From UHGV virus genome UHGV-0075595: a stretch of DNA of 35,420 nt; one strand, written 5' to 3'. Source of the DNA: a virus. Shown one piece after another: positions 1 through 35,420 of the stretch (positions are counted from its first letter, which is position 1; each line of letters begins with the position of its first letter). Below the pieces are notes generated by a model that saw nothing but the letters and a program-made list of their open reading frames with translations, made no database searches and was not told the origin of the DNA. Made by a program: the position numbers and the translations under genes.

Positions 1-49
1 TTCTTCCAAATGATTTTCACCGTACCGTTTTATATACCGTCACCGGAAA

Positions 50-547
50 TCAGTGCCACGATTTTTGCTTCTTCAGTGAATCGTATTGCTGTTCGCAGGA
101 TTCTCCTGCAATCCGATACTTTTCAGCCTCAGCTGCTGTTGCGTTGTAAACTCGGTTGCTTTCTTCAAGCATGTCGGCGAGCACACCGATGACCTTGCTG
201 GCTGGCGTGCCAGTGGGGAAAGATCCGGTATAGTGTTCGGCGAGTCGCTTGGTTTTGTCAAGCTCGGCGCGCAGGCTGTCAGCAGCGGCATTAGCATGCT
301 CAGCATCAACACGCGCCACATCGATACGGGACTGTGCTTCACGTTCAATTTGTGTTTTCTCCTGATCACGTTGTGACCTGGCCTTATCATCAGCCTGTTT
401 CTGATCTTCCTGTGCCTGCGCATACCCGGCGTCGTACTGACGACTGCCGTGTGCATTCCAGGCTACAACTCCTGATATGACCAGAACAGCAAGCATCGCC
501 ATGATAACCAACTGTTTCCAGTATGCTTTTGCGAATGCCCAGATCAT
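50..547 (-). CDS. Rz-like i-spanin (N-terminal TM anchor, charged coiled-coil periplasmic domain)
   Basis: 165 aa; N-terminal hydrophobic segment then Q/E/R/A-rich helix; start overlaps endolysin stop; last gene of lysis cassette. Confidence 0.6.
   Translation of the reverse strand: MIWAFAKAYWKQLVIMAMLAVLVISGVVAWNAHGSRQYDAGYAQAQEDQKQADDKARSQRDQEKTQIEREAQSRIDVARVDAEHANAAADSLRAELDKTKRLAEHYTGSFPTGTPASKVIGVLADMLEESNRVYNATAAEAEKYRIAGESCEQQYDSLKKQKSWH
73..321 (-). CDS. Rz1-like o-spanin lipoprotein embedded in +1 frame of Rz
   Basis: Embedded ORF with lipobox-like signal MLSMLMPLLTAC followed by Pro-rich mature region; exact start uncertain (M at 321, 306 or 297). Confidence 0.4.
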   Translation of the reverse strand: MWRVLMLSMLMPLLTACAPSLTKPSDSPNTIPDLSPLARQPARSSVCSPTCLKKATEFTTQQQLRLKSIGLQENPANSNTIH

Positions 548-1173
548 ACCGCCAGCACCTTACTGGCAGTGATGTACCGCGCGCGCCGGTCGTCGATGCC
601 GTTCCGGCCACCATTGATAATCAGAGTTACACGTGCAATATCGCCGGTATACTTCATGCATCCTTTGCTGGCAAAGAACCACGCCGCGCTACGAGCCGCG
701 TATTCGTCCTGCGCCAGCAGTTCAGGACTCTCCAGCAGGTCAACCTTAAGACCGTTTCCACAGTCACGATAGTTATTCAAACCGGTAATCTGGATAAGTC
801 CGCGACCACGGTAATTCCAGCCATCACCAGAGGCATTGTTACCCATGCGTTTGCTGTACACCAGATTTGCGATCGCGCGCTGGCGCTCAAGTGGCAATGG
901 TGGCTCACCAGCACGGCGGCCCAGTGCGTTAGCCTGTCCCTGGGTGAGACGCCCAGCCCGAACGAAGTTAGCCAGTCCGGTGACGCTGTAGTTGAAATTT
1001 TCCTGCAACCGGTTGAAGCCACCAGACTCATGCCCGACCTGAGCAATAAACATTGCCTGATCTTCGGGTTTGCTGATACCAAACTCTTTCATCGCAGAAG
1101 TTATATGCGAGAACCAGCGAGCGGCCAGCGCCTCGCTAATACCAGCAGCTCGCTGGAATTGTTTAATCTCCAT
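544..1173 (-). CDS. Endolysin, glycoside hydrolase family 19 (chitinase-like lysozyme)
   Basis: Motifs QVGHESGGF and NYRGRGLIQITG typical of GH19 endolysins; start chosen at internal ATG (MEIKQFQ...) preceded by GAGGT RBS. Confidence 0.75.
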   Translation of the reverse strand: MEIKQFQRAAGISEALAARWFSHITSAMKEFGISKPEDQAMFIAQVGHESGGFNRLQENFNYSVTGLANFVRAGRLTQGQANALGRRAGEPPLPLERQRAIANLVYSKRMGNNASGDGWNYRGRGLIQITGLNNYRDCGNGLKVDLLESPELLAQDEYAARSAAWFFASKGCMKYTGDIARVTLIINGGRNGIDDRRARYITASKVLAV

Positions 1174-1471
1174 GTTTAGACCTCGATATTTTGAAAATAT
1201 GAACAACGTTACCGCGTGTTTTAATAACCGCGGCAAGCATGACAGCGTTGATAATGACCTCAGATAAATCCACAGCCATTGGCGTGCGTAACCAGATTGC
1301 ATAGACGACACGAACAGGAATACTTGCCGCAGCAACAATAAGGAAATAAGCAAGCCACCCTCCCCATCTTCGATGTTGAGAGCCGTTACGCCGGAATGTG
1401 ACAACGCGAATTGCTATGCCAGTACAAATAACTGCATTGGTGATAAGCAAAAAAAACTCATGCGTTACCAT
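1163..1471 (-). CDS. Lysis-cassette membrane protein (holin/antiholin-like, about 3 predicted TM segments)
   Basis: 102 aa, three hydrophobic stretches; overlaps neighbours by a few codons; sits between holin-like gene and endolysin. Confidence 0.45.
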   Translation of the reverse strand: MVTHEFFLLITNAVICTGIAIRVVTFRRNGSQHRRWGGWLAYFLIVAAASIPVRVVYAIWLRTPMAVDLSEVIINAVMLAAVIKTRGNVVHIFKISRSKHGD

Positions 1472-1862
1472 CGTCTTTTCTCCCCGGAATTAACTCGCGT
1501 GGATTATCGGAACGGTGATAGAGCCAGATGCCAATACGCACGGCGACAATTGCTGACACGAATGCGCCTGCAGAGAAAACAATCCCTTTTTCAAAAGAGT
1601 CCTGCGTGATGGTAGGGATCAGGCTGGCTATGCCGATAAGAATTGATGCTGCTGGTTTGTAAAAGAGAAGGCCGCAAAGAAAGCTGAGCATCGACAGGAG
1701 CACCCGGCGACGGATGGGGTACTCTACTGCAGAGGTAACAAAAATTACCGCCCCAGCCAAAGCCCCTAAAGCAACCTCCGGAGGGACACCTGCAATAACC
1801 GCAGCAAGAGAACTAACACTAAGCCACTGATTTGAAGTTTCATTGGTTAGTTGGAATGACAT
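1458..1862 (-). CDS. Holin-like membrane protein (3 TM, charged C-terminal tail)
   Basis: 134 aa; three hydrophobic helices and C-terminal HRSDNPRELIPGRKDDGNA; first gene after tailspike. Confidence 0.5.
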   Translation of the reverse strand: MSFQLTNETSNQWLSVSSLAAVIAGVPPEVALGALAGAVIFVTSAVEYPIRRRVLLSMLSFLCGLLFYKPAASILIGIASLIPTITQDSFEKGIVFSAGAFVSAIVAVRIGIWLYHRSDNPRELIPGRKDDGNA

Positions 1863-1934
1863 AACGAAACCCGTTTATTTGCAAACACCCTGCTTCAGGA
1901 AAAGTATACCGCGCAACAACACACCATTTACGGT

Positions 1935-4397
1935 TCAATTCCCTGTTAATTGCAAAACTTGCTCTTCCAGCTTTTTAACCCTGCGTCTCATCATCGCAGA
2001 TTCCAGAATCAGAGCCTCTTCATAACGGATACCGTAACATTCACCAGCCTCGACGGCTTCGCGTACCAGAACCTTTGTCTGTATAAGTGGGTAAACTCCT
2101 GCAGAATGCTCTTCTTCCGTCACATCCCTGTATTCTGCCGGGGTCTCATTCCACTTGTCATAACAGATAAATGCCAGTCGTGACACATCTATGCCTTCAT
2201 TCTGAAATACACTGATAACATGCTGCGCAACTGCACCAAAGTGCCATCTTGCTCCGTCTTTACCTTTCACTTCGATCCTGTCAAGGTACTGGTATGAAAC
2301 CCATTCCACTCTTTCCCATGCGTCCAGTATTTTCTCATCAATAACCTCTGGAGCAGTCTTGAAACGCGCATCGGACAGCACCGTAAACGCTGACTGGGTA
2401 AATCCCCCCGACCATGCACGACCAGCCAACCCAAGAGAATAAGTATTCGTTGTCGATGGTGTCATGGCTGAATCAGAAAACTGTATATATTCTGAATTTC
2501 CAGTAGATATTCGAATATTTCCATTTATTAGCGACATAGTGCCTTTAGTATTATCACTATTGAATAATTTCAATTGCGAACTTATACCGCCTCCCACAGC
2601 CAGAGATACATCGCCTTCAGCAAGCATTCTGAATTTATCTGCAGAAACAAGCGTCTGGTTAGCAAGGTTAAAATATTTAACCCACCATTCAAAACGCCCT
2701 GACATAGTCCCAACGTACTGACCAAGCGCAGGGACGTGAACAACATTGCTATTTGTAGTGCCGTCTATACTGGAAATACCAGTCACCGCTGATGCAGAAC
2801 TCAGAATATTATTTCTGTCACCCGGATGTTTAATTTCAACAAAGTTCCTGATACACCCTTCCTCGAAGGTAACCACGCCGGAAGAACTATACATGGGGAA
2901 TATTGACGCATAATTACTGCGTGCAGCATCTAAGAAACGAATGGTTGTAGATGTCTGCAGATCTCCTGATTCATTTTTCCCATCACACCCAGTCATTAGA
3001 ATATTACTGGCAATATTATTATTTCCCTGAACGGTGACTCCGTGCGCCTGCTTTGCGTCCGATTCAGAGTAATCAACCAGCACATTCGAAATCAGGTTAC
3101 CAGTCCCCTTGCCAACAACTACTGCGGCGTATTTTGGGTTGTTAGCCATTACACTGCTAATGATATTATTCGTTGGGGCAGTTTCCGTCTCAGTTCCATT
3201 GTAAACAACGTGCTGACACTCTTCACCAATAACATTGCTGACAATGTTATATTTTGCTGCTGTTTTAAGTTCCACTGCACCAAACTGAGGATAATTTCTG
3301 GCTATCACACCATCAATTAGCGTATTTTGCGATGAATCAAAAAGCACACAACCTGCTTTTTTATTATTTGCGAACCCTAAATACTCTCCTCTTATATCTC
3401 TAACAATGTAACCTGACGGAATACCATTATTCGGATAAGCGATCAAGCTAAATCCTGTTCCTCGCGTATTTGTAAATCTGATATTTTTAACCGATACATC
3501 ATGGCCACCTGAAAATGACACCTGGTGTCCCTGCACACTATCATCTGATTTATTTCCCATAATTGTTAGCGTACTAAGCATGCCACCATCGGGCATGTTA
3601 AAAACCAGATGATTACCATCTCTGTCATACTGTTTTATCGTTCCCCCACCTGTTCCGTACAAGCCACAACGTGAAAGAGAAACTAAAGATGTATTGAATA
3701 CCCCTTCCGGAACAAAAACACTGCTAAACGAATGTAATGATTTTGTAAAAGCATCCTTGTTATCATTTAAGATTCCATTTTGAGCTCCAAAATCCTTAAT
3801 GCTGACACCATCACGCATCTTATCCTGGAACGTTCTGTATACCGCTCCAGAACCATACTGAATAAACCAACCAAAACCACCAATAACTCCGGCGATTGCA
3901 GCATCGACATAATTACGCATTGAGCGATTATTTACAGCGTCCTGCTCAAGTGATGGATCGGCAAGGTTAGATATTCTGTTTTGCTTTGCATCGTAATATT
4001 TTGCAAGCAAAGATGGTTTCATCAATGCACGTCTGAACCACCCAAAACATCGCTGGATCAGCATCGTCAGGTAGTCAAATGCATCCTCATGAACTTCGGG
4101 GAAAAATTTTCCCTGATTGCGAAGATCAGTCTCCTGCACCACATCAAGCACACGCTCTATCGTGATTCGCCAGCCAGCAGCAAGCGGCGACGGAAGAACC
4201 ACTGCACCGCCACTATAAGTTCCCGCCCCTGTTACCGTATAACCAGCATCCAGCACTAGTTTTGTAACGTTACCGTTAAGGTCAGACACCTGAACAACCA
4301 GGTCGGATTTTTTGAAAATACGGAAGGTATACGGAAATGATGTCGTAACGCCGTTACCTGTGTATTCGTTGTGGTCAACTTCGGTTGAGACCGTCAT
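1935..4397 (-). CDS. Tailspike / tail fiber with N-terminal particle-binding domain, central right-handed beta-helix (depolymerase-like) and C-terminal intramolecular chaperone (peptidase S74-like) domain
   Basis: 820 aa; N-terminal YTGNGVTTSFPYTF motif; central repetitive N/G/S/V-rich beta-helix-like region; C-terminal LSDARFKTAPEV...WHFGAVAQHV...ICYDKW motif; GGAGA RBS. Confidence 0.85.
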   Translation of the reverse strand: MTVSTEVDHNEYTGNGVTTSFPYTFRIFKKSDLVVQVSDLNGNVTKLVLDAGYTVTGAGTYSGGAVVLPSPLAAGWRITIERVLDVVQETDLRNQGKFFPEVHEDAFDYLTMLIQRCFGWFRRALMKPSLLAKYYDAKQNRISNLADPSLEQDAVNNRSMRNYVDAAIAGVIGGFGWFIQYGSGAVYRTFQDKMRDGVSIKDFGAQNGILNDNKDAFTKSLHSFSSVFVPEGVFNTSLVSLSRCGLYGTGGGTIKQYDRDGNHLVFNMPDGGMLSTLTIMGNKSDDSVQGHQVSFSGGHDVSVKNIRFTNTRGTGFSLIAYPNNGIPSGYIVRDIRGEYLGFANNKKAGCVLFDSSQNTLIDGVIARNYPQFGAVELKTAAKYNIVSNVIGEECQHVVYNGTETETAPTNNIISSVMANNPKYAAVVVGKGTGNLISNVLVDYSESDAKQAHGVTVQGNNNIASNILMTGCDGKNESGDLQTSTTIRFLDAARSNYASIFPMYSSSGVVTFEEGCIRNFVEIKHPGDRNNILSSASAVTGISSIDGTTNSNVVHVPALGQYVGTMSGRFEWWVKYFNLANQTLVSADKFRMLAEGDVSLAVGGGISSQLKLFNSDNTKGTMSLINGNIRISTGNSEYIQFSDSAMTPSTTNTYSLGLAGRAWSGGFTQSAFTVLSDARFKTAPEVIDEKILDAWERVEWVSYQYLDRIEVKGKDGARWHFGAVAQHVISVFQNEGIDVSRLAFICYDKWNETPAEYRDVTEEEHSAGVYPLIQTKVLVREAVEAGECYGIRYEEALILESAMMRRRVKKLEEQVLQLTGN

Positions 4398-4501
4398 GTT
4401 AAATCTCCAGATAGTCGCAGCACCCGTTGCGCCGCATATCTGGTTATTCTATTACCCAAAAAACCATATATGGATAGAAAGACTGTGAATATGAATAGAT
4501 A

Positions 4502-4516
4502 TTACCTTTCAGGTAA
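4502..4516. promoter_or_regulatory. Operator-like palindrome TTACCTTTCAGGTAA (member of ATTACC-N5-GGTAAT family)
   Basis: Perfect inverted half-sites; identical 17-mer TATTACCTTTCAGGTAA also at 23570..23586; lies between divergent tailspike and SOS-gene starts. Confidence 0.55.
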
Positions 4517-4555
4517 TTTGCAAAACGTGCTGGATAGCAAACAAATTATTTGCTA

Positions 4556-4571
4556 CTGTATAAATATACAG
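4556..4571 (+). promoter_or_regulatory. LexA (SOS) box CTGTATAAATATACAG overlapping a -10-like TATAAAT
   Basis: Exact CTGT-N8-ACAG with AT-rich centre, extended TACTGTATAAATATACAGTT; 23 bp upstream of ATG at 4594. Confidence 0.6.
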
Positions 4572-4593
4572 TTATTGCATGGAGAAGATTAAG

Positions 4594-4851
4594 ATGCAGC
4601 AGTATCACTATCCACTGGAAGAGGGATTTACCGAAAGGATTCACACGCCGGGAGGCGTCAGGTCACTGGTGGAGGGATCGCACTTGATGAAATTACTCCG
4701 GGATCTCGATAAGGATGGATTTAATGTCGATGGCCCACTTGCCGAACTGACTGCACTGATTAACTACGTCACCAGCTCACAGATGTCTATGCAGGATCTG
4801 CAAACACATCTCGACTATTGTGCCGAACAATTACGAAAACAAACCAGATAA
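4594..4851 (+). CDS. Small protein (85 aa) paralogous to the C-terminal domain of the downstream AntA-domain antirepressor; putative SOS-induced immunity modulator
   Basis: GGAGAAG RBS 6 nt upstream of ATG; shares a colinear motif series with the C-terminus of ORF 5169..5825 (IH-[ST]P-[GS]GV ... LM-LL ... DG-V-G ... ELT ... [DI]LQTH--Y); LexA box in its promoter. Confidence 0.55.
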   Translation: MQQYHYPLEEGFTERIHTPGGVRSLVEGSHLMKLLRDLDKDGFNVDGPLAELTALINYVTSSQMSMQDLQTHLDYCAEQLRKQTR

Positions 4852-4854
4852 GGT

Positions 4855-4897
4855 TTGAAATTACCAAATGGAGTGCTTATATTTACCTTTGCGGTAA
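4855..4897 (+). promoter_or_regulatory. Sigma70-like promoter (TTGAAA-17-TATATT) with operator TTACCTTTGCGGTAA overlapping -10/+1
   Basis: -35 at 4855..4860, -10 at 4878..4883, palindrome 4883..4897 with extended arms ATTTACC/GGTAAAT. Confidence 0.5.
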
Positions 4898-4924
4898 ATT
4901 TACATCGCACTCCTCTTGTGCCAT

Positions 4925-5010
4925 AGTAATCGGGCACTGGCAAAATCCAGTGCCGGGATTGGTCTCCCGGATTACTAAGTGGCGCATACCACGCCAGACG
5001 TGGTTTTTTT
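4925..5010 (+). ncRNA. Candidate structured leader / small RNA upstream of the antirepressor gene (nested hairpins ending in an intrinsic terminator)
   Basis: Hairpin GCACTGG-N6-CCAGTGC (4934..4953), CCGGGA-N6-TCCCGG (4953..4970), outer pairing AGTAATCGGG/CCCGGATTACT, then terminator; track ORF here starts with TTG and has no RBS. Confidence 0.3.
4988..5010 (+). terminator. Rho-independent terminator (ACCACG-ccaga-CGTGGT followed by T7)
   Basis: 6-bp GC-rich stem, 5-nt loop, T-run; sits between promoter at 4855 and antirepressor ATG at 5169. Confidence 0.55.
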
Positions 5011-5168
5011 ATGCGTATAGCACAGTCATGCCAGAATTATGGTGGGCTGAATGGGGGTCCGAAAGGACGCCGGTACCACTTAGGCCGGTAAGACCAACTC
5101 CGTTCAGTTCACCACCATCTGATTGGTCTCAGCGGTGGTGATGTAATTCGCTAAGTGGAGACGCCATC

Positions 5169-5825
5169 ATGAACGCTCAACTCATCCCCGTATTCAACGG
5201 CACTATATCTAACGAAACAGCCCTACTTTGTAATGCCCGCGATCTGCACGCTTTTTTAGGTGTTAAAAAGGTGTTTGCAGCATGGATTACAAATCGCATA
5301 TCAGAATACGAATTCATTGAAAATCAAGACTATATTTTGCTTTCCAATTTGGGAAAGCAAACATCTGGTAGAGGCGGCCACAACCGCAAAGAGTACCACC
5401 TCACCCTTGATACAGCCAAAGAGCTGGCGATGGTCGAGCGTAACGAAAAAGGTCGCCAGGTGCGACGCTACTTCATTGAATGCGAGAAACGTTTAAGACA
5501 ACAAGAAACAAAAGTGGAGAAGGTCTTGTCAGGCTTCATGCCCGCCATTATGGAGGCGATCAAGCTGGAAGACAAAAAAGAATACAGTGCCCCACTGAAG
5601 CCCGGCTACCGCAGCCTGATTCACTCGCCGTCTGGTGTTCTCGGCCTGACGGAGAACTCACTGCTGATGAATCTGCTGAACCAGTTACAGGACGACGGGC
5701 ACGACGTATCGGGCGCGGCGGCGGAGCTGACCACCATGTTCTGCTACATCGTTGGTGTGAGCAAATGCCTGCGTGATATCCAGACGCACGCGGAGTACAT
5801 CAACGACAAGGCAGGGTTCTTCTGA
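5169..5825 (+). CDS. Antirepressor, AntA-domain N-terminus plus C-terminal domain shared with ORF 4594..4851
   Basis: 218 aa; N-terminal LIPVFNG...[10 protein letters not shown]...[22 protein letters not shown]...[33 protein letters not shown] matches AntA-type antirepressor domain as recalled; GGAG RBS. Confidence 0.65.
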
Positions 5826-5869
5826 CGGGCGGCGGCACAGGGATGTGCCTTTAAATAATTCTGTACAGA

Positions 5870-5912
5870 TTGCAGACTGGGGGTGAATAGCGTACTATTA
5901 CCTCAAGGGTAA
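5870..5912 (+). promoter_or_regulatory. Sigma70-like promoter (TTGCAG-17-TACTAT) with operator TTACCTCAAGGGTAA overlapping -10/+1
   Basis: -35 5870..5875, -10 5893..5898, palindrome 5898..5912; same promoter-operator architecture as 4855..4897 and 29857..29899. Confidence 0.5.
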
Positions 5913-5971
5913 GAAAGCATTTTTAATCTTCCCTTCAAAACGCGTCCTGTAGCCAAACATGGGAGGACGAA

Positions 5972-6604
5972 ATGAGAACAAATACAACAAGAAAAGCGAT
6001 GCCATACATTATCCCAGAAGCAGATTTCGATAGAAAACTGAACATGTCTGAGAAGAACACTAGTCACACCGAAAGCTACTTAGCGAAAGGTGTGGTTGAT
6101 TTCGTTCTTCCGGGATTCACAACACCTTATGGTTATCGCCTTGTAAAATCTTGTAATGGCGATCATTACAGAATGATTACTACCAGCGATACTCCAGAAA
6201 CGGTGTATGCGGTTAAGTTAATCTTTCGGGAAGATATCGTCGAAGCCAAAAGAACATGTACGCAGATCATGGTATGGCGTACGCCTAATGTTATTCATGA
6301 CCGTGCTGTTCATGGTTTGCCTCAGATTTTTTTTCAGTTCTTCCTAGAGCAATATGCGATCGTTGTATCTGATGAGCAACAAACAATCGATGGGAGAAGA
6401 TTCTGGGAAAGAATGATTTCTTGGGCTATAAACACCCCAGGATATAATGTATACGTTTCAGATGGCTCTGAAGAAGATAGACCTCTTAGCTTCATGACAT
6501 CATGGGATGATTTCTATAGCCAGTGGGCTGATTTCTGTTGGGGCAGTGATAAAGATGTGCATACCCACAGACTACTGGTTATAAGCAAAGATAAACTGCA
6601 TTAA
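5972..6604 (+). CDS. Hypothetical protein (210 aa), cargo gene of unknown function in the immunity-like island
   Basis: Strong GGGAGG RBS 5 nt upstream; own operator-controlled promoter and own terminator; no family recognised. Confidence 0.6.
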   Translation: MRTNTTRKAMPYIIPEADFDRKLNMSEKNTSHTESYLAKGVVDFVLPGFTTPYGYRLVKSCNGDHYRMITTSDTPETVYAVKLIFREDIVEAKRTCTQIMVWRTPNVIHDRAVHGLPQIFFQFFLEQYAIVVSDEQQTIDGRRFWERMISWAINTPGYNVYVSDGSEEDRPLSFMTSWDDFYSQWADFCWGSDKDVHTHRLLVISKDKLH

Positions 6605-6609
6605 TAGAA

Positions 6610-6630
6610 GCCCGCAGCGCGGGCTTTTTT
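6610..6630 (+). terminator. Rho-independent terminator (GCCCGC-agc-GCGGGC followed by T6)
   Basis: Perfect GC stem immediately after stop of 5972..6604. Confidence 0.7.
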
Positions 6631-6702
6631 GTGGACGAAACAAAAGTCAGTGCTACACTCATTGACGCCACATTGAGGTGGCTTATAGATGGAAATTTCA
6701 CA

Positions 6703-6864
6703 ATGAAAAAAGCATTTGCTGCACTGTTCGTTTTGTTGTCTCTGGTAGCTTCAACTCAGGCCTTTGCCGGTCGTTGTCAGCACGACAGCGACACTGCTGC
6801 TGACGGCTCCCGCTGCGGTGGGCGTTCTGCGGATTCCCGCCCGGGTGGCGGTGGCATTCGTTAA
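6703..6864 (+). CDS. Candidate small secreted peptide (53 aa; signal peptide MKKAFAALFVLLSLVASTQAFA then Gly/Arg/Asp-rich 31-aa region with two Cys)
   Basis: In-frame ATG inside track ORF 6631..6864; possible promoter TTGACG-16-TATAGA at 6662..6689; weak RBS, so uncertain. Confidence 0.25.
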   Translation: MKKAFAALFVLLSLVASTQAFAGRCQHDSDTAADGSRCGGRSADSRPGGGGIR

Positions 6865-6886
6865 AAACAAGGCCGCGAAAGCGGCC
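6862..6886 (-). terminator. Rho-independent terminator of the late operon on the minus strand (GGCCGC-tttc-GCGGCC then TTGTTTTT)
   Basis: Hairpin 6871..6886 with T-rich tract on minus strand, 10 nt downstream of lipoprotein stop. Confidence 0.55.
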
Positions 6887-6895
6887 TGTGACATG

Positions 6896-7276
6896 TCACG
6901 CAACGCAATTATTACCGCGCCATGTAACATTTTTAATAATCTTATCAGCACCAAACTCAACGTAAACAGAGCAACTGAAATGGAGTGTATAACCGCCATC
7001 AGTTGTTGCGTATGTGTTTGAATATATAGTATTACCAATTAGATTAGACGTAGTATTATACGTTGTGGTTTGTGGTACGTTATAACTACCAGAGCTTGAG
7101 TAAACATACACTCTGTTTCCATCTGGAGATGTAAGCTCTCCCTGAGGATACCCCCACTGCTGAACCATTGCGTCTATACTCTGCCCGCGCCACGTAAGCA
7201 TATTTCTTTCAAACTGTGCAGCTGACTGGCATCCAACGAGAAGCATAAATCCAAAAATCAAAAATACTTTTCTCAT
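6896..7276 (-). CDS. Lipoprotein (predicted), last gene of late operon; possible superinfection-exclusion/surface protein
   Basis: Start at internal ATG giving MRKVFLIFGFMLLVGC lipobox signal; AGGGGT RBS; mature part T/S/N/Y-rich. Confidence 0.55.
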   Translation of the reverse strand: MRKVFLIFGFMLLVGCQSAAQFERNMLTWRGQSIDAMVQQWGYPQGELTSPDGNRVYVYSSSGSYNVPQTTTYNTTSNLIGNTIYSNTYATTDGGYTLHFSCSVYVEFGADKIIKNVTWRGNNCVA

Positions 7277-7323
7277 AATTACCCCTATCATGGAAAAACA
7301 GCACCAATCCACAAATTAACTAG

Positions 7324-7512
7324 TTATTTTATTATTCTTCCGAACAATACAATTCCGAATACTACAAAGCCGAACCATGCCGCTGCACGCAACAGAGATT
7401 CCAATTGAAACCCATTTTTATCAAAATGTATGAATAGCATAAAAACGCTGCACATATTAGTACAATAAAAGTTATTTGAACCATCATATCTCCTTTTATT
7501 GCGGAGTGACAT
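7324..7512 (-). CDS. Small hypothetical membrane protein
   Basis: 62 aa with C-terminal hydrophobic helix; weak RBS, overlaps end of upstream gene. Confidence 0.25.
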   Translation of the reverse strand: MSLRNKRRYDGSNNFYCTNMCSVFMLFIHFDKNGFQLESLLRAAAWFGFVVFGIVLFGRIIK

Positions 7513-9970
7513 CCTGTGGTCGCCACCAGTATGTCTGGTTAAACTCTTTCTTCGAACGTTGCTCCATTTTACGCAAATAGCCTGGTGAAAAATACTCCTG
7601 CATCTGGTTAAAGATCATGTGATCGAGAGCCGCCTTCAAGTACCAGAGATTCGCACCAGGCATCAAACCTTTCCCCAGCTTCACCAGATCACCACCAGTC
7701 TGCTCACTCTTCCCTTCCACAGCATTTAACGGTATGCCCTGAGCAATCTTCACTACGTCATCAACCAGACCAGCTACCGGGCCAAGCATCGACGCCAGCG
7801 CGCCGCTTCCGTACCTAGTGTGATCTGACAATAAAAAGTCACCGTAAAGGCCAAGACCACCACCTTTCAGTAGAGCACCAAGCCAAAATTTAGCAGCATC
7901 TTCTCCTGTCATCTCGCGAGGATTACGACCAGACGCAAGGTCGTTAAGTTGCTGCGACAAAGCGCCAAGAATGGTCGTACTGGCAATAAACGTCGCAATA
8001 TATGCCGCACGCCCACCAGCAGACGGCATACCCATAGCGCGTGACCAGTGACGCATAACCACCGAGATAGGGAACGATTTAAACAGGAAAACACTTCTCG
8101 TTAATTCACCTTTCCATGTTCCACGCTGAATACCAGAACCGGTTATCAGTTGCTCACGTGCTCCCGGTGTAATAACAGCCATATCAACTTCTTCAGTTAC
8201 GGCACCGAGCAGTTTACGCATTGCCTCAAATTTCACGCGTTCAGGCTCACCAAGATGTTTAACTGCTGAATCAGGGATACGCATAATGCTTTCCGGTGTC
8301 AGCATCGTATTATTGCCGTTCCCCCAGTCCTCCTGTTGCGCCAGCTTCCATACGCTCCAGTCTGTGTCAGTAATCCCTTTGCTTTTCAGGATACGAAAAT
8401 CAGAATCATCGAGGCTACGAAGGTCTGGTGTCCGTGACACTACTTCTCCCAAGCTTCCCATCATGGTTACGCCATAGGCGCGCTTGTGCGCATCTGACCA
8501 TGCTGTAAGCCCACTGGCACGCATTACCGCCGTTGCAGCCCAACGAGACACAGACGGCCCCATATTATCCATCGCCCAGCGGTTAACGCTGCCAAGTAGA
8601 GATTCCATCGCCAGACCAGCGCGGCGCGCCCGCGCAAGTTCTGTACGGTTCGTTGGGTCCATAGCTTCAAGCTGGTTGCGGAATAACTGGTTCATTGGAA
8701 GGTTGGTAACCTTCGCAGACAGATACATGGTTCCAAGATCAGAGAACGATGACAGCAACGCGGATCCGAGTCTGCTGGCAACCAGCCAGTTGCGGATATT
8801 GTCAGACCATCGCGCGATGTGCGGATTCGCTACAGGCTGTGTCTTTCCGGAAATAAAGTTGTACAGATTCTCTGTGTTGTTCGCCAGCCGCTCGACTTTA
8901 CCGGTTTTACTCGGGTTAGCTGTTGCCGTTTCTGCCTTCACCTGATCAAGAAGAGAGCGGAAAACATGATCGGGGTTTGGGCCATATGTTTCCACCAGTG
9001 CAATATCTTTACTGATACCTTCCAGGTGACCGACCATGATTTCCCATAGAGAGCGATCGCCATAAAGTTGCTGATATTGAAGATAGGAATCTGCATCTTT
9101 GAAATGTATCTGTCGTGATGCATTACCACGGTTAGCACGTGCGCCGGAAATTCGCATTCCGGTATCAGTAAGCTTATTCAACCCACCAGTAGCGATCGTG
9201 TTATAAGCCTCTCCAAGAAATGCAGACAACTCGGCATCGTTCATCAGTTGTCCATCGGCTCGGGTATAATATTTGCGATCCAGCTTACCTATAACATCGC
9301 TAACCCATTTATCTTTTGATACCGCCCCAACCTTTTCCATAGAATGATGTTGAGGGATCCCCCAGTTTTCGAGATAGCCAATGTCCCCACCAGCATCATT
9401 AAACCGGCGGCGCAGCAGCTCTGTAACTTCTCTCCACGCCTTAGCACCTTTTCTTGCTTTAGCATTGCCAGTATTTTGCCCCCGCATTTCATATACCAGG
9501 TCACGTACGCCAGCTTCATCTTCAAACAGACCAAAAAAGCGAGGATCAACTGCTTCGAATGCCTCCTGCAATTGACTCAATGCATAATCACGGGTGGCTT
9601 TTGTTCTGGATTCAACAGAGAGGAAATTCGATTTACCGTCTGCATTAAAAGCAATAGTACGGTTAAGAGCGCCAAGTTTCCCATCAGCCCCTTGATAGCT
9701 ATTGATAAATTTATCCAATCTCTGACGTGCGGCTATAGTGAGGGCCACACGACGTTTCTTTAATGCCGCTTCTCGCTGTAATTCTTCAGATGCCAATTGT
9801 GCTGCACGATATAGCCGCTCTGATTCGGAAAGTTGTCTCCACGACATCGGGTCATCACGAGCAATAGAGCGCATATTTCGATAAATGCGGTCTTCAATGT
9901 TCTGTATTTCTCGCGCCGTTAACGTGCGCTGCGCCGCCTGCTGGACCGCTTGTATACATTCCTGTCTCAT
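7496..9970 (-). CDS. Large internal virion / ejection protein (824 aa)
   Basis: Position in late operon after tail genes, analogous to T7 gp15/gp16 core proteins; no catalytic motif recognised. Confidence 0.55.
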   Translation of the reverse strand: MRQECIQAVQQAAQRTLTAREIQNIEDRIYRNMRSIARDDPMSWRQLSESERLYRAAQLASEELQREAALKKRRVALTIAARQRLDKFINSYQGADGKLGALNRTIAFNADGKSNFLSVESRTKATRDYALSQLQEAFEAVDPRFFGLFEDEAGVRDLVYEMRGQNTGNAKARKGAKAWREVTELLRRRFNDAGGDIGYLENWGIPQHHSMEKVGAVSKDKWVSDVIGKLDRKYYTRADGQLMNDAELSAFLGEAYNTIATGGLNKLTDTGMRISGARANRGNASRQIHFKDADSYLQYQQLYGDRSLWEIMVGHLEGISKDIALVETYGPNPDHVFRSLLDQVKAETATANPSKTGKVERLANNTENLYNFISGKTQPVANPHIARWSDNIRNWLVASRLGSALLSSFSDLGTMYLSAKVTNLPMNQLFRNQLEAMDPTNRTELARARRAGLAMESLLGSVNRWAMDNMGPSVSRWAATAVMRASGLTAWSDAHKRAYGVTMMGSLGEVVSRTPDLRSLDDSDFRILKSKGITDTDWSVWKLAQQEDWGNGNNTMLTPESIMRIPDSAVKHLGEPERVKFEAMRKLLGAVTEEVDMAVITPGAREQLITGSGIQRGTWKGELTRSVFLFKSFPISVVMRHWSRAMGMPSAGGRAAYIATFIASTTILGALSQQLNDLASGRNPREMTGEDAAKFWLGALLKGGGLGLYGDFLLSDHTRYGSGALASMLGPVAGLVDDVVKIAQGIPLNAVEGKSEQTGGDLVKLGKGLMPGANLWYLKAALDHMIFNQMQEYFSPGYLRKMEQRSKKEFNQTYWWRPQDVTPQ

Positions 9971-9975
9971 TTAAT

Positions 9976-11778
9976 TTAACCTCTCAAGAAACACGCCACA
10001 GCGACATCAAACAGGCTGGAATCCTGTATTGCCTGCTCACTTTCCCTGTTCGCTTCATCCAGTACTTCACGCGCGCTGCGCGATTGTGGATTACCATCAT
10101 CATCCAGCACGGTGATTATCATGTCAGGTGATTCAAGCAGCGAGTCTTCAGCTATGCGCAGATCAATATCTCCTGCCTTATCTGACATCATTTTTTGTTC
10201 TGCCTGTTGCAATATTTTATCAGGCTCAAAAGGAGCTACTTCGTCTGGCGTCCTGACCTCTGCTGTTTTATAGAATGAAACAGCCTGAGCATTAAGTTCA
10301 CTTTCTGCCTGCTGTCTCCGAGCCAGTTCTGCTCGAGCTTCAAAAAGCTGACCGCCAGGCTCGTGCGGTGCCAACGCGTTACGGGAAAATTCCAGGCGTT
10401 CTTGTGCCTGCCGGATTCGTTGATCAATATCGCGAAGTCTGGCCTGTTTATCTGATCGAGCACGAGACAAAGCTTTACCGCTACCGGTTGGCTCTTCTGC
10501 AAGAATTTGTGCACGCTGTTCAGTGAGATTTTCAATAATTCGTTGGCTATTAGCGATTTCAGACTGGTAAACCTGTCTATCTCCACGCGGCAAAAGCTGC
10601 GCGGCCTGTTCTTCAAGCAACCGATTTTCTATAGCGCGCGCCGTTACTCCATCATCTACAGATGACAGAGCCTCATTAACTGCCTGAGACAGCAGACTCT
10701 TGCGCCCAGGAATTTCACTGAAAGATGCAGACTCAACAATGCTGGCAACGTCTACAGGTCTCCCCTGGCTAACATCAGACATAGCTTTTCGCAGAGCCTG
10801 AATGTGAGAATTGCGCGAAAGCACGTTGATCGGCACGCCGGGCGCAATATCAATTTCAGCATGATGAGCGGCATTCGCCGCCAGTGCAGCATCGATATCA
10901 ACTGGTGAAAAATTTGGTGCGTTTGTAGACTCGCCGCGAGAGTTAATAAATCTGCCGACACCACCAAACGCCACCCCAAGAACAGCATCAATAGCAATTG
11001 CCTGTCGATCCAACACATCATACTGGTTAGCCATTTCGCTATAGCCACCATCACGAAGCGTTTTTGCAGTAAGCCCACGCTGTGCCATACCGAACGCAAT
11101 ATTTGTACCTGCGGCATAGGCAATATCTGGCGTTGCACGTACTGCTGTTGCTGCGGCGCGTCGTACTGAACTTTCACCCGTCCGCGCGAGCTGAGCCGCC
11201 ACACCTTCCGCCAGCGCACCACCAGCACGTAACCCGAGGCTCATAGGGATCAATGTCCCGGCCCCAGCAGTAATGCCCTGCACTAATCCCGCTTCCTGCG
11301 CTGTCCTGAAATCAACACCCTGTGCTGTCAGCCGTTCAAACTCAGAAAAACCCTGTAGCGAAGTTACCGCCGCTGCACCTCCGACAGGACCACCGAGCGT
11401 TGTACCGACAACAGCCTGCCCGCCCATATCGAACAACCCATAAAGAACCTGCCCGGCGGTTCCGGTTGTCGCGGCATCAGGCGTCAGCCGCTTAACCTGC
11501 TGCTCTGCTAGTTTTCTCTGCTCGGCAATGTATGAAACTGAAGTGTCATTGAGCGAGGTGTTTTCGTTAACAAACTGAGCAATCGGGGATACGATTTTAT
11601 CCATCCCTGCCCATAGCAACTGATCTGGCTTTGCCACCAGCCCGGAGTACAAACCAGACAATGCCGCTCCTACAGCATTGTCGAAAAAACCAACATCGCT
11701 GTTAAAGCCAGCTGGATTTGATACTGCTTCGTCAAGCTGCTGATTCTGGTTTACTGGATTAAGGCCAAAGTAACTCAT
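9976..11778 (-). CDS. Internal virion / ejection protein (600 aa) with Gly/Ala-rich membrane-interacting region and C-terminal coiled coil
   Basis: Low-complexity G/A-rich hydrophobic stretches in N-terminal half; charged helical C-terminus; start overlaps upstream stop. Confidence 0.55.
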   Translation of the reverse strand: MSYFGLNPVNQNQQLDEAVSNPAGFNSDVGFFDNAVGAALSGLYSGLVAKPDQLLWAGMDKIVSPIAQFVNENTSLNDTSVSYIAEQRKLAEQQVKRLTPDAATTGTAGQVLYGLFDMGGQAVVGTTLGGPVGGAAAVTSLQGFSEFERLTAQGVDFRTAQEAGLVQGITAGAGTLIPMSLGLRAGGALAEGVAAQLARTGESSVRRAAATAVRATPDIAYAAGTNIAFGMAQRGLTAKTLRDGGYSEMANQYDVLDRQAIAIDAVLGVAFGGVGRFINSRGESTNAPNFSPVDIDAALAANAAHHAEIDIAPGVPINVLSRNSHIQALRKAMSDVSQGRPVDVASIVESASFSEIPGRKSLLSQAVNEALSSVDDGVTARAIENRLLEEQAAQLLPRGDRQVYQSEIANSQRIIENLTEQRAQILAEEPTGSGKALSRARSDKQARLRDIDQRIRQAQERLEFSRNALAPHEPGGQLFEARAELARRQQAESELNAQAVSFYKTAEVRTPDEVAPFEPDKILQQAEQKMMSDKAGDIDLRIAEDSLLESPDMIITVLDDDGNPQSRSAREVLDEANRESEQAIQDSSLFDVAVACFLRG

Positions 11779-14288
11779 TGCGGAATATCTCCGGAGAATC
11801 TCTGACGCTTCTGTGTCAGATCAAGAACAACAGGAGAACCATCATCCTTCAGCAGATATCCAGTCCCAAGTTTTACCAGGTACTGACTATCGCCGTAACT
11901 TTGCAAACCATACTGACCAGGCGGTGTTTTTATCCCTGTGCCGACAACTTGTTCATTCCAAGCCTGATTAACCTGCTTATCGAATTGCTCTGCAGACATT
12001 CCCCACGGCAAAAGGACATTCCCCATTCCGTTATAGTCATGCACGCCACCTGTAGCTACGTTAACAGCCTGTTTCCAGATATCATTGTCAATTTCGCCTG
12101 ATACCACGCCTTTTTTCGCCATCACACCAGCGTAATAGTCCTTTGCGATCTCGTATGCCATTGATGCCCCCTGAGCATCACCAGCAAATGCATCCTTCAC
12201 CATGTCAGAAAACTCAAGGCGAAGATCAGCATCTTTAGGCATCGGAATACCTTTCGCATCATCAGTACCTTTACGAGCCGCCGCGCCAGCAAGAATTGTC
12301 TGCGCAGCGGTTTCAGGTGACACGGAAACATCCGGATTAAACCAGTTTTTTTCTGCCAAAATACCACCAGGTTTATCCATCAGTATCCCGGCAACGGCAG
12401 CAGATGGATCGTTGGCACTGATCTGCTGTAGTGCTGACATATACACCTGCCCACCACCAGTGCTTTGCCTGATGGTATCGAGATATGCTGCCTGTTGGGA
12501 AACGGGCGCATCACGAAAGAAAACACCGATCTGATTGGCCTCGTCTTTGGAAAAGAACGTCAGTGGAGTGCCATATGACTTGGCAAGGTCACTGACCTGA
12601 GCGGCACGCAAGGCAACGCTCTGTCCAAAGTTATCCTTATTGCTCATGTCGATAGGCTTTGCCTGTCCGGCGGCAAGAGAGAACTGCACAGGATCCGACT
12701 GCCGCTGCTTTATCACCTGATTTGCAGCCGAAACAACGTTGTCATAAAGAGCTGCGCGTGCCGCATACCCCTCCCCTGTCTCACCAGTATCCGGGCGTAA
12801 TTGCTCAACATATGCTGTAATGCTGCTTGTCGGCATGTTGCGGAAAGAGCCTATATACTGTCCGGCGATCTGCGTATTTCTGAACTCGGTATATCGCAGG
12901 TTTCCTTCTCTGACGCCATAAGCTGCAATAAAATCAGCCTCACCAGGTGGATTAGGAAATTCAACGCCACGCATATACGCAGCCGTCGCATCGCGAACCT
13001 GGCTGTCAATCATCGTTTTATATTCAGCCTGCTGCTGCCGACGCAGTTGATCCGCCTGTCGCATATAACTTGCCTGCGCCTCAGGAGATGCCGCATCGAA
13101 TGCTGCATTACCGGTATAGCGTTTGGTGTTGGTTGGAATTGTTGATAAACCAAGTGCTGCACTGACACCAGCAGTTAACTGCTGATCACTGTATGGCTGG
13201 CTACCGTTCTCATGATGGATAATGGCTGCACAAAGCGCCTTCAGGGTATCAGGATTTGATGCATCGAGAGGCTCATCAGCAGAAACGCCAAGTTGTTCGC
13301 ACACTGCTTTGATATACGACATAGTGTCATTTTTATCAGTAGGCGGTGCCCAGCGATTAATTATCTCGCTGACTGTATCAATACCCTGCCGCTGATACGA
13401 CATCAGGTTCCGCCCTAATGCACGAATCCCGTGTTCAGGTGTTTCGAATTTAGCAAATCGACCATCATCACCGGTCTGGCCTACCCACGGATTAGTTTTG
13501 CTGTATTCGAGATTTCCTGGGTTATTGTTGCGTATGCCACGGGCACGCTCGGAAGAGTCACTATCTGCTACAGCACGGCGAGCTCCAGCAGCAGTATCAC
13601 TTAACTCGCCATTACTTTGGATGAATGCGGTCGCATTGTTTGCCGACCACTGGGACAATGCAGCATCAGCAACCTTCTCTTTAAACTCGATTTTCTTGGC
13701 CTGGATTTGCTCGTCACTCCAGCCATGTGCAATGCCGTAATCCTCAATTTGCTGGAAAGTTTGCTTATTAGCCAATACGTATGCGGCGTTGTCGCCATAC
13801 AATGCTGCGGCATTTTTACCATTGTTCAGCAGCGCAGCCTGAAACTGGCCTTCTTCGTAGGCATTTATTTGCCCTATCTCGTGCCGCCCTGCCTGCGTAG
13901 TGAACTGAATGCGCTGCTGCTGCGCCTGCTGCATGAAAGCATTACGAGCCTGTTCATCCGGCAGCGACATAGCCAGTTGTTCGACCTGAGCATCAAACTG
14001 CTGCGTATACTCCTGACCTTTTCCAATAGCATTTTTCCCTTTCAGGTTAAGCAATCCTGTTTCAGGATTATTCAGCAGATCGCTGCTTATCTGGCTTAAG
14101 CTAAGAGAAGCATCCTGAGCCATAGCAACATTCGCACGCTGTTTTGCCTGCGCAATAATACCTGCATATTGCTCTGCAACATCGCCAAGTACATCACCGA
14201 CATTTAGTGTCTGAAACGATGAGAATCCCTGCGTCGAAATCCCTCTGCTCTGAACCTGACGGCCCGATGTTGTTGGTACAACTGGCAT
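11775..14288 (-). CDS. Internal virion protein (837 aa) with conserved central domain (RNNNPGNL...FETPEHGIRA), possibly cell-wall-targeting
   Basis: Size and position; conserved-looking motif block around residues 250-340; enzymatic assignment unverified. Confidence 0.5.
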   Translation of the reverse strand: MPVVPTTSGRQVQSRGISTQGFSSFQTLNVGDVLGDVAEQYAGIIAQAKQRANVAMAQDASLSLSQISSDLLNNPETGLLNLKGKNAIGKGQEYTQQFDAQVEQLAMSLPDEQARNAFMQQAQQQRIQFTTQAGRHEIGQINAYEEGQFQAALLNNGKNAAALYGDNAAYVLANKQTFQQIEDYGIAHGWSDEQIQAKKIEFKEKVADAALSQWSANNATAFIQSNGELSDTAAGARRAVADSDSSERARGIRNNNPGNLEYSKTNPWVGQTGDDGRFAKFETPEHGIRALGRNLMSYQRQGIDTVSEIINRWAPPTDKNDTMSYIKAVCEQLGVSADEPLDASNPDTLKALCAAIIHHENGSQPYSDQQLTAGVSAALGLSTIPTNTKRYTGNAAFDAASPEAQASYMRQADQLRRQQQAEYKTMIDSQVRDATAAYMRGVEFPNPPGEADFIAAYGVREGNLRYTEFRNTQIAGQYIGSFRNMPTSSITAYVEQLRPDTGETGEGYAARAALYDNVVSAANQVIKQRQSDPVQFSLAAGQAKPIDMSNKDNFGQSVALRAAQVSDLAKSYGTPLTFFSKDEANQIGVFFRDAPVSQQAAYLDTIRQSTGGGQVYMSALQQISANDPSAAVAGILMDKPGGILAEKNWFNPDVSVSPETAAQTILAGAAARKGTDDAKGIPMPKDADLRLEFSDMVKDAFAGDAQGASMAYEIAKDYYAGVMAKKGVVSGEIDNDIWKQAVNVATGGVHDYNGMGNVLLPWGMSAEQFDKQVNQAWNEQVVGTGIKTPPGQYGLQSYGDSQYLVKLGTGYLLKDDGSPVVLDLTQKRQRFSGDIPQ

Positions 14289-14300
14289 CTTATTATCCCC

Positions 14301-14840
14301 TTATCGACCGGTTGGAGTGCCAACAGCAGCAGAAATCGGCGCAGCCTTCTGAGAGAACGGGCTCCACGTTCCTCCGCCCATCTGGTATGCACCGTATGCT
14401 TTTAGTGGTGCCGTTAACAAAGTGCTGGTCATCGATGATTTAGCAGCCGACTGAGCAGCAGCCCCCTGTGCCCGAGCATTCATTCCCTGAACCTGATACC
14501 CATATGCCTCACGCTGAGCGTTATTCACTGTCGTTAACGCATCAAGAGTGCCGAACTGAGCATTATCCGCAAAAACGTCAAGAGCTGTTCCGCTACTTAA
14601 TTCCGCACCGGTAGCCCCCATAGTGGCCGCCGCAGTGCCTGAGCGTTGACGCATTTCACGACGACGCTGATCCGCTTCAATATTCCCACGATTGATTGAA
14701 TCCTGTGCCTGAGCTTCAGCAATTTCAGCATTCCGATCAGCTATGGCTGACTGGTATTTTGCCTGCTTGCTCTGGCTGTACATTGACGCGGCTGTGGATG
14801 CCACTGTGACGGCAACCAAAGCGATGGCTGGGTTACACAT
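14301..14840 (-). CDS. Internal virion protein (T7 gp14-like position; N-terminal TM helix, Ala/Gln-rich)
   Basis: 179 aa, N-terminal hydrophobic segment, low complexity; gene-order analogy. Confidence 0.45.
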   Translation of the reverse strand: MCNPAIALVAVTVASTAASMYSQSKQAKYQSAIADRNAEIAEAQAQDSINRGNIEADQRRREMRQRSGTAAATMGATGAELSSGTALDVFADNAQFGTLDALTTVNNAQREAYGYQVQGMNARAQGAAAQSAAKSSMTSTLLTAPLKAYGAYQMGGGTWSPFSQKAAPISAAVGTPTGR

Positions 14841-15304
14841 TATTTTCTCTCCATGTGAAATCTGTGGAAATTAAGACCAAGAGCACCATAAGGCGCGGCT
14901 TCTTCAAGCCTGAATCCAAGCCAGTGCAGCCATGCTTTGGCAACGTGGTTTCGCTCGTCGACGTAGTTTTCCAGGCGCGGATAAACTGCCAGCATCTGCT
15001 GCAATACAGGGCGGCAGTGGCGAAGAAATGTCTTCTGATATTTTTCGATACGGCTGGTTCCGACCAGCCAGGGCGTACCATTGCCACCGATCATTGACGC
15101 CGGAGATACGCCAAACATGGTTACCAGTTCTCCGTTCGCAAATCCTGACCAGGCCATAGTCGCAGTACGCAGACCAACACGCAGCGCATCTTCGGTAGTC
15201 ATCAGCGATACCGCATACAGTTCGTCAATATCAGCCTGACGAACATCCGGCAAAATCATCTGAAGATGCTCTTCGGTTGCGGGAATAATTTGAACATCGA
15301 TCAT
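14840..15304 (-). CDS. Hypothetical virion protein (T7 gp13-like position)
   Basis: 154 aa; translationally coupled to neighbours. Confidence 0.4.
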   Translation of the reverse strand: MIDVQIIPATEEHLQMILPDVRQADIDELYAVSLMTTEDALRVGLRTATMAWSGFANGELVTMFGVSPASMIGGNGTPWLVGTSRIEKYQKTFLRHCRPVLQQMLAVYPRLENYVDERNHVAKAWLHWLGFRLEEAAPYGALGLNFHRFHMERK

Positions 15305-17775
15305 CAGAACCCCCCAACAGTAAGGCGAGGAATAACGGCAAGAACAGACAGCGGCAACGGGTCAAGCTGACGGATTTTTACACGTCCGTTTTTGCCCCAG
15401 TTACTGTCCAGTTTCACTTCTACTTTTCCGGTAGCATCATCAACAGGATCATCGTAGAACTCGAATTCACGCTGTGGATATTCGTACCATTTACCGCCAG
15501 GCGTAGTCGCCCAGATGCCGCGGCTGGCATTCACAACCAGAGTAACGGAGGGGATCACCTGTTTTTTGTCCAGCAGCGTTTCCTGTCCGTTAATGTTGAT
15601 ATCCAGTGTTTCGAATTCAGCAGTTATTGGCAGGCCGATGTGCACTACAGCCCCCGGAGATTCCAGTGTGACGGCACCTCCGGAAACAACTTTCTGTGGC
15701 TCAACATTCGCATCAGAAAGAATGTTTACGGTCTGGCCTTCAAGATGAGACAGGCCTCCAAATGTCCGGCGCGCCATCTGCCAGTTCGTGGTGGCCACAT
15801 TCCTGAGGGATGGCGGGACGTTCCTGTTAGCACGAACCACTACAGCGGTATTGCTGGTTACAGAAATAATGTCGCAACGTAATTCTTTTGACACCTCATC
15901 ACCAGTATCAGGATCAGTTCCGGTATAAGGGAACTGTAGTTGCGCGCCGACATCACTACTGGTGAAGTACGCACCACCAGAAACACTGATTGTATATTCC
16001 GCGCGGTAATCCCATTCACCAGAACCACCAGTGATGGTCATCGTTCTGTCAGACGTATTTCTTCCATCATAGCTAAGGCCAGAATCAACAAAGAAAGCAT
16101 CTTCATCGCTGGTAAATAAACGGCTGGACAGTCGCTCGATGTATCTCACTGTTTGCCCGTTAACGGTTCGGTTAACGACGAAATACACCGCATCTTCATT
16201 TCCTTCGCTGATACTGCATGTGCTTTCATATTTTCCGGTACTGGATTGTGGTGCCCATGCAAAAACCTGCTGATCACGCAAATAGGTCATCACCAGTAAT
16301 TTACCGTCATCACGAATGCAGAAGGCGCTGGAGTAAGGGACAATAGAGAAGCACCAGTCAACAATACTGTGCTTCTGAAAAAGATGATTGGCAAGGATGG
16401 TCAGGTCGTTCCCCTGATAGCCGTCAACATCGAATGAGTAGGCCAGATCACGGACAACACTGCCTTTCTCCTGGACGAACAGAGCAATATTCGCCACGGC
16501 AATTGGTGGGACATTGCTCGAGCCATTTGATCCCTGAGAGCTGAATGCAAATGATGATGGGGTAAGCACTTTGTTCTGGTCGCCAGTGATGACGTACTCA
16601 CCTCCGGAAGTCAGCGCCACCAGCGAACCAACATCAATCAGGTGACGGATCTCATTAACCTGACGCCCGGCATAGGTGTAGATAATTCTGTCGTCATCCT
16701 GCGTAGGATTGCTTTTGCCAAAATCCTTATAATCCCCGGTACGGCTGGCCCAGATAGTCTGAGGAAACGCAGTCGATGCGGCGAAGTAAAGACGTTGTTG
16801 ATAATAAACAACAGTGCCAGGATAACCATTAACACTGTTCCAGGCATATTTAGCCCATTTATAGCTGGCATTATCCTCGCCAACTACCTGCGAAGGGATA
16901 TAGGAAATCACCTCGGCAGTTGCAGTAGTTCCATTTGCAGCAGTGATACGGGCAATGCCAAAACCACTGTGCAGATATTCCCACTCAATGCCAGTATCAT
17001 CATCACCGGATCCGCCCCAGCCATCCCATGATGTGCCTTCTGTATGCGAAGGGCGCAAAGTACCTGTTTTGCCTGCTTTAACGGCGCGATAGTAGTTACT
17101 GTCTGCTCGGCGAATATCGCCAATCGACGTACTCTTACTGGTTTCCCATACCGGCACAGAATCCACTGCAGGCTGTTCCAGATAGAACAATTTGCCTACC
17201 TGCTCCGCGCCAAAAATAGAGGCGCTTGCCGTTAGCGTAATTGTCCCGGTGCTGGCGCTGGCATAAACCGTCACTGACTCGTCAATATTGATATCTTCAA
17301 ATGGTCCGTTCTTCGTTACCACATCAACCAGTTGCCAGTTGTCATGCGCATAGCGACGCAACTCTTTCGGCGGGTATGCCGGATGAACAAGCGTAAGCAC
17401 GTCGGCGCTTTGCGTGAATTTAATTCGGAACAGATCGGCTTCAGTATATGGCGTGGCAATTTCATAAATAACATTGCTGCTGTTCAGCACCAACGCACCA
17501 TCTTTGATAACGCGCATGTACTGGTGTCCGAACTCCAGAGCATAGGTCTGAACCGTCGAGAACTGGAACGGGATCAGGCGGCATTTCCGATTTGGGTATT
17601 TGGCGGCACCGACAAAACGCGTACCAGGTCGATTCTCAACTCCGCCATACTGCCGCACGATAAAGTTATCGCACTTGCGCAATGCCACCTGGTACTTCGC
17701 CATGTCGATACGACCGTACAACGACGGTCCAATCTCACCACCGGCAAAGCTGGGCTGGATCCAACTGATAGCCAT
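15304..17775 (-). CDS. Tail tubular protein B-like (T7 gp12-like nozzle protein)
   Basis: 823 aa, close to T7 gp12 size (794 aa); N-terminus ISWIQPSFAGGEIGPS resembles gp12 N-terminus as recalled; follows gp11-like gene. Confidence 0.55.
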   Translation of the reverse strand: MAISWIQPSFAGGEIGPSLYGRIDMAKYQVALRKCDNFIVRQYGGVENRPGTRFVGAAKYPNRKCRLIPFQFSTVQTYALEFGHQYMRVIKDGALVLNSSNVIYEIATPYTEADLFRIKFTQSADVLTLVHPAYPPKELRRYAHDNWQLVDVVTKNGPFEDINIDESVTVYASASTGTITLTASASIFGAEQVGKLFYLEQPAVDSVPVWETSKSTSIGDIRRADSNYYRAVKAGKTGTLRPSHTEGTSWDGWGGSGDDDTGIEWEYLHSGFGIARITAANGTTATAEVISYIPSQVVGEDNASYKWAKYAWNSVNGYPGTVVYYQQRLYFAASTAFPQTIWASRTGDYKDFGKSNPTQDDDRIIYTYAGRQVNEIRHLIDVGSLVALTSGGEYVITGDQNKVLTPSSFAFSSQGSNGSSNVPPIAVANIALFVQEKGSVVRDLAYSFDVDGYQGNDLTILANHLFQKHSIVDWCFSIVPYSSAFCIRDDGKLLVMTYLRDQQVFAWAPQSSTGKYESTCSISEGNEDAVYFVVNRTVNGQTVRYIERLSSRLFTSDEDAFFVDSGLSYDGRNTSDRTMTITGGSGEWDYRAEYTISVSGGAYFTSSDVGAQLQFPYTGTDPDTGDEVSKELRCDIISVTSNTAVVVRANRNVPPSLRNVATTNWQMARRTFGGLSHLEGQTVNILSDANVEPQKVVSGGAVTLESPGAVVHIGLPITAEFETLDININGQETLLDKKQVIPSVTLVVNASRGIWATTPGGKWYEYPQREFEFYDDPVDDATGKVEVKLDSNWGKNGRVKIRQLDPLPLSVLAVIPRLTVGGF

Positions 17776-18380
17776 CAGGACAACCTCGCAATGGTAAACT
17801 CGTCAACCGGTGGCAGTGGTTCCTGTGATTCATTCTGGCTATGCGAGCCAGCACTAAGAATCACGCGATTGTACATATTGAGGGCAAACGTACCGAGGTC
17901 TGCATTCCCAGTCAGCGCCATGTTAATAGCTGCCGCAAGACGCCAGGCCAACGCCTCCATAAAAATGGCATCAAACATGTTCACATCTGTAACGCGAGAG
18001 ACATACTTGAGCCATGCCTGAGGCTGGTCTGTGTAGATCAACTTTCCTGTTCCGTTGGTGTCTACACCTACTTCGTACTGAACGCGCATTGCTGCTGTTG
18101 GATTGCGTACACCAGGAAGCATAATTTCAGTAATGCGCAGACAATCGGACGGGTACTGATACGCATATTCCCAGTCAGGCGGTGGATTGCTCGTATCTGC
18201 CAGCGCCACGCGTTTGGTAGCAAAGTTCCAGTCAAAATCAGAAAGCACAGCATCACGGCAGGCCTCAAAGTGCAGCGAACATTCCCCCGCTTCCTTGCTG
18301 GCTTCCGTCAGGCTGTTAATGCTGCGGCTATTGCCAATATTGGACAGCGCACGATTGCAGATCTCTACTACAGAGGCCAT
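17775..18380 (-). CDS. Tail tubular protein A-like (T7 gp11-like adaptor)
   Basis: 201 aa vs 196 aa for T7 gp11; N-terminal pattern N-AL-NIG...S-L-E...W-F resembles gp11 as recalled. Confidence 0.55.
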   Translation of the reverse strand: MASVVEICNRALSNIGNSRSINSLTEASKEAGECSLHFEACRDAVLSDFDWNFATKRVALADTSNPPPDWEYAYQYPSDCLRITEIMLPGVRNPTAAMRVQYEVGVDTNGTGKLIYTDQPQAWLKYVSRVTDVNMFDAIFMEALAWRLAAAINMALTGNADLGTFALNMYNRVILSAGSHSQNESQEPLPPVDEFTIARLS

Positions 18381-18703
18381 TACTCACCCCCATTGCCGTA
18401 CAGGGTTTCAGCCGCTGATTTTTCTACATCCCCGGAAACAGGAGCGATCGCCATATCAGTGATCTGCAGATCGGCGCTGCGATTAACACCATCGTCAGTT
18501 TCTCTGGCAGACAGGCCTCGAATAACAGCCTTTGCAGTTATCATCACTTCTGTTCCGACGCCCTGAGGTTGCGCCTTCAGCTTATTCAATGTGTCGTTAT
18601 TAAGAGTGATGCACAGCCCCCACGGGTATTCATCGCGAGTTCTGGTTTCTCCGCTCTCATCCTGGTAGCTGTCAGTGCCGGTTTTGAGGTTTACGAGTTC
18701 CAT
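18380..18703 (-). CDS. Hypothetical structural-module protein
   Basis: Start moved to ATG at 18703 with perfect AGGAG RBS 5 nt upstream (track start is GTG at 18709). Confidence 0.45.
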   Translation of the reverse strand: MELVNLKTGTDSYQDESGETRTRDEYPWGLCITLNNDTLNKLKAQPQGVGTEVMITAKAVIRGLSARETDDGVNRSADLQITDMAIAPVSGDVEKSAAETLYGNGGE

Positions 18704-18719
18704 ATACACTCCTGCAATA

Positions 18720-18737
18720 AAGGGGCCGAAGCCCCTT
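18720..18737 (-). other. Stable RNA stem-loop on minus strand (AAGGGGC-UUCG-GCCCCUU) followed by UUAUU; partial terminator or mRNA-stability element
   Basis: 7-bp GC-rich stem with UUCG tetraloop in intergenic gap 18710..18753. Confidence 0.45.
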
Positions 18738-18753
18738 GTCTGATCCGCGAGGC

Positions 18754-19098
18754 TTACACGCCCAGTTCTTTACGCTTATCTGCGATCTTCTCGCGGAGCG
18801 TTTCGGCTTTGGCGTTATGGTGTGGCTTCTCGTTAAAGAGCAATTCGTACTCTTCACGGAGCTTATCCAGTTCACCATCATCTGACACATCGTTGATGAT
18901 TTTGGTGCTGGTTGCTGCCATTGACTCTTTTCCTGCAACTTTTGCTTTTGCCTGTCTGGCTGCATCGTTAACAGGTTCCAGTGCGCTACCAGGCTCACCT
19001 TCGTATTCGATTTCTGCCCCCTCCGGCCACAGAGTGTTATGGATATGAGAGAGGCGCAGAACGCGGTATCTTGGTTTCTCACCTGACATCAATATCAC
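18754..19098 (-). CDS. Hypothetical head-module protein
   Basis: 114 aa, charged; between capsid-proximal genes and tail genes. Confidence 0.4.
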   Translation of the reverse strand: MILMSGEKPRYRVLRLSHIHNTLWPEGAEIEYEGEPGSALEPVNDAARQAKAKVAGKESMAATSTKIINDVSDDGELDKLREEYELLFNEKPHHNAKAETLREKIADKRKELGV

Positions 19099-19099
19099 C

Positions 19100-19537
19100 T
19101 TAACCAGTTACTTTTGAGCGGATCGGATACGGCGTATTGGCATCAACATCAAGATTGATACCCGCAGTGAATTTGCCAGCCGTTAGTGGGCCAGTTGCGA
19201 CGGAGTAGTTAACACGCAGATATCGCTGAACACCGGCTGGCACCTTTGCAGAAACAACTCGCTTACCTGCTGTCAGGGTGGCCTTTGCCAGTGCGCCACT
19301 ATCATAAATAGTGGACCATGAGCTGTTATCCTCACTCGTCTGCAACTGGATGTTTACAGTTGCATCACCGCTTGCTGCGGCGGCTGTGTTAACCAGCGCC
19401 CAAAACTCAAGCGGGTAACCCACGCCGATATCACGACGTTTTCCGTCAATTGGACCGAGATCGATTACGTCAGTAGAAGCCGCGGTATCAGTTACCGCCT
19501 GTGCTTCGGAGAACATCAACAGTTTGTCGGTGATCAT
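19100..19537 (-). CDS. Putative capsid decoration / head-associated protein
   Basis: 145 aa, beta-rich T/S/A/G composition; immediately downstream of major capsid gene. Confidence 0.4.
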   Translation of the reverse strand: MITDKLLMFSEAQAVTDTAASTDVIDLGPIDGKRRDIGVGYPLEFWALVNTAAAASGDATVNIQLQTSEDNSSWSTIYDSGALAKATLTAGKRVVSAKVPAGVQRYLRVNYSVATGPLTAGKFTAGINLDVDANTPYPIRSKVTG

Positions 19538-19552
19538 CTTCTTTCTCCATTA

Positions 19553-19572
19553 GTGGGTCTGTTACGACCCAC
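19553..19572 (-). other. RNA stem-loop immediately downstream of major capsid gene (GUGGGUC-N6-GACCCAC)
   Basis: 7-bp perfect stem in 51-nt gap between capsid stop (19589) and next start (19537); no U-tract. Confidence 0.4.
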
Positions 19573-19588
19573 AGGTTAATAACAGGCG

Positions 19589-20581
19589 TTACACCACGCG
19601 GGCTTCTGTTTCCAGAAGCGCATCAGTTTCACGGATTGGTACACCACGGAATGAAGTCCACCACTCGCCTTCTGTCTCTTTTACGCTGATCGCCAGAGAT
19701 GTTTTCTCCAGAGACTGCAAATCAAGAGCCTGGCCTACAGTGCGGTTCATGTAGAACACCGGGCGCCCCATGCCACGGTTCGGAATGCGATGCAGTGCTT
19801 TAACCATCAACTTCGCAATATTTGCGGCAGAGGAAGGTTCTGAAAGATTGCTGACATCGATGTTTGCAATGCGAACAACATAACGCCAGTCACGCAGAGC
19901 AAGTCCGTTGTCCCATTTGTAATGGGTACGGTAGCCTTCGTACTTGCCGCCATTCGCATCTTCCAGTGTCACCTGGCCTTTATCTTCCATCTGGATGCCA
20001 GCCTTCTTCCCTTTCGGGAAGATGCCATGCACGGTGTTTTCGCCCCACACTACTAACCAGATTGAGGTGTTATCTGTACCCGTGCCACCAGCATCAATGA
20101 TGTTCTGAGCATTACCCGCAGACAGGCTGGAATAGCGGGAGGACAGTCCCATAAACTGCTGAGGGTTAACGCTGGAATCACCATAAAACAGCGTCTGCGC
20201 CATCTGCTGATTCATCGCTTCAATAAATGCGCGGTCTTCAGACAGGCGGAATTCGGCGGTATTGCCGTTCAGATCAGCCAGTGACTTATCGACTTCAGCA
20301 TAGGTTTCCAGCATGCCCACGGAATCGGTTACCTGCACTGTGGTTGATTTGCTTGGCTGTACGCCATAGTTCAGCAAACGCCAGGTAGCTGAAGGTAAAC
20401 CAGAACGAATGGTGGTTCGGTGTCCGGTAGGAAGGTTCCCTTCGACAAAAGGCATATCCTGAAGGATCGGGTTAGTTTGACCGAGAAGCTCGATAATCTT
20501 ATCGACTTTCCCGTTTGGATCGACGCGCTTACCCCAGTCAGCCAGCGTCAGCGCAGTTAAGCCTTTAACAGCCATTGTCAT
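19589..20581 (-). CDS. Major capsid protein
   Basis: 330 aa; follows scaffold-like gene and portal; family not verified. Confidence 0.65.
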   Translation of the reverse strand: MTMAVKGLTALTLADWGKRVDPNGKVDKIIELLGQTNPILQDMPFVEGNLPTGHRTTIRSGLPSATWRLLNYGVQPSKSTTVQVTDSVGMLETYAEVDKSLADLNGNTAEFRLSEDRAFIEAMNQQMAQTLFYGDSSVNPQQFMGLSSRYSSLSAGNAQNIIDAGGTGTDNTSIWLVVWGENTVHGIFPKGKKAGIQMEDKGQVTLEDANGGKYEGYRTHYKWDNGLALRDWRYVVRIANIDVSNLSEPSSAANIAKLMVKALHRIPNRGMGRPVFYMNRTVGQALDLQSLEKTSLAISVKETEGEWWTSFRGVPIRETDALLETEARVV

Positions 20582-20589
20582 TTCCTCTC

Positions 20590-21291
20590 TTATTTGCCAT
20601 AGAGCACTTCGGCCGCACTACGCTGGCCTTCATTACCACCGGTGACCATGCCATCTTCAGACATCGCCTTTCCGATTTTCACGAACGTTTTGACCAGATC
20701 AGGGTGATTACCCAGTCCGGTGGTGTTCAGATATTCTTTGAGCTCGGGTGTCCCGAACTGGTCAAGCGCACGCTGTGCGGCGCTAAGGTTAGAAATCAAC
20801 TTGTCGCCACCAATTTCTTTGTCAGCTTTTACATCAGCAGCCCACTGCTCGGTTGTTTTCTGCCAGGCTTCTGCCTGGCGCTGCTGCACACCTGCCAGAA
20901 TCTTCGGATAAGCATCAACCAGCTTTTGCGCTTGCTCGTTGGTCAGGTTTAGTTCTCGCGCCACCGGCTCGAATTCCTTCAACGCTTCTGTATCCAGCTC
21001 TACGCCTTCGGCAGCCTGAAACTCGTACTTTTCAGGCGCACCCTCTGGTTTATCGCCGTCCTTTTTTTCATCCTGCTTATCGTTTTCAGGCTTTTTGTCA
21101 TCAGCAGGTTTATCGCCATCAGCAACAGGTTGTGGCTTATCACCTTCCTGTTGTGATGGATCACCAACTGGAGCAGGGTTATCACCTGCAGGCGCTGACG
21201 GTTCTGACGCAGCCGGAGCTGCTCCACCATCGACTGGTTGCTCATTGCAAAGACGGCGATACAGCAAACGCTCAAATAAATTCATGATCAC
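20590..21291 (-). CDS. Scaffolding protein (acidic, low-complexity P/D/K/E-rich N-terminal half)
   Basis: 233 aa; composition and position between portal and capsid. Confidence 0.55.
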   Translation of the reverse strand: MIMNLFERLLYRRLCNEQPVDGGAAPAASEPSAPAGDNPAPVGDPSQQEGDKPQPVADGDKPADDKKPENDKQDEKKDGDKPEGAPEKYEFQAAEGVELDTEALKEFEPVARELNLTNEQAQKLVDAYPKILAGVQQRQAEAWQKTTEQWAADVKADKEIGGDKLISNLSAAQRALDQFGTPELKEYLNTTGLGNHPDLVKTFVKIGKAMSEDGMVTGGNEGQRSAAEVLYGK

Positions 21292-21584
21292 TCCTGTTCA
21301 CTGGCCTCTTTGGCCATCTTCAAATACTGTTCAGGGCAATGCGCCATAACGCGCTGAAACAGTTCCAGCGCCAGATTGCGTTGCCCCTCATTAAATGCCA
21401 TTGCCATAGCGTCCATCGGTGAGATAGCGGAAAACACACGGCCTTTCTCCAGCACCGACCAGACAACGCGACGCCCCTGTTCACTGCTCATGACAAAGCG
21501 AATGTCATCAATTTCACGCTGTGCCATGTCACGTTGCTTACGGGCGTTTTCTTCTTTCAGTTGATCGTCTTCGTAATCTGTCAT
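21288..21584 (-). CDS. Hypothetical head-assembly protein
   Basis: 98 aa, charged; overlaps portal stop and scaffold start. Confidence 0.4.
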   Translation of the reverse strand: MTDYEDDQLKEENARKQRDMAQREIDDIRFVMSSEQGRRVVWSVLEKGRVFSAISPMDAMAMAFNEGQRNLALELFQRVMAHCPEQYLKMAKEASEQE

Positions 21585-23260
21585 TGTGATTGCCCACCCT
21601 GACCACTAACTGCATTCGCCATAGCTGAAAACACACTCGGATCCGAAGTTTTAGCTTCGCTTAGCGTCTTGGCCCCCTGTGCCGCCGCCATCCCCATCGC
21701 CATCATTTGTTGCTGCTGTTGTTGCTGTGCCCGTTGCTGGCGAGCCTGCTCAACCTGTTCCTGCGGAACAATGACGGTTGGAGACACTCCGGACATATCA
21801 GCGAATGCATCGATCGCCTGATCAACGTTGAGTTTGTCGAGAGCTTCTGGTTTCGCTTGCGCAAGTTGACCAATGAAGTTGACCGTAGACGCCAGACTGG
21901 ACAGGCCGATAGACTTCTGCGCCTGAGCCATGACGGAAATGTATTCGACCTTCAGGGGCATACCTTCCATCGCGTCAGGCGGTGGCGGCAGCATGTTTTT
22001 ACGCACCATCATCGAGAAAGCGCGGTCAATGAGAGGATTAAGACATTCGTCGTTCAGACGCTCCAGAACCGGCCCCAACATCAGAAGTTTTTCTTCTTTC
22101 ATTTCGATCACTGCTTCAACAGGCATCGAGCGGGTATTGATGTTCTGCAACATCATGAACAGATCGACAAAGTAGGCGCTGTTAATGATTTGACGAGTGT
22201 CCTGAATGTCTGCCACCAAATCTGCTGTACTGGGGTTAACCAGATAAGCAGGCCTGAAACCATCCTGACCAGTAATCTGATCGATATACGTGATGTCGCC
22301 AGGAAGAAGGGAGGCACGCTGATTCTTGAGGGAAGTCGGAGCAACCATCGGCGGATTGGTGGCTTTATCAATCAACTGCGACTTGCGCTTCTGGAGAAGC
22401 TGCAATGCCTTAACAGGTCCAAGCGCCAGCATACCCGGGCATGATGATCCATAAACATCTTCGCCATTAACTTCCCAGCGCGGAGCCATAATTGGAAACT
22501 CATCAAATCCGGACTCACGCAACAACTTGTCGTTATCGCCACCAACCTCGTAATAAACCGATTTGAATGGCTTGTTCTTGCTATCCAGCTTCGATGTATC
22601 GCGGTCAATGTTCGGGTAAACCGAATGCATCACGTCAATCCACTTCTCGTAGGTGCCGCTTTCCCACATGCTTTTTACGGATTCGCTGACGTTATTTAGC
22701 CCGAACTCCTGAACAAGCTGACGAACAGTCATAGAGAACTTGCGAAAACAGGTGTCCACACTGCCACGAGGTGAGTTAGCCAGGTAGTAACTGCCTATCG
22801 GGAATGGCATTGTGCGAATGATGTCCTCGTCATCCTCCAGCACCGCCATTGCACCAGTGCTGTATGTGCCGAGGCTTCCGTATAACTGCGGAAGAGACTG
22901 GTAGAGATTCGACTTATTGAACATATCGTTCATGCGGTTCTGCACCGCCTCGAGCCACAACTTAACAGGACCATAATCCATCATTTCAGGATCTGGCGTA
23001 GCCAGGCGAAACCACGGACGCGCAGGGCTTGTGATGCCTGACATCATGCCGCTGGCGAGAGTGCGCGCCGCCATAGTCCCGGTCGAATCAATAATGCGTG
23101 TATTGCGTCGATCGTTACGGTTGACCTCAGAAGTCAGAAAGCGGGAACCACGCGGGTTGATGTAATCACTCAACTCGCGCCAGTGCGGCTCGAACGACTG
23201 ACGCTCGCTTTCAAGTTGTGCGAACTGTTTGTTCAATCGCTCTTTAGTTGTTTCCGCCAT
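21581..23260 (-). CDS. Portal (head-to-tail connector) protein, T7 gp8-like
   Basis: 559 aa; C-terminal QQRAQQQQQQQMMAMGMAAAQGA tail resembles T7 gp8 C-terminus; GGAG RBS. Confidence 0.75.
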   Translation of the reverse strand: MAETTKERLNKQFAQLESERQSFEPHWRELSDYINPRGSRFLTSEVNRNDRRNTRIIDSTGTMAARTLASGMMSGITSPARPWFRLATPDPEMMDYGPVKLWLEAVQNRMNDMFNKSNLYQSLPQLYGSLGTYSTGAMAVLEDDEDIIRTMPFPIGSYYLANSPRGSVDTCFRKFSMTVRQLVQEFGLNNVSESVKSMWESGTYEKWIDVMHSVYPNIDRDTSKLDSKNKPFKSVYYEVGGDNDKLLRESGFDEFPIMAPRWEVNGEDVYGSSCPGMLALGPVKALQLLQKRKSQLIDKATNPPMVAPTSLKNQRASLLPGDITYIDQITGQDGFRPAYLVNPSTADLVADIQDTRQIINSAYFVDLFMMLQNINTRSMPVEAVIEMKEEKLLMLGPVLERLNDECLNPLIDRAFSMMVRKNMLPPPPDAMEGMPLKVEYISVMAQAQKSIGLSSLASTVNFIGQLAQAKPEALDKLNVDQAIDAFADMSGVSPTVIVPQEQVEQARQQRAQQQQQQQMMAMGMAAAQGAKTLSEAKTSDPSVFSAMANAVSGQGGQSQ

Positions 23261-23274
23261 TTCAATGACTCCGG

Positions 23275-23481
23275 TTACTGACCAAGCAGCGTTTTACCGC
23301 TGGTATTAGCGGTTGATGTGTCGCCCTGAGAACCGGTAAGCAGCGTAGAACTACGACCAGCAGCAGCGCGACGGCGACGAGTTTCTTCGTCGCGGGCATC
23401 AACAACGGCGGCATCCTGCTCCTGTGGTGCTGCCTGAACTTCTGGTGTTGCAGGCACTGATGGTGAGCTACCCATGCACAT
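23275..23481 (-). CDS. Small acidic/Ser-rich hypothetical protein, first gene of late operon
   Basis: 68 aa; translation-initiation region GGAGTCATTGATATG nearly identical to that of portal (GGAGTCATTGAAATG). Confidence 0.45.
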   Translation of the reverse strand: MCMGSSPSVPATPEVQAAPQEQDAAVVDARDEETRRRRAAAGRSSTLLTGSQGDTSTANTSGKTLLGQ

Positions 23482-23571
23482 ATCAATGACTCCGTACGCA
23501 ATTAAATTATTACCAATTTAACCACATATGATTTATTTATCGTAGAAGGTTGACATTTAACGCGTGAATTA

Positions 23572-23586
23572 TTACCTTTCAGGTAA
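23572..23586. promoter_or_regulatory. Operator-like palindrome TTACCTTTCAGGTAA in the late-operon / tRNA control region
   Basis: Identical to site at 4502..4516; preceded by TTGACA (23550..23555) and AATTAT; half-site TTACCAATTTAACCA at 23510..23524. Confidence 0.55.
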
Positions 23587-23908
23587 CCAAAGAGCTCATT
23601 CTGGTTACTAACCTGACTGGCTTGTCGTTAAATTAAACAGGTGGAGTGAGCTTTTATTTTGAGCAGTACGGCGTATGGCACATGCGCCGATAGCGGTCTG
23701 GATACGTTTAAGGGGCACCCTCCCTTGCTCGGGCAAACGAACCAGGTAGCCGGAATGTGCAAGTCGAGCGGTTTTATTCCGCGCACGGGGATTCACCATC
23801 CCGGCGATTCGGTGTGACGCCTCGGAAGAGACGAGGGTACAACGATGAGAGCATTTATGGAGCCGCGACAAAGTGTGGCGCCTTAACAGGCTAAGTGCTC
23901 TCAGCGTT

Positions 23909-23985
23909 GTGGCATTAGCTCAGTTGGACAGAGCAACCGCCTTCTAAGCGGTTGGTCGCAGGTTCGAATCCTGCATGCCACGCCA
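23909..23985 (+). tRNA. tRNA-Arg (anticodon UCU, reads AGA/AGG)
   Basis: Manually folded cloverleaf: acceptor GTGGCAT/ATGCCAC, D-stem GCTC/GAGC, anticodon stem ACCGC/GCGGT with loop CTTCTAA, T-arm GCAGG-TTCGAAT-CCTGC, discriminator G, encoded CCA. Confidence 0.85.
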
Positions 23986-23994
23986 GAATCACGC

Positions 23995-24474
23995 CTAAGG
24001 ACCGTGATGCCAGAAGTTCCAGGTGCTTGGCGGTGATGGTTTCCCTTGAACAGCCCATTCAAGACCATCTTTTTGACCTTGGAGATAATCAAGCGGCAAC
24101 TCTTCATGATTACTTGCAGGTTCGGCACTATGAAGCATGGCAGCGCGGCAGGCGTTCCAGCCTCTCACCTCTGCAATAGCGGCAACAGCATCAACCGCGT
24201 ACATGCTAAGAGGATTAGGCATTGGTTTTTCTTCCGGTACTACTGGCACTGGAGGGGTGGCGTAGAGTGGAACTCCTCCCCCTCCACCAGAAAATTCATT
24301 GCGAGCGTTATACTCACGACCATCTGCGTCATCACGCATCCACGCCACCGGTTCTGCTTCCAGCGATGCCAGTGCAATTTCATAAGCACGGCGCTCAATA
24401 TTGTCTCGAACGTCCAGGCTGCCTATGCGCTCTTTGATTTCTTTAATCATTTCTTTGTCGGTGAAAGTGCTCAT
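23995..24474 (-). CDS. Hypothetical early protein
   Basis: Start at ATG 24474 with perfect AAGGAG RBS 6 nt upstream (track start is upstream TTG). Confidence 0.45.
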   Translation of the reverse strand: MSTFTDKEMIKEIKERIGSLDVRDNIERRAYEIALASLEAEPVAWMRDDADGREYNARNEFSGGGGGVPLYATPPVPVVPEEKPMPNPLSMYAVDAVAAIAEVRGWNACRAAMLHSAEPASNHEELPLDYLQGQKDGLEWAVQGKPSPPSTWNFWHHGP

Positions 24475-24475
24475 A

Positions 24476-25210
24476 TCAATCTCCTTTGGTACCAATGTTT
24501 ACAGCCTGGCAAGCCTCTTTGAGCACCCAGTCAACAGCGTCTTTCCATGCTCCGGTTTCGACTGGCGGATTCTCACGCTTTACCTGTTCATAGAAGCACA
24601 CTGCTTTAACCAGTCCTTCCGGTACTACTGGTGATGGCTGTTTAGCTTCTAAATCAGCAATTCTGTCAACCACGGCATCTACGGCATCTGAAAAGCCGAA
24701 CCAGTTACTCCACTCCGGCCTATCCCCGGTTGCTGCAAAGTACATATCAGCCAAAGCAGACTCAGCATGGTCACGCTCGTTAATGAGTTGCTCTTCGCTT
24801 TTCTCCAGTTCAGCAATACGCTTACTTCCATCCGAGATAACACCTTCGTAATACTCGCGCTGCTCGTTGAGTTTTGATTTTGTCTCCTCAAGCTCAACAC
24901 GCAGTTTCCCTACCGTTAGCGCAATATCCTCGTTCTCCTGGTCACGGCGTTTGATGTATTGCTGGTTTCTTTCCCGTTCATCCAGCAGCGCCTGCACTAC
25001 TTCAGGGTTGAAAGCTGCGATATAACGAGCGTTGTTCTCTGCGTTGTTCTGTCCATCAAAGCCGGTCCATTTGATAACGTCTTCACATCGTTTATCACCA
25101 GGTGTATGCACCGCATATGTACCAGTACCAGACGAAATAAATGCGACCCATTCACCCTGTGTTGCCAGTTGCGCCGCCTCACGCAGTGCCTGATAGTCAA
25201 TCTTGTTCAT
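24476..25210 (-). CDS. Hypothetical early protein with central coiled coil (resembles lambdoid Ea22/Ead-type proteins, unverified)
   Basis: 244 aa; AGGGTG RBS; E/R/K/Q-rich helical middle region. Confidence 0.4.
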   Translation of the reverse strand: MNKIDYQALREAAQLATQGEWVAFISSGTGTYAVHTPGDKRCEDVIKWTGFDGQNNAENNARYIAAFNPEVVQALLDERERNQQYIKRRDQENEDIALTVGKLRVELEETKSKLNEQREYYEGVISDGSKRIAELEKSEEQLINERDHAESALADMYFAATGDRPEWSNWFGFSDAVDAVVDRIADLEAKQPSPVVPEGLVKAVCFYEQVKRENPPVETGAWKDAVDWVLKEACQAVNIGTKGD

Positions 25211-25211
25211 G

Positions 25212-25511
25212 TCACATCACCCTGAATCCGTTGCATTTACGTAAGAAATCGCAGATATAGCCCTTCATTTTTTCATGCCAATCTCGATCATTCCCATTGC
25301 ACCAACCATCAGGTGGAGTCCAGTTTTCTATCAGAGCAGCCATTTTCTTTGCTTTCGCCGGAGTAGCTGTTGCGGTATCGCAGTAATGACGAGTGTCAAC
25401 CAACGCATCCATACCATCGATATCAAGTACGCAAAACCATGTGTGATTCGGAATTCCTACAGGTGGTATTTGTTGCCCACGTCGACGTTTATCAATAAGA
25501 TATACACTCAC
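25212..25511 (-). CDS. Hypothetical early protein (Cys/His/Trp-containing)
   Basis: GTG start at 25511 with AGGAGG RBS, overlapping upstream stop (GTGA coupling). Confidence 0.4.
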   Translation of the reverse strand: MSVYLIDKRRRGQQIPPVGIPNHTWFCVLDIDGMDALVDTRHYCDTATATPAKAKKMAALIENWTPPDGWCNGNDRDWHEKMKGYICDFLRKCNGFRVM

Positions 25512-26308
25512 TGCTTGCCTCCTTTGCGAATCTGTTCCGCCCATTCTTCAAGGGATTTCTCCGCATATTCACCGGACAGGCCATCAATCGGATGCGGTTC
25601 ATTAGCCAACTCTTCTTTCGCTGACAAAATCATGCGTGTAACGTCGAAAACTTCACGCAAAGATTTATTGATAAATCCGTGATTGAACGCAGCAGCAAGA
25701 CGGCTGGCGGTATAGTTAATCCCCTCGTTGCGTGCTTCCGCACGTACTTCAGCAAGGAAGGCATCGGTGGCTGGGGTTTCGACATTAGGTCGAAGCTCAT
25801 AATCACAAACTCTTTCAATCCATGGTGATACTCTGTCGCATTTCCTCTTCTTGCGTTCACCGACCTTGGTTGCCTGCTGAATAATTACCCCCCAGCAAAT
25901 GCTTTCGACCTCTTCGCTCCATCCATCGCAAGCATCGCCTCTATAGTCGTCAATTGCAGCCTCAGCAGCAGCGATAGCCTCCTCAGCAGTTTTGTGACAC
26001 TCGAAACTAAATTCAGAGCCATATGAGAAATACATAGCCCCGGCCTTCAGTCTTGCATTCTCCGCCGCCAACGCCGAAAACTTCTCGTGTGCCAACTTAA
26101 CAGCCGAATCAGCCTGCTTAATTGACTCAGTCGCTCTCTGGTGGTCTTCGGCCAGCGCATTAGCACGCACCAGTTGCACTTCCAGTTGCGTTGCCAAATC
26201 GCTGATCAGCTTTGCCACACTGCGCATATCAACGGCACCACATTCTGCTTTCAATTCCGAAGCCATCTCATGCCCGGCGGCAACTAACCCTTTGATGTTA
26301 CTTTCCAT
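25508..26308 (-). CDS. Hypothetical early protein with N-terminal coiled coil
   Basis: 266 aa; GAGGGT RBS. Confidence 0.4.
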   Translation of the reverse strand: MESNIKGLVAAGHEMASELKAECGAVDMRSVAKLISDLATQLEVQLVRANALAEDHQRATESIKQADSAVKLAHEKFSALAAENARLKAGAMYFSYGSEFSFECHKTAEEAIAAAEAAIDDYRGDACDGWSEEVESICWGVIIQQATKVGERKKRKCDRVSPWIERVCDYELRPNVETPATDAFLAEVRAEARNEGINYTASRLAAAFNHGFINKSLREVFDVTRMILSAKEELANEPHPIDGLSGEYAEKSLEEWAEQIRKGGKQ

Positions 26309-26369
26309 CTTTACCCTCGCTTATCCACATAACTTATTGATTACATTGATAACTAAAAATATCGTCGAT

Positions 26370-26714
26370 TCAGAACTCTTCGATGTTCCAGCCACCACCT
26401 GCTTTCTTTGGCTTAACCGTTACCCCGATGATTCGGAACGGATACTGATCTGCGGCGACTTTGGTTTTCACCCTGGCGTCGTCGGTCCAGAAACCTTTCA
26501 CTTCGTGCAGTTCCATCTCTCCGGTGGCGAGCATCACAGCGAAATCTGGCGTATAGAACGTGTTGTCAGCTAACCGCAGCTTGATACCCTCAAATCGATA
26601 CCAGACGATTTCTCCTGCACGTTTACGCATCTCAAGGTGCTGACAATACGCAGATTCTGTTTTGTTCATCTGGCCTGTTTTGAGTCGACCAAGAGCCTGT
26701 ATCTGTTTTCTCAT
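26370..26714 (-). CDS. Putative small PD-(D/E)xK nuclease (VRR-NUC-like or RusA-like)
   Basis: 114 aa; motif TPDFAV...EMELHEVKG consistent with PD...E-x-K; AGGGG RBS; operator overlaps RBS. Confidence 0.35.
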   Translation of the reverse strand: MRKQIQALGRLKTGQMNKTESAYCQHLEMRKRAGEIVWYRFEGIKLRLADNTFYTPDFAVMLATGEMELHEVKGFWTDDARVKTKVAADQYPFRIIGVTVKPKKAGGGWNIEEF

Positions 26715-26717
26715 GAT

Positions 26718-26732
26718 TTACCCCTGAGGTAA
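26718..26732. promoter_or_regulatory. Operator-like palindrome TTACCCCTGAGGTAA overlapping RBS of gene 26370..26714
   Basis: Perfect half-sites; 62 bp from site at 26780. Confidence 0.5.
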
Positions 26733-26779
26733 TTAAAAACCACATAAGACACGAAATCAATAGATTTTAGAATATTTTA

Positions 26780-26794
26780 TTACCTCATAGGTAA
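26780..26794. promoter_or_regulatory. Operator-like palindrome TTACCTCATAGGTAA downstream of P-like gene
   Basis: Perfect half-sites with ATTACC/GGTAAT extension; adjacent weak hairpin plus T7 run on minus strand. Confidence 0.5.
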
Positions 26795-26831
26795 TTATTG
26801 AGACGTAAAAAAATGCGCTATCGCGCTGGTA

Positions 26832-27632
26832 TTACTTGATAAATCCTGCCGCCTTTCCCCGCCTGTATTCCTCCATCAGCCACTGCGCCGGTGTTATTCC
26901 CCCCAGGGTGGCGGCGTTAGGCATGCACCCGAAACTTCGCCCTGGCGGGTGGTAAACGTCTCTCCCTGTGTCCGGAGGTGTACTCATGGGCTCTGGCTTT
27001 GCCTGTATGCTGATCACCGGATCGGGTATCTGCTGTCCGGAAGCCACCTTTTTCGCCCAATCATCGAGCAGCCTGCGCGCGTGTTTCTCAACCTCAATCT
27101 CGCTAAGCTGGCGCTGATACATTGCACGGCGGGTATCACATACGACCCAGTACATAACCGGATGCCGCCACGGGAATCTTTCGGGACCACCAGGATATAA
27201 ACTTTTTTCCTTGCTGTACCGGTGAAACTCCGCCATCACATCGTCAATGGTGACGCCAAGAACCATCTTGCTGTCTTTGCACCACTTGATAAATTGCCCT
27301 GGAGACGGCCAGAACGGAGATTCACTGGCGCGGGCGTGGCGCATACCAGCAGAAACCTGTTCACGGGTTCGGATCCCCCCTTCGGCAAACGCAGCAATCC
27401 ACTGCTGTTTTGCAGCAACTTCCTGCTCTGGCGTCTTCAGGTTGGTTACCACTGCCGCCGGAAACAGTTGTTTCAGCTGTTTAAAAAGGGCATCAACAAG
27501 CCTCTCTGCTGACATGTTCACCACATTGTCATTGTTGACGTACTGATGCTCATAACCTGACATGCGAGAAAGGGCTTCTCCGTCACGGTTTTGTATCGCG
27601 GTAAAAACGTTGTTCACAAGAAATCCTCCCAT
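26832..27632 (-). CDS. Replication protein P-like (helicase loader, lambda P family)
   Basis: Motifs QWIAAFAEGGIRTREQVSAGMRHARASESPFWPSPGQFIKWC and YPGGPERFPWRHPVMYWVV match lambda P as recalled. Confidence 0.7.
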   Translation of the reverse strand: MGGFLVNNVFTAIQNRDGEALSRMSGYEHQYVNNDNVVNMSAERLVDALFKQLKQLFPAAVVTNLKTPEQEVAAKQQWIAAFAEGGIRTREQVSAGMRHARASESPFWPSPGQFIKWCKDSKMVLGVTIDDVMAEFHRYSKEKSLYPGGPERFPWRHPVMYWVVCDTRRAMYQRQLSEIEVEKHARRLLDDWAKKVASGQQIPDPVISIQAKPEPMSTPPDTGRDVYHPPGRSFGCMPNAATLGGITPAQWLMEEYRRGKAAGFIK

Positions 27633-28429
27633 GCTTCAGGGCTGTTCCAGTGCGGAACGTTGTTATCAGGTAATGTTGATTGCTTCTGTCTGCTAATCTG
27701 CAGCCGCCTTGCCAGCTTCTGCTCCCACTGTGCCTGATGGTATGCCTTACCCTCAGCCATCCAGTAAATTCTGAACTCTGCAAGTTCCTGTGCCGTTGGC
27801 AGACTGTCCAGGTAGATCCCCTGCAATGAGCTTTTCCGAAGAAAGTCATCTGATGGCTGCCATTGTTCATGCATGACAAATTTGCCTAATTGCCCTGGCC
27901 CACCAGGAGGAACAAAGTTATTCATCACGGCGTTGTTTGCTCCGGGGTCATGAGGCACAGAATCCCCGCTTTTTGTCCTGCTCTCCCTCTCTTGGTTAAA
28001 TGACTGGTTATATGACTGGTTCTGGATCCCGTTTTTGGGATCATTCAACATCCCGTTTTTGGGATCATTCAACATCCCGTTTTTGGGTATATTCCCGTTT
28101 TCGGGTATATTCCCGTTTTCGGGTTCATTGCCCCACTCCCGGTTGCCTTTAATGTTCCCGTTTTTGGTTATATTAAGAGAGAAAACCCGCACTCTTTTTG
28201 TCGCTCCCTTTCTCTCTCCGGTATCTGAAATAAGCCCCATTTTCATGAGCGATATAAGCCCGGCCTGCACGGTTTTTTTATTCAGGCAAGTGTCTTTAAC
28301 GAGGCGTTCTATGCTGGGGTAGCAGAGGTTATATTCATCGGCTCTGTCAGCCATCGAGAGCAGTATGAGCTTTAATGATGAGCTACCTGGATCTGTCTCC
28401 CAGGCCCAATCTGTTGCATGTCTGCTCAT
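27614..28429 (-). CDS. Replication initiator, lambda O-like (N-terminal winged-helix domain, internal iteron-encoded repeats, C-terminal P-interaction region)
   Basis: 271 aa; tandem DNA repeats inside the gene give the peptide repeat NGNIPENGNIPKNGMLNDPKNGMLNDPKNG; directly upstream of P-like gene. Confidence 0.6.
   Translation of the reverse strand: MSRHATDWAWETDPGSSSLKLILLSMADRADEYNLCYPSIERLVKDTCLNKKTVQAGLISLMKMGLISDTGERKGATKRVRVFSLNITKNGNIKGNREWGNEPENGNIPENGNIPKNGMLNDPKNGMLNDPKNGIQNQSYNQSFNQERESRTKSGDSVPHDPGANNAVMNNFVPPGGPGQLGKFVMHEQWQPSDDFLRKSSLQGIYLDSLPTAQELAEFRIYWMAEGKAYHQAQWEQKLARRLQISRQKQSTLPDNNVPHWNSPEAWEDFL
28026..28130. repeat. Replication-origin iterons: five tandem 18-24 bp repeats (core CCCGTTTT(T)GGG(A)T(C)ATTC) inside the O-like gene
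   Basis: Two identical 24-mers ATCCCGTTTTTGGGATCATTCAAC followed by three degenerate copies; further partial copy near 28156..28176 and AT-rich tract. Confidence 0.6.
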
Positions 28430-28444
28430 GATTAATCTCCGCTA

Positions 28445-28645
28445 TCAGCTTGAGTGTTGTGGGGAGGAATTAATCATGATCTGCTTAATCTCTGCCCTGA
28501 TGCGACGGTTTGACTCCATGGTGCACTCAACACAGTGTCCGTTGTAAACCCAGCGTTCACTGTCATGTCCGTGCTTACATGGTTTTCCGGTGTAGTAGCG
28601 TTTAAGTCCGCGCTTTGCGGCATCAATACGTGTAATGATTTCCAT
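28445..28645 (-). CDS. Small putative zinc-binding protein (C-x2-H ... C-x2-C)
   Basis: Start at internal ATG 28645 (MEIITRIDAAKRGLKRYYTGKPCKHGH...CVEC). Confidence 0.4.
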   Translation of the reverse strand: MEIITRIDAAKRGLKRYYTGKPCKHGHDSERWVYNGHCVECTMESNRRIRAEIKQIMINSSPQHSS

Positions 28646-28725
28646 GGTAAGCCCTGTTATTAGTATTGGGATTACGGTTATTTTGTGCTGACACAAAAAA
28701 AAGATCAACCAGATTTGGTTTTTTA

Positions 28726-28740
28726 TTACCTTTGAGGTAC
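28726..28740. promoter_or_regulatory. Operator-like palindrome TTACCTTTGAGGTAC (one mismatch) between Cro-like gene terminator and downstream genes
   Basis: Half-site mismatch in right arm. Confidence 0.4.
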
Positions 28741-28745
28741 GAATA

Positions 28746-28773
28746 GATATGAAAAGACCGCCGGATGGCGGTC
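28746..28773 (-). terminator. Rho-independent terminator after Cro-like gene (GACCGCC-atcc-GGCGGTC then TTTTCATAT on minus strand)
   Basis: 7-bp GC-rich stem at 28756..28773, T-rich tract on minus strand; 23 nt downstream of stop at 28796. Confidence 0.55.
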
Positions 28774-28795
28774 TACAGAGGGTTGTTGCCAGATA

Positions 28796-29026
28796 TCATG
28801 AGTAGAAGAAGTATGCCAGTTCCGCTTTTGAGCGCAGCCATTGTCTTGTTTTACAGGCTTTAAAAAGCCCATTCATCAATACCTTACCTGGCATTTTGCG
28901 CTTACCTGTTAAGTGAGTCTGGATATAGTGACTCGTCGTTCCGGCTTCCTGTGCGAAGGCTTCACGCTCATCCGGAGTAAGTGCAAGCCAGTGCTTTTTG
29001 AAATCGAAATGTCCGTTATCGCTCAT
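28796..29026 (-). CDS. Cro-like HTH regulator
   Basis: 76 aa; helix-turn-helix-like AFAQEAGTTSHYIQTHLTGKRKMP; divergent from repressor gene across operator cluster. Confidence 0.45.
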   Translation of the reverse strand: MSDNGHFDFKKHWLALTPDEREAFAQEAGTTSHYIQTHLTGKRKMPGKVLMNGLFKACKTRQWLRSKAELAYFFYS

Positions 29027-29062
29027 AGCTATTGCCTGATATTTATTTCAGATAATAAATAT

Positions 29063-29125
29063 TCACCCATAAGGTAACAAAAATCAAGGATAGTTACCTA
29101 TGGGGTGCATTTACCTGTTGGGTAA
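29063..29125. promoter_or_regulatory. Immunity operator cluster (three sites: TCACCCATAAGGTAA 29063..29077, TTACCTATGGGGTGC 29094..29108, TTACCTGTTGGGTAA 29111..29125)
   Basis: Three related palindromes in the 154-bp gap between divergent Cro-like and repressor genes; first two are inverted near-copies of each other. Confidence 0.6.
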
Positions 29126-29180
29126 TATTGCTTTAAATTGAATCATCTACTGATTCATATATGAGGCGATTTTCCAGAAA

Positions 29181-29765
29181 ATGAAAAGTATCCAGGACGT
29201 CCGCAGGCAAAATCTCAACGACTTGATCGACCGTGAATTCAATGGTGTTCAGACGCGGATGGCAGAAAAACTTGGAACTCAGGCAAATCTGGTAAACCGC
29301 TGGGCTCTTGGCAAGAAGGTTATCGGCGACCAGGTTGCGCGAAAAATTGAAGCTGCCGCCAATAAACCCCGTAACTGGCTTGATATCGATCGCTCGCTTT
29401 CTCAGGAAGGTTTTCAGCCTGTCGGCCCAAGCGACATTGGTCAGCTGGCAGCTCACAACCTGGAACGCTGGATGAGTGAAAGCCGCGACCTTTCAACTCA
29501 GGGAAAACTTCACCGCGCATCCGGCGTCGCCCAGGTGACAATCAGTCGCCTGTTAAACAATGAGGTCAGCGTTTCCATTTCCACCCTGGAGAATGTTGCA
29601 TCCGCATTCGGGCGTCACGGATATGAACTACTGATTCACCCGCACGACCCTGCGACTATCAACTATGACCGCTCGCGCTACGCATTGTTACCCGAAACCG
29701 AGAAAGCAAAGATCGAAAGTTACATTGAATTTGTCATCAACCAGAACGAAAAAAACAAACAATAA
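29181..29765 (+). CDS. Repressor with tandem XRE-type HTH domains, no recognisable LexA-like S24 autocleavage domain
   Basis: 194 aa; two HTH-like segments (MAEKLGTQANLVNRWALGKK... and LHRASGVAQVTISRLLNNEV...); followed by strong terminator. Confidence 0.6.
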   Translation: MKSIQDVRRQNLNDLIDREFNGVQTRMAEKLGTQANLVNRWALGKKVIGDQVARKIEAAANKPRNWLDIDRSLSQEGFQPVGPSDIGQLAAHNLERWMSESRDLSTQGKLHRASGVAQVTISRLLNNEVSVSISTLENVASAFGRHGYELLIHPHDPATINYDRSRYALLPETEKAKIESYIEFVINQNEKNKQ

Positions 29766-29785
29766 AATCATACTCTTCAGTAAGT

Positions 29786-29809
29786 AAGCCGCCTTCTGGC
29801 GGCTTTTTT
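29786..29809 (+). terminator. Rho-independent terminator (AAGCCGCC-ttct-GGCGGCTT followed by T-run)
   Basis: 8-bp stem directly after repressor stop. Confidence 0.7.
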
Positions 29810-29822
29810 ATTGCCTATACTA

Positions 29823-29899
29823 TTACCTAATGGGTAATTTTTTTAACTCATATCTATTGACATCAAACCAAATACGCATAATTATTACCTCAACGGTAA
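29823..29899 (+). promoter_or_regulatory. Left-operon-like promoter (TTGACA-17-AATTAT) flanked by two operators (TTACCTAATGGGTAA 29823..29837; TTACCTCAACGGTAA 29885..29899)
   Basis: -35 at 29857..29862; operators 62 bp apart centre to centre; downstream operator overlaps -10/+1. Confidence 0.55.
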
Positions 29900-29918
29900 C
29901 AGACCGAGGTAACAAGTT

Positions 29919-30071
29919 ATGCAGTGGAAAATCATCAACGGTTGGTACTGCGTTACTGCATGCGGATTCATGAGCTGGAAGTTCCGCACCTTACAGGAAG
30001 GCATTAAGTGGGCTTTCGTCAGCAAAGAAGCTCGCGATGTAGCCAACGATAACGAGATATGGGAGGGCTGA
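29919..30071 (+). CDS. Small hypothetical protein (50 aa, Trp/Cys-rich)
   Basis: Not in ORF track (below size cutoff); ATG with GAGGT RBS 8 nt upstream; hand-translated. Confidence 0.3.
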   Translation: MQWKIINGWYCVTACGFMSWKFRTLQEGIKWAFVSKEARDVANDNEIWEG

Positions 30072-30073
30072 TA

Positions 30074-30373
30074 ATGAACGTTAATCAGCAGAAAAATCTT
30101 CAAAAAATCATGCTGGCATTCGACAAGGACTACCGCCTGTCAGAACAGCTATATGACCGACAAGTTGAACTGATTGAGAGCATCCGACTTCATCAACTGT
30201 CCTCAACTTTCGACGTTGTAACAGGCAAAGGCGTTCGTCAGGAAGTGCTGGAGGCTGCTAAAGACAGCCCTGAGTTCGAAGAACTGATGGATGCCTACCG
30301 GCGCGAGGCAATGGCAATTATAGCGCGCTGGGATCTGGCGGATCAGCTTGATGGACAGAGGGACGCGGCATGA
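30074..30373 (+). CDS. Hypothetical early protein
   Basis: Start at ATG 30074 with GGGAGGG RBS; stop overlaps next start (ATGA). Confidence 0.45.
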   Translation: MNVNQQKNLQKIMLAFDKDYRLSEQLYDRQVELIESIRLHQLSSTFDVVTGKGVRQEVLEAAKDSPEFEELMDAYRREAMAIIARWDLADQLDGQRDAA

Positions 30374-31191
30374 AACCGGGAATTTATTTCGACATCAGCA
30401 ACGAAGACTACCACGCCGGTGACGGCGTGAGTAAGTCGCAACTGGACATGGTTGCCAAGAATCCGGCGCTTCTTAAATGGGTTCAGGCAGCACCAGAAGA
30501 CGAAGAGAAAAAGTCTGCACTGGATATGGGAACCGCATTGCACTGTCTGCTTCTGGAGCCTGGAGAATTCGACAAACGCTTCATTGTTTCACCGAAGTTC
30601 GATCGTCGGACGAAACAAGGTAAAGCTGACGAAGAAGCATTTCTTCGTGATGTAGCGGATATGGGGATTACGGTACTTGATGCCGAGCAGTGGCGGAAAC
30701 TGGAGCTGATGCGTGATAGCGCAATGGCTCACCCGGCGGCACGCTGGATGCTGGAAGCACCTGGTTACTGCGAAGCATCAATGTACTGGAACGATGAAGA
30801 GACGGGTGAGTTGTGCCGAATTCGTCCAGACAAATGGCTGAACGAGCACAACGTGATCGTCGACGTGAAAAAGGTTGCAGATATGGACCGTTTTGCACGT
30901 CACATCGAGGAATTCCGCTACCACGTGCAGGACGCAATGTACCGCGAAGGCGCAATGAGGGTTACTGGTCAGCCGCATGGTTTTTTCTTTCTTGCCGTGA
31001 GCGAAAGCATTGATTGTGGTCGGTATCCGGTACGCGTGTTCGGGCTGGATGCGCCGGATGTCGATGCCGGGCACGCTCTGTTCCGCCGGGATCTGAATAC
31101 CTATCACGAATGCCGCATCAGCGATGAATGGGGCGGCGTGGAAATTATTAAACGCCCTGAGTGGGCACGCAAACAGGATATGTACGTATGA
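30370..31191 (+). CDS. RecE-family PD-(D/E)xK exonuclease (nuclease-domain-only form)
   Basis: GIYFDISNEDYHA...LHCLLLEPGEFDKRFIVSPKFDRRTKQGKADEEAFLR resembles RecE C-terminal nuclease domain as recalled; paired with RecT. Confidence 0.65.
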   Translation: MKPGIYFDISNEDYHAGDGVSKSQLDMVAKNPALLKWVQAAPEDEEKKSALDMGTALHCLLLEPGEFDKRFIVSPKFDRRTKQGKADEEAFLRDVADMGITVLDAEQWRKLELMRDSAMAHPAARWMLEAPGYCEASMYWNDEETGELCRIRPDKWLNEHNVIVDVKKVADMDRFARHIEEFRYHVQDAMYREGAMRVTGQPHGFFFLAVSESIDCGRYPVRVFGLDAPDVDAGHALFRRDLNTYHECRISDEWGGVEIIKRPEWARKQDMYV

Positions 31192-32105
31192 GCAACGAAA
31201 TTGCAATCACCAATGATGTGTTGGCTATTCGGGGAATCGATGAAGTTACATGGAGCGCTCTGAAAAACAGTATTTACCCTGGGGCAAAAGATGAATCGGT
31301 AATGATGGCAGTCGATTACTGCCGGGCGCGTCAACTCGATCCTCTTCTTAAGCCGGTACACCTGGTACCAATGAGTGTTAAAGACTCGAAGAGTGGAAAG
31401 AATGAATGGCGCGACGTGGTCATGCCTGGCATTGGACTTTATCGCATTCAGGCCTACCGTTCCGGCGATTACGCAGGCGCTAATGAACCTGAGTTCGGTC
31501 CAGATGTAACACAAACGCTTTCAGGCGTGGAGGTTACCTTCCCTCAGTGGTGTAAGTACACCGTCAGCAAGCGAATGGCAAGCGGGGAAATCGTAGAGTT
31601 TAGCGCCAAAGAATACTGGATTGAGAACTATGCAACTGGGGGGCGTGACACATCGGCACCAAATGCCATGTGGAAAAAGCGCCCTTATGCGCAGTTGGCA
31701 AAATGCGCAGAGGCACAGGCATTACGTAAAGCATGGCCGGAGATTGGTCAACAAGCCACAGCTGAGGAAATGGAAGGTAAATATATCGACTCACCTGACA
31801 TTATTGAACGTGACGTAACTCCAAGAAGTCAGGCAAAGCACGGCACAGCATCCAGCATGAACAGTCTGATCAACGCTAAACCAGTGAAAAAGCATGATGA
31901 GCAAACGCGTAAAGCGGATAGCCGTGATCCAGAAGAAATGCTGATGGCCTTTACCAGCGCAGCGATGAATTACAGCACTGTCTCCGAACTGGATAAGGCT
32001 TACAAATACATTGCACAAAAACTTTCAGATGATGACGAACTGCTGGCAAAAGCCACCGACGTTTACAGCGTTCGTCGGGAAGAATTAAACGAAACATCTA
32101 TGTAA
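31188..32105 (+). CDS. recT: RecT single-strand annealing recombinase
   Basis: Motif MWKKRPYAQLAKCAEAQALRKAWPE characteristic of RecT; ATG overlaps upstream stop (ATGA). Confidence 0.8.
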   Translation: MSNEIAITNDVLAIRGIDEVTWSALKNSIYPGAKDESVMMAVDYCRARQLDPLLKPVHLVPMSVKDSKSGKNEWRDVVMPGIGLYRIQAYRSGDYAGANEPEFGPDVTQTLSGVEVTFPQWCKYTVSKRMASGEIVEFSAKEYWIENYATGGRDTSAPNAMWKKRPYAQLAKCAEAQALRKAWPEIGQQATAEEMEGKYIDSPDIIERDVTPRSQAKHGTASSMNSLINAKPVKKHDEQTRKADSRDPEEMLMAFTSAAMNYSTVSELDKAYKYIAQKLSDDDELLAKATDVYSVRREELNETSM

Positions 32106-32154
32106 CCACCACCGCGGCGCCACACGCGCCGCACTGCAACCAAGAGAGGTATTT

Positions 32155-32403
32155 ATGAAAGGTGCATTAGATAAGAAGAAACTCCTGGCGGTGGTGCCAC
32201 TGTCATGGAGCACTATCGACCGTATGGAGCGCGCAGGTGAATTTCCTAAACGCTGGTATATCACTGACAAACGCTGCGCATGGAACCGTGACGAAGTTGA
32301 GCGTTGGCTTGATGAACGTCAGGCAGCAAGCCCGGCAGAGTTCCAGGGTAAAAAGCCTCCTGTTCAGCAACGTGTATATCGTCCTGTGAGAAACGCTGCA
32401 TGA
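32155..32403 (+). CDS. AlpA-like DNA-binding protein (excisionase/regulator family)
   Basis: 82 aa; LLAVVPLSWSTIDRMERAGEFPKRWYITDKRCAWNRDEVERWL typical of AlpA-type proteins; AGAGGT RBS. Confidence 0.6.
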   Translation: MKGALDKKKLLAVVPLSWSTIDRMERAGEFPKRWYITDKRCAWNRDEVERWLDERQAASPAEFQGKKPPVQQRVYRPVRNAA

Positions 32404-32512
32404 GTGTGCTGCTAAGGCACTGGAGCAAATGGTCAGGATGGTACTTATTCCTGGCCTCTGTTTCAGCATGGCTTTATCTGCTGGCATTAATTTTCAGAGA
32501 GGGTTGGATTAA

Positions 32513-32812
32513 GTGAGAAAGTTAAGCCGACTTGAAAAATATCACATGAACAAGGTTTCAATGCGCCGTCCTTCAAAGGTTATCGCCGTTACTCCTGCGG
32601 CGATAGAGATCGAAAAACGCGCGATTGAAAGAGAGAAAAAAGGGCAGTTCCGCATTGCCGCTCACCTTTGGCTTCAGTGTATGGATGTTGCTTCTGGTGA
32701 TGTTGAACGTGCAAGGATCGCGGTTCGCAGGGACCAATGTATCACAAAAGGTAACGGCCTTCGCCGTGGCGACTATAGCGGCATAGGATGTTGTGGGGTG
32801 GTTTATGACTAA
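32513..32812 (+). CDS. PerC-family transcriptional regulator-like protein
   Basis: 99 aa; GQFRIAAHLWLQCMDVASGDVERARIAVRRDQC resembles PerC/Pch signature as recalled; GTG start with GAGAGGG RBS. Confidence 0.4.
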   Translation: MRKLSRLEKYHMNKVSMRRPSKVIAVTPAAIEIEKRAIEREKKGQFRIAAHLWLQCMDVASGDVERARIAVRRDQCITKGNGLRRGDYSGIGCCGVVYD

Positions 32813-33455
32813 GAAATACACACTAATCTATGCAGATCCACCCTGGGTATACCGGGACAAAGCCGCAGATGGTAATCGCGGTGCCGGTTTTAAATATCCG
32901 GTTATGAGTGTGCTGGATATCTGCCGCCTTCCTGTGTGGGATTTGGCCGATGAAAACTGTCTGTTGGCCATGTGGTGGGTGCCAACACAACCACTCGAAG
33001 CACTAAAAGTTGTTGAAGCCTGGGGATTCCGTCTGATGACGATGAAGAGCTTCACGTGGATAAAATGTGGTAGTCGACAACCAGATAAACTGGTTATGGG
33101 TATGGGACACATGACTCGCGCCAATAGTGAAGATTGCCTGTTTGCGGTAAAGGGAAAACTACCTACGCGCATTAATGCAGGGATCGTTCAGTCATTTACC
33201 GCACCGCGGCCTGAGCATTCAAGAAAGCCAGATATCGTTCGTGAAAAACTTGTGCAATTATTAGGCGATGTTTCTCGCATTGAACTGTTCGCCCGCCAGA
33301 CGTCTCATGGCTTCGATGTTTGGGGTAATCAGTGCGAAGACCCGGCAGTGCAACTACACCCTGGATACGCGTTGGATATCGGCGGATTAACAAATGCATT
33401 CAGCAATGCTCCGCTGTCACCAACAGACAACCAGGGGCGGGAGCGTGCAGCATGA
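32805..33455 (+). CDS. DNA N6-adenine methyltransferase, MT-A70 family
   Basis: N-terminal YADPPW motif; 216 aa from ATG 32805. Confidence 0.7.
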
Positions 33456-34111
33456 ACCTATATCAACGCATCAATGGCGCTGACTGGTGCAATATCTTCG
33501 TCGTCGGCGATCTGCATGGGTGCTACACGCTGCTGATGAACGAACTCGACAAAGTTTCATTCGACCCGGCGCGCGATTTGCTTATTTCCGTTGGTGACCT
33601 TGTTGACCGCGGCGCTGAAAACGTCGAATGCCTGGATTTGATTACTATGCCGTGGTTCCGAGCTGTTCGTGGCAACCATGAGCAGATGATGCTGGATGCA
33701 CTGGTCAACGGCGGAAGTTTCGGACATTGGATGTCAAACGGCGGTGGATGGTGGCACCAACTTGATTCTGAGCAGGATGTGCAACTCAAATACCTTCTGC
33801 CAAAGGTTACCAACCTCCCGATGATTATCGAACTGGTTACCGGCAATAAGAAGGTCGTCATCTGCCACGCAGACTACCCGCACAACGAATACGCATTCGA
33901 TAAGCCAGTACCGGAAGAAATGGTGATATGGAATCGTGAGCGGGTTAGCGACGCGCAGGACGGTATTGTCTCGGAGATAACCGGTGCCGATTTGTTCATC
34001 TTCGGTCATACGCCAGCACATCACCCACTGGTGTATGCAAACCAAATGTACATCGACACCGGCGCAGTGTTCTGCGGAAATCTGACGCTTACCAAAGTCC
34101 AGGAAGGATAG
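33452..34111 (+). CDS. Serine/threonine protein phosphatase (lambda PPase-like metallophosphatase)
   Basis: Motifs GDLHGC, GDLVDRG, GNHE; start at ATG 33452 overlapping upstream stop. Confidence 0.75.
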
Positions 34112-34113
34112 AA

Positions 34114-35370
34114 TTATTTATTACTGTCTTCCATCCACTTCTCAAACTTCGACGGGGAGAACGGAATCAGATCCGTATGCTCCCCGTTAATCCAGGAATC
34201 AATCATATCGGCCCACTGCTGCAACATGTAGGCGCGCTGTCTGGCGTATTCCGCTTTGTTATATACGGCGCGCACACCTTTCTGCTCGTGTGCCAGAGCC
34301 TTTTCAATCCAGTCTGAAGGATAACCAGCCTCATGCAACAATGTACTGGCTGTACGGCGCATATCATGTACAGTAAAATCCTGAATATGCTCACCATCTT
34401 CATTTATTATTTTCACCGTTCTGTCGATCAGAGAGTTCAGCGCGGCATTAGATAATGGCTTCCGGAAATTGTAACGACCAGGAACCAGATATTCACTTCC
34501 ACCAGCGCACATCTGCAACCCAACCAATATATCCTGTGCCTGTTTAGGCAGGTAAATAACGTGCGCCCGGCTTCCCTTCATGCGGTCTGAAGGAATTGTC
34601 CATGTCCATTTTTTAAAATCTATTTCATCCCACGTTGCATTGGTGAATTCGCCTTTACGAACCATAGTGATAAGCACCAGCTTTAAAGCCATTTTCATAG
34701 TGCCCATAGCACCAATGGCATCCAGCGTGCGGAAGAACAGGCCAATTTCTTCTGGTGTCAGTGTTCGCTCTCGTGGTTTAAATATGGCGATAGACGAAGG
34801 TTTAATGTCAGCCGCAGGATTAAACAAACCATGACCACGGTCATTGGCGTGACGGTATACGCTGCTGATGATCTCCCTGGCCTGCACTGCTGTTGCCCGG
34901 CCGCCGCGTTCGACAATCCGGTCACACAAATCACGAACCATCGATGTGGTAATTTCAGTCATCATTTTGTTGCCAAGAACCGGAAGTATGTCACGGTCGA
35001 TCACCACCTGCTTCATTGCGCGGGTACTGTCAGCCAGGATGACATGTTTCATATAACTGTCGGTATGTACCGCAAACGTCTCGGCACCACGAATCTTTTT
35101 GATACCGTCACGTTTAGCCGCAGCCGGTGACTGGCCTGCTTTAAGCAGCTTCTTTGCAGCAATCAGTTCTTCTCGCGCTTCTGCCAGGCTGATACCGTCA
35201 CGCCCATACTGCCCGATTACCAGTGTTTCGCGGCGACCGTTGATACGGTAGTCATAGCGAAACGAGACCGTGCCTGACGTAAGCACAGCTACATACAGCC
35301 CGTCACGATCGGAGACCTTGTACAGTTTGTCCTGCGGCTTGAGGTTTTTTAATTTTGTATCGGTAAGCAC
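34114..35370 (-). CDS. int: Tyrosine integrase, P4-type
   Basis: 418 aa; N-terminal MLTDTKLKNLKPQDKLYKVSDRDGLYV arm-binding pattern; C-terminal catalytic-domain motifs; GTG start after in-frame stop. Confidence 0.85.
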   Translation of the reverse strand: MLTDTKLKNLKPQDKLYKVSDRDGLYVAVLTSGTVSFRYDYRINGRRETLVIGQYGRDGISLAEAREELIAAKKLLKAGQSPAAAKRDGIKKIRGAETFAVHTDSYMKHVILADSTRAMKQVVIDRDILPVLGNKMMTEITTSMVRDLCDRIVERGGRATAVQAREIISSVYRHANDRGHGLFNPAADIKPSSIAIFKPRERTLTPEEIGLFFRTLDAIGAMGTMKMALKLVLITMVRKGEFTNATWDEIDFKKWTWTIPSDRMKGSRAHVIYLPKQAQDILVGLQMCAGGSEYLVPGRYNFRKPLSNAALNSLIDRTVKIINEDGEHIQDFTVHDMRRTASTLLHEAGYPSDWIEKALAHEQKGVRAVYNKAEYARQRAYMLQQWADMIDSWINGEHTDLIPFSPSKFEKWMEDSNK

Positions 35371-35420
35371 AATTCACCCGTATAGAAACCATTTTCATGA
35401 CGGTATGAGAGTATACCTTT

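Follow-up and report, generated by a model that had tools for sequence, protein, structure and literature searches.

A probable SPC32H-type Rep/Ant immunity switch and its repeated operator in a phiV10-like prophage of Escherichia coli

Three palindromes lie between a Cro-like gene and a divergent repressor gene in the phage genome studied here. The question raised by this locus is which protein reads the palindromes, and how the repressor would be removed from them. The window, that is, the whole stretch of 35,420 nucleotides that was analysed, is, judging from its sequence, a phiV10-like/epsilon15-type (Uetakevirus) temperate podophage, a prophage of E. coli. Its DNA was found to be 98.3% identical to that of phiV10 across 2 kb, and its repressor (Rep) was 100% identical to phiV10 p40, ZX5 ORF21, and the repressors of typing phages 9 and 10. 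This type of prophage was found in 562 of 5426 complete E. coli genomes (~10%). The immunity switch is the Rep/Ant antirepression of the SPC32H type, which is real but ordinary and already known. The model as a whole, with the Rep/Ant immunity centre of a Uetakevirus phage, dyads read by Rep, and Ant under the control of LexA, is in our judgement very probably correct. The SPC32H Rep/Ant system was reportedly treated by Kim and Ryu in 2013 (J Virol 87:11775) and by Kim et al. in 2016 (PNAS 113:E2480), and its mechanism is said to have been solved at the atomic level, as PDB 5D4Z and 5D50.

Rep was found to match 5D50_A across residues 1–190 (phmmer, E=4e-42) and 5D4Z across residues 89–190 (E=4.1e-20). 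The best 12 Foldseek matches were all 5D50/5D4Z, with a TM of 0.69 on the 92–198 fragment. Sequence and fold both show Rep to be homologous to SPC32H Rep over its full length. The two HTH-type folds ascribed to the repressor in the preliminary description were both recovered. Pfam HTH_3 matched Rep in two stretches (1.2e-9), the best at residues 106–147, and weak Cro-like HTH matches were present at residues 21–61. The AlphaFold model contained a four-helix bundle at residues 4–61, a disordered stretch at 62–85, a five-helix bundle at 86–151, and a long helix at 172–193. The model and Pfam together show the three-part architecture of the SPC32H type without a peptidase, the roles of the parts being taken from PMC9986798. 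The absence of an autocleavage domain, claimed beforehand, was also borne out. Pfam gave no Peptidase_S24 match at E<=1, the S24 fold was absent among the Foldseek matches, and neither an AG nor a CG dipeptide was present in the 194 residues; Rep thus lacks the marks of the autocleavable LexA/lambda CI class. Among 86 homologue clusters, every full-length member was ~194 aa long and had no domains other than HTH; the few clusters of shorter proteins were truncated.

According to papers citing the SPC32H structure, the N-terminus is the DNA-binding domain (DBD), the middle HTH-like domain (MDD) is the dimerisation domain, and the C-terminus (CAD) is the tetramerisation and Ant-binding domain (PMC9986798). 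It is also reported that the palindromic sites are bound by a Rep tetramer, which is split by Ant (PMC9638917). Identity between the window Rep and SPC32H Rep was no more than about 42%, falling to 34% in the middle domain, and the oligomeric behaviour of the window Rep is extrapolated from its SPC32H homologue at this identity. The mean pairwise identity within the Rep family was 67% in the N-terminal domain vs. 57% in the second domain, and N36, R40, and W41 of the N-terminal domain were invariant. Conservation within the family thus peaks in the N-terminal domain, in keeping with a half-site that is invariant throughout the family. Overexpression of the identical repressor in ZX5 reduced the lysin and holin transcripts by >99.9% (PMC9782041). 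The phiV10 record on the repressor already reads "two helix-turn-helix motifs" and "putative repressor".

The three related palindromes, 17–31 bp apart and flanked by the two divergent genes, were found just as had been described, in the 154 bp that separate the Cro-like gene from rep (sites A, B, and C; Table 1). The start-to-start spacing was 31 bp between A and B and 17 bp between B and C. All three positions were kept in 7 loci while the flanking sequence diverged. Site A was kept in all relatives, with one half always imperfect. Site B is degenerate in this phage; it is nevertheless taken as real, because the sites aligned with it in SPC32H and BUCT711 are perfect. Site C, the best match of the trio, adjoins rep instead of covering the candidate rightward promoter (PR). 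A TTGnnT hexamer was present at the PR −35 position in 7/7 loci compared, whereas the promoter scan proposed TTGTTA-17-TATTAT, 7 nt further downstream; site A would overlap the core of PR under either placement. Together with the PL operators described below, a tripartite operator between divergent repressor and cro genes is present. The Cro-like protein matched PHROG 35 "transcriptional repressor" (E=5.6e-13) and was 76% identical to SPC32H_042, with an invariant HTH stretch AGTTSHYIQxHLT; its role as Cro is suggested by its position only.

The consensus scan found no rep promoter on the + strand from 29078 to 29180. The sole conserved candidate seen by eye was a −35 TTTACC (29110–29115) and a −10 TTAAAT (29133–29138), separated by a 17-nt spacer. 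No Shine-Dalgarno sequence was found in front of rep. A leaderless rep mRNA was considered for this reason and was rejected, since the ATG has no −10 at a suitable distance. An ORF antisense to rep (29133..29456, −) was dismissed as a by-product of the ORF listing, being unannotated in every relative.

Table 1. Features of the immunity region and of the operator-like sites in the window.
Feature	Position	Strand	Basis or remark
Operator, exact	4502..4516		between divergent tailspike and ant genes
LexA box, CTGTATAAATATACAG	4556..4571		exact match; directly upstream of ant
ant, small antirepressor	4594..4851	+	PDB 5D50_E, PHROG 450
Second antirepressor module	4855..5825	+	promoter, operator, isrK, C4, Bro-N::Ant gene
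Module promoter	4855–4883		TTGAAA-17-TATATT
Module operator	4883–4897
isrK-like RNA	4934–5010		Rfam, 67.7 bits vs. cut-off 50
C4 antisense RNA	5035–5119		Rfam, 61.2 bits vs. cut-off 45
Bro-N::Ant-domain gene	5169..5825	+	PHROG 377 "anti-repressor Ant"
Operator, exact	5898..5912		upstream of ORF 5972..6604 (PHROG 1349, function unknown)
Operator, exact	23572..23586		terminase-portal gap, upstream of tRNA-Arg
Operator pair	26718..26794	−	26718–26732 and 26780–26794, 62 bp apart; brackets candidate promoter
Single operator, 1 mismatch	28726..28740		just past terminator of Cro-like gene, upstream of replication genes
Cro-like gene, 76 aa	28796..29026	−	PHROG 35; first gene of rightward early operon; = PhiV10p41
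Candidate PR	29058..29087	−	−35 TTGATT (29087..29082), 18-nt spacer, −10 AATATT (29063..29058)
Operator site A, TCACCcataaGGTAA	29063..29077		1 mismatch to TTACC-N5-GGTAA; overlaps candidate PR
Operator site B, TTACCtatggGGTGC	29094..29108		2 mismatches
Operator site C, TTACCtgttgGGTAA	29111..29125		exact match; nearest to rep
rep, 194-aa predicted non-cleavable repressor	29181..29765	+	PDB homology, Pfam, AlphaFold model, Foldseek
Parts of Rep	residues ~1–62, ~62–85, ~86–152, ~160–193		N-terminal HTH, disordered linker, HTH_3-fold middle, C-terminal helix
Intrinsic terminator after rep	29786..29805	+	scan; annotated as terminator in phiV10
OL/PL operators	29823..29899	+	motif and promoter scan; 29823–29837 and 29885–29899, bracketing TTGACA (29857)-17-AATTAT (29885)
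Operator-like site upstream of int, start only	35413..35420		window end; sites of relatives

The operator motif was defined as TTACC-N5-GGTAA, a 15-bp dyad, with A-TTACC-N5-GGTAA-T as the consensus. The window contained 9 exact copies (0.037 expected), 12 copies with <=1 mismatch (0.64 expected; maximum of 3 in 300 first-order Markov simulations), and 34 copies with <=2 mismatches (9.5 expected). The regulon therefore holds at least 12 sites in the window, and the trio between the divergent genes is only a part of it. TTACC-N5-GGTAA was the top 5-N-5 palindrome in 5/5 Uetakevirus genomes, at orthologous promoters, and this was equally so for Serratia and Raoultella prophages with a Rep of no more than 54% identity. 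No other enriched repeated dyad was found in any genome compared. In 45 exact-match sites, where the arms TTACC/GGTAA are fixed by definition, the unselected flanks and spacer were also symmetric. The present analysis established the homologies as well as the sites, with their frequency above the chance level and their conservation, and the motif is putatively assigned to Rep from position, enrichment, and conservation only. In the literature searched, with the primary SPC32H and epsilon15 papers set aside, nothing usable on operator mapping in Uetakeviruses was found.

Further sites were found throughout the window. The OL pair downstream of rep was overlooked in the preliminary description. 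The spacing of this operator pair was 62 bp (63 bp in BUCT711) in five Uetakevirus genomes and the Raoultella prophage, and a comparable pair in the Serratia prophage was 75 bp apart. The pair at 26718..26794 brackets TTGATT-17-TTTAAT, which was read by eye as a candidate promoter for the DUF1064 gene (26370..26714). Orthologues of the single site past the Cro-like gene were present in phiV10, Tyrion, BUCT711, and L007, and those of the site in the terminase-portal gap in phiV10 (3252), SPC32H (3175), Tyrion (3969), and BUCT711 (34570). The GC-rich 320 nt upstream of tRNA-Arg gave no match to an Rfam family. The operator at 4502..4516 was kept in 5/5 Uetakevirus genomes, exact in 4 and with one mismatch (GGTGA) in phiV10. 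At the position upstream of int, complete sites with 1 mismatch were present in phiV10, SPC32H, Tyrion, and BUCT711.

The sites could also be read mainly by the Cro-like protein or another phage regulator, with Rep acting elsewhere. In favour of this, the Cro-like protein is the better conserved of the two (76% vs. 42% for Rep, window vs. SPC32H), its invariant HTH fits an invariant site, and sites are also present ahead of late, lysis, and integrase genes, where a lambda-type repressor would not usually act. This reading would, however, leave Rep without operators, as the genomes hold no other enriched dyad. Moreover, PL, PR, and the ant promoters, the very points at which an immunity repressor has to act, are bracketed or overlapped by these sites, and the N-terminal reading helix of Rep has family-invariant residues. 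Lambdoid Cro and repressor share operators, so that shared use is likelier than use by Cro only. We therefore regard an exclusive Cro-like reader as improbable; the Cro-like protein, with its very conserved HTH, could equally read these sites.

A different arrangement on the DNA was suggested beforehand, in which the two tandem HTH domains of a single Rep monomer could contact both half-sites of one palindrome. Two HTH-type folds are truly present in one Rep chain, and the disordered linker of ~24 residues would let them sit side by side. Two different helices (QANLVNRW and VAQVTISR) are expected to give an asymmetric site, whereas the half-sites are identical inverted copies, TTACC/GGTAA, with symmetric flanks and spacer; exact inverted repeats of one half-site require the same reading head twice and not a pair of unlike heads. 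The helix region of the second domain, which includes its putative reading helix, was 26% identical between window and SPC32H vs. 52% for that of the first domain, while the half-site is invariant. The asymmetric site and the constraint on both helices that mark a single-chain tandem-HTH reader were thus not seen. The papers cited above place DNA binding at the N-terminus alone and dimerisation in the middle, with a tetramer on the DNA. The single-monomer claim was accordingly not supported, and such a reader is in our view highly improbable. The possibility that the trio is a chance group of AT-rich near-palindromes without a regulatory role, to which the two mismatches of site B and the ~9.5 such matches expected in the window might lend some colour, is already refuted by the number of exact copies and by the conservation of the three positions in seven loci with diverged surroundings. 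Reading of the dyads by Rep is thus the interpretation followed below.

The small antirepressor matched PDB 5D50_E "Anti-repressor protein" (E=1.7e-47, about 89% identity). The ant ORF opens at 4579; the ATG at 4594 is preceded by GGAG and agrees with the SPC32H start. The CTGT/ACAG arms of the LexA box were kept in 4/5 related phages, BUCT711 having ATGT. A cognate small Ant behind a LexA box is thus present in the same phage, and the antirepressor-dependent switch proposed beforehand was upheld by this orthologue together with the SPC32H homology of Rep. The second antirepressor module resembled P1 immI: a C4-family RNA followed a promoter with a repressor operator and preceded an antirepressor gene. 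The C-terminal 83 aa of the Bro-N::Ant protein were 42% identical to Ant (E=4e-17), and this domain was 73.6% identical to ZX5 ORF4. The Bro-N "anti-repressor" of ZX5 cut lysogeny about 1000-fold (PMC9782041).

The mechanism that we propose carries over tetrameric DNA binding, non-cleavage, and Ant action from the SPC32H work, and we infer the promoter governed by each site. The 15-bp dyads would be read by pairs of Rep N-terminal HTH domains; the middle HTH-fold domain would dimerise Rep and the C-terminal domain would build tetramers. One tetramer would then carry two DNA-reading pairs and could therefore grip two operators simultaneously. In the lysogen, Rep would sit on site A, within the core of the rightward promoter that serves the Cro-like gene and the replication genes, on sites B and C adjoining its own gene, on the OL pair bracketing the leftward promoter, and on at least 7 further promoter-associated sites around the genome. 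With so many promoter-associated sites occupied, nearly every lytic transcription unit would be shut directly. Rep, having no S24 protease, would stay uncut after DNA damage. RecA-stimulated cleavage of LexA would free the LexA box before ant, and the Ant produced would bind the Rep C-terminal domains, split the tetramer into dimers, and take Rep off the DNA. The promoter at 4855, being under Rep control in this phage, should likewise become active once Rep is lost, leading to the Bro-N-fused Ant-domain protein gated by isrK/C4. This second antirepressor would have a feed-forward role and reinforce the switch.

Three further readings, taken jointly, are offered tentatively and are, on balance, somewhat doubtful: Rep as a global gatekeeper, immunity specificity at the Rep-Ant interface, and the Bro-N::Ant protein as a latch. 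They are undescribed in the literature searched, the primary SPC32H and epsilon15 papers set aside. If the first is true, Rep directly closes almost every phage transcription unit via one invariant dyad, i.e., the early left and right units, replication, the nin-like region, terminase/late, lysis, int, and both antirepressors. The fixed 62-bp pairs (six helical turns) at PL and the DUF1064 promoter would let one tetramer clamp a promoter. As for specificity, the half-site is unchanged while Rep drifted to 42% identity; if so, specificity would lie at the Rep-Ant interface instead of the operator. The Rep-repressed Bro-N::Ant fusion, if it acts as a latch, would give positive feedback and make induction irreversible.

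As a discovery, the locus carries small weight, since the repressor was already annotated and experimentally handled as phiV10 p40/ZX5 ORF21. The value lies in annotation: the "hypothetical protein" PhiV10p24 is now tied to Ant, and an operator consensus is defined, with about 12–16 sites per genome of this prophage type. The model predicts SOS induction via LexA and Ant, not via cleavage of the repressor. Modest leads for cross-immunity and for commitment of the switch are offered by the operator, which does not vary between hosts, and by the second antirepressor with its RNA gating.

The closest known system is SPC32H, which shares the three-part Rep without S24, an Ant about 89% identical with a LexA box upstream, the gene order (cro-like < OR > rep, terminator, OL/PL), the half-site, and the 62-bp operator pairs. 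Its OR sites at 34390, 34407, and 34437 mirror 29111, 29094, and 29063 of the window. The two differ in the sequence of Rep, with only about 42% identity, in the degenerate site B of the window, in the number of OL sites (two in the window vs. three in SPC32H), and in the Bro-N::Ant-domain gene with isrK/C4 RNAs, which is lacking in SPC32H. The repressor protein of phiV10 (p40) and ZX5 (ORF21) is identical to the window Rep, and ZX5 ORF4 has an Ant-like C-terminal domain in common with the window Bro-N protein; the ZX5 paper (PMC9782041), however, maps no operators and contains neither a small LexA-controlled Ant nor a connection with SPC32H Rep/Ant.

Antirepressors controlled by LexA were reported in Gifsy-1/Gifsy-3 and phage 186 (Tum) (Lemire et al., 2011, PMC3121763). 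These switches share the logic of the present one: LexA represses the gene of a small protein, which in turn inactivates a repressor that cannot be cleaved. The proteins appear unrelated in sequence to the window Rep and Ant, judged by their absence among the PDB and PHROG matches. The immI of P1/P7 (C1-controlled c4-icd-ant) and isrK-anrP of Gifsy-1 resemble the second module in the presence of an operator, C4, and isrK before an antirepressor. The window antirepressor differs in being a Bro-N fusion with an SPC32H-type Ant domain, and the module carries a Rep-type operator instead of a C1-type one.

The window resembles the lambda CI/LexA-type switch in that the repressor and cro genes diverge from an OR of three sites, that PL, downstream of the repressor gene, has operators of its own, and that the repressor is predicted to oligomerise beyond the dimer and could thus bridge separate operators. 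The window Rep, however, has no S24 autoprotease or Ala-Gly site, so that induction would go through the antirepressor; its tetramer would be built from other domains, and its putative operators are also found at the late, lysis, ant, and int promoters.

Three dyads (sites A, B and C, together OR) were found in the divergent gap between the Cro-like gene and rep, which encodes the 194-aa repressor Rep. The preliminary description had placed three palindromes here, and their coordinates can be read directly in the sequence, the starts being 31 bp (A to B, three helical turns) and 17 bp (B to C) apart. When all 5-N-5 palindromes were counted de novo, TTACC-N5-GGTAA was the clear top scorer, and its abundance is far beyond chance. 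The window contained 9 exact copies (0.037 expected), 12 copies with up to one mismatch (0.64 expected; maximum 3 among 300 first-order Markov simulations) and 34 with up to two mismatches (9.5 expected). Sites A, B and C were all kept in the OR alignment of 5/5 genomes (window, phiV10, SPC32H, Tyrion and BUCT711), site B being weak in the window phage and a perfect match in both SPC32H and BUCT711. Three OR sites also occurred at matching positions in the Serratia and Raoultella prophages.

Judged from the exact or one-mismatch copies within the window, the three OR sites are part of a wider regulon (Table). Dyads were found at equivalent places in phiV10, SPC32H, Tyrion and BUCT711, where they were also present before the terminase and lysis genes. 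The two bracketing pairs were separated by 62 bp centre to centre (six helical turns) in every genome, with 63 bp once. The 210-aa ORF behind the exact operator at 5898 belongs to PHROG 1349, a family of unknown function, and is a putative accessory gene under Rep control, next to the antirepressor module. The operator at 23572 lies beside TTGACA and is followed by ~320 nt of GC-rich, ORF-free DNA and then tRNA-Arg(tct); this unit (23550-23985) and the late genes are on opposite strands. The GC-rich leader gave no match to Rfam families. SPC32H showed the same layout, with the operator at 3175 and tRNA-Arg at 2788-2861.

Table. Operators and neighbouring features of the window (mismatches are to TTACC-N5-GGTAA)
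Feature	Position	Mismatches	Context
Gap, 154 bp, 76-aa ORF to 194-aa ORF	28796..29026 (-) / 29181..29765 (+)		three 15-bp dyads inside
Site A, TCACCcataaGGTAA	29063-29077	1	OR
Site B, TTACCtatggGGTGC	29094-29108	2	OR
Site C, TTACCtgttgGGTAA	29111-29125	0	OR
Dyad	4270		inside tailspike gene, possibly chance
Dyad	4502-4516	0	ant/tailspike divergent region, upstream of LexA box
LexA box, CTGTATAAATATACAG	4556-4571		exact CTGT-N8-ACAG, 23 bases upstream of ATG 4594
Dyad	4883		over -10/+1 of TTGAAA-17-TATATT
isrK	4934-5010		Rfam, 67.7 bits
C4 antisense RNA	5035-5119		Rfam, 61.2 bits
Bro-N protein, 218 aa	5169..5825
Dyad	5898	0	upstream of ORF 5972..6604
Dyad	23572	0	terminase-portal gap
tRNA-Arg(tct)	23909-23985
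Dyad pair	26718 and 26780		bracket candidate promoter of DUF1064 gene
Dyad	28726		just past terminator of Cro-like gene
rep terminator	29786-29805		downstream of rep
Dyad pair	29823 and 29885		bracket TTGACA-17-AATTAT, leftward early promoter
Dyad			upstream of int, cut off by window end

The arrangement of promoters and operators was also examined. A TTGnnT hexamer on the minus strand (29087..29082) was kept in 7/7 loci, and we infer that it forms the rightward promoter with an 18-nt spacer, filled by site A, and AATATT (29063..29058). The alternative of the promoter scan, TTGTTA-17-TATTAT, is also covered by site A. In the leftward, 4855 and DUF1064 candidate promoters, the downstream operator starts at the last -10 bases. 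The rep promoter can be assigned only loosely; the sole conserved candidate is TTTACC (29110-29115, the left arm of site C)-17-TTAAAT (29133-29138), and if it is used, site C would be autoregulatory and site B would lie near -44. No Shine-Dalgarno sequence was recognisable before rep (ccagaaaATG, 29165-29183), nor in SPC32H and BUCT711. A leaderless rep mRNA was rejected, as there was no promoter at a suitable position. rep has its own terminator.

Rep was 100% identical to phiV10 p40, ZX5 ORF21 and the proteins of phiv142-3 and O157 typing phages 9 and 10, and 78% identical to that of Enterobacter phage Tyrion; identity was 45% with the Klebsiella phage proteins and 42% with the epsilon15, SPN1S and SPC32H proteins. 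The phiV10 record describes p40 as having "two helix-turn-helix motifs" and as "similar to putative repressor epsilon15p38". Pfam found HTH_3 in two stretches (E=1.2e-9, best at residues 106-147) and weak Cro-type HTH matches at residues 21-61, and no Peptidase_S24 match even at E<=1; the 194 residues contained no Ala-Gly or Cys-Gly dipeptide. In a search of solved structures, residues 1-190 aligned with 5D50 chain A ("Repressor", E=4e-42) and residues 89-190 with 5D4Z; both entries are from Salmonella phage SPC32H, 5D50 being its Rep-Ant complex and 5D4Z a tetramer of Rep(92-198). The AlphaFold model (mean pLDDT 74.8) predicts a four-helix HTH bundle (4-61), a disordered linker (62-85), a five-helix HTH_3-type bundle (86-151) and a long terminal helix (172-193). 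Its best Foldseek matches were exclusively 5D50/5D4Z chains; small XRE/SinR-type HTH proteins came next, and no S24 fold was among the matches. The earlier account of a tandem-HTH repressor without an autocleavage domain is therefore borne out. Among 86 homologue clusters of a large protein database, from prophages of Escherichia, Citrobacter, Lelliottia, Serratia, Raoultella and related genera, the full-length members were all ~194 aa with HTH domains only, and the few shorter clusters were truncated.

The same account proposed that one monomer could read both half-sites. The 45 exact-match sites of the five phages were symmetric beyond the defining arms, with A before, T after and A or T as the central base in 98%, and such exact dyads would not be selected by a chain that reads with two unlike helices. 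Mean pairwise identity in the Rep family was 67%, 57%, 51% and 21% in the N-terminal, middle and C-terminal domains and the linker, respectively. N36, R40 and W41 of the presumed N-terminal reading helix were invariant, and the equivalent helix region of the second domain was 26% identical between the window and SPC32H proteins. This second helix varies despite a half-site unchanged across all relatives examined, including the Serratia and Raoultella prophages with a 54%-identical Rep. Published work assigns DNA binding to the N-terminus only, dimerisation to the middle domain (MDD), and tetramerisation and Ant binding to the C-terminus (PMC9986798); the form of SPC32H Rep that binds palindromic sites is a tetramer, with paired DNA-binding domains from different dimers (PMC9638917). 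In contrast to lambdoid immunity groups, this family shows no apparent diversification of operator specificity. The TTACC half-site was constant in phages of Escherichia, Salmonella, Enterobacter, Klebsiella, Serratia and Raoultella, with Rep identity down to 42%.

The 2 kb around OR and rep were 98.3% identical to Escherichia phage phiV10, of the genus Uetakevirus (epsilon15-like podophages), and related sequence was found in 562/5426 complete E. coli genomes. Compared with phiV10 and TL-2011b, the window was without both terminase genes, the p55-type late 'transcriptional regulator' and neighbouring genes. Within region 23500-24480, similarity to TL-2011b ends at 24050 and that to nin-region genes of EC.W1-9 begins at 24051, a junction absent from all complete E. 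coli genomes searched. The prophage is probably defective with an intact immunity region. The exonuclease (30370..31191) and RecT (31161..32105) are separate overlapping ORFs here and a single fused RecE-RecT in the phiV10 record.

SPC32H Rep is reportedly left uncleaved in the SOS response and inactivated by the small antirepressor Ant, whose gene is said to be repressed by LexA. ORF 4579..4851 of the window matched 5D50 chain E ("Anti-repressor protein") with E=1.7e-47 and 74/83 aligned residues identical; ATG 4594, preceded by GGAG, is the likely start. The LexA box and the 4502 dyad were kept in phiV10, SPC32H, Tyrion and BUCT711 despite diverged flanks. Ant acts as a tetramer that binds two dimers of Rep and splits the Rep tetramer (PMC9638917). 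Upstream of the tailspike gene, ATTCTATTACCCAAAAAACCATATATG (4446-4474) includes a single Rep half-site and may belong to the promoter of that gene; ATTCTATTACC and ATATG were invariant in the five phages.

The system is the already described Rep/Ant of SPC32H, and the identical protein has already been handled in ZX5, where its overexpression eliminated free phage and reduced endolysin and holin transcripts by >99.9% (PMC9782041). Of the earlier interpretation, antirepressor dependence is upheld by an Ant homologue behind an exact LexA box in the same window, and the monomer spanning the dyad is not retained. Novelty, if any, would be confined to the consensus of the operators, the map of sites across the genome with its fixed 62-bp pairs, and half-site invariance across Rep variants. 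Downstream of the 4883 operator, isrK, an Hfq-binding RNA, is followed by C4 antisense RNA and a Bro-N protein, whose last 83 residues were 42% identical to Ant (E=4e-17). ZX5 ORF4, an "anti-repressor" whose overexpression lowered lysogeny ~1000-fold (PMC9782041), was 73.6% identical to it in the C-terminal domain, with a different N-terminus. With a Rep operator at its promoter, this module would open only after Rep is removed by LexA-controlled Ant; the 4855 promoter would then drive the Bro-N::Ant module as a feed-forward step. The isrK/C4/Bro-N layout is similar to P1 immI, and the module is like the isrK module of Gifsy-1 and lies inside a podophage.
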